In this document: in pieces, positions 1 to 64,000 of the stretch
How the letters are laid out: every line of letters starts with the position of its first letter
Position numbering within the stretch: the first letter of the stretch is position 1
Source of the DNA: Candidatus Methylomirabilia bacterium
GTDB taxonomy: Bacteria; Methylomirabilota; Methylomirabilia; Rokubacteriales; CSP1-6
Length of the DNA stretch: 64,000 nt
Reading direction: 5' to 3'
NCBI GenBank assembly: GCA_041497115.1
Contig: JBGQFW010000013.1
Location: 1,646 to 65,645, forward strand
Notes under the pieces: generated by a model
What the model saw: only the letters and a program-made list of their open reading frames with translations
Told to the model about the DNA's origin: nothing
Database searches by the model: none
Program-made: the position numbers and the translations under genes

Positions 1-75
1 CTCGCCCGGGCCCGGCTGCGGCACCGGCACGTCGGCCACCACCAGCTTGCGGTCACGCATCACCACCGCGCGCAT
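1..75 (-). CDS. Zinc-type alcohol dehydrogenase / MDR-superfamily protein; only the N-terminal 25 codons are present because the gene runs off the left edge
   Basis: Minus-strand translation from ATG at 75 gives [25 protein letters not shown], a typical medium-chain dehydrogenase N-terminus. A GGGAGG Shine-Dalgarno lies 5 nt upstream. It is too short to appear in the ORF track. Confidence 0.5.
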
Positions 76-109
76 CCTCGCCTCCCACTCTCGCCTCGCC
101 GTGCGCGGC

Positions 110-319
110 CTAGGGTATCAAATTCGACACCTTACTCAGCGACGACGTCACAACGAGGATGAGGCGCAGGGTTTGAGGTCACAAATCGTGACCTCAAAGG
201 CGCCGAGGGGTCGGGGTGGGCGCCGCTACCTCCCATATGTCTTCACCGAGCAGGGTGTGGCGATGCTGTCGAGCGTGCTCCGCAGCCGCCGCGCGATCGA
301 AGCCAACATCGCGAGCTGA
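110..319 (+). pseudogene. Remnant of an ORF6N-domain (phage/plasmid antirepressor-like DNA-binding) gene, truncated at both ends
   Basis: The tail of ORF 47..319 reads [48 protein letters not shown]. This matches the conserved core of ORF6N proteins (LRSQ.VTS...[27 protein letters not shown]). The N-terminal half and the C-terminal roughly 60 aa of the family are missing. Local GC is lower than the surroundings. Confidence 0.45.
172..198. other. Perfect 11-bp inverted repeat (TTTGAGGTCAC-AAATC-GTGACCTCAAA)
   Basis: Read directly from the sequence: 172-182 is the exact reverse complement of 188-198, with a 5-nt loop. It lies inside the ORF6N remnant, between the divergent dehydrogenase and fba genes. 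Confidence 0.6.
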
Positions 320-486
320 TGTCGCCGCCGATCTCACACCGCACGGCGATTGGATTCCGGCCAGGACCAGGGACGGCCTCACACTGACATCGGAGGACGG
401 CCTGCCGCACCGATCACGCCTGAGGGTCAAGACGTGATATATGGAGGGGCGGGAAAGCCGACCCCCCCTAGCCCAGGAGGCACGAT

Positions 487-1521
487 ATGCCGATTGCCAC
501 CCCGGAGATCTACGCGGAGATGCTGGACCGCGCCAAGAAGGGCGCCTTCGCCTATCCGGCCATCAACGTCAGCTCGTCGCAGACGCTCAACGCCGCCCTC
601 CGGGGCTTCGCCGACGCCGCCAGCGACGGCATCATCCAGGTGTCCACCGGCGGGGCGTCCTACCTCTCCGGCTCCAAGGTGGACGACATGGTCGTGGGCG
701 CCTCGGCGCTGGCCGAGTACGCGCACGTGGTGGCCGCCCGCTACCCGATCAACATCGCCCTGCACACCGACCACTGCCCCAAGAACCGCCTGGACAAGTA
801 CGTCCGCCCGCTCGTCAAGATCAGCCAGGACCGGGTGGCCAAGGGCCAGGCGCCGCTCTTCCAGTCGCACATGTGGGACGGCTCGGCGGTCTCGCTCAAG
901 GAGAACCTCGAGATCGCCCGCGAGCTGCTGGCCGCCTGCCGCAAGGCCAAGATCGTCCTCGAGGTCGAGATCGGGGTCGTCGGCGGCGAGGAGGACGGCG
1001 TGGTCGGGGCGATCAACGAGAAGCTCTACTCCACTTCGGAGGACGCGCTGCTCACCGCCGAGGCGCTGGGCACCGGCGAGAATGGCCGGTACCTGCTCGC
1101 GGCGACGTTCGGCAACGTGCACGGCGTCTACCAGTCCGGCCACGTCAAGCTGCGCCCGCCGGTGCTCAAGCAGATCCAGGACACGGTGGGCAAGAAGACC
1201 GGCAAGGCCAAGCCGTTCGACCTCGTGTTCCACGGCGGCAGCGGCTCGCTGCTCGAGGAGATCCGCGAGACGCTCGACTACGGCGTGGTGAAGATGAACA
1301 TCGACACCGACACGCAGTACGACTTCACGCGTCCCATCGTGGACCACATGATGAAGAACTACAACGGCGTGCTGAAGGTGGACGGCGAGGTCGGCGAGAA
1401 GAAGGCCTACGACCCGCGCACGTGGGGCAAGATCGGCGAGACCGGCATGGCCGCCCGCGTCGTGCGCGCCTGCGAGGATCTGCGCTCGGCGGGCACCAGC
1501 CTGTCGGCCGCCAAGGCCTGA
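487..1521 (+). CDS. fba: Fructose-1,6-bisphosphate aldolase, class II
   Basis: 344-aa ORF starting MPIATPEIYAEMLDRAKKGAFAYPAINV. Class II hallmarks are present: LHTDHCPK, FHGGSGS and DTDTQY. An AGGAGG Shine-Dalgarno lies 6 nt upstream of the ATG. Confidence 0.95.
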   Translation: MPIATPEIYAEMLDRAKKGAFAYPAINVSSSQTLNAALRGFADAASDGIIQVSTGGASYLSGSKVDDMVVGASALAEYAHVVAARYPINIALHTDHCPKNRLDKYVRPLVKISQDRVAKGQAPLFQSHMWDGSAVSLKENLEIARELLAACRKAKIVLEVEIGVVGGEEDGVVGAINEKLYSTSEDALLTAEALGTGENGRYLLAATFGNVHGVYQSGHVKLRPPVLKQIQDTVGKKTGKAKPFDLVFHGGSGSLLEEIRETLDYGVVKMNIDTDTQYDFTRPIVDHMMKNYNGVLKVDGEVGEKKAYDPRTWGKIGETGMAARVVRACEDLRSAGTSLSAAKA

Positions 1522-1531
1522 AACGCGTCGG

Positions 1532-1551
1532 GGGCGCGGTCACCCGCGCCC
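1532..1551. terminator. GC hairpin between the convergent fba and gnd genes (candidate bidirectional terminator)
   Basis: GGGCGCGG-TCAC-CCGCGCCC forms an 8-bp perfect stem 11 nt after the fba stop. There is no clear U-tract, which is common in high-GC genomes. Confidence 0.45.
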
Positions 1552-1583
1552 ACGACATCCCCCGCTGTTCCCGTCCCGCGGTC

Positions 1584-2609
1584 TTAGTGGCCGCCGAACT
1601 TCCTGCGCATCGCCTGCAGCGTCTTGCAGGCGAAGGCGTCGTCACCGCGCGAGGTGAAGCGCTGGTACAGCGACGCCGTCAGCACGGTGGCCGGGATGCC
1701 CTCGTCGATGGCGGCCAGCACGGTCCAGCGGCCCTCGCCGGAGTCCGGCACTTCCGCCTTGTCATGCGACAGCTCGGGATCCTCGAGCAACGCGGCCGCG
1801 GTGAGGTCGAGCAGCCAGGAGGCGACGACGCTGCCCCGCCGCCACACCTCGGTGATCTCGGCCAGGTTGAAGTCGTACTGGAAGTGCTCGGGGTTGCGCA
1901 GCGGCGTGACCTCGGCGCTCGCGGCCTCCCGCCCCTTCTTGCCGACGTTCGCGTGCTTGATGACGTTGAGCCCCTCGGCGTAGGCGGCCATCATGCCGTA
2001 CTCGATGCCGTTGTGGACCATCTTCACGAAGTGCCCGCCGCCCGATGGGCCGCAGTGCAGATAGCCGTCCTCGGCCGTGGTGGGCTTGGCCTTCTCGCGT
2101 CCCGGGGTCCGCTCCGTGGTGCCGCGGCCGGGTGCCAGCGCCTTGAAGATCGGGTCGAGATGCTTCACCGCCGCGTCCGGGCCGCCGATCATCAGGGAGT
2201 AGCCGCGCGCCAGACCGAAGACGCCACCGCTGGTGCCGACGTCCACGTACTGGATGCCCTTGGCGCCCAGCTCCTTGGCCCGGCGGATGTCGTCGATGTA
2301 ATAGGAGTTGCCGCCGTCGATGAGGATGTCACCTGACTGCAACAGAGGCACCAGGTCGGCGATGACCCGATCCACCACGCCCGCCGGCGTCATCAGCCAG
2401 ACGGCCCGGGGCGGGGTCAGCTTGCTGATCAGGTCCTTGAGCGCGGAGGCACCCCCCGCCTGACCGTTGGCCTCCTTCTGGACCCGCTGCTGTGTCTCCT
2501 TGATGACCTCTTCGCTACGGTCGCTGACCACCAACTGGTGGCCGGCCTTGGCGAGGCGGACCACCATATTCTGTCCCATGCGGCCCAACCCAATCATGCC
2601 CAGTTGCAC
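1584..2609 (-). CDS. gnd: 6-phosphogluconate dehydrogenase (decarboxylating), short Gnd/YqeC-like form
   Basis: 341-aa ORF. It has an N-terminal Rossmann motif MQLGMIGLGRMGQNM, plus IDGGNSYY and HNGIEYGMM motifs of the 6PGD C-terminal domain. Confidence 0.85.
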   Translation of the reverse strand: MQLGMIGLGRMGQNMVVRLAKAGHQLVVSDRSEEVIKETQQRVQKEANGQAGGASALKDLISKLTPPRAVWLMTPAGVVDRVIADLVPLLQSGDILIDGGNSYYIDDIRRAKELGAKGIQYVDVGTSGGVFGLARGYSLMIGGPDAAVKHLDPIFKALAPGRGTTERTPGREKAKPTTAEDGYLHCGPSGGGHFVKMVHNGIEYGMMAAYAEGLNVIKHANVGKKGREAASAEVTPLRNPEHFQYDFNLAEITEVWRRGSVVASWLLDLTAAALLEDPELSHDKAEVPDSGEGRWTVLAAIDEGIPATVLTASLYQRFTSRGDDAFACKTLQAMRRKFGGH

Positions 2610-2723
2610 GGTGAGGCTCCTTTCTACGACGGCAGACGTGTCCCCCGGCTATACACCGCCCACGACCCGCCCCGCAAGCCGGAAATTCGCCCTCGGCCTT
2701 GACACGCGCGGCGACGGGGGGCT

Positions 2724-4517
2724 ATGTCTTCGCCGTGCGCCGGCCCCCCTCCAGTCGCCGGCGCCCCTGAGGGAGAGAGCTTGGCGGGCTGGCGCGTCAC
2801 CATCGGCGTCAAGATCTTCGCGATCGCGGCCGGCCTGCTCGCCCTCATGGCGGTGGTCGCGCTGCTCTCGCTGAATCTCGCCCGGGACGTCGGCAAGCAG
2901 CTCGACTACGTCATCAACGACTACATCCCGGGCTACGGCGCCCTCGCCCGCGCCAGCGTCCGCTCGGTCGAGCAGGGGCTCTACCTGCGCCGCCTCGTCA
3001 TCGGCTATCTGCAGACGCCGCCGGACACGGCGTCCATCGACGTGGACCGGCGCGTCTTCGCCGAGAAAGGGCGCGCGACCGATCTCGAGCTGGCGGCGGC
3101 GCGCAAGGAGATCGGGGAGCGGCTCGCCGACCCCGGCCGGTTCACGGACGTCGTGGCGCTCGCGCGGCTCGACACCCGCATCGAGCTGATGGGGGTGGAG
3201 CGACAGCGTTACGAGCAGGAGGCGGCGGCGACGCTGGCGGCGCTGGAGGCAAGGGATCTCGTGACGTTCCAGCGCACGCTGGCCACGGTCGACAGGATGC
3301 GGGACGAGCTCGACGCCCGGATCGACGCCGCCCGCACCGAGATGCTGCGCCTCGCCGAGGGGGCGGCGACGAACACGCGTCTTCGCCAGAACCAGGTCAT
3401 CCGGGTGAGCGTCGTGGTCATGACGATCGCGGGGATCCTGGGGCTGCTGGCCACCGGCTTCATCAGCTTCAGCCTCGCGCGGCCGGTGCGCCGCCTGCTC
3501 GCGGGCACCAAGGCGGTGGAGGCGGGGGCGCTGGACACCGTCGTCCCCGTCACCTCGGGGGACGAGATCGGCGTGCTCACGACCGCGTTCAACGAGATGG
3601 TCGCCCAGCTGCGGGTGAAGGAGCGCATCCGCGAGACGTTCGGCAAGTACATGGATCCGCGCATCGTGGAGGGGTTGATCGACCGGCCCGCGCTCACCGG
3701 CGCCGCCGGCGAGCGCCGGGTGATGACCGTGTTCTTCTGCGACATGAAGGGGTTCACCTCGATCAGCGAGGGGCTGACGCCGACCGGCCTCGTCAACGTC
3801 ATCAACCACTACCTCACGACGATGTCGGCGCCGATCCGCCAGCACAACGGCATCATCGACAAGTACGTGGGCGACGCCATCATGGCGTTCTGGGGGCCGC
3901 CCTTCAGCACCGCCGAGGAGCAGGCGCGCCTGGCCTGCCTGGCCGGCCTCGACCAGCTCGCGCGGCTGACGCCCTTCCGGGCGGAGCTGCCGGAGCTGAT
4001 GGGCATCCGGCGCGGCGTGCCGGAGATCAACATGCGCATCGGCATCGCCACCGGCGAGACGGTCGTCGGCAACATCGGCTCCGACGTCATCAAGAGCTAC
4101 ACGGTCATGGGCGACACCGTGAACCTCGCCTCCCGTCTGGAGGGCGCGAGCAAGGCGTACGACACCCGCCTCCTCGTCGACGAGACGACCGTGACGCAGG
4201 CGGGGGACGCCATCGAGGCGCGCGAGATCGACTCGATCCTGGTGGTCGGCAAGACCGAGCCGAACCGGATCTTCGAGGTGCTCGGACGCACAGGGGAGCT
4301 CGACGCCCCCCGCAGCGCGCTCCGCGACCACTTCGCGGCCGGCCTCGCCGCCTACCGGGGCCAGGCTTGGCCGGAGGCGACGGCGCAGTTCGAGGCGTGC
4401 CTGACCGCGGTGCCCGGCGACGGGCCCGCCCGCGTCTTCCTCGAGCGCGTCGCCCATCTGAGCCGGCACGCGCCGGGGCCGGACTGGAACGGCGTGTGGA
4501 CGCTGACCGAGAAGTGA
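2724..4517 (+). CDS. Membrane-bound class III adenylate/guanylate cyclase with a HAMP domain (copy 1)
   Basis: A TM helix (IFAIAAGLLALMAVVALLSL) is followed by a periplasmic/helical region and a second TM. The HAMP domain reads RPVRRLLAGTKAVEAGALDTVVPVTSGDEIGVLTTAFNEMV. The cyclase core has VFFCDMKGFTSISE, GDAIMAFWG and GDTVNLASRLE. An alternative start is TTG 2781, which has a GAGGGAGAG Shine-Dalgarno. Confidence 0.85.
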   Translation: MSSPCAGPPPVAGAPEGESLAGWRVTIGVKIFAIAAGLLALMAVVALLSLNLARDVGKQLDYVINDYIPGYGALARASVRSVEQGLYLRRLVIGYLQTPPDTASIDVDRRVFAEKGRATDLELAAARKEIGERLADPGRFTDVVALARLDTRIELMGVERQRYEQEAAATLAALEARDLVTFQRTLATVDRMRDELDARIDAARTEMLRLAEGAATNTRLRQNQVIRVSVVVMTIAGILGLLATGFISFSLARPVRRLLAGTKAVEAGALDTVVPVTSGDEIGVLTTAFNEMVAQLRVKERIRETFGKYMDPRIVEGLIDRPALTGAAGERRVMTVFFCDMKGFTSISEGLTPTGLVNVINHYLTTMSAPIRQHNGIIDKYVGDAIMAFWGPPFSTAEEQARLACLAGLDQLARLTPFRAELPELMGIRRGVPEINMRIGIATGETVVGNIGSDVIKSYTVMGDTVNLASRLEGASKAYDTRLLVDETTVTQAGDAIEAREIDSILVVGKTEPNRIFEVLGRTGELDAPRSALRDHFAAGLAAYRGQAWPEATAQFEACLTAVPGDGPARVFLERVAHLSRHAPGPDWNGVWTLTEK

Positions 4518-6115
4518 CGCCGCCGCCCGAAGCGCCGATCACCCCCGCCCGCAAGTGGGCCATCACCCTCACCGTCATGGTGGTGGCCTTCATGCAGATC
4601 CTCGACACCAGCGTCACCAACGTCGTGCTGCCCCACCTGCAGGGGTCGCTCTCGGCGGGGCTGGACGAGGTCTCGTGGGTGATCACCTCCTACCTCGCCG
4701 CCAACGCCGTCGTCATCCCCGCCACCGGCTGGCTGGTGGGGATATTCGGGCGCAAGCGGTTCTTCCTGATCTGCTCCACGCTGTTCGTGGTCAGCTCGTT
4801 CCTCTCGGGCGCCGCCCCCGACCTGCCCACGCTGATCGTGGCGCGCATCTTCCAGGGGCTGGGCGGCGGGCCGATCATCCCGCTCTCGCAGGCGATCCTG
4901 TGGGAGATCTTCCCGTTCCACCAGCGTGGCCTGGCGATGGCGGTGTGGGGCGTGGGGTTCATCCTGGGCCCGATCCTGGGGCCGACCCTTGGCGGCTACC
5001 TGGCCGACGAGTGGTCGTGGCGCTGGATCTTCTACATCAACCTGCCGGTGGGGATCGTCGGCTTCCTCATGGCCAGCGCCTTCCTGTTCGATCCGCCCTA
5101 CCTGCGCCGAGCCACGCGTGTCGACTGGTGGGGGCTGGGGCTGATGGTCGCGGGCTTCGGCTGCCTGCAGCTGGTGCTCGACCGGGGCGAGCGCGAGGAC
5201 TGGTTCGAGTCCTCGGCGATCGTCGTGCTGGCCGTCGTCGCCGTCGGCGCGCTCGTCGCCTTCATGGTCCGCGAGCTGACCGCGAGCGAGCCCATCCTGG
5301 ACCTCCGGGTGTTCGCCGACCGCAACTTCGCCACCGGCGCCACGCTGATCGCCATCGTCGGCTTCGGGATGTTCTCGGGCATGCTGCTGGTCGCTGTCTT
5401 CACGCAGAAGCTGCTGGGCTACGACGCGTGGACCTCGGGGCTGGTGCTGGCGCCCGGCGGCATCGGCAACATCTGCTCGCTCTTCGCCTCCGGGCTGGTG
5501 ACGCGCATCGACCAGCGCTGGATGCTGGCGTTCGGCTGCCTGCTCAACGCGGTCAGCCTGTACATGATGACCTCGCTGACGCTCGGGATGGACTACTGGG
5601 CGCTGGCCCTGCCGCGCTTCATCCAGGGGTTCGCGGTCGGCTTCATCTTCGTGCCGCTGTCCACGCTGGCGCTGGCCACGATCCGCCGCGACAAGCTCAT
5701 CAACGCCACCGCGGCGTACGGCATGCTGCGCAACCTCGGCGGCAGCGTGGGGATCGCCGTCGTCACGACGCTGCTCGCCCAGCGCAGCCAGTTCCACCAG
5801 GCCACGCTAGTGAGCCACATCACCGTCTGGGACCCCGAGACGCGCGCCCAGCTCGCCAAGTGGGCCGGCCACTTCATGACCCAGGGCACCGACGGCTTCA
5901 CCGCCGAGCGGCAGGCGATGCTGATGCTCTATCGCGACACGGTGGCGCAGGCGCAGCTGCTCGCCTACGCCGACGACTTCTGGCTGCTGGCGCTGATGTT
6001 CGCGGCGGTGCCGTTCTTCCTGCCGCTGATGCGGCGGATCCGGCTCGGCCCGGTCTCGTCGGCCTCGGCGCCGGCCACCGACCGCCCGGCCGCACCGGTC
6101 GAGGAAGGCGTGTAA
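4514..6115 (+). CDS. MFS transporter, DHA2 (EmrB/QacA-like, 14-TM) drug/H+ antiporter family
   Basis: The in-frame GTG at 4514 overlaps the cyclase stop as GTGA. The protein starts VTPPPEAPITPARKWAITLTVMVVAFMQILDTSVTNVVLPHLQGSL, a typical DHA2 N-terminus, and is hydrophobic throughout. The 4367 start given in the ORF track would overlap the cyclase by 150 nt. Confidence 0.85.
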   Translation: MTPPPEAPITPARKWAITLTVMVVAFMQILDTSVTNVVLPHLQGSLSAGLDEVSWVITSYLAANAVVIPATGWLVGIFGRKRFFLICSTLFVVSSFLSGAAPDLPTLIVARIFQGLGGGPIIPLSQAILWEIFPFHQRGLAMAVWGVGFILGPILGPTLGGYLADEWSWRWIFYINLPVGIVGFLMASAFLFDPPYLRRATRVDWWGLGLMVAGFGCLQLVLDRGEREDWFESSAIVVLAVVAVGALVAFMVRELTASEPILDLRVFADRNFATGATLIAIVGFGMFSGMLLVAVFTQKLLGYDAWTSGLVLAPGGIGNICSLFASGLVTRIDQRWMLAFGCLLNAVSLYMMTSLTLGMDYWALALPRFIQGFAVGFIFVPLSTLALATIRRDKLINATAAYGMLRNLGGSVGIAVVTTLLAQRSQFHQATLVSHITVWDPETRAQLAKWAGHFMTQGTDGFTAERQAMLMLYRDTVAQAQLLAYADDFWLLALMFAAVPFFLPLMRRIRLGPVSSASAPATDRPAAPVEEGV

Positions 6116-6124
6116 GGGGACCCC

Positions 6125-6916
6125 ATGGATCTCGAGCTCACGGGCAAGGTCGCGATCGTCGGCGGCGCCAGCAAGGGGCTGGGGCGGGCGTGCGCGCAGG
6201 TGCTCGCCGCCGAGGGCGCCCGGGTGGCGCTGTGCAGCCGCTCGCAGAAGGATCTCGACCGGGCGGCGCAGGAGATTCGCGACACCACGGGCGCCGACGT
6301 CCTGGTGTTCGCGGGCGACCTGGATCGCGCGGAGACGATCCGTGACCTCGTCGCCGCCACCGTCGAGCGGTTCGGGCGCCTCGACATCCTCGTCAGCAAC
6401 TCCGGCGGTCCGCCGCTGGCCCGCGCGCAGAGCGCCACCGAGGAGCAGTGGGCCACCGCGGTGCAGCGCTCGCTGCTGTTCTTCGCGCGCATGGCGCGCG
6501 AGAGCGTGCCGCACCTGCGGCGCGGCGGCGGCGGCCGCATCATCAACATCCTGGCGTCCACCGTCTACCAGCCGATCCCCAACCTGGCGCTGTCCGGCGC
6601 CACGCGCATGGGCGTGGTGGCGTTCGCCAAGAGCCTGGCCGACGAGGTCGGGCGCGACGGCATCCTGGTCAACAACGTGTGCCCCGGCTCCATCCTGACC
6701 GAGCGCATGCTGTCCAACGTCACCGCGCGCGCCAAGGAGACCGGCGTGTCGGTGGAGGAGGCGCTGCGGCAGCGCGCGGCCGAGACGGCGGTGGGGCGCG
6801 TCGGCGAGCCCAGCGAGATGGCGTATCTGGTGGCGTTCCTCGCCTCCAGCCGCGCCAGCTACATCACCGGCACCACGATGCTGGTGGACGGCGGCCTCGT
6901 GCGCTCGGTCCTGTAG
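6125..6916 (+). CDS. SDR-family oxidoreductase (FabG-like)
   Basis: 263 aa with the glycine motif TGKVAIVGGASKGLG. The length and the NNVCPG / ITGTTMLVDGG C-terminus are typical of classical SDRs. Confidence 0.85.
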   Translation: MDLELTGKVAIVGGASKGLGRACAQVLAAEGARVALCSRSQKDLDRAAQEIRDTTGADVLVFAGDLDRAETIRDLVAATVERFGRLDILVSNSGGPPLARAQSATEEQWATAVQRSLLFFARMARESVPHLRRGGGGRIINILASTVYQPIPNLALSGATRMGVVAFAKSLADEVGRDGILVNNVCPGSILTERMLSNVTARAKETGVSVEEALRQRAAETAVGRVGEPSEMAYLVAFLASSRASYITGTTMLVDGGLVRSVL

Positions 6917-6928
6917 GGCGCGCCGGCC

Positions 6929-8062
6929 TCAGGCGCGGAACGCGGCGTGGGCCACGGTCCAGCGCGCGAGGAGGTCGGGGTCGGGCTCCTGGGCGATGCC
7001 GGGCACGCGCGAGGTCGCGATCTCGCCGCGGCCGCTCAGGACGAGCTCCGGCCGGCCGAGGTCCTCCCGGTAGAAATAGGACGACGGGAAGATGTCGCCG
7101 GCATAGGTGAAGTTCGGCAGCGTCGCCAGCTCGGCGCAGATCGCGCCGCCAACAGCGGTCTCGAGCATGCCGCCCACCCAGCACGGGATGGCGTGCTGCG
7201 CGCACAGGGCCTGGATGTCGCGCGACGCCGTCAGCCCGCCCACCCGCGCCACCTTGATGTTGATCACGCGGCACGCCCCCAGCCGGATCGCCGCCTGCAC
7301 GTGGGCCAGGCTCAGCGCGCTCTCGTCCAGGCAGACGGGCGTCTCGATCCGCCGCTGCAGGTCGGCGTGGTTGACGAGGCTCATGCCGTCGTCGGCGAGC
7401 GGCTGCTCGATCATGGCCAGCCGGTAGCGGTCGAGTGTCCGGAACAGCCCGGCGTCGGCGATCGTGTAGGCGGCGTTGCAGTCGATGTGGAAGGTGACGT
7501 CGGGGAACGTCGACCGCACGGCGGCGACCATGTCGAGGTCCCAGCCGGGGCGGAACTTGAGCTTGATGCGCGGGAAGCCCGCGTCGATCGCCGCCTGGAT
7601 CTTCTCCATCAGGACGTCGAGCGAGTCCTGGACGCCGAAGTCCGCGCCGACCGCGACGCGATCGCCCGTGCCGCCGAGCGCCACGTGCAGCGGCACGCCC
7701 CGGCGTTTCGCCTCCAGCACCCACCAGGTGATCTCGAGCGCCGCCCGCGCGAACTGGTTGCCCTTGACGAACGCGAGGCGGTCGAGCAGGTCCTGCGCGG
7801 AGCCGATGTCCTGGCCGACGATGCGGGCGGCCATGTGCTCGCGCACGGTGTGGAAGGTCGCCGGCGTGTGCTCGGCGGAATAGTTGGGGACGTAGGGCGG
7901 GCAGCTCTCGCCCCATGCGTGATGTCCCCCGCCCTGCATCCGCACCAGGATCGTCTCGGTGTGGAGCTGGTCGCCGTACGACGTCTTCCACACGAACGCC
8001 AGCGGCACCTTCACCCAGTAGACGTCGATGGCTTCGATCACCATGGAGGTTGATGCTATCAT
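6929..8062 (-). CDS. Enolase-superfamily enzyme, o-succinylbenzoate synthase / N-acylamino-acid racemase type
   Basis: This is the C-terminal 377 aa of ORF 6929..8566, starting at ATG 8062 (MIASTSMVIEAIDVYWVKVPL); ATG 8044 is also possible. Motifs present are KLKFRPGWD, MIEQPL, CLDES and INIKVARVGG. The upstream part of the ORF is Arg/Pro-rich off-frame junk. Confidence 0.8.
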   Translation of the reverse strand: MIASTSMVIEAIDVYWVKVPLAFVWKTSYGDQLHTETILVRMQGGGHHAWGESCPPYVPNYSAEHTPATFHTVREHMAARIVGQDIGSAQDLLDRLAFVKGNQFARAALEITWWVLEAKRRGVPLHVALGGTGDRVAVGADFGVQDSLDVLMEKIQAAIDAGFPRIKLKFRPGWDLDMVAAVRSTFPDVTFHIDCNAAYTIADAGLFRTLDRYRLAMIEQPLADDGMSLVNHADLQRRIETPVCLDESALSLAHVQAAIRLGACRVINIKVARVGGLTASRDIQALCAQHAIPCWVGGMLETAVGGAICAELATLPNFTYAGDIFPSSYFYREDLGRPELVLSGRGEIATSRVPGIAQEPDPDLLARWTVAHAAFRA

Positions 8063-8071
8063 CCCGCGGCG

Positions 8072-8557
8072 ATGGCCGACGCGAAGCCGATGTCCTCGGC
8101 GCCGTTCCGCCGGCAGGCGGACGGCCGTCCCGACTGGGGCGGCATGTGGACCACGTTCTGCGACCTCGCGCTGCACGGCGGGCCGCCGCAGCGGGGGGCG
8201 GCGAGCGCGCTGCGCGCGCCGACCGGTGCCAACGCGGACTCCGAACGCGCGATGCTCGCCGAGATGCGGCGCGGCATCTGGGAGACGACCGGGCTCTACG
8301 CGGAATCCGCCGAGCCGGGGTGGCTCACGGTGACCTGCGACTCGCCCGCGATGGCGGAGTGGATGGGCGCCGCCATCGTGCTGGAGAACGTCGAGGCGCG
8401 CGTCGAGGAGGACCGGCTCCGGCTGCCGGCGGGCCCCGGCTACCGGCTCGAGGACGAGGTGAAGAGCATCATCACGGTGGTCGCCAAGACCCACCACTAC
8501 TGGCAGGCGCACCGGACCGGCGGCGGGCACGCCGCCGACGCCGTCGGGCGCGGGTGA
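8072..8557 (+). CDS. Hypothetical protein
   Basis: 161-aa ORF. The second half has a coding-like composition (AMLAEMRRGIWETTGLYAESAEPGWLTVTCDSPAMAEWMGAAIVLENVEARVEEDRL). I recognise no family. The true start may be an internal Met, because 8072 lies only 10 nt from the divergent enolase gene. Confidence 0.4.
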   Translation: MADAKPMSSAPFRRQADGRPDWGGMWTTFCDLALHGGPPQRGAASALRAPTGANADSERAMLAEMRRGIWETTGLYAESAEPGWLTVTCDSPAMAEWMGAAIVLENVEARVEEDRLRLPAGPGYRLEDEVKSIITVVAKTHHYWQAHRTGGGHAADAVGRG

Positions 8558-8564
8558 CGCCGGC

Positions 8565-8804
8565 ATGCGCTATCCGTTCCGCTGCACGGCGTGCGGGCTC
8601 GACTTCGAGGTGTCGCGGCCCGCGCGCGACGCGGCGGCGGCGGCGTTCTGCCCGGCCGACGGCGCGCCGGCCGAGCGCGTGTTCACCGCGCCCGAGATGA
8701 GCTTCAACCGCCCGCCGTCGGCCGCGCCGGCGGCGCCGCCCTCCCGCGGGTACTCGCACTCCGGCCACTCACACGGCCCCGGCACCGCCCATCACGCCCA
8801 CTGA
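8565..8804 (+). CDS. FmdB-family putative regulatory zinc-ribbon protein
   Basis: 79 aa starting MRYPFRCTACGLDFEV, followed by FCPADGAPAERVF. This is the FmdB pattern (Y.Y.C..CG..FE......CP.CG) with the last Cys missing. The tail is rich in Ser, Gly and His. Confidence 0.65.
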   Translation: MRYPFRCTACGLDFEVSRPARDAAAAAFCPADGAPAERVFTAPEMSFNRPPSAAPAAPPSRGYSHSGHSHGPGTAHHAH

Positions 8805-8814
8805 GTTCGGCAGG

Positions 8815-9825
8815 ATCCACGCCCCCGACGCGGCGTGGCTGGCCCGGGCGCCCGTCGAGCCGATCCTCGACCCCGAGCTGCCGATCATCGACACGCACCA
8901 TCACCTGTGGGACCGGCCGGACCATCGCTACCTGCTCGACGAGCTCCTCGCCGACCTGCGCACCGGCCACAACGTCGTCGCCACGGTCTTCGTCGAGTGC
9001 CGCGCGATGTACCGCGCGGGCGGGCCGGTCGAGATGCGGCCGGTGGGCGAGACCGAGTTCGTCGCCGGCATCGCCGCCATGAGCGACAGCGGGCGCTACG
9101 GCCCGGCGCGGATCGCCGCCGGCATCGTGGGCTTCGCCGATCTCACCCTCGGCGACCGGGTCGAGCCCGTGCTGGAGGCGCAGATCCAGGCGGGCGGCGG
9201 CCGCTTCCGCGGCGTGCGCCACGCGGCGGCGTGGGACGCGAGCGACGTGATCGGCAACAGCGCGGTGGCGGGCGGACCGCATCTCATGAAGCGGCCGGAC
9301 TTCCGGGCGGGGCTGGCCCGCCTGGCCGCGCTCGGCCTCTCGCTCGACGCCTGGGTGTTCCACCCGCAGCTCGCCGACGCGATCGACCTCGCCCGTGCGT
9401 TCCCGGCGGCGACGATCGTCGCCGGCCACGTGGGCGGGCCGCTCGGCTACGGGCCGTACGCGGGCCGGCGCGACGAGGTCTTCGCGGCGTGGAAGGCGGG
9501 GATCACCGGGCTGGCCGCGTGCCCGAACGTGGTGATGAAGCTCGGCGGCATGATGATGCGCCTGGCCGCCTACGACTACGGCACGCGGCCGGCGCCGCCG
9601 TCCTCCGCCGAGCTGGCCGACTACTGGCGGCCGTACCTCGAGACCTGCATCGAGCGGTTCGGCCCGGCCCGCTGCATGTTCGAGAGCAACTTCCCGGTGG
9701 ACAAGATGGGCATCGGCTGGGCCACGCTCTGGAACGCGTTCAAGCGGATCGCCGCCGGCGCCTCGGCCGCCGAGAAGCTGGCGCTGTTCAGCGGGACCGC
9801 GCGGCGCGCCTACCGCCTGGACTGA
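8815..9825 (+). CDS. Amidohydrolase-2 family metal-dependent hydrolase; the start codon is unresolved
   Basis: Frame-1 translation reads RIHAPDAAWLARAPVEPILDPELPIIDTHHHLWDRPDHRYLLDELLADL..VFVECRAMYRAGGP. The family-defining HxH metal motif (8893-8901) lies upstream of the first ATG/GTG/TTG in this frame (9007). The only candidates between the in-frame stop (8698-8700) and 9007 are ATC 8791, ATC 8815 and CTG 8839. Confidence 0.7.
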   Translation: MHAPDAAWLARAPVEPILDPELPIIDTHHHLWDRPDHRYLLDELLADLRTGHNVVATVFVECRAMYRAGGPVEMRPVGETEFVAGIAAMSDSGRYGPARIAAGIVGFADLTLGDRVEPVLEAQIQAGGGRFRGVRHAAAWDASDVIGNSAVAGGPHLMKRPDFRAGLARLAALGLSLDAWVFHPQLADAIDLARAFPAATIVAGHVGGPLGYGPYAGRRDEVFAAWKAGITGLAACPNVVMKLGGMMMRLAAYDYGTRPAPPSSAELADYWRPYLETCIERFGPARCMFESNFPVDKMGIGWATLWNAFKRIAAGASAAEKLALFSGTARRAYRLD

Positions 9826-9837
9826 CGGCGGGCGCCC

Positions 9838-10719
9838 TCAGGCGGCCTGGGGCGCGGTGGGGCCGTCGCCGACGAGCGTGGTGCGACGCATGTCGCGCGG
9901 CTCGTGGAGCGGGAAGGGCCGGGCGCGGTGCATGGTCTGGCGGTTGTCCCACATCACGAGGTCGCCGACGCGCCACGCGTGGGCGTAGACGAGCTGGCGC
10001 TGGGTGGCGTGCTCGACGAGGTCGCGCAGGAACGACCGCGCCTCCGGCACCGGCCAGCCGACGATGCCGCCCGCGTGCGACGAGAGGTAGAGGGACCGGC
10101 GCGCGGTGACGGGATGCGCGCGCACCAGCCGCTGGCGCACCGGCGCGAACCGGGCCCGCTCCTCGTCGGTGAAGTCGGTGAAGCCGAGCTGCTGGCGCGA
10201 GAAGATCTGCGAGTGCTCGCAGACCAGGTCCTCGACCTCGGCCCGCGTCTCGGCGTCGAGGGTGTCGTAGGCCGCGACCATGTACGCGAACTCGGTGTTG
10301 CCGCCCCGGGACGGCACGCTGCGCGCGTGCAGCAGCGAGTACTTCGCCGGCACCACCTTGAACGAGCTGTCGGAGTGCCACAGCCGGTTGCCGAGGCCGA
10401 ACAGCCGCCGCCGGTCGTCGCGGGCGAACACCTGCTGGTGCCGGTCGAGATTGGACACGTCGGCGAACGTGGTGGGCAGCCGCAGCTCGTCGGGCGCGCG
10501 CAGGCTCGTGCCGATGGCGTGCTCGATGTCGCCCAGGCTGCGGGTGAAGGCGAGCTGCTGCTCGTCGTCGATCGTCTGGTCGCGGAACACGAGCACGGCG
10601 TAGCGGTCCATGCCGGCGTGGATCGCCGCCACCTCGTCGGGGGACAGCGACCGGGTCAGCTCCACGCCGTACGCCTCGCCGGCGAAGCACGGGCCGATCT
10701 GGCGGATGGTCACGGGCAT
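9838..10719 (-). CDS. TauD/TfdA-family Fe(II)/2-oxoglutarate-dependent dioxygenase
   Basis: This is the C-terminal 293 aa of ORF 9838..11880, from ATG 10719 (MPVTIRQIGPCFAGEAYGVEL). It carries the WHSDSSF iron motif and the distal His in WDNRQTMHRA. Confidence 0.85.
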   Translation of the reverse strand: MPVTIRQIGPCFAGEAYGVELTRSLSPDEVAAIHAGMDRYAVLVFRDQTIDDEQQLAFTRSLGDIEHAIGTSLRAPDELRLPTTFADVSNLDRHQQVFARDDRRRLFGLGNRLWHSDSSFKVVPAKYSLLHARSVPSRGGNTEFAYMVAAYDTLDAETRAEVEDLVCEHSQIFSRQQLGFTDFTDEERARFAPVRQRLVRAHPVTARRSLYLSSHAGGIVGWPVPEARSFLRDLVEHATQRQLVYAHAWRVGDLVMWDNRQTMHRARPFPLHEPRDMRRTTLVGDGPTAPQAA

Positions 10720-10725
10720 GGGGGG

Positions 10726-10739
10726 GATTCTATAGAATC
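10726..10739. promoter_or_regulatory. Perfect 14-bp palindrome GATTCTATAGAATC in a 42-bp divergent intergenic region (candidate operator or shared -10 element)
   Basis: Read directly from the sequence. It is the only AT-rich patch between the tfdA-like start (10719) and the frc-like start (10762). It contains TATAGA on both strands. Confidence 0.35.
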
Positions 10740-10761
10740 TTCGAGGCAAGGGGGGCGAGGA

Positions 10762-11955
10762 ATGAGCCAGGCGCTGAGCGGCATCCGGGTCGTCGATCTC
10801 ACGAACAACCAGGCGGGGCCGTCCTGCGGCCAGATGCTCGCCTGGCTGGGCGCCGACGTCATCAAGGTCGAGGAGCCGGGCCGCGGCGACCCGGCGCGCC
10901 ACATGCTGCGGGACCGGCCGGACGCCGACAGCCTCTTCTACCTCGCCTTCAACGCCAACAAGCGGAGCCTGGCGCTCAATCTCAAGCACCCGCGCGGCGC
11001 CGACGTCTTCCGCGCCCTGCTGAAGACGGCCGACGTGCTGCTCGAGAATTTCGGGCCCGGCGTCATCGACCGCCTCGGCTTCGGCTACGCCGCGCTCCGC
11101 CAGATCAATCCGCGCCTCGTCTCCGCGAGCATCAAGGGGTTCGGCTCCTGGGGCCCGTACGCCGCGTACAAGAGCTACGAGCCGATCGCGCAGGCGATGG
11201 GCGGGGCGATGAGCGTCACCGGACCCGCCGACGGGCCGCCGACGTACATGTGGCCGTCCATCGGCGACTCCGGCACCGGGATGCACTGCGTGATCGGCAT
11301 CCTCGCCGCGCTCATGCAGCGCCACGCCACCGGGCAGGGGCAGCAGGTGGAGGTGTCGATGCAGGACGCCGTCGTCAACCTCATCCGCGTCAGCCTGCGC
11401 GACCACCAGCGGCTCGGCGCGCCGATGGCCCGGACCGGCAACCAGCTCGGCTCGGGCGTGCCGGGGACGACCTACCGCTGCCATCCCGGCGGCCCCAACG
11501 ACTACGTCTTCGTCTTCGTGCAGCAGCAGATGTGGCACCCGCTGCTGCGCGCCATCGGGCGCGACGACCTCATCGGCGACGGGCGCTACGAGACCACCAA
11601 CGCCCGCTGGGACCATCGCGACGAGGTCAACGCCGTCGTCGAGGCGTGGACGGCCAAGCGCGGCAAGCACGAGGTGATGCGGATCCTGGCCGGGGCCGGC
11701 GTCCCCTGCGGCGCCTGCCTGGACACCGGCGAGATCCTGCGCGACCCGCACCTGCGCGCGCGCGACATGATCGTCGAGGTCGAGCACCCCGCGCGCGGGG
11801 GCTACATCACCGTCGGCAACCCGATCAAGCTCTCCGCCTCGCCGACGACGATCGGGCCGTCCCCGCTGCTCGGCCAGCACCGCCGCGAGATCCTCGGCGA
11901 GCTGGGGTACGGCGACGCCGAGATCGCCGCGCTCGCCGAGGACGGCGCGATCTGA
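10762..11955 (+). CDS. frc: Class III CoA-transferase, formyl-CoA transferase (Frc)-like
   Basis: This is the C-terminal 397 aa of ORF 9904..11955, from ATG 10762, with a GGGGGCGAGG Shine-Dalgarno. Sequence MSQALSGIRVVDLTNNQAGPSCGQMLAWLGADVIKVE..ENFGPGVIDRLGF..IGDSGTGMHCVIGILAAL closely parallels the Frc/CaiB family as I recall it. Confidence 0.8.
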   Translation: MSQALSGIRVVDLTNNQAGPSCGQMLAWLGADVIKVEEPGRGDPARHMLRDRPDADSLFYLAFNANKRSLALNLKHPRGADVFRALLKTADVLLENFGPGVIDRLGFGYAALRQINPRLVSASIKGFGSWGPYAAYKSYEPIAQAMGGAMSVTGPADGPPTYMWPSIGDSGTGMHCVIGILAALMQRHATGQGQQVEVSMQDAVVNLIRVSLRDHQRLGAPMARTGNQLGSGVPGTTYRCHPGGPNDYVFVFVQQQMWHPLLRAIGRDDLIGDGRYETTNARWDHRDEVNAVVEAWTAKRGKHEVMRILAGAGVPCGACLDTGEILRDPHLRARDMIVEVEHPARGGYITVGNPIKLSASPTTIGPSPLLGQHRREILGELGYGDAEIAALAEDGAI

Positions 11956-11998
11956 CCGGGCGCGCCCCCGCGCGGGGCGGCCCGGTCCCCGGATCGGC

Positions 11999-12175
11999 TC
12001 AGGCGGTGCGGATCGCCGCCTTCACCTTCGCGAGCGTCGCGGCGTCGATCTGGCTCACGCCGTGATCCCGCCGGGCGTGCTCCGCCGCCTGCTTGAGGAC
12101 CTCCTCCTCGGTCTCCCCGCGCGCCTCGACCGAGCACCCCGGGAACAGCTCACCGCACTTCAGTGACTTCGCCAT
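11999..12175 (-). CDS. DUF1059-family small protein (58 aa)
   Basis: Not in the ORF track because it is under 60 aa. The minus-strand translation is MAKSLKCGELFPGCSVEARGETEEEVLKQAAEHARRDHGVSQIDAATLAKVKAAIRTA. It has a strong Shine-Dalgarno (GAAAGGAGAC). The pattern C...C.FEARGETEEEV...AEHA...HG is the DUF1059 signature. Confidence 0.7.
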   Translation of the reverse strand: MAKSLKCGELFPGCSVEARGETEEEVLKQAAEHARRDHGVSQIDAATLAKVKAAIRTA

Positions 12176-12193
12176 CGTCAGTCTCCTTTCGTC

Positions 12194-12343
12194 TCATTCG
12201 GGACTGGCCATGGCCAGGGCCTGCTCGCGCGTGAGGTCCATCGCGTGCACCTCGCGCGCGTGCCGCTGCGCCTGGGTGACGAGCGACTCGTCGTCGCGCG
12301 CCCGCACCACCGTTCCGCACGGACACTTGATGACCTTGTTCAT
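12194..12343 (-). CDS. DUF1059-like small protein (49 aa)
   Basis: Not in the ORF track. The translation is MNKVIKCPCGTVVRARDDESLVTQAQRHAREVHAMDLTREQALAMASPE, with a GGAGG Shine-Dalgarno 5 nt upstream. It sits 18 nt upstream of the other DUF1059 gene. Confidence 0.6.
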   Translation of the reverse strand: MNKVIKCPCGTVVRARDDESLVTQAQRHAREVHAMDLTREQALAMASPE

Positions 12344-12414
12344 GGCGCCTCCTGCCGGCCGTCCCGCTGCGTGCGATACTGCCTCGGGCGCGTTGTCTGG
12401 AGGTTGCCGGCACC

Positions 12415-13188
12415 TTGGTAAAACATTGGAAGGGCCCGCTGCGACTCTACCTGACCGGCCGCGTCACGCTCGAGCGCGACGGCCGCGCGGTGGACGAGCG
12501 CCGGCTCCCCGGCCGCCAGGGCCGCCGCGCCTTCGCCTACCTGGTCCTGGAGCGCTCCCGCCCGGTGCGGATCGACGAGCTGGCCCTGGCCGTCTGGGGC
12601 ACCGAGGATCCGTCCGGCGCGTGGGCCACCGCGCTGAGCGCGATCGTCAGCAAGCTGCGCGCCGCCCTGCGCACGCTCGGCCTGGACGCGCGGGCCATCA
12701 CGACCGAGTCGGGCTGCTACCGCCTCGCGCTGCCCCCCGACGGCTGGGTGGACGTCGAGAGCGCGCGACGCGCGCTGGACGAGGCCGAGGGGTACGTGCG
12801 CGCGGGCCGGGCCCGCCAGGCGTGGGGGCCGGCGAACGTGGCGGCGTCGGTCGCCGCCCGCCCGTTCCTCGCCGCCGACGACGCCGAGTGGATCACCCGC
12901 GCCCGCGCCGCGCTGCGGGACACGCGGGTGCGCGCGCTCGAGTGCCTGGCCGCTTCGGCCTCGGCGAACGGTGAGCACCCGCTGGCCGCGCAGCTGGCCC
13001 GCGAAGTGGTCGAGCTCGAGCCGTTCCGCGAGACGGGGTGGCAACGGCTGATGCGCGCGCTCGCCGACGGCGGCAACCGCGCAGAGGCGCTCCGGGCCCA
13101 CGCGGAGTGCCGTGACCTGATGGCCAAGGAGCTCGGGGTCGCCCCCTCGCCGGCGACCGAGGCCATCGCCAACGCCCTGCGCGGCTAG
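12415..13188 (+). CDS. SARP/AfsR-family transcriptional regulator (winged-helix OmpR-type DNA-binding domain plus BTAD domain)
   Basis: 257 aa. The N-terminus LRLYLTGRVTLERDGRAVDERRLPGRQGRRAFAYLVL...ELALAVW is a SARP winged helix. The C-terminus EVVELEPFRETGWQRLMRALADGGNRAEALRAHAECRDLMAKELGVAPSPAT is the BTAD signature. Confidence 0.8.
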   Translation: MVKHWKGPLRLYLTGRVTLERDGRAVDERRLPGRQGRRAFAYLVLERSRPVRIDELALAVWGTEDPSGAWATALSAIVSKLRAALRTLGLDARAITTESGCYRLALPPDGWVDVESARRALDEAEGYVRAGRARQAWGPANVAASVAARPFLAADDAEWITRARAALRDTRVRALECLAASASANGEHPLAAQLAREVVELEPFRETGWQRLMRALADGGNRAEALRAHAECRDLMAKELGVAPSPATEAIANALRG

Positions 13189-13198
13189 CCCCCGCGCG

Positions 13199-14203
13199 TC
13201 ACGCGTAGACGTCCTCGTCCACCTGGCTCGCGTCGGGGTACGGCGCGGCGAGCGCGTACTGCACGCCGGTGTCGATCTCCGTCTTCACGTCGCGCTCGAT
13301 GCGCTCGAACACGCTCGCGTCGGCCAGCTTCTGGGCGGTGAGCCGGCCGGCCAGGGTGAGGAGCGGATCGTGCTTCGTCATCCACTCGCGCTCCTCGTCC
13401 TTGCTGCGGTACTCGCGGTTGACGTCGCCGACGTGGTGGCCGTAGTAGCGGTAGGTCTTGCACTCGAGGAAGGCGGGGCCCTCGCCGCGGCGCGCCCGCT
13501 CGACCAGCCGCTTCATGGTCGCGTTGACCGCCTGCACGTCCTGGCCGTCCACGCTCTCGGCGTGGATGCCGAAGGCCCGGGCGCGCCCCAGGATCTCGCC
13601 GGCGATGGTGTCGCCGCACGGCGTGTACTCGCCGTAGAGGTTGTTCTCGCAGACGTAGATCACCGGCAGCTTCCACAGCGACGCCATGTTCATCGCCTCG
13701 TAGAGCAGCCCTTGCCCCAGCGCCCCGTCGCCGAAGAAGCACACCGCCACCTGGTCGGTGCCGCGCATCTGGGCCGAGAGCGCGGCGCCGGTGGCGATGC
13801 CGGCCGAGCCGCCCACGATGGCGTTGGCGCCGAGGTTGCCCGTCTCGGGGTCGGCGATGTGCATCGACCCGCCCTTGCCGCGACAGTAGCCGGACTCCTT
13901 GCCGAGCAGCTCGGCGAACATCCGGTTGACGGCGGCGCCCTTGGCCAGGCAGTGGCCGTGGCCGCGATGGGTGCTGGTGATGATGTCGTCGCGGCGCAGC
14001 GCCTCGCACACCCCGACCGCCACCCCCTCCTCGCCCACGTAGAGGTGGGCGAGCCCCGGCATCTTGGCGCCCTTGTACAGCTCGTTCACCTGCTCCTCGA
14101 AGGCGCGGATCTTCGCCATCTGGCGGTACATGTGCAGGTGCTGCTCCAGCTCCATCCGCGGCTCGACCGTCTGGGTCGCCATGGTCTGTCCCTCGGGGTA
14201 CAT
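13199..14203 (-). CDS. Thiamine-diphosphate-dependent 2-oxoacid dehydrogenase E1 component, alpha subunit (PdhA/AcoA-like)
   Basis: 334 aa. The TPP-binding motif is FFGDGALGQGLLYEAMNMASLWKLPVIYVCENN. GHGHCLAKG and YRYYGHH are also present. An alternative start is ATG 14182 (MATQTVEP). Confidence 0.85.
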   Translation of the reverse strand: MYPEGQTMATQTVEPRMELEQHLHMYRQMAKIRAFEEQVNELYKGAKMPGLAHLYVGEEGVAVGVCEALRRDDIITSTHRGHGHCLAKGAAVNRMFAELLGKESGYCRGKGGSMHIADPETGNLGANAIVGGSAGIATGAALSAQMRGTDQVAVCFFGDGALGQGLLYEAMNMASLWKLPVIYVCENNLYGEYTPCGDTIAGEILGRARAFGIHAESVDGQDVQAVNATMKRLVERARRGEGPAFLECKTYRYYGHHVGDVNREYRSKDEEREWMTKHDPLLTLAGRLTAQKLADASVFERIERDVKTEIDTGVQYALAAPYPDASQVDEDVYA

Positions 14204-14217
14204 CGTAAGATAGTCCG

Positions 14218-15930
14218 GTGAGCCTGCGCATCAAGATCCTCGCCCTCGCCTGCCTGCTCCTCGCCGCGTTCGCGGTGACGACGGCGCTGTCGGCCTCGCT
14301 GATCCGCCGGGTGATGGACGAGATGGGCGGGATCGTGGACTACCACATCGCCCTCACCGGCTTCGTCTCCGAGGTCGACGTGCTGACCTTCGAGTACGAG
14401 CTGAACCTGCGGCGCCTGATCGAGCGGCGCGCCACCGACGCCGAGCAGCTCCGCCGCGCCGCCCAGCGGCAGCGGGTCGTCGCCGACCGGCTGACGGCGA
14501 TCTTCAAGGACGCGCACGCGCTGGTGCAGCGGGCGGTCCACGACGAGCGCAACGACCTGACCGACCGGCTCCAGCTGGCGCGCGTCGACGGCGTCCTCGA
14601 GCTGCTCGGCCGGCAGGTCGGGCCCTTCGTGACCCTCGGCACGGGGGTGATGCAGGCGGTCGAGGCGCGCCGCTTCGACGAGGCGAGCCGGCTGGCCGAG
14701 GGCTTCGCCGGCTTCGAGCAGGCGTTCGGTCCCGACCTCGCGCAGGTGCGCCGGGTCGTCACCGCGCTGAGCGGGACGGCGCTGAGCGCGACGCGCGCGC
14801 AGTCGGCGAGCATCCGCTGGATCAACGCGCTCACGTTCGTGGCGGCGGCGCTGGTGGGGCTCGGCCTCTTCACGGTGCTCGGCTATCGCCTGCACCGCGC
14901 GTTCCGCCGGTTGCTCGACGGCACCCGGCAGGTGGAGGGCGGCCAGCTCGCGGTGGAGGTGCCCGTCACCTCGCGTGACGAGATCGGCCAGCTCACCGGC
15001 GCGTTCAACCGGATGATCGCCGAGCTGCGGTCCAAGGAGCGGATCAAGGACACCTTCGGCAAGTTCGTGGACCCGCGCATCGTGGCGACCCTCCTGGGCG
15101 CGCAGGCGGGGAGCGAGCAGACGGCGGAGCGCCGGGCGGTGACGATCTTCTTCTCCGACATCAAGGGGTTCAGCAGCCTGAGCGAGCAGCTCACCGCCGA
15201 CGTGATGGTGCGCCTGCTCAACGCGTACTTCACCGCGGTGACGCGGGTGATCCGCGAGCAGCACGGGATCGTCGACAAGTACATCGGCGACGCGGTGATG
15301 GCGTTCTGGGCGCCGCCGTTCTCGGTGGGGGACCAGCACGCCGCCGACGCGTGCCTGGCCGCGCTCGCCCAGCAGGCGGCCATCGCCGAGTTCCGGCTCG
15401 CGCTCTCCGACGTGACGGGGCTCCGGCGCAACGTGCCGGAGTTCAAGGTCCGCATGGGGCTGGCCACCGGCGAGGTGGTCATCGGCACGATCGGCTCGGA
15501 GACCACGAAGTCCTACACGGTCATCGGCGACACCGTCAACGTGGCCTCCCGCCTGGAGGGCGCCAACAAGGCGTACGGCACCGCCATCATGGCCGCCGAG
15601 GACACCGTGCGGCTGGCGCAGCACGCCGTCGAGGCCCGGGAGCTCGACCGGCTGATCGTGGCCGGCAAGACCGAGCCGATCCGTGTCTTCGAGCTGCTCG
15701 GGCGGGCCGGCGAGCTGGCCCCCGCCGTGCTCGAGCTGCGCGGCGTCTACGGCGAGGGGCTGGCCGCCTACCGGGAGGCCCGGTGGGACGTCGCCGAGGG
15801 GAAGTTCCGCGAGTGCCTGCGGCTGGTCCCCGACGACGGGCCGGCGCGGACGTTCCTGGCGCGCGTGGCGGTCCTGCGCGCGACGCCGCCCCGCGACTGG
15901 AACGGCGTCTGGGGGCTCGACACCAAGTAG
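14218..15930 (+). CDS. Membrane-bound class III adenylate/guanylate cyclase with a HAMP domain (copy 2, paralog of 2724..4517)
   Basis: 570 aa starting at GTG. It has the same architecture as copy 1: TM, helical sensor region, TM, HAMP (VPVTSRDEIGQLTGAFNRMI) and cyclase core (IFFSDIKGFSSLSE, GDAVMAFWA, GDTVNVASRLE). The C-terminal tail PARTFLARV...DWNGVWGLDTK parallels PARVFLERV...DWNGVWTLTEK in copy 1. Confidence 0.85.
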   Translation: MSLRIKILALACLLLAAFAVTTALSASLIRRVMDEMGGIVDYHIALTGFVSEVDVLTFEYELNLRRLIERRATDAEQLRRAAQRQRVVADRLTAIFKDAHALVQRAVHDERNDLTDRLQLARVDGVLELLGRQVGPFVTLGTGVMQAVEARRFDEASRLAEGFAGFEQAFGPDLAQVRRVVTALSGTALSATRAQSASIRWINALTFVAAALVGLGLFTVLGYRLHRAFRRLLDGTRQVEGGQLAVEVPVTSRDEIGQLTGAFNRMIAELRSKERIKDTFGKFVDPRIVATLLGAQAGSEQTAERRAVTIFFSDIKGFSSLSEQLTADVMVRLLNAYFTAVTRVIREQHGIVDKYIGDAVMAFWAPPFSVGDQHAADACLAALAQQAAIAEFRLALSDVTGLRRNVPEFKVRMGLATGEVVIGTIGSETTKSYTVIGDTVNVASRLEGANKAYGTAIMAAEDTVRLAQHAVEARELDRLIVAGKTEPIRVFELLGRAGELAPAVLELRGVYGEGLAAYREARWDVAEGKFRECLRLVPDDGPARTFLARVAVLRATPPRDWNGVWGLDTK

Positions 15931-16026
15931 GGGGACGTTTGACGCCACCGCGCGTGGCGGATAGGATGAGCGCCGTTCCCGATCGGGCCCGCCCACAAAT
16001 CGAGCATCCCGACGAAGGAGGGTGTC

Positions 16027-17565
16027 ATGGCTCTCGCCGCCACACTGGGATCGGTGCTGTTGCTGGTCGTCACCCTGCTCACGCCAACCGACCTGCTCGC
16101 CCAGACCAAGGACGACACCCTCGTCTACGCGCTGCAGAGCGACGTCCAGAACTGGGACCCGCCCAACTCGGTGCTCCGCGAGAGCATCATCCTGGGCTAC
16201 AACGTCTTCGACCACCTGGCCGCGCGTGATCTCAAGACCGGCCGGGTGGGCCCGAGCCTGGCGGTGTCGTGGAAGAACCTCGACGACACCACCTGGGAGG
16301 TCAAGCTCCGCAAGGGTGTGAAGTTCCACGACGGCACGCCGTTTTCCGGCAAGGACGTCAAGGCCACCTTCGACCGCGTGCTCAACCCGGAGAACAAGCT
16401 GACGGCCCGGGGCAATCACGCCAAGATCAAGAGCATCGAGGTGGTGGACGACCTCACCGTCCGCTTCCACACCGACGGCCCCTACCCGCTCTTCGTCGAG
16501 CGGCTCACCGCCCAGGTGATGCAGTCGGAGAAGGTGATCCGGGAAAAGGGCCACGAGTGGATGCAAGAAAACCCGATCGGCACCGGCCCCTACAAGCTCC
16601 TGAAGTGGTCCAAGAAGCAGGAACACCTGCTGGTGCGCAACGAGGACTACTGGGGGCCCAAGCCCGCCTTCAAGTACGTCCGCGTCCGGATCATCCCCGA
16701 GCAGGCCACCCAGATCGCCGAGCTGATCTCCGGCGGCGTGGACATCATCAAGGCGGTGCCGCCCGATCAGATGGACGTCATCAACAAGTCGGGCCAGGCC
16801 CGCACGTCGACGTCGCCGATCCTCCGCACCGCCTTCATCCAGCTCGACCAGGCGGGCCGCTCGGGCCCCAATCCCTTCCAGGATCGCCGCGTGCGGCTGG
16901 CCGCCAACCTCGCGGTCGACATGGACGGGATCATCAAGCACGTGCTCAACGGCCTCGGCGACCGGGTCGCGACCACGGTCAATCCCATGGCCTTCGGCTT
17001 CGACCCCGGCCTCAAGCCCTACAAGCAGGACCTGGCCCAGGCCAAGAAGCTCCTCGCCGAGGCCGGCTTCCCGAACGGGCTCGAGGTCGGCTTCCAGCGC
17101 GGGGGGGCGACGGTCGAGCCCGGGGTGATCCAGACTTCCGACGCGATCGTCGCCGACCTCGCCAAGGCCGGCATCCGGACCAAGGCGCGGATGATCGGCG
17201 AGGTCGGCCCCTTCACGAACCTGGTCCGGGACGGCAAGGCCGACCCGATGTTCGAGTGGTCGTGGGGCTACTATTCGATCTTCGACGCCGACGCCATCCT
17301 CTTCGACGTGATGACGTGCGGCCAGACGTACAGCGTCTACTGCAACAAGGTGCTGGACGACCTGGTGATCCAGGGCCGCTCGACGCTCGACCCCAAGAAG
17401 CGGACGGAGATCTACACGAAGGCCCAGAAGCTCATCTATGACGACGCGGCCTACCTGTTCAAGTGGGGGCTGCGCGGGGTGTGGGGCATCAGCAACCGGG
17501 TCGAGTACGAGGCGCCGCGGGACGAGGTGGACCGGATGTTCGTCGTGACGCCGCGGAAGAAGTAG
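16027..17565 (+). CDS. ABC transporter substrate-binding protein, family 5 (peptide/nickel/opine type)
   Basis: 512 aa with a signal peptide (MALAATLGSVLLLVVTLLTPTDLLAQ). SBP_bac_5-type motifs are present (WKNLDDTTWEVKLRKGVKFHDGTPF, GTGPYKL). A GAAGGAGGG Shine-Dalgarno lies upstream. Confidence 0.9.
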   Translation: MALAATLGSVLLLVVTLLTPTDLLAQTKDDTLVYALQSDVQNWDPPNSVLRESIILGYNVFDHLAARDLKTGRVGPSLAVSWKNLDDTTWEVKLRKGVKFHDGTPFSGKDVKATFDRVLNPENKLTARGNHAKIKSIEVVDDLTVRFHTDGPYPLFVERLTAQVMQSEKVIREKGHEWMQENPIGTGPYKLLKWSKKQEHLLVRNEDYWGPKPAFKYVRVRIIPEQATQIAELISGGVDIIKAVPPDQMDVINKSGQARTSTSPILRTAFIQLDQAGRSGPNPFQDRRVRLAANLAVDMDGIIKHVLNGLGDRVATTVNPMAFGFDPGLKPYKQDLAQAKKLLAEAGFPNGLEVGFQRGGATVEPGVIQTSDAIVADLAKAGIRTKARMIGEVGPFTNLVRDGKADPMFEWSWGYYSIFDADAILFDVMTCGQTYSVYCNKVLDDLVIQGRSTLDPKKRTEIYTKAQKLIYDDAAYLFKWGLRGVWGISNRVEYEAPRDEVDRMFVVTPRKK

Positions 17566-17580
17566 GCGACCCGAAGCCAT

Positions 17581-17623
17581 CTCACGCCGCCCCCGCCCCG
17601 GTCGGGGGCGCGGGCGGCGTGAG
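17581..17623 (+). promoter_or_regulatory. Very stable intercistronic stem-loop between the binding-protein and permease genes
   Basis: CTCACGCCGCCCCCGCCCC / GGGGCGCGGGCGGCGTGAG pair over 18 bp with one mismatch and a 5-nt loop. It sits 16 nt after the SBP stop and 12 nt before the permease ATG. Confidence 0.55.
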
Positions 17624-17634
17624 CGGCGTCCGTC

Positions 17635-18552
17635 ATGCGACGCTACATCGCCCGGCAGCTGGTCCAGCTCGTGGTCGTGGTCCTCGGGATCTCCGTCCTC
17701 GCCTTCATGATCCTGCACGTCCTCGGCGACCCCGTGCTGCTGCTCCTGCCCCAGAACGCCGGCAAGGAAGAGTTCGCGCGCTACCACCACCTGCTCGGCC
17801 TCGACCGGCCGCTCTACGTGCAGTACTGGAAGTTCCTGTCGAGCGCCGTGCTCGGCGACTTCGGCAAGTCGTGGTATGCCGACACGCCCGCCTTCCGCCT
17901 CGTCCTCGAGCGGATGCCGCCGACGATCTACCTCACGCTCGCGGGCTTCGTGGTCGGGATCCTGATCGCGCTGCCGCTCGGCACCCTGGCCGCGCTCAAG
18001 CGTCACTCGTGGCTGGACAGCCTCTGCACGACGATCGCGGTGGCCGGCCAGGCCACGCCGCTGTTCTGGCTCGGCATCATGCTGATCATCGTGTTCGCGG
18101 TGCGGCTCAGGGCGCTGCCGGCGTCCGGCTACGGCACCTGGCAGCACTTCCTGATGCCGGCGTTCTGCCTGGGCGCCGCGCTGGCCCCGATCACGATGCG
18201 CCTGGTGCGCTCCGGCGTCATCGAGGTCATGAACATGGAGTTCATCAAGACCGCGCGCGCCAAGGGCGTGTCGGAGCCGGTGGTGGTGGTCAAGCACGCG
18301 CTGCGCAACGCGTGCATCCCCGTGATCACGGTGCTGGGACTGCAGTTCGGCCAGCTCCTGGGCGGCGCCATCATCACCGAGACGGTGTTCGCGTGGCCGG
18401 GCGTCGCCACCCTCACCGTGGAGTCGATCCGCAACCAGGACTTCCCGGTCGTGCAATGCGCGGTGATCCTGCTCGCCCTGCTCATCGTCGCCGTGAACCT
18501 GATCGTCGATCTCATCGTGGGATTCATCGACCCCCGCATCCGCGCCGCATGA
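17635..18552 (+). CDS. ABC transporter permease (DppB/OppB-like)
   Basis: 305 aa starting MRRYIARQLVQLVVVVLGISVLAFMILH, the canonical DppB-type N-terminus. It is multi-TM and carries the EAA-loop region FIKTARAKGVSE. Confidence 0.9.
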   Translation: MRRYIARQLVQLVVVVLGISVLAFMILHVLGDPVLLLLPQNAGKEEFARYHHLLGLDRPLYVQYWKFLSSAVLGDFGKSWYADTPAFRLVLERMPPTIYLTLAGFVVGILIALPLGTLAALKRHSWLDSLCTTIAVAGQATPLFWLGIMLIIVFAVRLRALPASGYGTWQHFLMPAFCLGAALAPITMRLVRSGVIEVMNMEFIKTARAKGVSEPVVVVKHALRNACIPVITVLGLQFGQLLGGAIITETVFAWPGVATLTVESIRNQDFPVVQCAVILLALLIVAVNLIVDLIVGFIDPRIRAA

Positions 18553-19472
18553 CGACGCTGAGCGCCTCCGGCAAGGTCGAGCTGGCCGGCCTCGGCCCGG
18601 CCCGCGCCGGCACGCCGGAGGCCGGCCACGCCACCCTGCGGCGCCTGCTGCGGCTGCGCTGGGGCGTGGGCGCCGCCGGCGTCCTGCTGCTCGTCGTGGC
18701 CAGCGCGGTGCTGGCGTCGTGGATCGCGCCCCACGACCCGCTCGCGGTGAACATCCGCCACCGCCTCTCGCCGCCGGCCTGGATGGAGGGCGGCACCGCC
18801 GCGCACCCGCTGGGCACCGACCAGGTCGGCCGCGACCTGCTGTCGCGCATGATCTACGGCGGCCGGGTCTCGCTGGTGGTGGGCGTCACGGCGGTGCTCA
18901 TGTCGGCCACCATCGGCGTCCTGCTCGGCCTCGGCGCCGGCTACTTCGGCGGCAACGTCGACTGGGTGATCATGGCCGGCATCAACGTCATGCTGACGTT
19001 TCCGTTCGTGCTGCTCGCCCTCGCCGTGATCGCCGTGCTGGGCCCCAGCCTGGTCAACATGATCATCGTGCTCGGCACCGCCGGCTGGCCGATCTACGCG
19101 CGCGTCGTCCGGGCCGAGACCCTGACCATTCGCGAGCGCGAGTTCGTGCTGGCCGGCCGCGCGCTCGGCATGAGCCACGCACGCCTGATGTTCCGCCAGA
19201 TCCTGCCCAACCTCGTCTCGGTGATCGTGGTGATCGCGACGCTCCAGGTGGCCCAGGTGATCATCCTGGAATCGTTCCTCTCGTTCCTGGGGCTGGGCAT
19301 CCAGCCGCCCACGCCCGCGTGGGGCAACATGCTCGGCGAGGGGCGCCTCTACATGCTGAACTCGTGGTGGATCGCCACCTTCCCGGGGCTGGCGATCTTC
19401 GTCACCACGCTGGTCATCAACCTCGTCGGCAACGCGCTGCGCGACTGGCTCGACCCGCACTCGAAGCTCTGA
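18549..19472 (+). CDS. ABC transporter permease (DppC/OppC-like)
   Basis: ATG 18549 overlaps the preceding stop as ATGA. It has the PLGTDQVGRDLLSRMIYGGRVSL motif typical of DppC. This is the C-terminal 307 aa of the artefactually long ORF 17463..19472. Confidence 0.9.
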   Translation: MTTLSASGKVELAGLGPARAGTPEAGHATLRRLLRLRWGVGAAGVLLLVVASAVLASWIAPHDPLAVNIRHRLSPPAWMEGGTAAHPLGTDQVGRDLLSRMIYGGRVSLVVGVTAVLMSATIGVLLGLGAGYFGGNVDWVIMAGINVMLTFPFVLLALAVIAVLGPSLVNMIIVLGTAGWPIYARVVRAETLTIREREFVLAGRALGMSHARLMFRQILPNLVSVIVVIATLQVAQVIILESFLSFLGLGIQPPTPAWGNMLGEGRLYMLNSWWIATFPGLAIFVTTLVINLVGNALRDWLDPHSKL

Positions 19473-19485
19473 GGCCCGGCCTCGC

Positions 19486-21009
19486 TCAGCGCGCCTTCAG
19501 CCGCAGGTCCTCGTAGGGCGCGGAGTACGAGAACCCCTTGATGTGGTCCACGCACGCCTCCTCGACGCGCGGCCCCACGCCCCACAGGAAGGCCAGCTCG
19601 TAGATCGGCACGTGCATCACCCGGTCGTGCATGATCTGCTGGATCTGGTAGAGCATCGCCTCGCGCCGCTTGGGGTCGAGCTCGCGCGCCTGGCGCTGGA
19701 AGAGGTCCTCGATCTCGGGCACCACGCCGGTCGAGTAGATCCCGTTCTTCGTCACGTACACCTCGATGCGCGTGGCCGCGTTGCCGGCGGGCGCGCCGAG
19801 CCCCATGATGACGCCCTTGAGCTTGTGCTCGCGCCACGCCGAGAGGAAGGTGGCGCGCTCCAGCGTGCGCAGGTGCGTGCGGATGCCGACCGCCTGCAGA
19901 TAGTTGCCGATCGCCTCCGCCAGCGAGAAGAACGGCGGGAACGGCGTGAGGTCGCCGGCCTCGAAGCCGCCGGGGTACCCGGCCTCGGCCAGCAGCTTCT
20001 TGGCCAGCGCGGGATCGTAGGCGGGAGGCTCGTAGGTCCGGGCGAACGCCAGCACGCGCGGAATGAGACCGCCGGTCGGGCGCGAGAGGCCCAGCGTCTC
20101 CGCCTGGTTGAGGCCGTTGCGGTCGAGCGCGTGGCTGGCCGCCAGCCGCACGCGCCGGTCGTGCCACGGCGATTTCGCGTCCCACTGCTCGGGCAGGTCG
20201 AGGAAGACCACCCCCGGCGGCTTGGCGGCGGCCAGCGTGAACCCCGGCGAGCGCCGGACGTCCTCGGCGTTCGGCCCGCTCAGCAGGTAGACGATGTCCA
20301 CGTCGCCGGCCTTGAGCGCGGCGGCGCGCGTCGTCTCGTCGGCCATGGACTTAAAGACGAGCCGCTTCACCGAGGGCGTCTTGCGCCAGTAGCCCTCGAA
20401 GGCCTCCATCACCAGCTCCACACCCGGCGTGAAGCTCACGACGCGGTACGGCCCGGCGCCGATGGGCGCCTTCAGGAAGCCGTCGTCGCCGACCTTCTCG
20501 ACGTAGCGCTTGGGGACGATCCATGCCGCCCCGGTGGCGGAGGTGCCGTAGAAGGTCATGAAGTCGGGCCACGGCTCCTTGAGGTGGAACCTGACGCGAC
20601 CGGGATCGACGATCTGCACCTCGCGCACGCGGTCCTTGAGCAGCTTGGCGGCGGCGCCGCGATAGCGCTCGAACGAGAACTTGACGTCCTCGGCGGTCAC
20701 CGGGTCGCCGTTGTGGAACTTGACGCCCTTGCGGAGGACGAACTCGTAGGTGAGCCCGTCCTTCGACACCGTCCACGACTCGGCCAGGCTCGGCGTGTTG
20801 TCGCCGGCCGGCATCGGCTTCACCAGCGCGTCGTGGATGGCGTAGAGCACCATGAACGGGTTGATGAACGCCTCGGTGTCGGCGGGGTCGAGCCACTTCG
20901 CGGCGAGCGTGACGTGCAGCCCCCAGGTCAGCGTCCCCTCGGGCGCGGCGGCGGCGGGCGACACGAGAACGGCGAGCAGCAGCAGAACGGCGAGCGTGAC
21001 GTGTCTCAT
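19486..21009 (-). CDS. ABC transporter substrate-binding protein, family 5 (second copy, convergent)
   Basis: 507 aa with a signal peptide (MRHVTLAVLLLLAVLVSPAAAAPEG). It has ESWTVSKDGLTYEFVLRKGVKFHNGDPV and GAGPYRV motifs. Confidence 0.9.
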   Translation of the reverse strand: MRHVTLAVLLLLAVLVSPAAAAPEGTLTWGLHVTLAAKWLDPADTEAFINPFMVLYAIHDALVKPMPAGDNTPSLAESWTVSKDGLTYEFVLRKGVKFHNGDPVTAEDVKFSFERYRGAAAKLLKDRVREVQIVDPGRVRFHLKEPWPDFMTFYGTSATGAAWIVPKRYVEKVGDDGFLKAPIGAGPYRVVSFTPGVELVMEAFEGYWRKTPSVKRLVFKSMADETTRAAALKAGDVDIVYLLSGPNAEDVRRSPGFTLAAAKPPGVVFLDLPEQWDAKSPWHDRRVRLAASHALDRNGLNQAETLGLSRPTGGLIPRVLAFARTYEPPAYDPALAKKLLAEAGYPGGFEAGDLTPFPPFFSLAEAIGNYLQAVGIRTHLRTLERATFLSAWREHKLKGVIMGLGAPAGNAATRIEVYVTKNGIYSTGVVPEIEDLFQRQARELDPKRREAMLYQIQQIMHDRVMHVPIYELAFLWGVGPRVEEACVDHIKGFSYSAPYEDLRLKAR

Positions 21010-21055
21010 GGGACCTCCGGTCCGGCCATAGTACGCCAGGAGGCGCGCCGGCGGA

Positions 21056-22147
21056 CTACCGGGCGGGATCGAACGGGGCCAGGTCCACCGACACCGCCGC
21101 GCCCCCGGCGATCAGCTCGGCGAGCGCCAGGCCGGTGGCGGGCGCGTTCAGGATGCCCCACGGCCCGTGGCCCGTCGCGACGTAGGCGCCGGCCACGCCG
21201 GGGACGCGGCCGATCAGCGGCAGCCCGTCGTCGGTGACGGGCCGGTAGCACGCCTGCCGGCGCGTGACGCGCGCCGCCGCCAGCTGCGTGGACACGCGGC
21301 CGGCCGCGCGCGCCAGGACGTCGCACGCCGCCTCGCTCACCTCGACGCCCTCCGGCGCGTCGGGCAGCGGCTGCAGATCGGCCATCCCGCACACGTAGAC
21401 CTCGCCGTCGGCGCGCGGGAAGATCTCCGGCTCGAGGCGGCGGCCGTCGGCCGTCCGATAGTCCACGAACAGCGCGTGGGCGGGGACGCCGGCGCCGGCG
21501 AGCGTCACGCTGTAGCCCTTGAGCCCGCGCACCCGCGGCAGACCCAACCGCCCGGCGAGGCGGCCCGTCCACGGCCCCATGGCGAGGACCACGGCGTCGC
21601 CGTCCAGCGCCGCGCCGTCCACGCGCACGCCGCGCGTGGCGCCGTCATGCTCCAGCACGTCCTCGACGACGCCCGGCCGCAGCGCGGCGCCGCATCCCCG
21701 CGCCGCGTCGAGCAGCGCCGCGGTGAAGCGCGCGGGGTGCACCTGCGCGGTGGTCTCGGTGGTGCCGAGCGCGGCGGTCACCACGCCGCTCCCGTCGAGC
21801 CAGCCGGGCGCGGCCACGCGATGGCCGCCCGCCACGCTCCCCCGCTCGCGCGCGGCCAGCATGAACGTGTCCACGCGGCGGTAGCCGTAGTCGGCGCCGA
21901 GCCGCCCCGCCAGCCCGGCGTGCAGCGCGAAGCTGGCGCGGGCCAGCGGCCCGAGCGGCGAGTCGTCGCACCAGTCGAGCGCCAGGAACCCGCCGGACTT
22001 GCCGGAGGCGGCGCACGCCACGCCGGAGCGCTCGACGACGGTCACCGCGACGCCGCGCGAGGCGAGAAAGTACGCGACCGAGGCGCCGATCACGCCGGCG
22101 CCGCAGACGATCACGTGGCGGGGAGGCGGCACGGCCGCATCGTACAC
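21056..22147 (-). CDS. FAD-dependent oxidoreductase (DAO family; glycine/D-amino-acid oxidase-like)
   Basis: 363 aa with the dinucleotide-binding N-terminus HVIVCGAGVIGASVAYFLASRGVAVTVVE. The C-terminal GHGPWGILNAPATG is typical of the DAO family. Confidence 0.85.
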   Translation of the reverse strand: MYDAAVPPPRHVIVCGAGVIGASVAYFLASRGVAVTVVERSGVACAASGKSGGFLALDWCDDSPLGPLARASFALHAGLAGRLGADYGYRRVDTFMLAARERGSVAGGHRVAAPGWLDGSGVVTAALGTTETTAQVHPARFTAALLDAARGCGAALRPGVVEDVLEHDGATRGVRVDGAALDGDAVVLAMGPWTGRLAGRLGLPRVRGLKGYSVTLAGAGVPAHALFVDYRTADGRRLEPEIFPRADGEVYVCGMADLQPLPDAPEGVEVSEAACDVLARAAGRVSTQLAAARVTRRQACYRPVTDDGLPLIGRVPGVAGAYVATGHGPWGILNAPATGLALAELIAGGAAVSVDLAPFDPAR

Positions 22148-22197
22148 GATCGTGGACTCTTGATCGGCCCACGCCGGCTCGATATGCTCCGGGCAGG

Positions 22198-22785
22198 ATG
22201 AACCTCACCGTCGTCCCCGACGCGCGAATCCGACGCTGGACACGCGCAGAGTACGAGCGGGTCGTCGAGCTCGGCGTCTTCCGACCCGACGAGCGGCTGG
22301 AGCTGCTCGACGGGTTGCTGGTCGTCCGCGAGCCGCAAGGGCGCCGGCACGCCGCGGCCATCCGGCGCGTGCTGGCGGCCCTGCATCGGGCGCTCGGCGA
22401 GGCCTGGCAGATCGACTCGCAGCTTCCCGTCGCGCTCGACGACGCTTCGGAGCCGGAGCCCGACGTCGCGGTCGTGGAGCGAGATCGCCACGCCTACCGC
22501 GACGCGCATCCATCGCGCGCCGTGCTCATCGTCGAAGTTGCGGACCGCTCCTACCGGACCGACCACGAGTACAAGGCGAGTCTCTACGCGCGGGCGGGTG
22601 TGCCGGAATTCTGGATCGTCGATCTCGCCCACGACACGCTCGAGGTCCATCGCGATCCCGACGCGTCACCGGACGCCCCGTGCGGCTGGCGCTACCGCCG
22701 CGTGGAGACGCTGCGGCCGCCGGCCGCCGTGGCCCCGCTCGCCGCGCCCGCCGCCGCGATCGCCGTCGCCGACCTCCTGCCCTGA
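22198..22785 (+). CDS. Uma2-family (DUF820) putative endonuclease
   Basis: 195 aa. Motifs present are WTRAEYERVVELGVF, ELLDGLLV, PEPDVAVV, LIVEVADRS, YARAGVPEFWIVDL. This is the PD-(D/E)xK-like Uma2 pattern. Confidence 0.8.
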   Translation: MNLTVVPDARIRRWTRAEYERVVELGVFRPDERLELLDGLLVVREPQGRRHAAAIRRVLAALHRALGEAWQIDSQLPVALDDASEPEPDVAVVERDRHAYRDAHPSRAVLIVEVADRSYRTDHEYKASLYARAGVPEFWIVDLAHDTLEVHRDPDASPDAPCGWRYRRVETLRPPAAVAPLAAPAAAIAVADLLP

Positions 22786-22792
22786 CGGCCGG

Positions 22793-23671
22793 CTACAGCC
22801 GGAGGGACTTCAGATAGGCGCGGAACTCGGCGCCGAGGTCGGGCCGGGCCAGCGCGAACGCCACGGTGGTCTTGAGGAACCCCAGCCGGTCGCCGGTGTC
22901 GTAGCGCGTGCCCTCGAACTGCACCGCGTACATCGGCCGCCGCCCGCGCAGCGCGCGCAGCCCGTCGGTCAGCTGGATCTCGCCGCGCGCGTCGGCGGGC
23001 GTGCCGGCGAGGACGTCGAACAGGTCCGGGGTGAGCACGTAGCGGCCGATGATGGCGAGGTCGGAGGGCGCGTCCTCGACCCGGGGCTTCTCGACGAGGT
23101 CGCTGATCTCCCAGACGTTGCCGCCGATGTTGCGGCCGGCGATGACGCCGTACTGGTCGAGGCGCGCGCGCTCCACCCGCTCGACGGCGATGACGGGGTG
23201 GCCGTACCTGTCGTAGACGTCGAGCAGCTGGCGCATGCACGGCACCCGGGCGCCGGCGATGATGTCGTCGCCGAGCAGGACGCCGAACGGCTCGTCGTCC
23301 ACCACCGCGCGCGCGGCGAGGACGGCGTGGCCGAGGCCGAGCGGCTGCTTCTGGCGGACGTAGCACATCTCGGCGAGCGCCGAGATCGCCTGGACCTGGG
23401 CCAGCTCGTCGGTCTTGCCGCGGTCGCTCAGGTAGCGCTCCAGCTCGAACGCGGTATCGAAGTGGTCCTCGATCGCGCGCTTGTTGCGTCCGGTGACGAT
23501 GATGAGCCGGGCCAGTCCCGAGGCCACCGCCTCCTCGACCACGTACTGGATGGTCGGCGTGTCCACCAGCGGCAGCATCTCCTTGGGCTGGGCCTTGGTG
23601 GCGGGCAGAAAGCGGGTGCCGAGGCCGGCGGCGGGAATCACGGCTTTGCGGACGCGCGGAGGGGAGCTCAT
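22793..23671 (-). CDS. galU: UTP--glucose-1-phosphate uridylyltransferase
   Basis: 292 aa. The nucleotide-binding loop is VRKAVIPAAGLGTRFLPATKAQPKEMLPLVD. Also present is VEKP...IIGRYVL. Confidence 0.9.
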   Translation of the reverse strand: MSSPPRVRKAVIPAAGLGTRFLPATKAQPKEMLPLVDTPTIQYVVEEAVASGLARLIIVTGRNKRAIEDHFDTAFELERYLSDRGKTDELAQVQAISALAEMCYVRQKQPLGLGHAVLAARAVVDDEPFGVLLGDDIIAGARVPCMRQLLDVYDRYGHPVIAVERVERARLDQYGVIAGRNIGGNVWEISDLVEKPRVEDAPSDLAIIGRYVLTPDLFDVLAGTPADARGEIQLTDGLRALRGRRPMYAVQFEGTRYDTGDRLGFLKTTVAFALARPDLGAEFRAYLKSLRL

Positions 23672-23708
23672 CGCCGACTGCGTCCCATGATACTCCGCCG
23701 CGACGCGC

Positions 23709-24875
23709 TCACCGGCCCGGCCGCGTCCGCCCCACGCCCTCCAGGATGGCGATGATGACCAGCACGCAGGCGGCCTGGGTCAGCACCACCGCCGCCTCCC
23801 GCGGGGTCGTCTGCTTGAGGAGCAGCGCCGACAGCCCGAGCGTGCCGGCGATGAAGTAGATCAGGCAGACGCTCTGGGCCTTGCTGAGCCCCAGCGCCTC
23901 GAAGCGGTGATGGATGTGGTCCTTGCCGGTGTAGGCCAGCCACTCGCGCACCGAGTGCACCTGCCCCCTGAGGATTCGCACGACGCCGACGAAGGCGATG
24001 TCGAAGAGCGGCACCGCCAGGATGAGCACGGGGGTCAGCAGGGCGACCAGCGGGCTGTCGTCGGACCACTCCCCCATGACGGCCAGCCCGGCCAGCGTGA
24101 AGCCGATGAAGCTGGCGCCGGCGTCGCCGAGGAAGATCGTGGCGCCGCCCGGGCGGAAGTTGTAGGGCAGGAAGCCCAGGCAGGCGCCGACCATCGGCGC
24201 CGCCAGGAAGAAGAGGTAGGGCTGGTTCGTCTGCAGCGCGGTGACGCCGAAGAACAGCGCCGCGATCACGCCGAGCCCGCTGGCGAGGCCGTCCATGCCG
24301 TCGAGGAACTGGAGCGCGTTCGTCACGGTGAGGAACCACAGCAGCGTGAGCGCCAGATTGAGGACGAACGCGAGCGGCCACCAGTACGGAATCACGTTGA
24401 GCACGACGCCGTAGCCCAGGGCGATCGCGACGGCGACCACCTGCCCGGCCAGCTTCACGGTCGCCGGCAAATCCACCAGGTCGTCGACGAGCCCGACCGC
24501 CACCAGGAGGGCGGCGCCCAGCGCCACGCCCTTGAGCCCGCGGGAGAAGTGGAAGTTGAAGAGCACGGTGAGGGCCACCGCGCCGTAGACGGCGGCGCCG
24601 CCCATGAGCGGCGTGGCCACCTGGTGGACCTTGCGGGCCGACGGCGCGTCGAGGGCGCCGAGGCGGACGGCGAGCGCACGCACGATCGGCACGCCGGCGA
24701 AGGACAGCGCGAACGCCAGCGTGAGCAGGTAGGCCCAGTCCAGCCGCGCCCCGCCAAACCACGTCCGCACGCCGGGCAGCAGCAGCGCCCCCGCCAGCGC
24801 GAGGCGCGCCAGCGTCGCCGTCACCGTCGCCGCCGGCGCGCGCGAGGCCTCGCGGCCGCCCGCCGCGACGCTCAT
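23709..24875 (-). CDS. Polyprenyl-phosphate sugar-1-phosphate transferase (MraY/WecA family; initiating phosphoglycosyl transferase)
   Basis: 388 aa counted from ATG 24875, which forms an ATGA overlap with the DegT stop. It has about 10 TM helices. The motifs VGLVDDLVDL, NALQFLDGMDGLASG and GDAGASFIGF are the WecA/MraY signature. Confidence 0.85.
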   Translation of the reverse strand: MSVAAGGREASRAPAATVTATLARLALAGALLLPGVRTWFGGARLDWAYLLTLAFALSFAGVPIVRALAVRLGALDAPSARKVHQVATPLMGGAAVYGAVALTVLFNFHFSRGLKGVALGAALLVAVGLVDDLVDLPATVKLAGQVVAVAIALGYGVVLNVIPYWWPLAFVLNLALTLLWFLTVTNALQFLDGMDGLASGLGVIAALFFGVTALQTNQPYLFFLAAPMVGACLGFLPYNFRPGGATIFLGDAGASFIGFTLAGLAVMGEWSDDSPLVALLTPVLILAVPLFDIAFVGVVRILRGQVHSVREWLAYTGKDHIHHRFEALGLSKAQSVCLIYFIAGTLGLSALLLKQTTPREAAVVLTQAACVLVIIAILEGVGRTRPGR

Positions 24876-25984
24876 GCCAGCGCCTCGCCGAGCGCCGCCA
24901 CCACGCGATCCACCTCGCCATCGGTCAGCGTCGGATAGCACGGCAGCGACAGCGCGCGCCGCCACAGGCGCTCGGCCTCGGGGAAGCCGGCCAGGCCGAG
25001 CGCCCGGTGGGCCGGACGGAACACCGGCCGCCGCGCCGCCACCGCGCGCGCGGCCAGGGCCGCCTGCACCGCGTCGGGCGCGCGCTCGATCTCCACGACG
25101 AAGCGATGGAACACGTGGCGCGGCCCGACGTCGGGCGGCAGCGCGCACGGCAGGCCGGCCAGCCGCGCGCGATAGCGCGCCGCCACCGCGCGGCGCCGCG
25201 CCACGAACGCGTCGAAGCGCGCGAGCTGGCTGCGGCCGAGCGCGGCGGCGAGGTCGGAGAGCTTGGCGTTGCCGCGCGGAACGAGGTCCTCGCGCTCGTC
25301 GTACTCTCTCAAGTCGCGCACGCGCGCCACCAGCGGCTCCGGCCCGGCCACCGCCCCGCCCTCGCCGGTGGTCAGCAGCTTCGTCGCGTAGAAGGAGCAC
25401 ACCGCCAGCGCGCCGGCCGCGCCCACCGGGCGGCCGTCCACGCGGGCCCCCAGCGCCTGGGCGCAGTCCTCGATCACCGGAACGCCGAGGGCGAGGAACG
25501 GCGCCAGATCCACCCCGAGGCCGAAGGCGTGCGGCACGATCACGCAGCGCGTGCGCGGGGTGAGGCGCGCGCGGGCGTCGGCGGCGGAGAGCGACAACGT
25601 CCCCCGGTCCGCGTCGGCCAGCACCGGCGTGGCGCCGACGCGGCGGACGGCGTGGTGGAGCGCGTCGCAGACGTAGGTCGGGATCACCACCTCGTGGCCG
25701 GGACCGACGTCGAGCGCGCGCAGCGCCAACTCGAGCGCGGCGCTGCCGGAGCTGACGGCCGCCGCCGCCTCGACGCCGAGCCGCCCGGCCAGCTCGCGCT
25801 CGAAGGCGGCGACCTCGGGGCCCTGGGCGACCCACCCCCGGCGGATCACGGCGGCCACGCGCTCGGCGTCGCTCTCGTCGAGGGTCGGGCGCGAGTGGGG
25901 GATCAGAGGTTGAGCAGGAGCCGCACCGACTGGAAGGCCTCGGCGTATTTCACCCGCGCCTGGATGCCGCGGAAGTTGGCGCAC
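24872..25984 (-). CDS. DegT/DnrJ/EryC1/StrS-family PLP-dependent sugar aminotransferase
   Basis: It reads IPHSRPTLDESDAERVAAVIRRGWVAQGPEVAAFERELA, and SFYATKLLTTGEGG contains the PLP lysine. GTG 25984 is the only canonical start, but it overlaps the PIG-L gene by 82 nt. The real start may be nearer 25905. Confidence 0.8.
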   Translation of the reverse strand: MRQLPRHPGAGEIRRGLPVGAAPAQPLIPHSRPTLDESDAERVAAVIRRGWVAQGPEVAAFERELAGRLGVEAAAAVSSGSAALELALRALDVGPGHEVVIPTYVCDALHHAVRRVGATPVLADADRGTLSLSAADARARLTPRTRCVIVPHAFGLGVDLAPFLALGVPVIEDCAQALGARVDGRPVGAAGALAVCSFYATKLLTTGEGGAVAGPEPLVARVRDLREYDEREDLVPRGNAKLSDLAAALGRSQLARFDAFVARRRAVAARYRARLAGLPCALPPDVGPRHVFHRFVVEIERAPDAVQAALAARAVAARRPVFRPAHRALGLAGFPEAERLWRRALSLPCYPTLTDGEVDRVVAALGEALA

Positions 25985-26517
25985 GACACCGCCAGCTCGA
26001 GGATCGTCAGGTCCTCGATGTTCGTCTTCGCCACCTGCGAGCGGTGCGCCTCCAGGCAGGCCAGCTTCTTGTCGAGGACCTTCTCGACGTCGGTGAAGCA
26101 GTTGGGAGTGAAGTTCTGCGTGGTCGGCCCCTCGTAGAAGAGGAAGTTGGGCACGTAGCGGGTGGCCGACATCGTCCCCTGCGCGAGGTTGCGGTGGTCC
26201 TGGTGCGTGTCGTCCCAGTAGTGGACGAAGATCATGCGCGGCTTGATCTTCCGGATGACCGACTCGATGCGCTGCACGAGCTCGCGGTTGAGCGGGATCT
26301 CGGTGTCGGGATACTCGCCCCAGAACACCTCGCGCGCGCCGATGACGAGCGACGAGTCGATCTGCTCCTGCCGGCGCACGGCGCCGTCGCCGCCCAGCGC
26401 GCCGTCGGAGGCGACGAACAGGTAGACGTCGTGGCCGCGCTCGGCGTACTTGGTGAGCATGCCGCCGCAGCCATACTCGATGTCGTCAGGATGCGCCCCG
26501 ATGGCCAGAACGTTCAT
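25903..26517 (-). CDS. PIG-L/LmbE-family N-acetyl-sugar deacetylase
   Basis: 204 aa starting MNVLAIGAHPDDIEYGCGG, with a DTHQDH zinc-ligand motif. Confidence 0.85.
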   Translation of the reverse strand: MNVLAIGAHPDDIEYGCGGMLTKYAERGHDVYLFVASDGALGGDGAVRRQEQIDSSLVIGAREVFWGEYPDTEIPLNRELVQRIESVIRKIKPRMIFVHYWDDTHQDHRNLAQGTMSATRYVPNFLFYEGPTTQNFTPNCFTDVEKVLDKKLACLEAHRSQVAKTNIEDLTILELAVSCANFRGIQARVKYAEAFQSVRLLLNL

Positions 26518-26538
26518 CGCACCTGATTGAGGGATAGA

Positions 26539-26606
26539 GGAGCGCTCCGGCTCCGCCGGGGCGCTCCGAACGTCGGGGGGCTTGGGGGGCCCGCTCGAGG
26601 CCCCCC
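26539..26606 (-). terminator. Two GC hairpins in the only sizeable spacer of the glycan operon (candidate internal terminator or processing site)
   Basis: GGGGGGCC-CGCTCGA-GGCCCCCC (26584-26606) is an 8-bp stem starting 5 nt after the WbqC stop on the minus strand. GGAGCGC...GCGCTCC (26539-26567) is a 7-bp stem. There is no U-tract. Confidence 0.35.
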
Positions 26607-26611
26607 ATTAG

Positions 26612-27307
26612 TTAGATCCAAGCATCGCCCCCACGCAGGATGCCCAGGGCCTCATCGCCGTGCGTCAATAATAGGTCAAGCCCCGAGAGAAATGGAGCGA
26701 ATTCCCCGTGCAGCTGCGCGTAGACCGGGTGCTGGTAGGCCTGGTAGCGCACGCTGATGCCGGCCGCCTCGAACCGGCCCGGGTCCATGTACCGGGCGCC
26801 GTCCTGCCCGGCCAGGTAGGTGTCGGCGCCGACCGCGCGGCAGATCGCGACGAGGCGCTCGCTGGGGTCGGCGGCGGTGACGCCGAGCGTGGAGGCCAGG
26901 CAGGCCGGCGTCGTGACGCCGACCGCCCGCGCCAGCCACTCGGCGCTGGCCACGGCCAGCGGCGCCAGCCGCTCCCACGGCGTCGCGTAGAGTCGCGCCA
27001 GCGCCTCGCGGTGCGCCGCCAGGGGCGGGGCCGCCGCGTAGGCCTCCTCGATCGCGCGCCGGTGGCGGGCGGCCCACGGCTGCGTCGCGTCCACGGTGAC
27101 CGCGTCGACCGGCGTGCCCAGGTGCGCGTGGACGGGCACGGTGAGCCAGCGCGGCCCCGCCGCCGTCTTGATGCGGTTGCGGTTCTGCCAGCCGTTCTTC
27201 TCGTACTGCACGGTGTCGAGAAAGACGAAGACGTCGGCGGCCGCCCACTTGGCGAGATAGCCGAGCCACGGCAGGTACTGCGGCTGGTGGATCGCGACGC
27301 GCGTCAC
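26612..27307 (-). CDS. WbqC-family protein (glycan-modification enzyme of unknown chemistry)
   Basis: 231 aa from GTG 27307, which forms a GTGA overlap with the upstream stop. It starts VTRVAIHQPQYLPWLGYLAKWAAADVFVFLDTVQYEKNGWQNRNRI, which is the WbqC N-terminal signature. Confidence 0.8.
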   Translation of the reverse strand: MTRVAIHQPQYLPWLGYLAKWAAADVFVFLDTVQYEKNGWQNRNRIKTAAGPRWLTVPVHAHLGTPVDAVTVDATQPWAARHRRAIEEAYAAAPPLAAHREALARLYATPWERLAPLAVASAEWLARAVGVTTPACLASTLGVTAADPSERLVAICRAVGADTYLAGQDGARYMDPGRFEAAGISVRYQAYQHPVYAQLHGEFAPFLSGLDLLLTHGDEALGILRGGDAWI

Positions 27308-28755
27308 TTGACGAAGATCGGGTTGGCGACCACGCGCTGCTCGGCGCCGCGCGCCTCCACCCGCACCACGCGCGGGGCGCCGTCGCCGACGAAGCGGTGG
27401 ACGGCGCGATAGGGCGTGGCCCCCCGCTCGAGCGCCTCGATGCGTCCGTTGACGATCAGCGCGACGCGCACGTCGTGGTGGCCGCCGTCGCTGGCCTCCA
27501 CCGCGACGCGGATCTCCACGGGCGTGCCGGCCGGCGCCGACAGCGTCTCGCCCATGCCCACGGTGGCGGCGCCGGCGGTGGCGGTGAACTCGGCGAGGTC
27601 GAAGCCGAGTGCGGGCGTGCGCCGCACCGCGTACATCCGCCCGCGGCGGAGCGCGTCGAGCACGCCCGCCTCGGAGCGGTCGGCGGCCAGGAACACGGTC
27701 TGGATCGGCCCCACCTGCTTGCCGGCGGTGTGGCCGTGGAAGCCCGACTCGGCCACCGCCCACGCCGGCCGGCTGCGCTCGCCGCGCACGTACTCGGCGA
27801 GCAGGCGGTCCCACCCCGCCCCCGGCTGCTCGAAGGTGCTGGTGTCCTCGTACACCGCGCCGAAGGCGGTGTAGCGGAAGGTCCGCAGCAGGTCGTCGGC
27901 GTACGGCTCGGTGAGCCAGCCCACGTGCACGGGGCCGAGGTACTGCTCGCCGACGTCGCGCGCCTCGGGCAGCGACCACACCGTCACCCCGCCCAGCCGG
28001 TCCACGTGATCGATGAGCGCCTGGTAGGGGGCCACGCCGAGGCTCTGCGAGGTCGGCAGCCCGTCGTCGGTGAGCGGCCACGCCCGCACGAGCGCCACCA
28101 CGCCGAGCGCGCACAGGGTCAGGCCGGGACCCCACGCGCGGCGGTGCACGACCACGACCGCCCCGGGACCGAGGCGGCGGCGCACGGGGCGGCGGCGCCA
28201 GAGCAGCAGCAAACCGGGGATCACCAGGAGCCCGGGCAGCGCGTCGAGCGCCGACTGCGCCGTGTAGCGGCCGGCCGCCGGGTTGCCGACCACGGGCAGC
28301 CCGCGCAGCGCCGCCGGGTCACTCACGCCGAACACGAGCAGGTTCTTCTGCACGTCGTGCACGGTCATGTCGAGCGCCAGCGGCGAGCCGGTCCAGTAGT
28401 AGTGCGGGATCACCTCCACGCCCGGGATCAGCAGCACGTGGGGCAGGCGCGCGCGCACCTCGGCCACGCGCGCCAGGTAGCGCTCGGGCGTCTCGCCGAC
28501 CGAGCGCTCCTCCCGCGACACGCGCGTGAGCGCGCGGAACGGCGGCAGCCCGTATTCCACGCGGGCCAGGTAGTTCTCGGACAGCAGGAGCGCGTCGATC
28601 CCCTGCGCGTCGGCGAGTCCGACCAGCCCCTCCAGCGCAAAGTCGCCGGTCGAGAGGTCGGAGTGCACGTGGACGACGCCGCGCACGCGCTCGAGCGCCG
28701 CCGCCGGCGCGGCGGCGAGGAGCCCCACCAGCGCGGCGAGCAGCGCGCGTCTCAC
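27304..28755 (-). CDS. Signal-peptide/TM protein with an N-terminal PHP-like (CehA/McbA-type metallohydrolase) motif
   Basis: 483 aa from GTG 28755 (GTGA overlap). It begins VRRALLAALVGLLAAAPAAALERVRGVVHVHSDLSTGDF. A central hydrophobic segment follows (LPGLLVIPGLLLLW...LTLCALGVVALV), then a C-terminal roughly 270-aa domain I cannot place. Confidence 0.55.
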   Translation of the reverse strand: MRRALLAALVGLLAAAPAAALERVRGVVHVHSDLSTGDFALEGLVGLADAQGIDALLLSENYLARVEYGLPPFRALTRVSREERSVGETPERYLARVAEVRARLPHVLLIPGVEVIPHYYWTGSPLALDMTVHDVQKNLLVFGVSDPAALRGLPVVGNPAAGRYTAQSALDALPGLLVIPGLLLLWRRRPVRRRLGPGAVVVVHRRAWGPGLTLCALGVVALVRAWPLTDDGLPTSQSLGVAPYQALIDHVDRLGGVTVWSLPEARDVGEQYLGPVHVGWLTEPYADDLLRTFRYTAFGAVYEDTSTFEQPGAGWDRLLAEYVRGERSRPAWAVAESGFHGHTAGKQVGPIQTVFLAADRSEAGVLDALRRGRMYAVRRTPALGFDLAEFTATAGAATVGMGETLSAPAGTPVEIRVAVEASDGGHHDVRVALIVNGRIEALERGATPYRAVHRFVGDGAPRVVRVEARGAEQRVVANPIFVK

Positions 28756-29909
28756 CGGCGAAGCCCCCGGGCGCGGGCCAGCGCCTCGTAGATGCCGATC
28801 CAGGCGGCGGCGGCCACCTCCGTCGAGAACGCCTCGGCGCGCGGCCGGGCGGCGGCGCCGAGCTTGGCCCGCAGGGCGCCATCCGCGCCGAGGTCGGCGA
28901 GGGCGCCGGCGAGCGCGGCCGGGTCGTCGGGCGGCACCAGGCGCCCGCACTCGCCGTCCACGATCACGTCGGGGATGCCGCCCACCGTGGTGCCGACGAC
29001 CGGCAGACCGAGCGCCATCGCCTCCACCAGAACGCGGCCCATCCCCTCGTTGCGGGAGGGCGCCGCCAGCACGTCGGCGGCGGCCAGGTGGGCGGTGACG
29101 TCGCCCACCGCGCCGGTGACGCTCACGCGGTCGGCCATGCCGAGCGCTGCCGCGCGCGCCTCGAGCGCCGCGCGCTCCTCGCCGTCGCCGACGAGCAGCA
29201 GGCGCGCGCCCGGCACGCGGGCCACCACGCCCGGCAGTGCCGCCACGAGGACGTCGAACCCCTTGATGGGCACGAGCCGTCCGACGCCGGCCACGACGAA
29301 CGCATCGGGCGCCAGCCCCAGGCGCGCGCGCGCCGCTGTCCGCGACGGCGCCGCCGCCCGCAGCGCCGCGGTCGGCACGCCGCTCGGCGCCACCGCCCAC
29401 TGCGCCGGCCGCCCGATCCCCCGCGCCAGGTGCTCCTGCGCCTCGCGCGGGGTGAGCGCCACCAGCGTGTCGGTCCAGCGCGCGGCCAGCCGCTCGAGCG
29501 CCACGAACAGCGCGGTGCGCCGCGGCCCCCAGTAGCCGTAGAAGACGTGGCCGTGCGGCTGGTGGATGACCGCGGGAACGCCGGCCAGCCGCGCCGCCAG
29601 CCGTCCCACGAAGCCGGCCTTGGAGGTGTGGGTGTGCACGACGGCCGGGCGGGCGCGGCGGAAGAGGCGCGCGAGCGCGATCACCGCGGCGAGATCGCGG
29701 ACGGGACGCACCTCGCGGCCGAGCGGGCGGATCTCGACGACGCGGCAGCCGCGCCGGCGCGCGTCGGCCACGGTGGCCGCCTCGGACTCGGGGCCGAGCG
29801 CCAGCGTGCACGACCAGCCGGCGCGCTCGAGCGCCTCGATCGTCGCCACGGTGTTCTCCGACGAGCCGCCCAGCGTCAGGCGCGTGATGACGTGGACGAC
29901 CGGGATCAC
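28752..29909 (-). CDS. Glycosyltransferase family 4 (GT-B fold)
   Basis: 385 aa from GTG 29909 (GTGA overlap). It begins VIPVVHVITRLTLGGSSENT. The C-terminal motif is PSRNEGMGRVLVEAMALGLPVVGT. Confidence 0.85.
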   Translation of the reverse strand: MIPVVHVITRLTLGGSSENTVATIEALERAGWSCTLALGPESEAATVADARRRGCRVVEIRPLGREVRPVRDLAAVIALARLFRRARPAVVHTHTSKAGFVGRLAARLAGVPAVIHQPHGHVFYGYWGPRRTALFVALERLAARWTDTLVALTPREAQEHLARGIGRPAQWAVAPSGVPTAALRAAAPSRTAARARLGLAPDAFVVAGVGRLVPIKGFDVLVAALPGVVARVPGARLLLVGDGEERAALEARAAALGMADRVSVTGAVGDVTAHLAAADVLAAPSRNEGMGRVLVEAMALGLPVVGTTVGGIPDVIVDGECGRLVPPDDPAALAGALADLGADGALRAKLGAAARPRAEAFSTEVAAAAWIGIYEALARARGLRR

Positions 29910-32023
29910 GCTGACGTCCCGGCGCGCCGGCGCGCGTAGACCTCGATGGAGGGACCCACGAGCCACCGCCCGCCGGAGAGCGCCGAGACCACCGTGGCGG
30001 CGCCGCCGGTCAGCGCGCGCACGGCCGCCAGCCCGAGCGCCGCCGCGCCCGACCCCGGCCGCGGCGCGGGGCCGGCGAGCGCCGAGTTGACCGTCTCCAC
30101 CACCTCGAAGCCGCCGCGCTCAACCAGCCGCCGGAGCGCCGCCGGGCCGAAGGCGAAGACGTGCAGGACCGGGTAGACGTCCCAGCCGCGCCAGCGCACG
30201 AACGGACCCAGCCGGCCGAGCACGCCGGCCCAGGGCGCGTGGAAGCTGCCGTTGGGCACGCGCACGATCAGCACCCCGCCCGCTCTCAGCACGCGCGCCG
30301 CCTCGCGCACGACCGCCAGCGGGCGCGTCGTATGGTCCAGCACATTGACGAGCGCGACGGCGTCGAGCGTGCCGCTCGCGAACGGCAGCGCGTCGGCGTC
30401 GGCCTGGGCGACCGGGGCCGCCACCGCGCGGCGCGCCGCCGCGCACGCTTCGCGCGAGAGGTCGGTGCCGATCGGGCGCCACCCCTGCTCGGCGGCGGCC
30501 GCCATGAAGTGGCCGCCGCCGCAGCCGACGTCGAGCAGGCGGCCGGGCGCGGCGCGGCGGGCGAGACGCGCGAGCAGCGACTCCATCATCTCGCGCCGCG
30601 GCGCCTCGATGTGGCCGGGCGGGAACCGCCGCGGATAGCGGATCTCGTACTCGCTCAGCATCTCCGAGTCGCTCGGCAGCGTGGCGATGCGCCGCGCGCG
30701 GCAGCGCGGGCAGCGTCGGAAGCGCCGGCCCTCGTAGAGGAGGCGCGAGGCGCGCATCGGCGCCCCGCACGCCTCGCACGGCTCGGCGGCGTCGGCGACG
30801 GGCGCACCCTGCGCGGCCAGCCCCGCCAGCACGCGCTCGAGCCCGGCCACCACGTGGTCCCAGCCGTAGCGCGCCGCGGCGTGGCGGCGGCAGGCCGCGC
30901 GCAGCCGCTCGGCCCCGGCGGGATCGCGCCGCTGGCGGTCGAGGAACGCCAGCACGTCGGCCGCCATCGCCGCGGCGCCGCCCGCGCCGAACATCAATCC
31001 CGGATCGATCGGCTCCAGCAGCTCGGGGGTGGCGCCCACGCGCGTGCCCAGCACCGGCGTGCCGCAGGCGAGCGCCTCCACGGTGACGAGGCCGAACCCC
31101 TCCAGCTCACGCGTGGGCAGCACGAACACGTCGGCCGCCTGGTAGTAGCGCGGCAGGTCGGCCTCGGCGACGAAGCCGAGGAACGTCACCTGCTTGTCGA
31201 GGCCGAGCGCGCGCGCCTGCGCCTCGAGCGCCGGCCGCAGCGAGCCGGCGCCGCCGATCAGCAGGTGCGCGTCCGGCGCCCCCCGCGCGACGACGGCCAT
31301 CGCGCTCAGGAGCGTGTCGAGGCCCATGCGCGTCTCGAGGTTGCGCACGGTGAGCAGGAGCGGCCGGTCGATCGGCAGCCCCAGCTCCGCGCGCACGCGC
31401 CGCCGGTCGGGCGCCGGGTGGAACCGGTCGAGGTCGGCGCCCCCCGGGATCTTCACGATGCGCTCGGCCGGAATGCGGTAGAGCTTCCAGAGCAGCGCCG
31501 CCGAGAAATCGCTGAGCACGTGGATCCGGGTGGCGCGCATGAGGCACGCGCGCTCGATGAGCCAGAGCGTGAGCATGCCGGCGGCCCCGGCGGCGCCGCC
31601 GAGGTGATGCGCGGTCATGCGCCGGCGCGAGCGGTACTCCAGCGGCGCCGGCGAGTGGAAGGTGTAGAGGGACGGCCGGCGGCGGCCGAGCGGCGAGCCG
31701 AGCACGCCCCACCCCGAGAGCGGCTGGTGCAGGTGCAGCACGTCGGCCTCGGCCAGGAGCGGCGCCGCCGCGCGGCGCGCCTCCAGCACCGCGCTGCGCA
31801 GGAAGCCCACCAGCGAGCGCCGGCTGGAGGCGAACTGCACGATCTCCACCCCCTCGCGCCGGGCGGTGCGCGGCGGCTCGCCGGCGGGTCCCCGGCTCAG
31901 GATGCGCACGGCGTGGCCGCGGGCGGCCAGTCGCCGCGCCGCCTCCCACAGCACGCGCTCGGCGCCGCCCTCCAGCGCCAGCGCCGAGACGTCGGACACG
32001 GTCAGCACGCGCAAGCGGCTCAC
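29906..32023 (-). CDS. Fusion protein: GT4 glycosyltransferase, CxxC...CxxC zinc ribbon, and class I SAM-dependent methyltransferase
   Basis: 705 aa from GTG 32023 (GTGA overlap with the asnB stop), with no stop between domains. The GT4 part (about 30785-32023) has PTRELEGFGLVTVEALACGTPVLG. The ribbon is CEACGAPM...CPRCRA. The methyltransferase part (about 29909-30700) has LLDVGCGGGHF and LRAGGVLIVRVPN. Confidence 0.8.
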   Translation of the reverse strand: MSRLRVLTVSDVSALALEGGAERVLWEAARRLAARGHAVRILSRGPAGEPPRTARREGVEIVQFASSRRSLVGFLRSAVLEARRAAAPLLAEADVLHLHQPLSGWGVLGSPLGRRRPSLYTFHSPAPLEYRSRRRMTAHHLGGAAGAAGMLTLWLIERACLMRATRIHVLSDFSAALLWKLYRIPAERIVKIPGGADLDRFHPAPDRRRVRAELGLPIDRPLLLTVRNLETRMGLDTLLSAMAVVARGAPDAHLLIGGAGSLRPALEAQARALGLDKQVTFLGFVAEADLPRYYQAADVFVLPTRELEGFGLVTVEALACGTPVLGTRVGATPELLEPIDPGLMFGAGGAAAMAADVLAFLDRQRRDPAGAERLRAACRRHAAARYGWDHVVAGLERVLAGLAAQGAPVADAAEPCEACGAPMRASRLLYEGRRFRRCPRCRARRIATLPSDSEMLSEYEIRYPRRFPPGHIEAPRREMMESLLARLARRAAPGRLLDVGCGGGHFMAAAAEQGWRPIGTDLSREACAAARRAVAAPVAQADADALPFASGTLDAVALVNVLDHTTRPLAVVREAARVLRAGGVLIVRVPNGSFHAPWAGVLGRLGPFVRWRGWDVYPVLHVFAFGPAALRRLVERGGFEVVETVNSALAGPAPRPGSGAAALGLAAVRALTGGAATVVSALSGGRWLVGPSIEVYARRRAGTSA

Positions 32024-33927
32024 ACGAGCCTCCACTGCCCGCCCCGGTCGAGATACTCGCGCAGCCAGAGCTCGGCCATCATCAGCGTCCACAACCGATC
32101 GGCGTGCGAGCGGCGGCCGGCGAGATGCTCGGCCTTCATCGCCTCCACCGCCGCCACGCGGAACATGCCGCGGGCGCGCACCCGCTCGGGGCCGAGCAGA
32201 TCCTCCAGCAGCGGGCGCAGGTCGGTGCGCAGCCAGCGGGCGAGCGGGATCATGAACCCCTGCTTGCGATGGCCGAGCACGGCGGGCGGCAGCACGTCGG
32301 CGTAGGCCGCCTTGAGGAGCCCCTTGAGCCGGAAGCCGCGCGTCTTCACCGAGGGGGCCAGCGCCAGGCTCGTCTCGATGAGGCGGTGGTCGCAGAACGG
32401 CGCCCGCAGCTCGAGCGAGCTCGCCATGGACATGCGGTCGGCCATGACGAGCAGGTCGCCGGGCAGGTAGGTCGCGAGATCCACGCGGAAGGCGCCGTCC
32501 ATCGCCTCGCCGTGGCCCCGGTCGCGCCACGCCTGGCGCGCCTCGGCGTCGGGGTCGCCGGCGAGCTGCGCGAGCAGCCCCGGCGTGGCCAGCGCGGCCA
32601 GCGCCGGCTCGTCGAAGAAGCGGGTCCACGCGAAGTAGCGCTCGGGCAGCGGCCGCTCGCCTCCGGCGACGAAGCGCACGACCCAGTCGTGCAGGTCGCG
32701 GCTCGTGAAGGACGCGGGCAGCGCCCGGGTGGCGAGCGCGCCGAGCGCGCCCCGCAGGGGGCGCGGCAGGCGCGCCCACCTCTCGGACACCGACACGCCG
32801 AGGTAGCGCGGGTAGCCGGCGAACGTCTCGTCGCCGCCGATGCCCGAGAGCGCCACCTTCACGTGACGGGCGGTGGCGGCGGCGACGGCGAAAGTGGCGA
32901 TCGCCGAGGAGTCGGCGAACGGCTCGTCGAAGGCGCGCACGATCACCGGCGCCAGCTCGGCCGCCTTCGGCTCGAGGACCTCCTCGTGGTGCTCGGTCGC
33001 GAAGCGGGCGGCCACCTGGCGGGCGTAGGGCAGCTCGTCGTACGACGCCGCCGTCGTCCCGAAGCCGACGGAGAAGGTGGCGATGCGGCCGCTCGTCGCC
33101 TCCCGCATGGCGGCGACCACCACGCTCGAGTCCACGCCGCCCGAGAGGAAGACGCCGAGCGGCACGTCGCTCTCCAGCCGCAGCCGGACCGCCTCGCGGA
33201 TCTCGTCGCGCAGCCGCTCGCGGAGCTCGGGTCCCGCGACGGGCGAGGCGCCGGCCGGCGGGCCCGGCGGCAGCGTCCAGTAGCGGCGCGGGGCGAGCGC
33301 GCCGGCCGCCAGCGTGGCGGTGTGGCCGGGGGGGAGCTTGGCGATGCCCACGAACGCCGAGCGCGCGGAGGGCGTGTAGCCGTAGGCGAGATAGTGGTGG
33401 AGCGCGGTGAAGTCCACCGAGCGCCCCGGCCCCGGGTGGCGGAAGAGCGCCTTGATCTCCGAGGCAAAGACCAGCGTGCCGCCGCCCTGCCAGTAATAGA
33501 GCGGCTTCTTGCCGACGCGATCGCGGGCGAGGAACAGCGAGCGCCGGCGGGCGTCCCAGATCGCGAACGCGAACATCCCGCGCAGCCGCTCGACGCACGC
33601 CTCGCCGTCCGCCTCCCACGCGCGCAGGACGACCTCGGTGTCGCTCTGCGTGCGGAAGCGGTGGCCGCGCGCCTCGAGGTCGGCGCGGACGGCGCGGAAG
33701 TTGTAGATCTCGCCGTTGTAGACGATCGTGGCGGCGCCGTCGTCGCTGCGCATCGGCTGGCGGCCGGTGACGAGGTCGATGATCGCCAGCCGGGTCATGC
33801 CGAGCGCGACGCCGTCGCCCTCGTGGACGCCGCGGTCGTCGGGGCCGCGGTGCTCGAGCGTCGCCAGCATGGCGTCGAGCACCGCGCGCGAGGGCGTCGG
33901 GCCGACGATGCCGGCGATGCCGCACAT
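32020..33927 (-). CDS. asnB: Asparagine synthase (glutamine-hydrolysing), AsnB-type amidotransferase of the kind found in EPS loci
   Basis: 635 aa starting MCGIAGIV (Ntn Cys2). The PP-loop is FLSGGVDSS. Confidence 0.9.
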   Translation of the reverse strand: MCGIAGIVGPTPSRAVLDAMLATLEHRGPDDRGVHEGDGVALGMTRLAIIDLVTGRQPMRSDDGAATIVYNGEIYNFRAVRADLEARGHRFRTQSDTEVVLRAWEADGEACVERLRGMFAFAIWDARRRSLFLARDRVGKKPLYYWQGGGTLVFASEIKALFRHPGPGRSVDFTALHHYLAYGYTPSARSAFVGIAKLPPGHTATLAAGALAPRRYWTLPPGPPAGASPVAGPELRERLRDEIREAVRLRLESDVPLGVFLSGGVDSSVVVAAMREATSGRIATFSVGFGTTAASYDELPYARQVAARFATEHHEEVLEPKAAELAPVIVRAFDEPFADSSAIATFAVAAATARHVKVALSGIGGDETFAGYPRYLGVSVSERWARLPRPLRGALGALATRALPASFTSRDLHDWVVRFVAGGERPLPERYFAWTRFFDEPALAALATPGLLAQLAGDPDAEARQAWRDRGHGEAMDGAFRVDLATYLPGDLLVMADRMSMASSLELRAPFCDHRLIETSLALAPSVKTRGFRLKGLLKAAYADVLPPAVLGHRKQGFMIPLARWLRTDLRPLLEDLLGPERVRARGMFRVAAVEAMKAEHLAGRRSHADRLWTLMMAELWLREYLDRGGQWRLV

Positions 33928-33943
33928 CAGCCGGCCCGTCCCG

Positions 33944-35071
33944 TCACGAGCGGCGGCCGCCCGGCCGCCCGGCCGCCGCCAGCAGCACGTCCACCACGCG
34001 CCCGGCCGTGCGCTCGGCGGTGAACGCGGCGGCGCGGGCGAGGCCGCTCCGCCGCAGCGCCGCGCGCTCGTCGTCCGAGCCGAGCACGCGCGCCAGCGCC
34101 GCCGCCAGCGCGCCCGCGTCCTCGGGGTCGACCAGGACGCCGGCGTCGCCGACGACCTCCGGCAGGGCGCCGCGCCGGGCGGCGATCACCGGCGCCCCGC
34201 AGGCCATCGCCTCCAGCGCCGGCAGGCCGAACCCCTCCTCCAGCGAGGGCAGCACGAGCACGGCGGCGCCGCCGTAGACCGCCGGCAGGTCGGCGTCGGC
34301 GATGAGCCCGGGCAGCGCGACGCCGCTGTCGAGGCCGAGCGCGCGCACGAGGGCCTCCAGCGCCGGCCGGCCCGCGCGGTCGCCGCCCGCGAGCACCAGC
34401 CGGTGGGCGGCCCGCAGGGGTTCCGGCAGCGCCGCCCACGCGCGCAGCAGCCGCGGCAGGTTCTTGTGCGGCAGGAAGTTGCCGACGTAGAGCGCGTAGC
34501 GGGCGCCGAGGCCGTAGCGCGCGCGCTGGGCCGCGCTCGGCGCCGCCGGTACGAACTCCGGGCCGAGGCCGACCGGAATCACCACGACGCGCTCGGCGGG
34601 CAGGCCGAGCCGGGCGACGATCGCGCGGCGGCTGTGGTCGGAGTCCGCCACGATGGCGGTCGCGCCGCGCGCGTAGAGTCGCGCGAGCGCGGTCATCGCC
34701 CGGTCGTAGAGCGGGCGCCGGCGGCCCGGATACCCGATGAAGAACAGGTCGTGGATCGTGATGACCACCGGGCACGGCGACGCGAGCGGCCGCTTGTAGT
34801 ACGGCGAGAGGAACACGTTCGCCCCGTCGCGCGCGAGGGCGCGCGGCAGCGTCACCTGGTCCCACCACTGGGTGAGGCCGCCGGCGAGCATGCGCGGCCG
34901 CACCCCGGGCCCGGCGGCGGGCAGGCTCGTGGCGCGGTCGCCGTAGACGACGCACTCGAGCCCGCGCGCGGCGGCGGCGCGCACGACCTCCACCACGTAG
35001 CGCCGGATGCCGGTGCGCACCCCCTCGCGCAGCTCGCGCCCGTCCACGCCCACGCGCAGCGGCCCGCTCAC
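33944..35071 (-). CDS. Glycosyltransferase family 4
   Basis: 375 aa from GTG 35071 (GTGA overlap). It has LRVGVDGRELREGVRTGIRRYV and PSLEEGFGLPALEAMACGAPVIA. Confidence 0.85.
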   Translation of the reverse strand: MSGPLRVGVDGRELREGVRTGIRRYVVEVVRAAAARGLECVVYGDRATSLPAAGPGVRPRMLAGGLTQWWDQVTLPRALARDGANVFLSPYYKRPLASPCPVVITIHDLFFIGYPGRRRPLYDRAMTALARLYARGATAIVADSDHSRRAIVARLGLPAERVVVIPVGLGPEFVPAAPSAAQRARYGLGARYALYVGNFLPHKNLPRLLRAWAALPEPLRAAHRLVLAGGDRAGRPALEALVRALGLDSGVALPGLIADADLPAVYGGAAVLVLPSLEEGFGLPALEAMACGAPVIAARRGALPEVVGDAGVLVDPEDAGALAAALARVLGSDDERAALRRSGLARAAAFTAERTAGRVVDVLLAAAGRPGGRRS

Positions 35072-36609
35072 GCGCCACCGCCGGCGAGGCGATAGACGAG
35101 CACGCGCCGGCCGGCGCCGTCCTGCACCACGGTGGCCAGCCGCAGATCGGCCCGCCCGCCCGCGCGGCCGTCGAGCAGCCCGAGGAGATCGGGGCGGATC
35201 TCGGGCAGCCGCTCGCTGTCCACGACGAGGAAGCGCGCGCCCTGCCGCCGCCCCTCGGCCAGCAGCGCGTCGAGGGCGAGCGAGCCGAGCGGGATCGCCC
35301 GGGCGCCGGCGTAGTAGCCGGCAACCGGGTAGCGGCCGAGGAACGTCGGGCCCGCGCCGGCCGCGCGCAGCCAGCGGCCGGCGCGCGCCTCCACCGCGCT
35401 GGCGTCGTCGCGGAACCACGGCCGCGCCAGCCACGGCAGGAAGCTGAGGAGGACGACGACCAGCACGACGGTGCCCGGCCGCACGCGCGGCGCGCGCTCC
35501 CCACCCCCGCGCGCGCGGCCGAGGCGGACGACGCCGAGCGCGCCGACGATCGCCAGCACCGGAAGCACCGGCAGGAAGTAGCGGCTCTCGACGTTGAAGA
35601 GCAGCAGCGCAGCCAGCGGCGCCGCCGCGACGACCAGCAGCCACTCGGGCGGCGCGCGCCGCCGCCGCAGGTGGACGAGCCCGAGCGCGATCAGCGCGAT
35701 GCCCCCCGAGTGCAGGAGGTCGGGCAGCGTGTACTTGTCCACCAGGTGCAGGTTGACGAGGGCGCGCCGGGCCAGGGCGCCGGGGCTGCGCCAGGCGTAG
35801 GCGAGCGCGCCGGGCGTCTGCTCGGCGCGCACCTCGGCCGTCAGCCGCTCGGCGGCTTCCATCGGGCGCTCGGCGCCGACGTGCTCGGAGAACGTGAGCG
35901 TGTACCCGAGCTGCTTGCCCGTCCACGACCAGTGTCCGGTGAGCTGGCGAACGAAGATCACCTGCGGGGCGAGCACGAGGGCGGCGGCCAGGACCAGCGC
36001 CGCCGTCGAGGCCGCCGGCCGCGGTGCCGCCCACGCCGGGGACGTCCAGCGCGGCGCCAGCACGAGCAGGACGAGGGCGAGCGCCAGGAAGCCGACGCCG
36101 ACCGGATGCGCGAGCGCCGCCAGCGCGCCGGCGGCGCCGGCGGCGGCGGCCGCGCGCGGCGACGCCGTGCGGGCGGCCCACACGGTCGCCGCCAGCGTGG
36201 TGGTGACCAGCAGCGTCAGCAGCGTGTCGGGCAGCACGCGCGTGCCCGCGTCCACCGCGGCCGGCATCAAGGCGACGAGCAGCCCGGCCGGCCACGCCAC
36301 GCGCTCCTCGGTGATCTCGCGCGCGAGCCAGAGCGTCGGCCACACCCAGAGCCCGCCGGCGACGGCGGCGACCACGCGCCCCAGCCACTCGGGATCGCCG
36401 GCCGCCCCGACGAGGGGCGCCAGCAGCAGCGAGTAGAGCGGCTGGTGCACCGGGACGAACGCCGCCGGGTGGCCGGCCAGGGCGGCGGCGTTGGCGAGAT
36501 AGAGGATGCCGTCCACCTCGATGCCCTCGCGGCGCGTGGCGACCAGCAGCCGCACGAGGACGCCGAGCGCCGACAGGACCAGCCCGGGCAGCCACACGGC
36601 GCGGGTCAC
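35068..36609 (-). CDS. Polytopic membrane protein, GT-C-fold (ArnT/PMT/GT39-like) glycosyltransferase candidate
   Basis: 513 aa from GTG 36609 (GTGA overlap). It has about 11 hydrophobic segments and then a soluble C-terminal roughly 120 aa. The family assignment rests on architecture only. Confidence 0.5.
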   Translation of the reverse strand: MTRAVWLPGLVLSALGVLVRLLVATRREGIEVDGILYLANAAALAGHPAAFVPVHQPLYSLLLAPLVGAAGDPEWLGRVVAAVAGGLWVWPTLWLAREITEERVAWPAGLLVALMPAAVDAGTRVLPDTLLTLLVTTTLAATVWAARTASPRAAAAAGAAGALAALAHPVGVGFLALALVLLVLAPRWTSPAWAAPRPAASTAALVLAAALVLAPQVIFVRQLTGHWSWTGKQLGYTLTFSEHVGAERPMEAAERLTAEVRAEQTPGALAYAWRSPGALARRALVNLHLVDKYTLPDLLHSGGIALIALGLVHLRRRRAPPEWLLVVAAAPLAALLLFNVESRYFLPVLPVLAIVGALGVVRLGRARGGGERAPRVRPGTVVLVVVLLSFLPWLARPWFRDDASAVEARAGRWLRAAGAGPTFLGRYPVAGYYAGARAIPLGSLALDALLAEGRRQGARFLVVDSERLPEIRPDLLGLLDGRAGGRADLRLATVVQDGAGRRVLVYRLAGGGA

Positions 36610-38510
36610 CGGCCACCCTCGCGCAGCACGGCGTCGTACACCGCGTGGACGCGCGCGGCGTGGGTGGTCATGTCGAAGCGCGTCGCCACGTCCGCCGCCG
36701 CCGCGCGGACGCGGGCGGTCGTGGCGGCGGGATCGCTCAGCGTGGCGGCCAGCGCCGCCGCGAGCGCGTCGGGATCCTCGGGCGGCACCAGCAGCCCGGT
36801 GACGCCGTCGGTGCAGACCTCGGGGATGCCGCCGACCGCGGCGGCGACGACCGGCCGCTCGGCCGCCATCGCCTCGATCAGGATCCGGCCGAACGCCTCC
36901 TGGCGCGAGGGCACCGCGACGACGTCGCACAGGCGCAGCAGCGCCGCCACGTCGCCGCGCTGCCCGGCCAGCGTCAGGCGCACGCCGGCCGCCCGCGCGC
37001 GCGCCGCCAGCGCCGGGGCGAGCGGCCCGTCGCCCACCACGAGCAGGCTGACCGCGGGGATCTTCTGCTGCAGCCGCTCGGCGGCGGCGAGCAGCACGTC
37101 GGGGCCCTTGCCGTGCTCGAGGCGCCCGACGTACCCGACGATCGGCCCCTCGGCGGGCAGCCCGAGCGCGGCGCGCAGCGCCCGGTCCGGCGGGCCGGGC
37201 GCAAAGCGGCCGATCTCCACACCGTTGGGCACGACGACGACGCGCGCGGCGGGCCACGCGCGGAAGCGGCGCGCGGTGGCGCCGGAGTTGGCGACGATCG
37301 TGTGGGCCAGCCGGGCGAGGACCGGGTCGAGCCAGCGGTCGCGGTAGGCCACGCGCGCGTGCCACACGAGTGGCGGCCCCGACCGGCCCCGCGCCAGGCC
37401 GGCGTAGAGCGCGCCGCGCGCGCCTTGCGCGTGCACGAGCGCCACCCGCTCGGCGGCCAGCAGCGCGCGCACCCGGCCGAGTGCCTGCGCCAGGCCGGGG
37501 AACGTCCACGGCCGCACCGACGGCAGCGGCAGCACGGTCACCGGCACCCCGAGCGCGCGCAGCCGCTCGGCCACCTCGCCCTCGGCGGGCACCGTCGCGA
37601 TCGGACGCACGCGCGCCCGATCGAGGCGCGCGGCGAGCGCGAGCAGGCTCGCCTCGCCGCCGCCGACGAGGCCGGCGAAGTTCGCCATCAGGAGCACCGT
37701 CGGCGGCCCGGCGCCGTCGCGCGCGCGCCCGGCCACCGGCAGCCGTCCCGTCAGCTCGGCGAGCCGCACGTAGTTGACCAGCACGACGAGCGCGGCCATC
37801 GCGCTCAGCACGAAGCCGTGCCAGCCCTCGCGGAAGCCCCCCTGCGCCACGTACTTGCGGACGAAGACCGCCAGCGGCTTGCCGGCCAGATACCACGGCG
37901 CCGTGAGCGCGGTCACCCGCACCCCCCGGCGGGCGAGCATCTGCGCGTCGTAGGCGGTGTAGAGCAGCAGCTTGCGGACGTGGTCGCCGAGCGAGGCGTA
38001 GCTGTGGTGCCGCAGGTCGGCGCGCAGGTCACCCACCGCGCCGTCCACGACGACCTCCTCGTGCACGAGCGCGTCGGTGAAACGCCCGCGCCCGCGCTGG
38101 AAGAGGCGGAGCACCGGGCTCGGATACCAGCCGCAGTGGCGGATGAAGCGGCCGAGGTAGGAGGTGAGCCGGGGCATCCGGTAGCCCGCGCAGGCGTCGG
38201 GCGCGGCCACCGCCGCCTCGATCTCGTGCCGGAGCGCGGGGGTGACCTCCTCGTCGGCGTCGAGGCTCAGGATCCACGGCTGCGTCGCCTGGGCGATCGC
38301 GAAGTTCTTCTGCTCGCCGAAGCCGGCCGTCATATCCCGTGCGATCACGCGCGCGCCGTACTCGCGGCAGACGGCCGGCGTGCCGTCGCCGCTGTGTCCG
38401 TCCACGACGACGATCTCCTCCGCCCAGCGCACGCTTTCCAAACACGGGCGGATGCGCGCCGCCTCGTCGCGCGTGATGAGCACGACCGACAGCCCGGGCC
38501 GCGCGCTCAC
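36606..38510 (-). CDS. Fusion protein: GT2 glycosyltransferase (N-terminal) plus GT4 glycosyltransferase (C-terminal)
   Basis: 634 aa from GTG 38510 (GTGA overlap). The GT2 part (about 37710-38510) has LSVVLITRDE, VVVDGHSGDGT and LSLDADE. The GT4 part (about 36609-37709) has PSRQEAFGRILIEAMAAERPVVA. It is a single frame with no internal stop. Confidence 0.8.
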   Translation of the reverse strand: MSARPGLSVVLITRDEAARIRPCLESVRWAEEIVVVDGHSGDGTPAVCREYGARVIARDMTAGFGEQKNFAIAQATQPWILSLDADEEVTPALRHEIEAAVAAPDACAGYRMPRLTSYLGRFIRHCGWYPSPVLRLFQRGRGRFTDALVHEEVVVDGAVGDLRADLRHHSYASLGDHVRKLLLYTAYDAQMLARRGVRVTALTAPWYLAGKPLAVFVRKYVAQGGFREGWHGFVLSAMAALVVLVNYVRLAELTGRLPVAGRARDGAGPPTVLLMANFAGLVGGGEASLLALAARLDRARVRPIATVPAEGEVAERLRALGVPVTVLPLPSVRPWTFPGLAQALGRVRALLAAERVALVHAQGARGALYAGLARGRSGPPLVWHARVAYRDRWLDPVLARLAHTIVANSGATARRFRAWPAARVVVVPNGVEIGRFAPGPPDRALRAALGLPAEGPIVGYVGRLEHGKGPDVLLAAAERLQQKIPAVSLLVVGDGPLAPALAARARAAGVRLTLAGQRGDVAALLRLCDVVAVPSRQEAFGRILIEAMAAERPVVAAAVGGIPEVCTDGVTGLLVPPEDPDALAAALAATLSDPAATTARVRAAAADVATRFDMTTHAARVHAVYDAVLREGGR

Positions 38511-39514
38511 CGGACCCCGGCCCGCCACGCACGCGCCACCGCCGGCGCCTCGCGCAGCCGCCCGACCTCGGCGCCCGCGTCGGCGACGACCTTGACGACC
38601 GGCGCCAGCCACCAGCCGCGCCGGTGGGTCGGGTAGCGCCGGGCGAAGGCGAAGCGACGCAGCAGCAGCAGATAGTACGCCGCCAGCAGCGCGGGCAGCG
38701 TCAGCGCGACCGGCCACGGCAGCCAGGCAAGCACGACGGCGGCGAGGGCCGCGCGCAGCAGCGTGGAGCCGCGCACGAGCGCGGCGACGACGGCGGCGGG
38801 CCGCGCCTTGCCGGGCAGGATCCGCATCTCGGCCCGGCCGCGCCGCACGAACCAGCGGAAGATCGCGGCCAGCCGCTGGCGCGGCTTGTGGTACACGACG
38901 GCGCCGGGCGCGTAGCGGCACGGCCAGCGGGCGCTCACCCGCTCGGCGAGCAGGCTGTCCTCGCCCCCCAGCGACGCCAGCGGCGAGAAGCCGCCCACCG
39001 CGTCGATCGCCGCGCGCCGGTAGACGCAGTTGCAGGTGGAGAGGAACGCGGTCGGCACCACGCGCCCGTCGGCGGCGGCGAGGTAGCGCAGACCGCCGCC
39101 CGGGAAGCCCAGGATGTTCTCGGCGTAGCCGATCGCGTTGCAGTCGCGCACGAGCACGGCCCCGGCGGCGCCGGCCACCTCGGGATCGGCCATCGGCGCC
39201 AGCAGCGCATCGAGCCACCCCTGCTCCACCTCGCAGTCGTCGTCCACGAACACGAGCAGGCCGCCCCGGGCGGCCGCCACCGCGCGGTTGCGCACGTGGG
39301 CGAAGCCGCGCCCCTCGGGCGCCAGCGGGACGTAGCGCACGCCGGGGATCGGCGCCGGCTGCGCCGTCTCCTCGACCACCACGATCTCGACGCCCTCGCG
39401 CTCGGTGCCGGCGGCGCGCAGCGAGGCGAGCGCGCGGGCCACGTCCGCGCGCCGGTCCTTGGTGCAGATCAGCACCGAGACCGCCGGCGGCCGGCCCGGC
39501 TCAGAGGCAGGCAC
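38507..39514 (-). CDS. Glycosyltransferase family 2 with a C-terminal membrane segment
   Basis: 335 aa with VSVLICTKDR, FVDDDCEV and GGEDSLL motifs. The C-terminus is hydrophobic (AALAAVVLAWLPWPVALTLPALLAAYYLLLL). Confidence 0.8.
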   Translation of the reverse strand: MPASEPGRPPAVSVLICTKDRRADVARALASLRAAGTEREGVEIVVVEETAQPAPIPGVRYVPLAPEGRGFAHVRNRAVAAARGGLLVFVDDDCEVEQGWLDALLAPMADPEVAGAAGAVLVRDCNAIGYAENILGFPGGGLRYLAAADGRVVPTAFLSTCNCVYRRAAIDAVGGFSPLASLGGEDSLLAERVSARWPCRYAPGAVVYHKPRQRLAAIFRWFVRRGRAEMRILPGKARPAAVVAALVRGSTLLRAALAAVVLAWLPWPVALTLPALLAAYYLLLLRRFAFARRYPTHRRGWWLAPVVKVVADAGAEVGRLREAPAVARAWRAGVR

Positions 39515-40538
39515 GGCCGTACCTCAGCGAGCCCCACCAGCGCCCGCCCGTCATCGCCGCCGCCTTGGCGAGCAGGCAGCCGACCAGCCCCCACCGCCCG
39601 AGCCAGGACACGGCGAGGCCGCGCGCCCGCACGCGGCGCCCGACGTCCCACCAGAGCCAGCCGCCGTAGAGCGGCAGCAGCACCAGCAGCGGACGCCAGA
39701 GCGCGCCGAGCGCCAGCAGCGCCAGCACCTTCTTGTCGGGGGCGGCGGCGTCGATCCAGAGCGGCAGCGGGAAGCCCGGGCGCGCGAGCGAGGCCCGCGG
39801 CAGGTCGAGCCAGAGGCCGCGCGGCACGTGGCGGCGCATGAGCCAGGCGTGGCTGCGCCCGAAGCCGAACGCCTGGCGCAGCATGGGGCGCAGCGCCACG
39901 CGGTGCTGGTGCTCGACCGCGGCCGCCGGCGTGTAGGCGATGGCGGCGCCGGCCGCGTAGATGCGCGCGCAGAGATCGTAGTCCTCGCCGTAGATCGCCA
40001 CCGACTCGTCGAAGCCGCCGAGCCGGTCGAGCAGCGCGCGGCGCACGGCGAGGTTCGCGGTGGGAAAGCCACCGGTCCACGGCGTCCAGCGCGTGTGACG
40101 GGCGGGCGTCGCCGCGGCCTGCAGCGTGAAGAGGCTGCTGAACGTCTCGACGACGCCGCGCGGCGGGGTCGAGAGCAGGCGGCCGGCGACCGCGCCGAGC
40201 GCGGGATCGGCCAGCGGCGCGGTGAGCGCGGCGAGCCAGTCCGGCCGCGGGCAGCAGTCGGCGTCGGTGAACGCGACGATCTCGCCGGTGGCCGCGCGCG
40301 CGCCGGCGTTGCGCGCCCGCGAGGCGCCGCGCCGCGGCTCGCCGACCACGACGATCTTCGCGCGCCCGCCGGCGGCGGCGAACGCGGCGAGGCGGCCGGG
40401 CGTGTCGTCGGTCGAGCCGTTGTCCACGAAGACGATCTCGTCGGGGGCGGGGTCGAGCGCGGCAAGCGCGGGCAGCGTGCGCGGCAGCGTGCGCGCCGCG
40501 TTCAGCACGGGGACGACCACCGACACGCGCGGCGTCAT
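39501..40538 (-). CDS. Glycosyltransferase family 2 with a C-terminal membrane segment
   Basis: 345 aa from ATG 40538 (ATGA overlap). It has VSVVVPVLNAARTL, VDNGSTDDT, FTDADC and YGEDYDL motifs. Confidence 0.8.
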   Translation of the reverse strand: MTPRVSVVVPVLNAARTLPRTLPALAALDPAPDEIVFVDNGSTDDTPGRLAAFAAAGGRAKIVVVGEPRRGASRARNAGARAATGEIVAFTDADCCPRPDWLAALTAPLADPALGAVAGRLLSTPPRGVVETFSSLFTLQAAATPARHTRWTPWTGGFPTANLAVRRALLDRLGGFDESVAIYGEDYDLCARIYAAGAAIAYTPAAAVEHQHRVALRPMLRQAFGFGRSHAWLMRRHVPRGLWLDLPRASLARPGFPLPLWIDAAAPDKKVLALLALGALWRPLLVLLPLYGGWLWWDVGRRVRARGLAVSWLGRWGLVGCLLAKAAAMTGGRWWGSLRYGRACL

Positions 40539-41668
40539 CGCGACGCCTCGAGGCTCGCGTAGAGGTCGGCCAGCGGAGCCAGGCACGTCTCCCACCGGAA
40601 GCGCGCCTCCACGAGCGCGCGCGCCGCCCGGCCCAGCCGCGCCGCGCGCGGGCGGTCGGCCAGCAGCCCGCGCACCGCGGCGGCGAACGCCTCCGGCGTG
40701 TCGGCGAGCACGACGTCGCGCCCGTCGGCGAGGGCCAGCCCCTCGGCGCCGAGCGTGGTGGAGACGACCGCCTTGCCCGCCGCCATCGCGCCCAGCATCT
40801 TGAGACGCGTGCCGCCGCCGCCGCGCATCGGGTTGATGAAGACGCCGGCGCGCGCGTAGAGCGGCGCCAGGTCGGGCACGAAGCCGAGCAGCTGCATGCG
40901 CGGATGCGCCCGCGCCAGCGTCCCCAGCGCGGACCCCGGCTCGCGGCCGGCCACCAGCACCGGCGGGCCGGCCGCGCCCAGCCGGGGCAGCACCTCGCGC
41001 GCGAACCACTCCATCGCGTCGCGGTTCGGCGCGTAGCTCAGCAGCCCGACGAACAGCACCGCGTCGCCGGGGGGCGAGGGCGCGAGCGCGTCCACGTCCA
41101 CGCCGTTGGGCGCCACCACCACGCGCGCCCCCGGCGCCAGCGCGCGCATCAGCCTCGCCTCGTCCTCGGAGACGGCGACCAGCGCGGCGGCCCGCCGGGC
41201 GAGGCGGCGCTCGAAGAGGCGCAGCCGCCAGGCGCGCAGCCGCCCGCGCGCGCGCGCGAGCGGCGTCGCCGCGACCTCGGCCGCCCGCGCGTAGCTCAGG
41301 TAGTAGACGCAGCCGTCGTCCACGACGCCGGGCACGCCGGGCCCGGCCGCGGCGAGCCCGGCGGCGGCCGCGCTGAACGTCCCCTGGAGATGGACGACGT
41401 CGGCCTTCCACTCGGCGATCGCGCGGTGAATGACGCGCGTGGTCCCCGGCTCGACCGCGACCGGCGCCAGCGCGCGCCGCGTGCGCGCGGGGTGGACGGC
41501 CACCGGCACCCGGAGCGCGACCGCCGCGCCGGCAGCGTCGCCGGGCGCCAGCGACAGCAGCGTCACCGCGTGGTCGTCACGCAGCGCGCGCACGATGCGC
41601 GCGACGCGGATCGCGGTGCCCGACTCCGCCGGGTACGGCATCACCTGGGTCACGACGGCGATGCGCAC
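40535..41668 (-). CDS. Glycosyltransferase family 4
   Basis: 377 aa from GTG 41668, 2 nt after the upstream stop. It has VRIAVVTQVMPYPAESGTAIRV and INPMRGGGGTRLKMLGAMAAGKAVVST. Confidence 0.8.
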   Translation of the reverse strand: MRIAVVTQVMPYPAESGTAIRVARIVRALRDDHAVTLLSLAPGDAAGAAVALRVPVAVHPARTRRALAPVAVEPGTTRVIHRAIAEWKADVVHLQGTFSAAAAGLAAAGPGVPGVVDDGCVYYLSYARAAEVAATPLARARGRLRAWRLRLFERRLARRAAALVAVSEDEARLMRALAPGARVVVAPNGVDVDALAPSPPGDAVLFVGLLSYAPNRDAMEWFAREVLPRLGAAGPPVLVAGREPGSALGTLARAHPRMQLLGFVPDLAPLYARAGVFINPMRGGGGTRLKMLGAMAAGKAVVSTTLGAEGLALADGRDVVLADTPEAFAAAVRGLLADRPRAARLGRAARALVEARFRWETCLAPLADLYASLEASR

Positions 41669-41670
41669 GC

Positions 41671-42585
41671 TCAGCCCCCCGCCGTCCGGGCCTGCCGCCA
41701 GGCGCGCCAGCCGGCGGCGGCGCCGCGCGCGAGCGCCGCGTGGCGGCGGCCGAGGAACGCGGGGCCGGCGGCGACGAACGCCCGGTTGAGCACGTGCTCG
41801 CGGTAGAGGCGCCACAGGAAGCGCGCGCGATCGCCCGGCTCCAGGAGCTTGAGGGCGAAGTAGGTGTTGTTGCGGAAGAACGGCTCGTACCAGGCGTGCG
41901 ACTCGGGCGTGCTCGCCAGCAGATTCGCGTTCTCGCATCCCCCCGGCGTGCCGTAGTGGTGGACGACGCGCGCCTCGGGATCGTAGCGGATGCGATAGCC
42001 GGCGCGGATCAGCCGCACGCTGAAGTCGGTCTCCCAGCGGAACGCGTTGGCGGTGAAGCGCTCGTCGAAGCCGCCGAGTCGCTCGACGAGCTCGCGCCGG
42101 ATCGACATGTTGGCGGCGCAGGTGGTCGGCACGTCGAGCGGCCGCCCGTGATCGAAGTTCACGTCGAGGAACGCCAGGGTGCCGCCCCGGAGCCCGGGCG
42201 CCGGCAGCTCCGCGCCCGCGCCGGCGTGGACCAGGCGCCCCGCCACCGCGCCGATCGTGGGGTCGGCGTAGTGGCGCTCGTGGCGGGCGAGAAGGTCGGG
42301 GTCGTCGATCTCCACGTCGTCGTCGAGGAACACCAGCAGCGCGCCGCCGGCCAGACGGGCGCCGGCATTGGCCGCCGCCGTCACGCTCGGCTGCGCGAGC
42401 CGCACGTGACGCGCGTGCGCCGGGAGCGCGCGCAGCGCCGCCCACGTCTGGGGCTCGTGGTCGGGGCTCTGGTCCACGACGAGCACTTCGAAGGCGGGGT
42501 GGCGCTGGGCGAGGAGGCCGGCCAGGCACCGGCGCAGCGGCGCCTCGCGCCGGTACGTCGGCACGATCACCGAGACGGCGACCAT
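41671..42585 (-). CDS. Glycosyltransferase family 2
   Basis: 304 aa from ATG 42585. It has VSVIVPTYRRE, VVDQSPD and FLDDDVE motifs. Confidence 0.8.
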   Translation of the reverse strand: MVAVSVIVPTYRREAPLRRCLAGLLAQRHPAFEVLVVDQSPDHEPQTWAALRALPAHARHVRLAQPSVTAAANAGARLAGGALLVFLDDDVEIDDPDLLARHERHYADPTIGAVAGRLVHAGAGAELPAPGLRGGTLAFLDVNFDHGRPLDVPTTCAANMSIRRELVERLGGFDERFTANAFRWETDFSVRLIRAGYRIRYDPEARVVHHYGTPGGCENANLLASTPESHAWYEPFFRNNTYFALKLLEPGDRARFLWRLYREHVLNRAFVAAGPAFLGRRHAALARGAAAGWRAWRQARTAGG

Positions 42586-44138
42586 GGCTCCGGCACCGGG
42601 CCGCGGCAGAGGAAGCCGGCCAGCGCGAGGCTGCCGCGGCGCACGCCTGGCGGCAGCCGCCCGGCGAGGACACGGGCGCGATCGAGATCCTCGGCCGCGA
42701 GCGCGCGCATCGCGCGCAGGGCGAGCGGGTACGCCACCGCGCCGACCCCGACGGCCAGCGCCAGCCCGAGGCCGCCGCCGAGCGTGACGATCGGGACGAG
42801 CGCCAGTAGCCCCATCAGGGCGACGGCGGCGGCGATGCGAACCAGCGCTCCGGTGGGGACGCCGACGCCGGCGATCCGGACGGCGGCGCGAATCGCGAGC
42901 ACGCTGCCGATCCCCTGCGCGAGGACGTTGGCGACGGCGGCGCCGAGCGCCCCCGCCGCCGGCACCAGGACCAGCGCCAGCCCGAGGTCCGCCGCCGCCG
43001 CGACCAGCGCCTGGCGCACCAGCCGGTCCGTGCGCTTCAGCGCGTGCAGCACGCCCGGGCTGGCGCCCGCCGCGAAGGCCGGCAGGCTGCCGAGCGCCAG
43101 CACCGCGAGAACGACGCCGGCCGGCGCGTAGGCCGGCCCCCAGAGCAGGTGGACGAGCGCCGGCGCCGTCACCGCCAGCCCGACCGCCAGCGGCGCGCCC
43201 AGCAGCACGAGATAGCGCATCGCGGTGGCGTGCAGCGAGGCCAGCTCGGCCACCCGCCCGCCGCCGACGAGCGCGGGGAAGCTGGGGAAGAGCACGACCG
43301 ACGCCTGGTAGGGAATGCGGCTCACCTGGGCGGCCACGCCGAAGGCGAGCGCGTAGAACGCGACCTCGGCGGGCGTGGACAGCGCTTGCAAGAAGGCGAC
43401 CTCGGTGCGCTGCCACACGATCGCGTCGAGGACGACCAGCGCGCTCACGCCGCCGGCGTAGCGCAGCACGTCGGCGCGCGCCGCCCCCGCCGGCCGGACC
43501 GCGGCGGGCAGCGCGCGCGCGTGGCGCCCCTGCCGGCGCGCCAGCGCGGCGATGGCGGTCAACCCGGCGGCGTTGACGACGGCGTGCGCGGCCAGGAAGC
43601 CGGCGACGCCGGCGCCGAGGGCGGCGGCGAGCGCGAACAGCGCGATCTGCAGCGCGAGCGTGCCCACGCCGAAGAGCGCCTGGCGGCGGAATGCCGAGAG
43701 CCCCGACAGAAACGCGGCGACGCTGCCGTGCAGCACGAGCGGCGGCACGCTGAGCGCGGTCAGCACGACCGGCAGCCGCCACGGGCGCGGCAGCACGAAG
43801 GCCGACGCAGCGATGAGGAGGGCCGCGAGCAGCGCCAGCGTAAGCTGCCAGCGCACGACGACGCCGAGCAGGGCGCCGGCGTCGCCGGGGCGACCGGCGC
43901 CCACGGCCTCGGCGGTGTAGCGCGTCACCGTGGTCGGGAAGCCGAGGCTCAACGCCACCGCCGCCAGCCCGGCCAGCCAGACGAGGAACGCGTAGCGGCC
44001 CAGCTCGGCGGGAGGCAGCGCGCGCGCGATGAGCACCGAGACGAGGATGCCGAGCGCGGCGCGGGCGAGCCAGGCGCCCGTCATCGCCGCGAAGTCGCCG
44101 CCGACCCGCAGCGTGCGGTCGCCGGCGGGGGCGCTCAC
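42567..44138 (-). CDS. Polysaccharide biosynthesis protein / oligosaccharide flippase (MOP superfamily, Wzx-like)
   Basis: 523 aa from GTG 44138 (GTGA overlap). It has about 12-14 TM helices and the usual N-terminal basic/helix pattern (GAWLARAALGILVSVLIARALPPAELGRYAF). Confidence 0.75.
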   Translation of the reverse strand: MSAPAGDRTLRVGGDFAAMTGAWLARAALGILVSVLIARALPPAELGRYAFLVWLAGLAAVALSLGFPTTVTRYTAEAVGAGRPGDAGALLGVVVRWQLTLALLAALLIAASAFVLPRPWRLPVVLTALSVPPLVLHGSVAAFLSGLSAFRRQALFGVGTLALQIALFALAAALGAGVAGFLAAHAVVNAAGLTAIAALARRQGRHARALPAAVRPAGAARADVLRYAGGVSALVVLDAIVWQRTEVAFLQALSTPAEVAFYALAFGVAAQVSRIPYQASVVLFPSFPALVGGGRVAELASLHATAMRYLVLLGAPLAVGLAVTAPALVHLLWGPAYAPAGVVLAVLALGSLPAFAAGASPGVLHALKRTDRLVRQALVAAAADLGLALVLVPAAGALGAAVANVLAQGIGSVLAIRAAVRIAGVGVPTGALVRIAAAVALMGLLALVPIVTLGGGLGLALAVGVGAVAYPLALRAMRALAAEDLDRARVLAGRLPPGVRRGSLALAGFLCRGPVPEPWSPSR

Positions 44139-44947
44139 GCGACTCCGGGGCGGCGGCCCGCCGCGACGACGAGCTGCTGGGACAGCCACGGGCCCAGCAG
44201 CGGCAGCGCGGCGGCGGCGCGGCCGAGCCACGGCGGCACCCCGCCCAGCAGCCGGCGCAGCACGGGATGCGAGCGGCTGTTGATGAGCCGCGACACCGCG
44301 TAGCCGCGATAGAGCGGCCGCACGCCGGGGGGCAGCAGCCCCACCAGCTCGCGCATCGTGAGCGCGAAGAGGTGGTCCTCGGCGCCGACGCCCGAGTCGG
44401 CGGCGGGCTCGTCGCCGGCGGCCCGCCGCCGCTGGTAGGCGGTGAACGAGGGCTCGCGCGTCCCCACGCACCGCCCGTTGGGCGTGGTGACGATCAGCCG
44501 GCCGGCCGGCGCCAGCACGCGCGCCGCCTCGGTCAGCAGAGCGCCCGGATCGGCGACGTGCTCGACCAGCTCGCCGACGAGGACGATCTCGAACGCGCCG
44601 TCGCGGAACGGCAGCCGCCGGGCGTCGCCGACGACGCCGCTGAATCGCCCGCGCTCCCACTTGGCCCGCGCGTAGCGGACGAAATCCGGGCGCAGGTCGA
44701 GGGCGGCGGTGACATAGCCGGCCTCGGCCAGGAGCAGGCTCGCGTTCGCCTGGGCAGCGCCCACCTCGAGGACGCGCGCGGGCGGCGGGAGCACGCGCGC
44801 CAGGCGCAGCACGGCGTCCATCCGCTGCAGGTAGCGGAAGCGGCGCGGGTCGTCGAGGTCGGGGTTGTCGATCTCGCGGGCGTCGTTGCGGCGCAGGTAC
44901 TCGAAGTCCGCCGCGCCGTCGGCGGGCAGGCGGGGGCCCGGCTTCAT
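44135..44947 (-). CDS. Class I SAM-dependent methyltransferase
   Basis: 270 aa from ATG 44947 (ATGA overlap). It has motif I (VLEVGAAQANASL) and the post-I/II motifs (LAPAGRLIVTTPN). Confidence 0.8.
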   Translation of the reverse strand: MKPGPRLPADGAADFEYLRRNDAREIDNPDLDDPRRFRYLQRMDAVLRLARVLPPPARVLEVGAAQANASLLLAEAGYVTAALDLRPDFVRYARAKWERGRFSGVVGDARRLPFRDGAFEIVLVGELVEHVADPGALLTEAARVLAPAGRLIVTTPNGRCVGTREPSFTAYQRRRAAGDEPAADSGVGAEDHLFALTMRELVGLLPPGVRPLYRGYAVSRLINSRSHPVLRRLLGGVPPWLGRAAAALPLLGPWLSQQLVVAAGRRPGVA

Positions 44948-46380
44948 CGGGCCCGCGGCGTCGCCGGGGTCAGCCCCGTGCGCGGCGCCGGGGCGTCGGC
45001 GCGCTCGAGCTGCGGCAGCATCGCGACCACGCCGGCGAAGAACCAGAACGGCTCCATGATCCGCACGATGATAAACGTGTTGGAGCCGATGGCGTGGACG
45101 AGCAGTCCGACCAGGCCGGCCAGGAATCCCAGCGCGATGCCGCGGTCCTCCGGCTCGCGCACGCTCGCGAGCGTCGCGCGGGCCGATTTCAAGACGGCCC
45201 ACACCAGGGAGAGGAACGCGACGAGGCCGACCACGCCGGTCTCCACGAGCACGCGGGCGTACTGGGCGTCCATGAAGCCGTAGCCGGTGACGCCGTAGCC
45301 GAAGATCGGCCGGCGCGTCCATCCCTCGATCGCGTTCTGGAAGCTGAACAGGCGCGCTGAGGTGGACGGATCGAATGCCACGCCGATCTGGTGGATCCGC
45401 ACCGTCGCCTGCCCCTTCTCCGGCTCGAACGTGTAGAGGATGCGCTTGGTCACCGCGTCGGGCAGCGACACCGCCAGGATCGGCGAGCACACCAGCAACA
45501 GGAGGACCAGCCCCACCATGAAGCGCCGCTGGCGGCTGAGGAAGACGAGGACGAGGAAGGCCGGGACCACGCCGAGGTAGGACGCGCGCGAGAGGGTGAA
45601 CGCGAACGGCAGCGCCATCAGGCCGATGACCCCCAGGCAGATGGCGCGCAGCCGCAGGCGGTGCGTCTCCAGCGCGATCCCCGCCGCGATCGCCATCATG
45701 AACAGCAGGTAGCCGCCGAAGGTGTTGGGCTCGCCGACCTCCCCCTCGAACGGCGCCGACACGCGCTCGCCGGACGGGATCTGGGCGATCCCGACCACGC
45801 TGACGATGGCGGCGGTGAGGAACGCCGCGATCACCAGCCGGCGGGCGTGATCGCGGTCCTGCACGTTGTTGACGACCATGTAGTAGACGACGAAGTACTC
45901 GACGTACTTGAGGACGTAGAAGAAGCCGCTCGTGCCGTTGACGTTGCCCCACAGCACGCCGAGCAGCGTGGAGACGGTGTTGGCCGCGATGTAGATGATG
46001 ATCGGCCGGTTCAGCGGCGTCTTGGCGACGATGCCGAGCTCCTTGTTGACCGCCGTCTTGGCCAGCCATGCGAAGCCGATGACGATCAGGACGAAGTCCT
46101 CGCTGCGCACCATGATCGTCCGCCCCTCGGCGATGCCCCCGCCGCCCGCGCCGAACTCCGGCGACAGCAGCATGGAGAAGACGACCACGTAGAGGCCGAA
46201 GTCGTTGCGGACGAAGACGATCGCGAAGAGGACGACGGCGGCGAGCGCGCCCATAGCGTAGCCGAACGACGCGCGCGCGAGTCCCTGGGAGAGCGCGTAG
46301 GCGGCCCCCACCATGACCGCCACCATGAGCAGATTGCCGAGCGCCGGCGGAGCCGCCGGGCCGGACGAGCCCAGTCGCAC
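44944..46380 (-). CDS. O-antigen ligase / polymerase-like (Wzy_C domain) membrane protein
   Basis: 478 aa, about 11 TM helices, with a large loop and the TLSRASYLG motif. It resembles the O-glycosylation-ligase-like genes found in exosortase-type EPS loci. Confidence 0.8.
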   Translation of the reverse strand: MRLGSSGPAAPPALGNLLMVAVMVGAAYALSQGLARASFGYAMGALAAVVLFAIVFVRNDFGLYVVVFSMLLSPEFGAGGGGIAEGRTIMVRSEDFVLIVIGFAWLAKTAVNKELGIVAKTPLNRPIIIYIAANTVSTLLGVLWGNVNGTSGFFYVLKYVEYFVVYYMVVNNVQDRDHARRLVIAAFLTAAIVSVVGIAQIPSGERVSAPFEGEVGEPNTFGGYLLFMMAIAAGIALETHRLRLRAICLGVIGLMALPFAFTLSRASYLGVVPAFLVLVFLSRQRRFMVGLVLLLLVCSPILAVSLPDAVTKRILYTFEPEKGQATVRIHQIGVAFDPSTSARLFSFQNAIEGWTRRPIFGYGVTGYGFMDAQYARVLVETGVVGLVAFLSLVWAVLKSARATLASVREPEDRGIALGFLAGLVGLLVHAIGSNTFIIVRIMEPFWFFAGVVAMLPQLERADAPAPRTGLTPATPRAR

Positions 46381-46384
46381 GACG

Positions 46385-49300
46385 TTACCGGACCTGGATC
46401 ACCTGCGGCGTCAGCCCGAGCCGTCCAAGCTCCTCCGCCCGCGCCTGGGCCTCGGGGCGCGCGGGAAAGTTGCCGTGACGGATCGTGTAGGCGGTCGCCT
46501 CGCCCGGCTGGGCGGCGACCCTCACCTGATATCCCTGCGCGCGCAGGCGCTCGGCCAGCTCGACGGCGCGCCGCAGCAGCAGCGGCTCGCCCACGCGGAT
46601 CACCGGCGGATCCGGGCGGACGATCACGGCCTCGCCGAACCCCTGCTCGCGCAGCGCGCCGACGAGCGCCTGGGCCTCGGCCGCGCCGGGAACGCGCTCG
46701 AGCAGGACGGCGTAGACGCCGGGGCCGGTTTGCGGTCGCGAGCGCACGGTCTGGAATCCCGCCTCGGTGAGCCGGCGCTCGACCACCTCCGCGGCGGCGG
46801 CCGTGGAGAAGGGACCGATCTCCAGCGTGAAGTGCGGCGCGGCGGCGGGCGGCGCGGCGGCGACGGCGGGCGCCTTCGCCGGCGCGCTCGCCTTCGGCGG
46901 CGCGGGCGGCGCCGGCGCCGGCGAGGTCCGCGGAGCCGGCACGGACGCCGCCGGCGGAGTCGGCGCGGGCGTGGGCGCGACCGGCGCGGCGGCGGGCGGG
47001 ACCGACGCTTTCGGCGCGGGAGCGGCGGCCGCCGGCGCCGGCGGAGCCGGAGCGACCGCCGCGGGCGCGGGCGTGACCGTCGCGGGCGCAGGCGTGACCG
47101 GCACCGGCACCGCGGCGGTCGGGCGCGGCGTGGCGGGCGCAGCCGGCGGTGCCGGCGGTGTCACAGGTTTTGTCGACGGGACCGCGGGCTTCGCGGGCGG
47201 CGCCGGTGGCCGGCTGGAAGGCGTCGTCGCACGCGGGCCGATTCCGAGTCGCTCACGCAGCAGATCGAGCTTGCGCTGCGCGGGAGCGAGCAGGCCGAAC
47301 TGCCAGGCCGCCAGCCCGCCGCCGGCGGCGGCCAGCACGAGCAACAGGACGAGGGCGAGGCCCACGTGGCGAGAGCGCCCGCGGCGCGGCCGCGCGTCGT
47401 CGGCCTCGCCGGCGAGGCTCGCCGCCGTGACGGTCTCGATCTCGCGCGCCGGGATGGGCGCGGTCGTCGCGGCGGCGCCACCCCCCAGCCCGATGCGCGA
47501 GCGCACCGCGTCCCACGCGCGCGACACCGCGCCCCCCTCGCCCGCGGCCGGCGTCTCCTCGCCGTAGTAGTGGGTGTAGTAGTGCGTGTAGGTGTAGCCC
47601 GACACCTCCGCCTGCACGTCGTTGAGGACCACGCCCCACACCTTGGCTCGCGAGGACTCCAGGTGCGACTTGGCGCGCTTGAGCACGAGGCGGCCGACCT
47701 TGCCGGCCTGGTAGACGAGCAGGACGCCGTCGGCCTGGGCCGCGACGATCGCCGAGTCGGTCACCGGCAGCACGGGCGGCGTGTCGATGAGGACCACGTC
47801 GTACTCGGCGCTGACCTCGCGCAGGAACTGCGCCAGCGCGCTCGTCGAGAGCAGCTCGGAGGGGTTGGCCGGAATGGGGCCCGCCTCGATGATGTGCAGG
47901 TTGTCGAGGCCGGGCGAGGCCATGATGTCTTCCATCTCGAAGCGGCCCATCAGGATGTCGGCCACCGTGCGGATGCAGTCGCGCCAGCGCGCGTTGCCGA
48001 CCAGGATGTCGCTCAGCCCCGGCTCGCGCTCGATGCCGAAGAACCGGTAGATGCTGGGGCGGCGCATGTTGGCGCCGACCAGGAGCGTCTTCTGGCCGCT
48101 CTGGGCCATCGTCAGCGCGAGGTTGACGATCGTCGTCGTCTTGCCCTCCTGCAGCGTGGGGCTCGTGACGACGAGGACCTTGCCGCCGCCGTGGTCCTGG
48201 CGGGCGAACTGCACGTGTGTACGCAGCGTGCGATAGGCCTCGGCCACCGGCGACTTCGGGTCGAAGTGCGTGATGAGCAGCGCGTGGTTGCGCAAGGCCT
48301 CGGGATCGGTCTGGGCCAGCGCGGGGCGGCGCTCGACGAGGCGCTGCATCGCCTCGCGCGGGTCGATGTGCGGGATGGTGCCGAGCACCGGCACCCCCAG
48401 GTACGACTCGATGTCCTCGATGGTGCCGATGGAGGTGTCGAGCGTCTCCTGCAGGAACGCGAGGCCGAGTCCGAGCACGAATCCAAGGAGGGCGCCCACC
48501 ATGATGGTGTTGAGCACGCCCGAGCCCACCGGCGCCCCCGGCTCGGTGGCCGGGCGGATGATAGTGACTTCCTCGACGCCCTCCGACTCCTTGATGAGCG
48601 CCTCCTGGTGGCGCGTCTTGAGCAGCGTCAGCAGGTCGTCGTTCACCTTGGCGTCGCGCTGCAGCCGCTGCAGGCTCAGCTCGACCGCCGGCACCTCGCG
48701 GTTGCGCTGGAGCAGCTCGCCCATCTGGCGGCCGAGGATCTCCTCGCGGTTGCGCAGCAGCGCGATCTGCGCGGCCACCTCGCGGCGCATCTCGCGCCGC
48801 ACCTCGCGCAGCCGGTCGTCGATCGCCTGCAGCCGGGGATGGCGGTCGGTGACCTCCAGCGCCAGGTTGCTGCGCTCGAGGATCAGGTCGGTCTGCGTGG
48901 CGAGCAGCCGGAGCACCGCCGGGTTCTGCGTGTCCACATAGACGCGCTCGGTCACGCTGGCGGGATCGGTACGCTCGAGCCGCGCCTGCACCTGCTCGAG
49001 CTCGATGCGCTGCTGGCGGGCCTTCTCGATGTCGCCGCGCACCTGCGTGAACAGCGACAGCAGCATCGAGGACTCGGCGCCGGGCGAGATGATGCGGTTG
49101 GCGTCGCGGAACGCCCACACCTCTTCCTCGGCCCGCCGCACGCGCCCGTCGACCTCCTTCAGCTGCGCCTCGATGAACTTGCGGGCCTCGACGATGCGCA
49201 GGTTGCGGTTGGCCTTGTTGTAGTCGCGGTAGACCTCGGCCACCGTGTTGGCGAGGTCACGGGCCTCCAGCGGGTTGGTGGAGGTCGCGATGACCTCGAG

Positions 49301-49699
49301 GATGCTGGTGCCGCCCACGCGGTTGGTGCGGAGCTTGGCGCCCAGGCTCTCGAGCGTGGCAGTGTAGGCGCGCGACTCGCGGATCGCCTCGCCGCTCACG
49401 GTGCGCGGCAGCCGCCCCATCCGGCGGGCGACCTCCTCGAGGATCGGATAGCTCTTGATGAGGTTGGCCTGCGTCTCGATGTTGTCGGCGGTGTTGTAGG
49501 AGAGGACCTCCACCAGCAGGCCGGTGAGCGCCATCGACTGCTCGAACTTCACGGCGGCGGTGGCCTGGTAGTCCGGCACCTTCTGGCGGGCGATGAGGAA
49601 GCTGAAGAACATCGTCAGGCCGACGCAGACGAAGATCGTCAGCCGCCGGCGGCGGACGATCAGCCAGTAGTCGCGAAGGTTCATCTCGTACTGCGCCAT
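46385..49699 (-). CDS. Polysaccharide co-polymerase (Wzz/GumC) fused to a BY tyrosine kinase, followed by an extra TM helix, a Pro/Ala linker and two SPOR-like repeats
   Basis: 1104 aa with these parts in order:
- N-terminal Wzz TM and a coiled-coil periplasmic region, then TM2 (VLNTIMVGALLGFVLGLGLAFL).
- Kinase Walker A (TSPTLQEGKTTT) and Walker A' (VVLIDTPP).
- Tyrosine cluster GYTYTHYYTHYYGEE (about 47560-47602).
- TM3 (HVGLALVLLLVLAAAGGGLAAW) and a 137-aa Pro/Ala linker (46835-47245).
- Two roughly 70-aa SPOR-like repeats (46388-46834). Confidence 0.85.
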   Translation of the reverse strand: MAQYEMNLRDYWLIVRRRRLTIFVCVGLTMFFSFLIARQKVPDYQATAAVKFEQSMALTGLLVEVLSYNTADNIETQANLIKSYPILEEVARRMGRLPRTVSGEAIRESRAYTATLESLGAKLRTNRVGGTSILEVIATSTNPLEARDLANTVAEVYRDYNKANRNLRIVEARKFIEAQLKEVDGRVRRAEEEVWAFRDANRIISPGAESSMLLSLFTQVRGDIEKARQQRIELEQVQARLERTDPASVTERVYVDTQNPAVLRLLATQTDLILERSNLALEVTDRHPRLQAIDDRLREVRREMRREVAAQIALLRNREEILGRQMGELLQRNREVPAVELSLQRLQRDAKVNDDLLTLLKTRHQEALIKESEGVEEVTIIRPATEPGAPVGSGVLNTIMVGALLGFVLGLGLAFLQETLDTSIGTIEDIESYLGVPVLGTIPHIDPREAMQRLVERRPALAQTDPEALRNHALLITHFDPKSPVAEAYRTLRTHVQFARQDHGGGKVLVVTSPTLQEGKTTTIVNLALTMAQSGQKTLLVGANMRRPSIYRFFGIEREPGLSDILVGNARWRDCIRTVADILMGRFEMEDIMASPGLDNLHIIEAGPIPANPSELLSTSALAQFLREVSAEYDVVLIDTPPVLPVTDSAIVAAQADGVLLVYQAGKVGRLVLKRAKSHLESSRAKVWGVVLNDVQAEVSGYTYTHYYTHYYGEETPAAGEGGAVSRAWDAVRSRIGLGGGAAATTAPIPAREIETVTAASLAGEADDARPRRGRSRHVGLALVLLLVLAAAGGGLAAWQFGLLAPAQRKLDLLRERLGIGPRATTPSSRPPAPPAKPAVPSTKPVTPPAPPAAPATPRPTAAVPVPVTPAPATVTPAPAAVAPAPPAPAAAAPAPKASVPPAAAPVAPTPAPTPPAASVPAPRTSPAPAPPAPPKASAPAKAPAVAAAPPAAAPHFTLEIGPFSTAAAAEVVERRLTEAGFQTVRSRPQTGPGVYAVLLERVPGAAEAQALVGALREQGFGEAVIVRPDPPVIRVGEPLLLRRAVELAERLRAQGYQVRVAAQPGEATAYTIRHGNFPARPEAQARAEELGRLGLTPQVIQVR

Positions 49700-50782
49700 C
49701 TAGCGGCCACCCTCCGTCACGGGTCCCGTGATGTACAGGAACGGAGCCTCCGAGAGATCGATCATCTTGGGTGCCGGCAGCCGGTGCCCCTTCGAGTCGG
49801 CCATGATCTCCACGCGCGGGCGCAGCGGATGGTTGCGGTTGACCGCCACCACCCGTCCGATCTCCTCGGTGTTGAGCCGCACGACGGTGCCGGGCGGGAA
49901 GACCGAGATCTCCGACAGCAGCGCCTTGACCAGCGCGGTGGGAAACGCCTCGTGGCGCGACTTGACGATCTCGCGCACCGCCTCGTGCGGGCGCAGCCGC
50001 GGCCGCGCGGTGGCCGGGACGGTGAGGCCGGCGTACAGGTCGGCCAGCCCGAGGATCTTCGCGTCGGGATCCACGGCGGCGCCGGTGAGCCCCTGCGGGA
50101 AGCCCTGCCCCTGCTCGCGCTCGTGGTGCTCGAGCACGGCCTCCACGATGCGGTCGTCGGGCGCGCCCCAGCGGCGCACCATCTCCGCCGACAGCCGCGG
50201 GTGCGAGCGATAGGCGGCCAGCTCCTCGCCGGCCAGCGCGTCGGCGCGACGCAGGATCGTCTCGGGCATCTGCCAGAGCCCGACGTCGATGAGCGCGCCG
50301 GCCATGCCGAGCGTGACCAGCCGGCCCCGGTCGTAGCCGCTGTTGGCGGCGATGCGGACCGCCATCACGGCCACGCGCGCCTGGTGGAAGGCGAGGTAGT
50401 CCACGCCGGGCGGCGCCGCCGGATTGTTGGCGACCCAGAAGACGTCGGAGGACGCCTCCAGCGAGACGACCACGCGCTCGAGCACCGCCGCCAGCCGCGC
50501 CCACGGGAACTCGCCGCCGCCGCGGACGAGATTGCGTACCTCGAGGAGGATGTCCTGCAGCTCGCCGAAGAGGCGCTGGGTGTCCTCGGCGGCGGCGACG
50601 GCCGGCGCGGGCGCGGGCGCCGCCGGCGCGGGAGGCTCGTACGCGGGGCGCGGTGGCGGCGGCGGAGCCGGCGGCTCGGCGGCCTTGGCGGGCGGCGCCG
50701 GCTCGGGCGCGCGCTCGGCCGGCCGCGGGGCGGCGGCGGTGGGCCGTCCCTGGCCGCGGACGAGGTCGCTCATGCGGACCAT
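49700..50782 (-). CDS. HD-GYP-like domain protein with degenerate catalytic motifs
   Basis: 360 aa from ATG 50782. The N-terminal 65 aa are Pro/Ala-rich. The HD-domain core is FHQARVAVMAVRIA...GALIDVG...SHPRLS...LEHHEREQGQGFPQGL. The HD dyad reads ID (50285-50290) and GYP reads GFP (within 50087-50128). Confidence 0.7.
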   Translation of the reverse strand: MVRMSDLVRGQGRPTAAAPRPAERAPEPAPPAKAAEPPAPPPPPRPAYEPPAPAAPAPAPAVAAAEDTQRLFGELQDILLEVRNLVRGGGEFPWARLAAVLERVVVSLEASSDVFWVANNPAAPPGVDYLAFHQARVAVMAVRIAANSGYDRGRLVTLGMAGALIDVGLWQMPETILRRADALAGEELAAYRSHPRLSAEMVRRWGAPDDRIVEAVLEHHEREQGQGFPQGLTGAAVDPDAKILGLADLYAGLTVPATARPRLRPHEAVREIVKSRHEAFPTALVKALLSEISVFPPGTVVRLNTEEIGRVVAVNRNHPLRPRVEIMADSKGHRLPAPKMIDLSEAPFLYITGPVTEGGR

Positions 50783-51588
50783 CAGGAAACGCCCACCATG
50801 TCCTTGATGACCTCGGCGACCGTCTTCTCGCCGATCTCCTTGGCCCGCTTGGTGTAGCCGACCAGCAGCGCCACGTCGCACAGGTTGTTGATCTCCCGCG
50901 GCGTGCCGCGGGTGAAGTCGAAGATCAGCTTGATCGCCTCGTCGGTGAAGATCGGCGCCACCCGGCCGGCCATCTTGAGGCGATGGGCGATGTAGTTCGC
51001 GGTGTGGGTGGCGTCCAGCGTGTTGAGGTGGTAGCGGATGCTGATGCGCTGGTCGAGGTGCTTGAGCCGCCGCACCTTGGCCGAGAGCTCCGGCGAGCCG
51101 ATCAGGAGAATTGTCACCAGGAAGCGGTCGTCGGTCTGGAAGTTCATCAGCAGGCGCAGCTCCTCGAACACGGCGTCGTCGTCGATGAGCTGGGCCTCGT
51201 CCACGATCACCACGGTGTCGCGCCCCTCGCGGAAGTTGCGGAAGAACACGTCGTAGAGCTGGTGCAGGAGCTCGGGCTTGTTCTTCTCGGCCGTCTCCTG
51301 CCCGAGCTGGTAGAGCGTCTCCCGCAGGAAATCGACGGCGTTCCAGCTCGGGTTGGTCAGCAGGCCGATCTCGTACCGCTCGGCCTCCAGCCGCTGGATC
51401 AGCGCCCGCGACAGCGTCGTCTTGCCACAGCCGTACTCGCCGGTGAGCATCCCGCACCCCTTGCGGTGGCGCACGGTGTAGACGAGGCGGACCAGCGCCT
51501 CCTCGTGCTCGGGCGAGAGGTAGAAGAACTTCGGGTTCGGCGAGTTGTCGAACGGTGGCTCGGTCAGCTGCCAGTACGCTTCGTACAT
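50782..51588 (-). CDS. ExeA/GspA-like AAA ATPase (the type associated with PEP-CTERM/EPS loci)
   Basis: 268 aa starting MYEAYWQLTEPPFDNSPNPKFFYLSPEHEEAL. It has Walker A (GEYGCGKTT) and Walker B (VVIVDEAQ), and GTPREINNLC near the C-terminus. Confidence 0.85.
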   Translation of the reverse strand: MYEAYWQLTEPPFDNSPNPKFFYLSPEHEEALVRLVYTVRHRKGCGMLTGEYGCGKTTLSRALIQRLEAERYEIGLLTNPSWNAVDFLRETLYQLGQETAEKNKPELLHQLYDVFFRNFREGRDTVVIVDEAQLIDDDAVFEELRLLMNFQTDDRFLVTILLIGSPELSAKVRRLKHLDQRISIRYHLNTLDATHTANYIAHRLKMAGRVAPIFTDEAIKLIFDFTRGTPREINNLCDVALLVGYTKRAKEIGEKTVAEVIKDMVGVS

Positions 51589-51589
51589 G

Positions 51590-53206
51590 TTAGAGACCGC
51601 CGCTGCTGCTGCTCGTCTTCACCGGGCCGTTGAACAGGATGAAGATGCCGGTGTAGGCGGTGACCAGGCTGGCGATCGTCTGGGCGATCAGCAGGTAGTC
51701 CTGATACCACTTCACCGCCACCTCGGGCACCGTCACCACCGCGCCCGCTTCCAGCGGCGGCGCGTCCGCCATGGCGTAGGTGCGGCCGTTGCGGAACGTC
51801 ACCGTGGTGTTGGTGAGCTTGGCCCGGGTGCTGGGGCCGCCGGCCAGCGACAGATATTCGCGCGGCGTGAGATCGGGGCGGTAGTCCTGCGCGCCCGGCG
51901 ACTTCACCTCGCCGACGACGTAGACCTTGTCCTCGATCACCGGCAGCGTCAGGACGTCGCCGTTCTGCAGCAGCACGTTCTGGCTCTCGTCCTTGGTGAC
52001 CAGCAGCCCCTCGAGGTCGATCGGCACCCGCTGGCGCGGCCCGCTGGCGCCGGAGCGGTCGATGAAGGCCAGGTGCAGGTCGGCGTAGGCGGCGGCCCCG
52101 CCCGCCTTAACCACCACGTCGCGGACGCGCTCGCCCTGGGCCAGCTCGAAGCGCTGCACGATCGTCGCCTTGCCGGCGGTCGTCGTCTTGCTGCTGTCGG
52201 CCACGCCCACGAAGGCGCCCCGGACCTCGACGACGTCCTGGAGCACGCTCAGCGGCGGCACGAACAGCGTGTCGCCGGGGGCGAGCGGCACGTCGGCCGG
52301 CGCGGTCAGCGCCGTGCGGAGGTCCACCGAGACCGTCTCCTTGCGGCCGTCGGCGCCGATGCGGGTGAGCCGCGCGTCGGAGCCGGCGCCGCCGGGGGCC
52401 AGCCCGCCGGTGAGGTCGAGGATCTCGCGCAGCGAGGCGTCGGGGCCGAGCTCGTACTCGCCGGGACGCCGGACCGCGCCGGACAACGTGACGGCGGCCT
52501 CCCGCGCCGGCACGTACACGCGCATGTTGTCGCTCACGTACGGGTTCTGGCTCAGGTCGCCGCGCAGCTCGAAGCGCAGCAGGTCCACCACCTGCGTGGT
52601 CCCGCCGCCGGTGACCTGCACGTGGCGGGCGCTGCCGCGCGCCGTGATGCCGCCGGCGTTGAGGACCAGCTCGTGCAGCCGCTGGGTGGCCTGGGCCGGC
52701 ACCGTGCCGGGCCGCTCGACCTCGCCGGCGACCGTGACGTCGAAGACCCGCGGCGCGCTGACCGAGATGCTCACGTCGGCGAAGCGGAAGAGCGACCGGG
52801 CCCGCTCGCTGATCCGGCGGTTGGCCTGGAGCAGCGTCAACCCGCCGACCTCGATCGAGCCGAGGGGCGGAATGTTGACGCTGCCCTCGGGATCCACGAT
52901 GACCTGCACGCGGCTGACGTCGAGGCGGCCGGCGACCTGCACGTCGAGCGTGTCGCCGTTGCCCAGGCGATAGTCCGGCCCCGCCACGTTGCGCAGGGGC
53001 AGCTGGAACGCCGGGAGGATGAGCGGGCGGGCGCCGGGCTGCGTGGGAAACGGCGTGGGCGGTGCCACGGGCGCCTGCGCTGCAGGCGGCGGCGCCTGCA
53101 GCGGCCCACTCGGCGCGGGCTGCTGGCCGACCACCAGGGAGGGTGCCAGAAGAGACACGACGAGCATGAGACTTAACGCTCTACAAATCCGGCGCTTAAC
53201 TCGCAC
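51590..53206 (-). CDS. Outer-membrane polysaccharide export protein (Wza/Poly_export plus SLBB repeats)
   Basis: It has the Poly_export motif YRLGNGDTLDVQVAG and several SLBB-like repeats. The chosen start, GTG 53206, gives VRVKRRICRALSLMLVVSLLAPSLVVGQQ, a good signal peptide. ATG 53167 is also possible. The TTG 53293 start in the ORF track adds AT-rich codons that are atypical for this genome. Confidence 0.8.
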   Translation of the reverse strand: MRVKRRICRALSLMLVVSLLAPSLVVGQQPAPSGPLQAPPPAAQAPVAPPTPFPTQPGARPLILPAFQLPLRNVAGPDYRLGNGDTLDVQVAGRLDVSRVQVIVDPEGSVNIPPLGSIEVGGLTLLQANRRISERARSLFRFADVSISVSAPRVFDVTVAGEVERPGTVPAQATQRLHELVLNAGGITARGSARHVQVTGGGTTQVVDLLRFELRGDLSQNPYVSDNMRVYVPAREAAVTLSGAVRRPGEYELGPDASLREILDLTGGLAPGGAGSDARLTRIGADGRKETVSVDLRTALTAPADVPLAPGDTLFVPPLSVLQDVVEVRGAFVGVADSSKTTTAGKATIVQRFELAQGERVRDVVVKAGGAAAYADLHLAFIDRSGASGPRQRVPIDLEGLLVTKDESQNVLLQNGDVLTLPVIEDKVYVVGEVKSPGAQDYRPDLTPREYLSLAGGPSTRAKLTNTTVTFRNGRTYAMADAPPLEAGAVVTVPEVAVKWYQDYLLIAQTIASLVTAYTGIFILFNGPVKTSSSSGGL

Positions 53207-53318
53207 TGGACGGATTCCGTGCAATGGCGTATTGTCCCTTTTTCGCAACCGGAGCGTCAAGGAAAAAGGCCCATTTTTTGCGAGGTTTGGCAATAGTTTC
53301 CACGCTGGTCATCGCCGC
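53207..53318. promoter_or_regulatory. Low-GC divergent control region between the glycan-export operon and htrA
   Basis: It is clearly AT-richer than anything nearby (ttttcgcaa, ggaaaaaggcccatttttt). The minus strand carries a sigma70-like TTGACG-N18-GACAAT (plus-strand coordinates 53255-53260 and 53231-53236). The boxes are tentative. Confidence 0.3.
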
Positions 53319-54506
53319 ATGACGCTCGGGGCGGCGCGTACCGTCCTCGTGGCCGGCCTGCTTTTCGCCTTGGCCGGCCTGGGTTTCGCAGTCTACGGCT
53401 GGACCCAGGCCTCGCGAACGCGGCCCCAGCCCTCGACCGCCGCCGCGCTGGGGGCCGCCGACGCGCTGCAGGGGGCGTTCGTCGCCGTCGCCGAGCGGCT
53501 TCGGCCGGCCGTGGTCAACATCGGCACCGTTCAAGTGTCCCACAGCCGCCGGACCCCGGTCCTCCCGGGCCCCGGCAGCGACGACCCGTTCTTCAAGGAC
53601 TTCTTCGACCAGTTCTTCGGCCGCGGCGGTCCCGGGCGGCGCGAGGAGTTTCGCCAGCCCGGCCTGGGCTCGGGCGTGATCATCGACAAGCGCGGCTACG
53701 TGCTCACGAACTTCCACGTCATCCGCGGCGCCGACAGCGTGACGGTCAAGCTGCCCTCCAACCAGGAGTTCCAGGGGCGGATCGTCGGCACCGACGCCAA
53801 GACCGACCTCGCGGTCGTGAAGTTTCAGCCGGAGGGCGAGGTGCGGGTCGCGACGCTCGGCGACTCCGACAAGCTGCGGGTCGGCGAGTGGGCGATCGCG
53901 ATCGGCAACCCGTTCGGGCTGGACCAGACGGTGACGGTCGGCGTCATCAGCGCCACCGGCCGCGCCGACGTCGGGATCGCGACCTACGAGAACTTCATCC
54001 AGACCGACGCCTCGATCAACCCCGGCAACTCCGGCGGTCCCCTCGTCAACCTCCGCGGCGAGGTCATCGGCATCAACACGGCGATCGTCGTGACGGGCCA
54101 GGGCATCGGCTTCGCGATCCCCGCGAACATGGCCAAGCGGGTGACGTCACAGCTCATCGATCGCGGCAAGGTGATGCGCGGCTGGATCGGCGTGTCGCTG
54201 GAGCCGCTCACGCGCGAGCTGGCGCAGTCGCTCGGGCTCGGCGACGCGCACGGCGCGGTGGTGGCGCGCGTGCATCCCGGCAGCCCGGCCGAGGCGGCGG
54301 GGCTGCAGCCGAACGACGTGATCGTGAAGTTCGGCGCCACCCCGGTCGACGATTACCACCACCTGCAGCGCCTGTCCTCCGACGCCGAGCCCGGCGCCAC
54401 GATCCCCCTCGAGATCGTCCGCAGCCGCCAGCACAAGACCATCCCCCTCAAGATCGCCGAATCCCCCGACTCCTCCCCCACCCCCACCTCCCCCCGCCTC
54501 CGCTGA
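53319..54506 (+). CDS. HtrA/DegP-family periplasmic serine protease with one PDZ domain
   Basis: 395 aa from ATG 53319 with a TM/signal anchor. The catalytic triad contexts are TNFHVI, DLAVVK and GNSGGPL. The PDZ region reads GAVVARVHPGSPAEAAGLQPNDVIV. Confidence 0.9.
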   Translation: MTLGAARTVLVAGLLFALAGLGFAVYGWTQASRTRPQPSTAAALGAADALQGAFVAVAERLRPAVVNIGTVQVSHSRRTPVLPGPGSDDPFFKDFFDQFFGRGGPGRREEFRQPGLGSGVIIDKRGYVLTNFHVIRGADSVTVKLPSNQEFQGRIVGTDAKTDLAVVKFQPEGEVRVATLGDSDKLRVGEWAIAIGNPFGLDQTVTVGVISATGRADVGIATYENFIQTDASINPGNSGGPLVNLRGEVIGINTAIVVTGQGIGFAIPANMAKRVTSQLIDRGKVMRGWIGVSLEPLTRELAQSLGLGDAHGAVVARVHPGSPAEAAGLQPNDVIVKFGATPVDDYHHLQRLSSDAEPGATIPLEIVRSRQHKTIPLKIAESPDSSPTPTSPRLR

Positions 54507-54627
54507 CGATCAGCAGCGCCCGCCAACCCGAGACACCCGCGGTTGATAGCGCGCCCGAGATCGAGATGTACGGCCGTACGGCCACGATGAGTGAGCGCGC
54601 CCGATTTCGGGGTTACCGCCAACGGTA

Positions 54628-54777
54628 GGGCGTCGGGGCCGGAGGGGGGCGGGGGGCCGCCGACCCGTTTCACTCCCAACCCAGGCGGGAGCCGCCCCGA
54701 GTATGGAGGCGCAGACGCGACCTACGCCGCGCCGCTCATGGTCGCCGGCCCCCCGCCCCCTTCCGGCCCCGACGCCC
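54628..54777. repeat. 37-bp inverted repeat (35/37 match) flanking a 76-bp spacer
   Basis: 54628-54664 (GGGCGTCGGGGCCGGAGGGGGGCGGGGGGCCGCCGAC) pairs with the reverse complement of 54741-54777 (GGGCGTCGGGGCCGGAAGGGGGCGGGGGGCCGGCGAC). It lies between the convergent htrA and cytidylate-kinase-like genes. It also explains the mirrored GPPPPSGPDA peptides in two spurious ORFs. Confidence 0.7.
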
Positions 54778-54783
54778 GTGTAC

Positions 54784-55611
54784 TTACGCGACGAAGGGCG
54801 GAATCGGCGGAATCTCGACCTGCTGCGTGCGCACGTCGCGCACCCCGGGCACGCCGCGCGCGACCTCGACCGCCCGCTCGAGGGCGGTCGTCCCCTCGAG
54901 CGTCACGACGCCGTTGTGCGCCTCCACCGTGATGCGGTAGCGGCGCGTGTCGGCGTGGGTGGCCAGCGCCACCTGCACCCGCGAGGCCAGCGCCCGCGAG
55001 GCGATCGTCTGGCGGCCGGAGTCGCTGGTGGCCATCTCCGGGCGCCGGGCGAGCGTCTCCAGCATCTCCACGACCGCCTCGTTACGCAGCATCTCGGTGT
55101 TGACGATCAGCTCGTAGAGCATCGGGTCGGCGATGTCGACCTCGTAGAGGTAGCGCATCCGGCCGGCCTTCTCGGCGTCGTCGCGGCGCACGAACTCCGC
55201 GGCGGCGCGCTGGTTGGGGGTCTCGCCGGTCATGGACGCCACCCGCTTGATCCACTGCTTCACGCGGTGCTCGAAGGGCCCGATCAGCCGCACGCGCAGC
55301 ACGTGGGGCACGCCGCGCAGCAGCCACTGGCCGCCGCCGCGCAGCATCACGGCGTTGTCGAGCTCGGCCAGCTCGAGCAGCGTGGTTTGTAAGACCGTGA
55401 TGTGATGGCGCGTCTCGGTGTCGAAGCGCTCGAAGAAGGTGGGCTTGGACTCCTCGAGGTGCGAGAGCTTGTCCTCGTCGAGCCCGTAGCGGCGCACTGC
55501 GTCCTGGAGCAGCTCCTGATCCACGTAGCGGTACCCGAGGCGCTGCGACAGCGCCATGCCGATCTCAGGTCCGCCGGCCCCCTTCTGATGCGAGATGACG
55601 ATGATGGCCAT
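54784..55611 (-). CDS. Cytidylate-kinase-like family protein fused to a C-terminal BON domain
   Basis: 275 aa. MAIIVISHQKGAGGPEIGMALSQRLGYRYVDQELL matches the Cytidylate_kin2 family, which has a degenerate P-loop. The C-terminus VQVALATHADTRRYRITVEAHNGVVTLEGTTALERAVEVARGVPGVRDV is BON-like. Confidence 0.7.
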   Translation of the reverse strand: MAIIVISHQKGAGGPEIGMALSQRLGYRYVDQELLQDAVRRYGLDEDKLSHLEESKPTFFERFDTETRHHITVLQTTLLELAELDNAVMLRGGGQWLLRGVPHVLRVRLIGPFEHRVKQWIKRVASMTGETPNQRAAAEFVRRDDAEKAGRMRYLYEVDIADPMLYELIVNTEMLRNEAVVEMLETLARRPEMATSDSGRQTIASRALASRVQVALATHADTRRYRITVEAHNGVVTLEGTTALERAVEVARGVPGVRDVRTQQVEIPPIPPFVA

Positions 55612-55614
55612 GGC

Positions 55615-55812
55615 TCACCCCCGCCGGTATTTGTCCTTGAGCGAAGCTGGCGCGATTGCGATCCGCTTCCCCGCCACGTCCTCCAGGATGTAGACCTCGT
55701 TCGTGAGCGATCCGCTGGCGAACACCTCGAAGACGTCCAGCGCGCTCTCCAGCGTGCTGCCCGGCCGCTCGGCCATCAGGCTCTCGACGGCCGCGCGGGC
55801 CAGTCTCGTCAT
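55615..55812 (-). CDS. Hypothetical small protein (65 aa)
   Basis: Its GC3-rich codon usage looks coding, and its stop lies 3 nt before the next gene's ATG. I recognise no family. Confidence 0.4.
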   Translation of the reverse strand: MTRLARAAVESLMAERPGSTLESALDVFEVFASGSLTNEVYILEDVAGKRIAIAPASLKDKYRRG

Positions 55813-55886
55813 CCGTGCTCCTCCAGGGTGGCCGCAAGCCTACCCGACGGCCCCGCCGACCGCCAGCGGCCCGACAGCCCGGGCCG

Positions 55887-56603
55887 TCAGCCGGCCCGGC
55901 GCCCCTCGCCGCCCGGGCGGCCCTCGGCGGTGGCCCGCGTCAGCGGTGGGCGGGCCAGGTCCGGCACGAACGAGTACGCCGGCCACGGGCCCGTCGGCAC
56001 CACCGCCACGCCCGTCGCGTGGGAGGCCACCGGCGCGATGCGGGCCAGGAACCCGGCGAGGTCCGCCCGGTCCACCAGGAACGCGATCGATGCCGCGACG
56101 TTGCCAACGCTCCCCGACGGGCGATACTGCCACTCGGCGACCCCGGCGCGCTCGACCAGCGTATCGGCGAGCGCGGCGAGCTCGCCGGCGCCCGGCCCCG
56201 CCGGCGGGGCCTCCTCGGCGCGCCGGCGGCCGCCCAGCTGCGCGTCCACCGCGTGGTCCAGCCGCAGCAGCTTCACGCTCATCTCCACGCGGCCGCGCAC
56301 CCCGTCGAGCGCCGCCGTCACCGCCGCCCGGCGCGCGGCCAGCCAGTCGCCGAGCGCGGCGGCGGGCACGCTGGAGCCGTAGCGGAACGGCACCAGGGCC
56401 GCCGCCTCGATGAGGGTGGCGACGATGTCCTGATGGACGGCCAGAGTGCGCGGGGTGGCGGGCGGGACGGCGTCGAGCAGGCTGCCGAGAACGACCACGT
56501 CGTGGACGCGGCGCGGGACGACGGAGCCATCGCCGAGACCGGTCGCCGGCGGGCGCCACGCGGCCGGGATCCGATCGACGATCGCGTAGAGGTAGAGGTT
56601 CAC
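55887..56603 (-). CDS. GvpL/GvpF-family protein (gas-vesicle-associated family), orphan copy
   Basis: 238 aa from GTG 56603, with a GGGAGG Shine-Dalgarno 11 nt upstream. Family hallmarks are present: VNLYLYAIV, ALVPFRYGSSVP, GRVEMSVKL, ASIAFLV and the C-terminal GPWPAYSF. Confidence 0.75.
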   Translation of the reverse strand: MNLYLYAIVDRIPAAWRPPATGLGDGSVVPRRVHDVVVLGSLLDAVPPATPRTLAVHQDIVATLIEAAALVPFRYGSSVPAAALGDWLAARRAAVTAALDGVRGRVEMSVKLLRLDHAVDAQLGGRRRAEEAPPAGPGAGELAALADTLVERAGVAEWQYRPSGSVGNVAASIAFLVDRADLAGFLARIAPVASHATGVAVVPTGPWPAYSFVPDLARPPLTRATAEGRPGGEGRRAG

Positions 56604-56705
56604 GCCGGCACGCCTCCCGGCTGCGGGGGTCTCGAGGTGGCCCCGAATGTAATCCGCGACCCCCGGCCGGTCAAGGCCGCCCGGTGTGCCATAATCGAGC
56701 GCGTC

Positions 56706-57437
56706 GTGAGGCTGCGACGCTCTGCGCCCGCGCTGCTGCTCGTGGCCGTCGGCCTGACGCTCGGCGCGTCGTGGGCCACCGCCGGCCGTCCCGAGCTGCC
56801 CGCGCAGCTGCCGGCCGCCGCGCGGGCGCGCCTGCAGCCCGTCACCGACAGCGCCTCGCTGGCGGTGCGAGCGGACGGTCAGCCGTTCGTCGCCCGGCGC
56901 GACATCTTCGAGTTCCTCCTCGACCATCCGGACTTCGCCACGCACGTGACCCGCACACTCAGGCTCGCCCGCTACCGGATCTGGCGGACGCCGAGCGGCC
57001 TCGCCATCGACGACGGCTGGGGCACCGTCGGCACGTTCGACATGGTGTGGTCGGCCGCCGGGGTGCGCGTGATGCACGCCCGCGGCGTCTACCATCACAG
57101 GATCCTGCCCGACATCGGCGGCCAGGCGGTCGTGCTGATCGACTACGGCGTGCAGCCGGCGGCCCAGGGCAAGAGCCAGATCAACGCCGCCGTCACCGGC
57201 TACGTGAAGCTCGACAGCCGCGTCCTCGCGGCGGCCAGCCGGCTGGCCTCGTCGGTGGCGAGGGCCAAGGGCGAGAAGGAGGCGCGCCAGCTCGTCGAGC
57301 TGTTCGCCAAGACGACCAAGGCGATCGAGAGCGATCCGGGCGGCGTCTACGACAAGGTGCGCCGCAGGCCCGACGCGCCGGCGCACGAGCTCGACGACTT
57401 CCGCCGCCTGCTCAACCTGCCGACCGCCGCCCGCTGA
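56706..57437 (+). CDS. Hypothetical secreted protein
   Basis: 243 aa from GTG 56706 with a signal peptide (VRLRRSAPALLLVAVGLTLGASWATAG). I recognise no family. It is divergent from the GvpL/F-like gene. Confidence 0.5.
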   Translation: MRLRRSAPALLLVAVGLTLGASWATAGRPELPAQLPAAARARLQPVTDSASLAVRADGQPFVARRDIFEFLLDHPDFATHVTRTLRLARYRIWRTPSGLAIDDGWGTVGTFDMVWSAAGVRVMHARGVYHHRILPDIGGQAVVLIDYGVQPAAQGKSQINAAVTGYVKLDSRVLAAASRLASSVARAKGEKEARQLVELFAKTTKAIESDPGGVYDKVRRRPDAPAHELDDFRRLLNLPTAAR

Positions 57438-59322
57438 GCGCGCGGCGCACCCGCGCCAGCCCCTCGCGGAAGCGCGGCAGGTCGGGCCCCAGCCGCACGG
57501 CCGCCGCGTAGGCGGTCTCCGCCGCCTCGTGGCGCCCCTGCTCGTACAACGCCCGGCCCAGCCGGGCATGCGCGTCGGCGTGGTCCGGCCGCACGTCGAG
57601 GAACGCGCGCGCGGCCGTCTCCAGCTCGCGCCACTTCGCCTGCCCCTCCAGCGCCTGCCAGAGATCGAAGTGCGCCTGGGCCGCCTCGAAGCTGAGGCCG
57701 ATGGTCGTGCGGGCCGCCGCCTCGGCCTCGGGCCACCGGGCGACCGCCACGAGCACGTGCGTGAGCCCGGCGGCGGCGGCGATCGAGTCGCCCTGGAGCC
57801 TCAGCGCGTCGCGGTAGGCGGTCTCGGCCTCGCCCAGGCGGCCCGCCTCGGCGAGCAGCTCGCCGAGGTCGCAGCGCGCGCGCGCGTAGTCCGGCTTCAG
57901 GCGGATCGCCGTCTCGAACGCCGCCTGCGCCTCGTCGTGCCGCCCCTGCCAGTAGAGCGACACCCCGAGCCCGCGGTTGAGCGCCGGGTGATCGGGCCGC
58001 CGCTCGAGCGCCTCGCGGTAGGCGACTTCCGCCTCGGCGTGACGCCCCTGGCGCCCGAGACCGAGCGCGATGTTGCCGCGCGCGCGCAGGTGATCGGGCT
58101 CGAGCCGGGTCGCCTCGCGCAGGGCGCGCTCGGCCTCGGCGTGGCGCCCCTGGCGGCCGAGCGCGACACCGAGCTCGTAGTGCAGCTCGGCGTCGTCCGG
58201 CCGCAGCCCGACGGCGCGGCGCAGCGACGCCTCGGCCTCCGCGTAGTGGCGGAGCGCGCCGAGGGCGAGGCCGTGGCCGGCATGCAGGTCGGCGTCGCCG
58301 GGCCGCAGGCGGATCGCCTCGGCGTAGGCGGCGGCGGCGGCCGCCCACCGTCCCTGGCGCCAGTGGACGACGGCCAGCGCCGCGTGGGCGGCCGCGAAGC
58401 GCGGGCGCAGCCGCACCGCCTCGCCGAGCGCCGCCGCCGCGTCGTCGAAGCGGCCCTGACGCTCGAGCACGACGCCCAGGTGATAGTGCGCGCGCGCCTC
58501 GCCGGGCGCCAGCCGCAGCGCCTCGCGGAACGCCTCGGCCGCCTCCGCGTAGCGATGGCGATGGCGGAGGTTCAGCGCGAAGGTCTGGCGCAGGGCGGGA
58601 TCCTCGGGCCGCCGGCGCAGCGCCGCCCGGAGCGCCCGGGTGGCGTGGCCGGTGCGCCCCTGCCGCTCGAGCGCGAGGCCGAGGCCCAGGTGCGCGCGGG
58701 CCTCCAGCGGGCGCGCCTCGATGACCGCCCGGAACGCGTCGGCCGCCTCGACGTGACGCCGCTGCTCGAGCAGCGCGCCGGCCAGGGTCAGCTGCAGGGC
58801 GGGGTCGCGCGCCCCCGCCGCGAGCGCCGCGCGCGCCAGCGCCTCCGCCTCGGCCGGGCGCCGCTGGCGGCGGAGCACCAGCGCGAGGTTCGCGCAGGCC
58901 AGCGGGTCGCGCGGCTTGAGACGCAGCGCCTCGCGCAGGGCGGTCTCGGCACCGGCGAAGTCGCCCTGGCGCTCCCGCGCGAGGCCCAGGGCCAGATGCG
59001 CCTTCGCGAAGTCGGGACGCAGGCGCACCGCCTCGGCGTAGGCGCCGGCGGCGGCGGCGAAGCGGCGCTGCTCGAAGAGCACGGCGCCGAGATCGGCGTG
59101 GGTGGACGCGACGGCGGGCGCCGCCGCCAGCGCCTCGCGCAGCAGCGTCTCGGCCTCGGCGGGGCGGCGCAGCCGTCGCAGCACCGCGGCCAGCTCGGCG
59201 CGCAGCCGCCCGTCCTCGGGACGCCGGCGCAGCGCCTCGCGGAACGCGACCTCGGCCTCGGCCCACCGGCCGGCGACCACGCGCGCGCGGGCCCGATCAC
59301 ACCAGCGCTTGAACTCGTCCAT
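57412..59322 (-). CDS. Tetratricopeptide-repeat protein (about 16-18 consecutive TPR units)
   Basis: 636 aa made almost entirely of 34-aa units of the form A..A...GRxxEAxxAyREALRLrPDxa. Confidence 0.85.
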   Translation of the reverse strand: MDEFKRWCDRARARVVAGRWAEAEVAFREALRRRPEDGRLRAELAAVLRRLRRPAEAETLLREALAAAPAVASTHADLGAVLFEQRRFAAAAGAYAEAVRLRPDFAKAHLALGLARERQGDFAGAETALREALRLKPRDPLACANLALVLRRQRRPAEAEALARAALAAGARDPALQLTLAGALLEQRRHVEAADAFRAVIEARPLEARAHLGLGLALERQGRTGHATRALRAALRRRPEDPALRQTFALNLRHRHRYAEAAEAFREALRLAPGEARAHYHLGVVLERQGRFDDAAAALGEAVRLRPRFAAAHAALAVVHWRQGRWAAAAAAYAEAIRLRPGDADLHAGHGLALGALRHYAEAEASLRRAVGLRPDDAELHYELGVALGRQGRHAEAERALREATRLEPDHLRARGNIALGLGRQGRHAEAEVAYREALERRPDHPALNRGLGVSLYWQGRHDEAQAAFETAIRLKPDYARARCDLGELLAEAGRLGEAETAYRDALRLQGDSIAAAAGLTHVLVAVARWPEAEAAARTTIGLSFEAAQAHFDLWQALEGQAKWRELETAARAFLDVRPDHADAHARLGRALYEQGRHEAAETAYAAAVRLGPDLPRFREGLARVRRALSGRRSAG

Positions 59323-59360
59323 GGCGTCGGCGCCCGCCGCCGACGGGCGCGAACGCTATC

Positions 59361-59723
59361 CTAACAAGGCGCCGGCGCGGGGACGGCGGCCAACGCGCGA
59401 CGGTAGAGGTCGTCGGTGAAGCCGCGGACGAGCAGATCGCCCGCGATCAGGACGGGCACGCGCAGGAAGCCGTCCTCGTGCACCAGCAGGGCGAGGACGT
59501 CGGCGTCGCCGACGGGCTGCCGCGCGCGATCGAGCTCGACGACGGCCGCGCCGCTCTTGACGAGGAAGCGGCGGACGCCGCGGGCCAGCGCCAGCGTGGC
59601 GGCGCCGTCCACCGGGGCCCGCTCGACGCGACGGTCGTCGAAGCCCACGCGACGCTGCGAGAGGAACTCTCTCGCGCGCTCGCAGGTGGGTCAGCCGTCC
59701 TTGTTGAAGAGGACGACCGTCAC
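59361..59723 (-). CDS. ArsC/Spx-like thioredoxin-fold protein with an in-frame TGA at the first Cys of CxxC (candidate selenoprotein, U-P-T-C)
   Basis: GTG 59723 forms a GTGA overlap with the receiver-gene stop. The translation is VTVVLFNKDG-[TGA 59693..59691]-PTCERAREFLSQRRVGFDDRRVE...LRVPVLIAGDLLVRGFTDDLYRRAL. It is one frame of 120 codons, a normal size for the family. The ORF track shows only the 95-aa tail (59361..59648). Confidence 0.55.
59644..59690 (-). promoter_or_regulatory. SECIS-like mRNA hairpin immediately 3' of the in-frame UGA
   Basis: The minus-strand RNA is CCCACCUGCGAGCGCGCGAGAGAGUUCCUCUCGCAGCGUCGCGUGGG. The helices are CCCAC/GUGGG, GCGA/UCGC, CGC/GCG and GCGAGAG/CUCUCGC, giving about 19 bp with small bulges. 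The apical loop AGUUC contains GU. Confidence 0.4.
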
Positions 59724-60109
59724 CGCTTGGGCCCCGTCGGCCGGTCGAAGATCGTGGCCAGCATGTGATCGAGGTAGCGGAAGTCGAAGGGCTTGGGCAC
59801 GTAGCCGAAGGCGCCGCTCTTCAGCGCCTCCGCCGCCAGCGCCACCTGCTCGTTGGCGGTGACCATGATCACCGCGATGGACTCGTCGATCTGCTTGATG
59901 TCCTTGAGGACCTCGACACCGTTCATGCGCGGCATGTTGATGTCGAGCAGGACCACGTCGGGGCGCTGCCGGAGGACGGCGCCCAGCGCGTCGGCGCCGT
60001 TGAGCGCGGTCTCGATGTCGTAGCTCGCCTTGAAGTGCTCGCTGAGCACTTCCAGGATCAGCGGCTCGTCGTCGACGATCAGGACCCGCTTGCGCGCGGC
60101 GTCGGCCAT
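59720..60109 (-). CDS. Stand-alone CheY-like response-regulator receiver protein
   Basis: 129 aa with RVLIVDDEP, DVVLLDINMPRMNG, VIMVTA and YVPKPF motifs. There is no output domain. Confidence 0.85.
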   Translation of the reverse strand: MADAARKRVLIVDDEPLILEVLSEHFKASYDIETALNGADALGAVLRQRPDVVLLDINMPRMNGVEVLKDIKQIDESIAVIMVTANEQVALAAEALKSGAFGYVPKPFDFRYLDHMLATIFDRPTGPKR

Positions 60110-60150
60110 GTCCTTCGACCCTATGCTCGGCGCGCACCAGCGTCAAGCGG

Positions 60151-61104
60151 TCAGTCGGCGTGCTGCGCGCGCGGCCCCTCGCCGACGAACAGATCCTCCA
60201 GCGACTGCCGCACCGGCTGCACGCTCACCAGACGCGCGCCGCAGCCGCGCGCGGCGGCCAGCGCGGCGTCCACCTGACGCTCGGAGACGACCTCGATGCG
60301 GGCGCCGGCCGGCGTGGCGGTCACGCGCGCCCCGTCGATGCGGCCGAGCGCGTCGGTCAGCGCGGGCAGCGCGGCGCCGATCACCGTGATCTCGAGGTGG
60401 CCGGCGGCGTCCACGCGCTGGCGCAGCTCGTCCAGCCGCCCGAGGTGGGCCAGCCGGCCGGCGTGCAGGATGGCGACCCGGTCGCACAGCACCTCGATGT
60501 CCGCGATGATGTGCGAGGAGAAGAACACGGTGACCCCGGTGGCGCGCAGACCGCCGATGAGGTCGCGCACCTGGCGGCGCCCGATCGGGTCGAGGCCGCT
60601 CATCGGCTCGTCGAGCAGCACGACCTCGGGGTCGTTGACGAGCGCCTGGGCCAGCCCCACCCGCTGCAGCATGCCCTTGGAGAACTTCCGCAGCTGCCGG
60701 CTCCACGCCGTCTCGTCGAGGGCGACGCGGCGCAGCAGGTCGGCCGCGCGGGCGCGGCGGGCGGCCGGCCCGTAGCCGAACAGCTCGGCGCAGTACTCGA
60801 GCAGCTCGCGCGCCGTCAGATAGTCGTAGAAGTACGGCTGCTCGGGCAGGTAGCCGATGCGCGCGCGCACCGCCGCGTCGGCCACGTCGTGGCCGAGGAT
60901 GCGCGCGCGACCGCCGGTCGGACGCATGAGCCCCATGAGGATCTTGATGGCGGTCGTCTTGCCGGTGCCGTTGCCGCCGAGGAAGCCGAAGATCTCGCCG
61001 GCCTCGACGGTGAGCGACAGCCCGTCGAGCGCGCGCACCCGCCGCAGGTGCAGGAAGCCCGTCGGGTAGTCCTTGGTGAGGTCGGTGATCTCGATGACGC
61101 TCAT
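60151..61104 (-). CDS. ABC transporter ATP-binding protein (ABC-2 exporter type)
   Basis: 317 aa from ATG 61104 (ATGA overlap). It has Walker A (GGNGTGKTT), a signature-like FSKGMLQRV and Walker B (VLLDEP). Confidence 0.9.
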   Translation of the reverse strand: MSVIEITDLTKDYPTGFLHLRRVRALDGLSLTVEAGEIFGFLGGNGTGKTTAIKILMGLMRPTGGRARILGHDVADAAVRARIGYLPEQPYFYDYLTARELLEYCAELFGYGPAARRARAADLLRRVALDETAWSRQLRKFSKGMLQRVGLAQALVNDPEVVLLDEPMSGLDPIGRRQVRDLIGGLRATGVTVFFSSHIIADIEVLCDRVAILHAGRLAHLGRLDELRQRVDAAGHLEITVIGAALPALTDALGRIDGARVTATPAGARIEVVSERQVDAALAAARGCGARLVSVQPVRQSLEDLFVGEGPRAQHAD

Positions 61105-62030
61105 CCGCGCGGCACCGTCGAGCGCGGGTGCAGCGTGACGTCGCAGCCGAGCGGGCTCACCACGAGCAGGTACGGCGTCTGGCTCGGGTCGAGGGGGAGC
61201 CCCTGCGGGCTCACCGGCACCCCGGCGGCGGCCAGCCGCGCGCTGATCTCGGTCCACGCCCGCGGGCAGCGACCCTGCTCGGCGACGAAGGCGGTGAGCG
61301 CGCGGCGGATGGCCGTCCGGTCCTCCAGCGAGCGCAGCTCCTCGAGCCGTTTGCGCGCCCACTGCCTCACCTGGTCGTCCTGGGCCTGCTCGAGCATCCG
61401 CGTGTACATCGCGCGCGCCACCTGCGGATCGTCGCCCTTGGCCTCGACGCGCTCGGCCATGTACTCCATCCAGCGGGCGGTGGTCATGCGGGCGCCACGA
61501 CGGAACGCGTCGGCCGCCGCCAGGTTGTCGCCGCGCTGCCAGAAGATGTACGCGAGCTGCTGGTGCAGGTACCACTGGTCCGGGTTCTCGCGGATCCCCT
61601 TCTCGAGCAGGGCGACGGCGGCGCCGACGTCGACGGCGGGCAGCACCACCGCGGCGAATTCGTAGACGCCGGTGAACCGCGGGTCGAGCGTGGTGATGAG
61701 GTCGAACAGGCGCACCAGGGTCCGGGGGTTGACGGCCTTGATGCGATCCAGCTCGACGGCCTGCTCGAGGCCGAGCCGGCTGGTCCGCGCCTGCTCCTGG
61801 ATCTTGCGCCCGATGTACTGGAGCGCGTTGAGCCAGTACCAGTCGGCTGCCAGCCCGCCGAAGCTCGACGTCAGCCGCCGCGCCGTCGCCGGCGCCAGGT
61901 AGGGCGCGTCCTCCTCGGCGGCCGCCGGCGCGACCGACCGGCCGGCGTCGAGCACGCGCGCCATCCCCACCGAGGCGCCGAGGCCGAGCACCACCACCGC
62001 CGCCAGCGCCAGGTCGCGCCGCGCGCTCAC
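61101..62030 (-). CDS. Hypothetical membrane-anchored, helical-repeat (TPR-like) protein
   Basis: 309 aa from GTG 62030 (GTGA overlap). It has an N-terminal anchor (LALAAVVVLGLGASVG) and then an alpha-helical-looking domain. I recognise no family. It is inserted between the ABC-2 permease and ATPase genes. Confidence 0.55.
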   Translation of the reverse strand: MSARRDLALAAVVVLGLGASVGMARVLDAGRSVAPAAAEEDAPYLAPATARRLTSSFGGLAADWYWLNALQYIGRKIQEQARTSRLGLEQAVELDRIKAVNPRTLVRLFDLITTLDPRFTGVYEFAAVVLPAVDVGAAVALLEKGIRENPDQWYLHQQLAYIFWQRGDNLAAADAFRRGARMTTARWMEYMAERVEAKGDDPQVARAMYTRMLEQAQDDQVRQWARKRLEELRSLEDRTAIRRALTAFVAEQGRCPRAWTEISARLAAAGVPVSPQGLPLDPSQTPYLLVVSPLGCDVTLHPRSTVPRG

Positions 62031-62887
62031 TTGAAGTCCCGCCGCGCGAACAGCAGCGCCGCCGCCGCCAGCAGCGTGGCGTCCCACGCCAGCGCGTAGG
62101 CGAGCGCCATCAGCAGGTGGGCGGCCGGCGGGGCGACGCCGTGGGCGGCCGGCGTGATCAGGCTGAAGGTGGAGAGGTTCGGCAGCAGGTAGTAGAGCGC
62201 CGTCAGGAGACCGTGCACGGCCGGCGCGTCGAACAACGCCGCGAAGCCCTTGAGGTCGACGGTGAAGTGGCCGATGACGAACACTGCCAGCGAGCCGAAC
62301 GCCGAGAAGATCGGCGACGAGAACGACGAGAACAGGAGGGCGACGCCGGTCAGGATCGTCAGCTCGAGATAGATGAGCCCGAGCGTCGGCCACAGCGCGA
62401 TCACCAGCGGCGTGGTGCCGCGCACGACGTAGAGCAGCACGAGCGTGACGCCGGCGCCCATCACCGCCACGTTGACGGCCAGCGTGAGGCAGAGGCCCAG
62501 GTACTTGCCGAGCAGGAACTCGCCGCGCCCCACCGGCTTGGCGAAGATCGTGTAGAGGGTGCGCCGCTCGATCTCCTTCCACACCAGGCCGACGCCGACG
62601 AAGATCGCGATGAAGGCGCCGAAGAGGAGCGTCGCGCTGAGCCCGAAGTCCACGATGATCTTGGCGTCTTGCGAGGCCGAGGCCGCCCCCAGGAAGATCG
62701 CGCCGACGCTGAGCATGAGGACGAACAGGACGAGATTGTAGAGGACGCGGTCGCGCACCGCCTCGCGGAAGGTGTTGCGCGCGATCGCCGTCACCCGCCG
62801 CCGCGCGGAAGGCGCGGGCGGCGCCGCGGCTTCGCGCGTCGCGTCCAGGGACTCGGTCGTGGCCGGCATGTCCGCCTGGGCAGTCAT
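62027..62887 (-). CDS. ABC-2-type transporter permease
   Basis: 286 aa from ATG 62887. The IARNTFREAVRDRVLYNLVLFVLML start is typical of ABC-2 (NosY/GldF-like) permeases. It has 6 TM helices. Confidence 0.8.
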   Translation of the reverse strand: MTAQADMPATTESLDATREAAAPPAPSARRRVTAIARNTFREAVRDRVLYNLVLFVLMLSVGAIFLGAASASQDAKIIVDFGLSATLLFGAFIAIFVGVGLVWKEIERRTLYTIFAKPVGRGEFLLGKYLGLCLTLAVNVAVMGAGVTLVLLYVVRGTTPLVIALWPTLGLIYLELTILTGVALLFSSFSSPIFSAFGSLAVFVIGHFTVDLKGFAALFDAPAVHGLLTALYYLLPNLSTFSLITPAAHGVAPPAAHLLMALAYALAWDATLLAAAALLFARRDFK

Positions 62888-62912
62888 CCTACCGAATTTC
62901 CCCGCCGAATCC

Positions 62913-63737
62913 CTAGGGCCGGCGGCCGGCGGCGATCTTGGCCGAGACCGGCACCGTGAGGCCGCCGTCCGTGAGGTAGACGGCGGCGAGCCGCTCGAAC
63001 GCGGCGCGGATGCGCGCCTGCACCACCGCCGGCTGGGCCAGGATGGCGCCGGATGCACGGACCAGGCTCGCCAGGCCGCCCTGCCACCACCGCTCCACGC
63101 TGGCGATGCGGTGGGTCCAGCCCAGCGTGCTGACGCTCACGTCGCGGAAGCCGGCGATCGTCAGCAGCGCGCGCAGCTCGGCGTCCTCCGCGAAGCGGAA
63201 CGGCGGCGGCCCGGCGGGCACGCCGGCGAGCGCCCCCGCGCCGGCCTCGGCCAGCGCCTCGAAGAACACGCCGTTGACGCGCGCCCGCGCGGGCGCGTCC
63301 CACCACGACAGCGCCGCGCGCCCACCGGCGGCCAGCACGCGCGCCAGCTCGGCCGCCACCCGCTCGGGGTGCCCGAAGTGGCCGACGCCGAAGTTGCAGA
63401 CGACCGCGTCCAGGCTCGCCGCGCCGACGGGCAGCCGCTCGGCGTCGCCCTCGCGGAACTCGAGGCCGGCGTGTCGCGCGCGGGCCACCGCGACCATCGC
63501 CGCCGAGAGATCGACGCCGAGCACGGCGGCGCCGCGCGCGGCGGCCGCCGCCGCCACCGCCCCCGGCCCGCTGGCGAGGTCGAGCACGCGGCAGCCGCGC
63601 TCGACCCCGGCGGCATCGAGCAGCGCGGCGACGGCGCCCGCCGTCACCGGCTCGAAGAAGTCGCCGTAGGAGCCGGCGACGCGGTCGTGGCCACGCCGCT
63701 CGAATTCGCGGAACGCATCGCCCTCGAGCGTGCTCAT
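62913..63737 (-). CDS. Class I SAM-dependent methyltransferase
   Basis: 274 aa from ATG 63737; ATG 63758 is also possible. It has motif I (VLDLASGPG), and DAVVCNFGVGHF and LAAGGRAALSWW. Confidence 0.8.
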   Translation of the reverse strand: MSTLEGDAFREFERRGHDRVAGSYGDFFEPVTAGAVAALLDAAGVERGCRVLDLASGPGAVAAAAAARGAAVLGVDLSAAMVAVARARHAGLEFREGDAERLPVGAASLDAVVCNFGVGHFGHPERVAAELARVLAAGGRAALSWWDAPARARVNGVFFEALAEAGAGALAGVPAGPPPFRFAEDAELRALLTIAGFRDVSVSTLGWTHRIASVERWWQGGLASLVRASGAILAQPAVVQARIRAAFERLAAVYLTDGGLTVPVSAKIAAGRRP

Positions 63738-63843
63738 GCCCGTCACAATGCCGATCATGCACCGAAGGGCGCCGCCGACGTCAGGGAAAACCTGACAGCC
63801 ACGGTCCTTGTTATTGCCGCGACGCCCTGCGTATCCTGCTCTC

Positions 63844-64000
63844 ATGACGGCCGCGTACCACGACGCGCGTATCCTGATCGTGGACGACGAAGCGACCAAC
63901 GTGCTCCTGATGGAGCGGTTGCTCGAGGAGGCCGGCTACCGCGCGGTGACGAGCACCACCGATTCCCGGCGCGTGCTCGACCTCTACCGGAGCGGCCAGC
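63844..64000 (+). CDS. Response-regulator receiver domain protein, N-terminal fragment (runs off the right edge)
   Basis: ATG 63844 gives MTAAYHDARILIVDDEATNVLLMERLLEEAGYRAVTSTTDSRRVLDLYRSGQ, a receiver-domain N-terminus. Confidence 0.7.
   Translation, partial: MTAAYHDARILIVDDEATNVLLMERLLEEAGYRAVTSTTDSRRVLDLYRSGQ

Follow-up and report, generated by a model that had tools for sequence, protein, structure and literature searches.

A probable UxxC selenoprotein gene of the ArsC/Spx type in a Rokubacteriales genome

Gene layout and public annotation

The window analysed here is a 64,000-nt stretch of contig JBGQFW010000013.1, assigned to a Candidatus Methylomirabilia bacterium of the order Rokubacteriales. 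On its minus strand, a reading frame runs from a GTG codon through the residues VTVVLFNKDG to an in-frame TGA (59693–59691) and continues in the same frame as PTCERAREFLSQ... until a TAG at 59363–59361, giving 120 sense positions when the TGA is counted (Table 1). The start, TGA, stop and length that a previous sequence-only reading had given for this frame all match the sequence. The GTG codon (59723–59721) overlaps the TGA stop (59722–59720) of a 129-aa response-regulator gene (59720–60109), and the same GTGA overlap is retained in two related loci (L016 and L017). Across the family, the start codon lies 9–12 codons ahead of the TGA; in the family alignment, protein conservation sets in just past this start codon and drops away 5′ of it.

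Public annotation presents this gene only in part. All public calls that we found are shortened products of 73–98 aa, described as 'hypothetical' or 'arsenate reductase-like' and starting at differing residues, in line with the earlier proposal that gene callers miss the full gene. The same proposal held that the 95-aa remainder would be deprived of its β1 strand and active-site motif, which agrees with the profile alignments and the paralogue model described below.

The response regulator adjoins the selenoprotein gene in 10 loci and is absent from the 67 others that have enough upstream sequence. The coupling between the two genes had been described as unusual: the overlap is real, but the pairing is confined to the sub-clade of the window. 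The 636-aa ORF downstream recurs in six loci (L007–L012) and also, at ~59 % identity, in L018 and L051. No conserved neighbourhood hinting at function was found across the family.

Table 1. Features of the putative selenoprotein locus and its flanking genes (positions within the window)
Feature	Position	Strand	Details
Putative selenoprotein CDS	59361..59723	-	120 residues including Sec, plus TAG stop; ArsC/Spx/YffB-like thioredoxin fold, U11-P-T-C14
GTG start codon	59721..59723	-	Overlaps the response-regulator stop as GTGA
In-frame TGA, U11 (predicted to be read as selenocysteine)	59691..59693	-	Six assemblies; 86/95 loci
TGC codon, Cys14 (presumed resolving Cys of UxxC)	59682..59684	-	Cys in 69/69 Sec-form genes
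Conserved core of the SECIS hairpin (7-bp stem GCGAGAG/CUCUCGC, loop AGUUC)	59657..59675	-	36-sequence consensus fold
Extended 19-pair hairpin	59644..59690	-	Lower stem lineage-specific; -30.2 kcal/mol
Stand-alone receiver-domain response regulator, 129 aa	59720..60109	-	PF00072, 107.7 bits; stop overlaps selenoprotein start
Repeat-rich ORF, 636 aa, TPR-like by eye	57412..59322	-	From ORF list; starts 39 nt past selenoprotein stop

Conservation of the UGA codon and protein family

Six assemblies, each independent of the others, agree on the TGA and on the sequence around it, which excludes a sequencing error and, with it, the possibility that a TGC or TGT had been misread as TGA. At the corresponding column of 95 related loci, 86 carry TGA and nine carry TGC, and those members whose source is named are all Rokuibacteriota or Methylomirabilota. 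Downstream frames are open and conserved in all of these loci irrespective of the codon, and the TGA carriers, with identities as low as ~48 %, retain intact, conserved frames on either side, as opposed to the disrupted orthologues that would have pointed to a pseudogene. A scan of metagenomes yielded 240 relatives.

Directly 5′ of the TGA, the block [IV]-L-Y-N-[KR]-x-G is conserved while its codons vary synonymously (TAC/TAT, ATC/ATT), indicating that the codons preceding the TGA are translated. Conservation extends downstream of the UGA through a PxC...AREx LS block. All 69 unique Sec-form genes encode a U-P-x-C motif, the second redox position being Cys in every case (TGC in 52, TGT in 17). 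The sequence-only reading had placed the TGA at the first redox Cys, in a U-P-T-C motif, and had predicted Cys at this column in homologues. This was borne out by profile alignments, in which the first Cys of YffB and of a staphylococcal CxxC ArsC-like protein aligns at the UGA column, by a clade of TGC paralogues among the related loci and by distant full-length relatives with CPAC, CPSC, CRDC or CDTC at this position; one relative (P0125) is an exception, with Arg at the Sec column. Several features expected of a gene of the SelB/SECIS type were found together at this locus, namely a UGA aligned with Cys, conservation on both sides of it and conservation of the UGA itself. A screen of in-frame TGAs across the window by codon-position GC returned 40 candidates, and the six that were inspected for other selenoprotein genes proved to be stop-then-start boundaries or non-coding frames.

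After substitution of C for U, the window protein passes the Pfam gathering thresholds for both of the families suggested for it beforehand, ArsC (PF03960; 27.4 bits versus a threshold of 24; residues 11–109, profile positions 6–78 of 79) and Glutaredoxin (PF00462; 31.3 bits versus 22.9). The latter match covers residues 3–38 only (profile positions 1–36 of 60), and beyond this region the alignment is to ArsC-family proteins. Over the full length, profile alignment recovered YffB (1rw1; E = 3.5e-7) and Spx (E = 3.5e-5 to 1e-4). The best NCBIfam match was NF041106, 'ArsC family (seleno)protein', for which the window protein scored 50.9 bits, four Sec-form relatives 45.1–54.9 bits and a Cys paralogue 26.6 bits, against a curated cutoff of 85. 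Two narrower assignments were rejected. The Spx/MgsR regulator model TIGR01617 returned 25.6 bits against a cutoff of 75.05, and its conserved RPI motif is not matched, the window motif reading L-R-V-P-V-L with its Arg one position upstream of the family Arg in the YffB alignment; the true arsenate reductase model TIGR00014 was absent among the 19 NCBIfam families recovered at an E value of 1 or better.

Structural comparison relied on the AlphaFold model of the Cys paralogue P0012, used in place of the window protein. The model (pLDDT 90.7) positions the Sec-equivalent Cys just ahead of helix α1. In the PDB it most resembles YffB, Spx and ArsC-family proteins (probability 1.00, TM-scores ~0.50–0.56, rmsd 6–8 Å). 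Whereas ArsC and Spx structures carry a helical insert, the model has a β-hairpin within the insert, at residues 53–66.

A probable SECIS hairpin under RNA-level constraint

The 50 nt from the TGA onwards fold into a 19-pair hairpin with the apical loop AGUUC, a stability reached by none of 200 shuffled sequences (z = −4.0). Folded alone, its 19-nt apical core has an energy of −10.6 kcal/mol (z = −3.2), and the window holds a single match to the sequence pattern of this core, where chance alone would give 0.05. The arms of the core stem lie at 59675–59669 and 59663–59657, and the loop begins 22 nt past the UGA. The same spacing holds in the consensus across Sec forms, which comprises a stem GCGAGRG/CUCUYGC and a loop A-G-[G/U]-N-Y (AGUUU, AGUUC, AGGAU, AGGCU and AGUCU being observed). 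The 7-bp stem was found in 36/36 distinct sequences of the consensus fold, with substitutions limited to A-U to G-U and G-C to G-U changes. TGC paralogues, by comparison, are devoid of the hairpin.

Published criteria for bacterial SECIS elements specify a loop of 3–9 nt, a stem of 4–16 bp and a G in the first two loop positions (PMC13188914), together with a UGA-to-loop distance of 16–37 nt and an energy of −7.5 kcal/mol or lower (PMC13188914, Fig. 2). All 45 unique Sec-form elements fall within these limits, with core energies of −7.7 to −11.3 kcal/mol, so the hairpin fits the published bSECIS model, a comparison of the kind that the sequence-only reading had asked for. That reading had described a hairpin of about 19 bp, which does form in the window with the loop AGUUC, but only its upper 7 bp are conserved. 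The 12 lower pairs are formed in 63.7 % of cases across the 36 distinct relatives versus 65.4 % in shuffled controls; most relatives build some lower stem, in differing register, and because pairing is no commoner than in shuffles we left the lower stem out of the conserved model. Searches of the whole window against Rfam at gathering thresholds gave no match, and a search of 59560–59760 at E values up to 10 returned chance matches only (one miRNA and two sRNAs).

The codons that make up the stem are invariant in the Sec-form genes: GCG, AGR, GAG and CTC each in 69/69 and TCG in 65/65, while codons nearby vary freely. For Arg, the stem uses AGR in 69/69 cases, whereas AGR accounts for 5.8 % of the Arg codons in the remainder of these genes and for only 1/107 in the two neighbouring genes of the window. 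This shows constraint on the stem at the RNA level, through the freezing of synonymous sites. There was no fully compensatory double substitution in the stem among the 36 distinct sequences, so the structural support consists of synonymous freezing and G-U-compatible changes as opposed to covariation.

Interpretation and comparison with known selenoproteins

Taken together, the comparative data make it likely (probability of about 0.85) that 59361–59723 is one gene encoding a ~13-kDa thioredoxin-fold selenoprotein of the ArsC/Spx/YffB type, in which the UGA would be read as Sec by way of a SECIS element and SelB. Translation would start at the GTG, coupled to termination of the response-regulator gene, and the UGA would be decoded by SelB and Sec-tRNA(Sec), SelB being drawn to the site by the hairpin within the coding sequence. 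The product would most likely be a selenol/thiol oxidoreductase with a Sec-Pro-Thr-Cys motif: Sec11, at the N-terminus of helix α1, may attack a substrate disulfide or another oxidised species, and Cys14 would then resolve the intermediate as an intramolecular selenenylsulfide.

Use of Sec in this phylum has been reported, with one Methylomirabilota MAG predicted to have 63 selenoprotein genes (PMC13188914) and with Sec-type hydrogenases described from Methylomirabilota (PMC13582414), in which Rokubacteria now form the order Rokubacteriales (PMC8780371). When E. coli SelA, SelB and SelD were compared by tblastn with the window and 100 related loci (581 kb), no match to selA, selB or selD emerged, and ARAGORN identified 67 tRNAs in the same DNA, with no tRNA-Sec among them and no tRNA in the window; as the search space was limited to these 581 kb, this negative result tells little.

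The alternative that most resembles the selenoprotein reading is that the UGA is recoded by the same SECIS/SelB route as Cys, through a SelC*-type tRNA (tRNA-ReC); since this tRNA is charged with Cys, a CxxC protein would result in place of a selenoprotein. Such tRNAs are on record and have been looked for among MAG lineages that use Sec (PMC13582414), and insertion of Sec or Cys would look identical in the sequence data used here. A plain TGC would, however, yield this product cost-free, and paralogues with TGC and no hairpin do exist, whereas retention of TGA in 86/95 loci under strong SECIS constraint points to an advantage of Sec over Cys. The reported richness of the phylum in selenoproteins (PMC13188914) also speaks against Cys recoding, which we regard as improbable. 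Slightly less credible still is that translation really ends at the TGA, the locus being a pseudogene or yielding only a 95-aa product from a GTG at 59648, with the 10-codon ORF functionless. Every public gene call takes this view (73–98 aa), but protein-level conservation covers the nine or ten codons ahead of the TGA, the P-x-C that follows it and the interval reaching to the called starts, no internal start is conserved, given that the called products begin at different residues, and the 95-aa product would be without strand β1 and the active-site motif. Nor would a pseudogene be expected to show one identical lesion and no others over 86 loci that diverge to ~48 % identity.

A short coupled ORF followed by a stable hairpin bears a superficial resemblance to a leader and attenuator, and the 10-codon ORF could on that basis be a regulatory leader, with the hairpin as an attenuator or a termination-reinitiation device, maybe tied to the response regulator. 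This is highly improbable, as the supposed leader shares its frame with the remainder of the protein and is conserved as the β1 strand of its thioredoxin fold, the hairpin lies within conserved coding sequence and has no U-tract, 67 loci with the same TGA and hairpin lack the response regulator, and the homologues are continuous CxxC proteins. Beyond the bare in-frame TGA, nothing favours a mistake in sequencing or assembly, or a change of TGA to a sense meaning (Trp or Gly) throughout the lineage, and we attach a negligible probability to either: six independent assemblies bear the identical TGA, TGA ends 10/15 called genes in the same species (the adjacent response regulator included) and serves as an ordinary stop bounding genes of the window, and homologues have Cys at this column, not Trp or Gly. 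More ambitious than the selenoprotein reading, and unlikely though less so than any of the alternatives above, is the idea that the clade is a separate family, more than a divergent branch of NF041106, marked by the β-hairpin insert and that, in the sub-lineage of the window, it may act as a Sec redox sensor or regulator partnering the translationally coupled CheY-like protein, with response regulator, selenoprotein and repeat protein in a conserved order; if true, this would represent a selenium-dependent, Spx-like input into two-component signalling.

Under the selenoprotein reading, a well-conserved selenoprotein, with Sec in ~90 % of the loci sampled, would be added to those of an abundant lineage of uncultured bacteria from soil and groundwater, and the gene would offer a worked example of a bSECIS element backed by frozen synonymous sites and a rare-codon AGR signature, not by covariation. 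Understanding of Sec decoding and of the ArsC family is unchanged by it. For annotation, NF041106 misses the clade, and widening that model or building a sister model would mend hundreds of Rokubacteriales/Methylomirabilota calls.

Among structurally characterised proteins, YffB (1rw1) and Spx (1z3e, 3gfk, 6ghb) share the position of the redox Cys and head the structural matches to the paralogue model, but TM-scores of only ~0.50–0.56 and the β-hairpin that appears in the model to replace the helical insert set the clade apart. The 'RPI' motif of Spx is R-V-P-V in the window protein, for which, in contrast to Spx, we know of no RNA polymerase link. Sec glutaredoxins (PF00462 UxxC) and 'UXX-star' proteins (NF041212, NF041114) have a similar β1-UxxC-α1 region, but the window protein is ~40 residues longer, with an ArsC-type insert; NF041212 scores 31–41 bits, glutaredoxin-type matches span only the first ~40–55 residues and all scores are under the NCBIfam cutoffs.

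UxxC selenoproteins resembling ArsC/Spx were catalogued between 2005 and 2008 in the Sargasso Sea and GOS surveys (PMC2398784, PMC1794560), as the sequence-only reading had acknowledged in stating that the fold is not new. These surveys list 'Arsenate reductase 2 (cd03032), UxxC' and 'ArsC 1 (pfam03960), UxxS', and 'ArsC-like' selenoproteins were reported from Desulfotalea and Desulfuromonas (PMC2398784, PMC1794560). By description, these proteins resemble the window protein in having Sec in place of the first redox Cys of an ArsC/Spx thioredoxin fold, Cys homologues and a bSECIS directly downstream; they come from other phyla and habitats, and the UxxS type differs in its lack of a resolving Cys. 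The literature yielded no paper linking Rokubacteria to an ArsC-like UxxC protein.

The closest known system is NF041106 (ArsC_rel_Se_1), listed as 'Arsenate reductase-like protein, UxxC' in a 2026 selenoproteome review that cites the GOS survey of 2008 (PMC13188914). Among curated families it gives the highest score with the window protein and with each of the relatives examined, aligns end to end (model positions 4/5–107 of 107) at the same size and has the same UxxC at the same N-terminal position. However, the clade scores 45–55 bits against the cutoff of 85 and so lies outside trusted membership, its genes are not recognised as selenoproteins in public annotation, and, while the family was defined from marine data, source-named clade sequences come only from soil and groundwater MAGs of Rokuibacteriota, Methylomirabilota and NC10. 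The gene is very likely a further member of the catalogued UxxC ArsC-like selenoproteins, an ordinary but sound find.

Reading frame and family of the gene product

When the sequence was re-read, the minus-strand frame proved to be as the sequence-only reading had described it, with a GTG start overlapping the stop of a receiver-domain gene, the translation VTVVLFNKDG, an in-frame TGA and then PTCERAREFLSQ... up to a TAG stop. The mechanical ORF list contains only the 95-aa remainder of this gene, a truncated product that is present on at least 10 contigs.

Coordinates of the candidate gene and other features of the window
Feature	Position	Strand	Remarks
Receiver-domain gene	59720-60109	minus	129 residues; PF00072 at 107.7 bits; TGA stop 59722-59720
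GTG start	59723-59721	minus	shares bases with the receiver-domain gene stop
In-frame TGA	59693-59691	minus	
Long hairpin	59690-59644	minus	19 pairs; loop AGUUC
SECIS stem	59675-59669 / 59663-59657	minus	columns 19-25 and 31-37 from the T of TGA
Stem stretch with the rare Arg codon	59669-59674	minus	
95-aa remainder	from GTG 59648	minus	
TAG stop	59363-59361	minus	
Regulator, selenoprotein and 636-aa repeat protein genes	57412-60109	minus	
GvpL/GvpF gas-vesicle protein	55887-56603	minus	PF06386
Cytidylate-kinase-like + BON-domain protein	54784-55611	minus	
Two small Cys-rich ORFs	about 12000-12400	minus	true TGA stop between them at 12196

When Cys is put in for Sec, the 120-residue protein scores above the Pfam gathering thresholds of two families, ArsC (PF03960) at 27.4 bits over nearly the full length and Glutaredoxin at 31.3 bits over the N-terminal 36 residues only, in line with the ArsC/Spx-like fold proposed earlier. 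The top NCBIfam model, NF041106 ('ArsC family (seleno)protein'), aligns end to end at 50.9 bits versus a cutoff of 85; four relatives score 45-55 bits. An eight-member family profile matches YffB (1rw1, E = 3.5e-7), a staphylococcal ArsC-like CxxC protein (2m46) and Spx, all at full length, with the Sec column aligned to the N-terminal Cys of each, and distant full-length relatives carry CPAC, CPSC, CRDC or CDTC; the expected Cys at the TGA column is thus found in homologues. Two narrower assignments were rejected: arsenate reductase proper (no match to TIGR00014) and an Spx-type regulator (TIGR01617, 25.6 bits versus 75; R-V-P-V instead of the RPI motif).

In 50 distinct segments from upstream of the TGA, the last seven codons before it spell [IV]-L-Y-N-[KR]-x-G and vary synonymously, and conservation is lost upstream of an ATG/GTG sited 9-12 codons before the TGA. 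AlphaFold models P0012, the Cys paralogue (pLDDT 90.7), with strand beta-1 at residues 3-7 and helix alpha-1 at residues 13-24, directly preceded by the Sec-equivalent Cys12, and on this model the conserved block is predicted to be strand beta-1 of the thioredoxin fold. Between the halves of the core, P0012 has a predicted beta-hairpin insert (residues 53-66); in the solved structures of ArsC, Spx and YffB this insert is helical, and the model shows only moderate likeness to them (TM about 0.5-0.56).

Conservation of the TGA and the SECIS element

Of 142 relatives retrieved by protein search, almost all are annotated as fragments of 73-98 aa (50-80 % of the query), the pattern expected of gene callers if an in-frame stop is common to the entire family. 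Only 47 relatives, mostly N-terminally truncated, came out of an exhaustive search of 1.84 billion cluster representatives. We compared six Rokuibacteriota MAG loci and 80 metagenome loci (of 240 relatives confirmed in a metagenome scan); together with loci carrying the 95-aa product, the aligned codon was TGA in 86/95 and TGC in 9/95. The full-length relative P0125 (138 aa) has Arg at this column (YSRSD-R-PSC), for which a CGA codon would be one base from TGA; an assembly error, a copy that has lost its activity and a true variant are all conceivable.

The TGC forms are a distinct clade (L013 10001-10366, encoding P0012; L014, L015, L081, L088 and L092-L095) with the motif C-[ND]-C-P-[SA]-S, which retains the Sec-column Cys, has Ser in place of the +3 resolving Cys and gains a further Cys at -2. 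Their neighbours differ (Uma2, TauD, solute-binding protein), and they have ordinary codons and no hairpin over the SECIS region.

The sequence-only reading had also claimed a hairpin of about 19 bp with an AGUUC loop. The 50 nt from the TGA do fold in this way (-30.2 kcal/mol, z = -4.0; 0/200 shuffles folded as well), but only a 7-bp stem closing a 5-nt loop is kept in the consensus of 36 distinct aligned sequences; the other 12 pairs are not conserved in register, most relatives forming a lower stem of their own. The 7-bp stem is paired in all sequences bar one, varying only from A-U to G-U (15 versus 21 sequences) and from G-C to G-U (three sequences), with no classical compensatory double change among the 36. 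Its loops (AGUUU, AGUUC, AGGAU, AGGCU and AGUCU) follow the published bacterial SECIS consensus N1-G-[G|U]-N-N2. Published criteria are a loop of 3-9 nt, a stem of 4-16 bp, G in loop positions 1-2, a distance of 16-37 nt from the UGA and an energy <= -7.5 kcal/mol (PMC13188914); all 45 unique elements satisfy every one (spacing 22 nt; -7.7 to -11.3 kcal/mol), bearing out the proposed SECIS. Rfam holds no matching family for the hairpin region.

As the stem lies within coding sequence, synonymous sites were tested. Codon use in the stem is fixed throughout 69 unique genes (GCG, AGA/AGG, GAG and CTC each 69/69; TCG 65/65), whereas codon choice for Glu, Leu, Gly and Val on either side of it is free. 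AGR makes up 5.8 % of Arg codons elsewhere in these genes and 1/107 in two neighbouring window genes. The stem is under RNA-level selection, which goes together with the TGA. The stem Arg codon is always the rare AGA/AGG, in a genome of 74 % G+C where AGR accounts for about 1-6 % of Arg codons, a signature that could aid the flagging of coding-region SECIS elements in high-GC genomes.

Gene neighbourhood and other window features

The coupling to a response regulator proposed from the sequence would apply to part of the family only: the GTGA overlap is present and kept in L016 and L017, but it is confined to the window's sub-clade, as is the regulator itself (ten loci, including L016, L017, L018 and L051), and 67 loci with sufficient upstream sequence have no such neighbour. 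Four divergent homologues lie in unrelated neighbourhoods. The gene therefore behaves like an independent redox gene, and the proposed coupling is a lineage-specific arrangement.

Within the window's sub-clade (L016, L017, L018 and L051), the order regulator, selenoprotein, 636-aa repeat protein persists where selenoprotein identity falls to about 61-66 %. Upstream of it are a hybrid histidine kinase and ABC-transporter genes. In two divergent contexts (L096 10293-11111 and L097; P0018 contigs), an ORF of 117-126 aa without a Pfam match comes directly after the selenoprotein gene, and a convergent 4HBT-type thioesterase after that; this recurrent pair is not present in the window. Elsewhere in the window, coordinate transfer from L009 placed the GvpL/GvpF and cytidylate-kinase-like genes; for a Rokubacteriales genome, genes for gas vesicles may merit attention. 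The adjoining Cys-rich ORFs (MNKVIKCPCGT... and MAKSLKCGELFPGCS...) resemble tandem paralogues, with the appearance of a small metal-binding protein.

Probable decoding of the UGA and relation to known selenoproteins

TGA conservation, Cys homologues, the SECIS and synonymous-site freezing support the selenoprotein interpretation. The likeliest reading, to which we assign a probability of roughly 85 %, is that translation at GTG 59723 would be coupled to the upstream gene, SelB and Sec-tRNA would decode the UGA under direction of the hairpin 59675-59657, and Sec11 would act as the attacking residue of a UxxC thioredoxin-fold oxidoreductase, its selenenylsulfide being resolved by Cys14 (invariant, 69/69 genes). 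We infer the catalytic cycle, substrate and reductant from the way UxxC thioredoxin-fold selenoproteins generally react.

A sequencing error is contradicted by six independent assemblies whose surrounding 420 nt match the window bar one synonymous change, all six with the TGA. TGA terminates 10/15 called genes of the same species and stands at ordinary gene boundaries within the window, so recoding must depend on local context; this speaks against stop-codon reassignment. Together with the frozen stem codons, the regulator-free loci, the conserved upstream codons and the CxxC distant homologues, these results provide several objections to each of those two readings and likewise contradict a pseudogene or truncated product only, and a leader peptide upstream of the TGA. 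Insertion of Cys by tRNA-ReC via the same SECIS is compatible with the sequence alone, yet simple TGC paralogues exist and a SECIS is costly to maintain, both of which are difficult to square with it.

selA, selB, selD and tRNA-Sec were not found in the window and 100 related loci (581 kb), a depth uninformative either way. Rokubacteria are now placed as Rokubacteriales within Methylomirabilota (PMC8780371), a phylum with Sec-type group 4 hydrogenases (PMC13582414) and one MAG for which 63 predicted selenoprotein genes are cited (Deng et al. 2026, in PMC13188914); this literature is circumstantial backing for Sec use, and only at the rank of phylum.

ArsC-family selenoproteins are known from the Sargasso Sea and sequenced Deltaproteobacteria (PMC1794560), and the GOS survey listed 'Arsenate reductase 2, cd03032, UxxC' (42 Sec sequences) and 'ArsC 1, pfam03960, UxxS' (77 Sec sequences) (PMC2398784). 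The novelty is modest, lying mainly in annotation and in selenoproteome mapping of an uncultured lineage. The window gene is placed in a sister clade of these ArsC-like selenoproteins, homologous and presumably working alike, but differs from them in phylum and habitat, in falling below the NF041106 threshold and in being uniformly mis-annotated.
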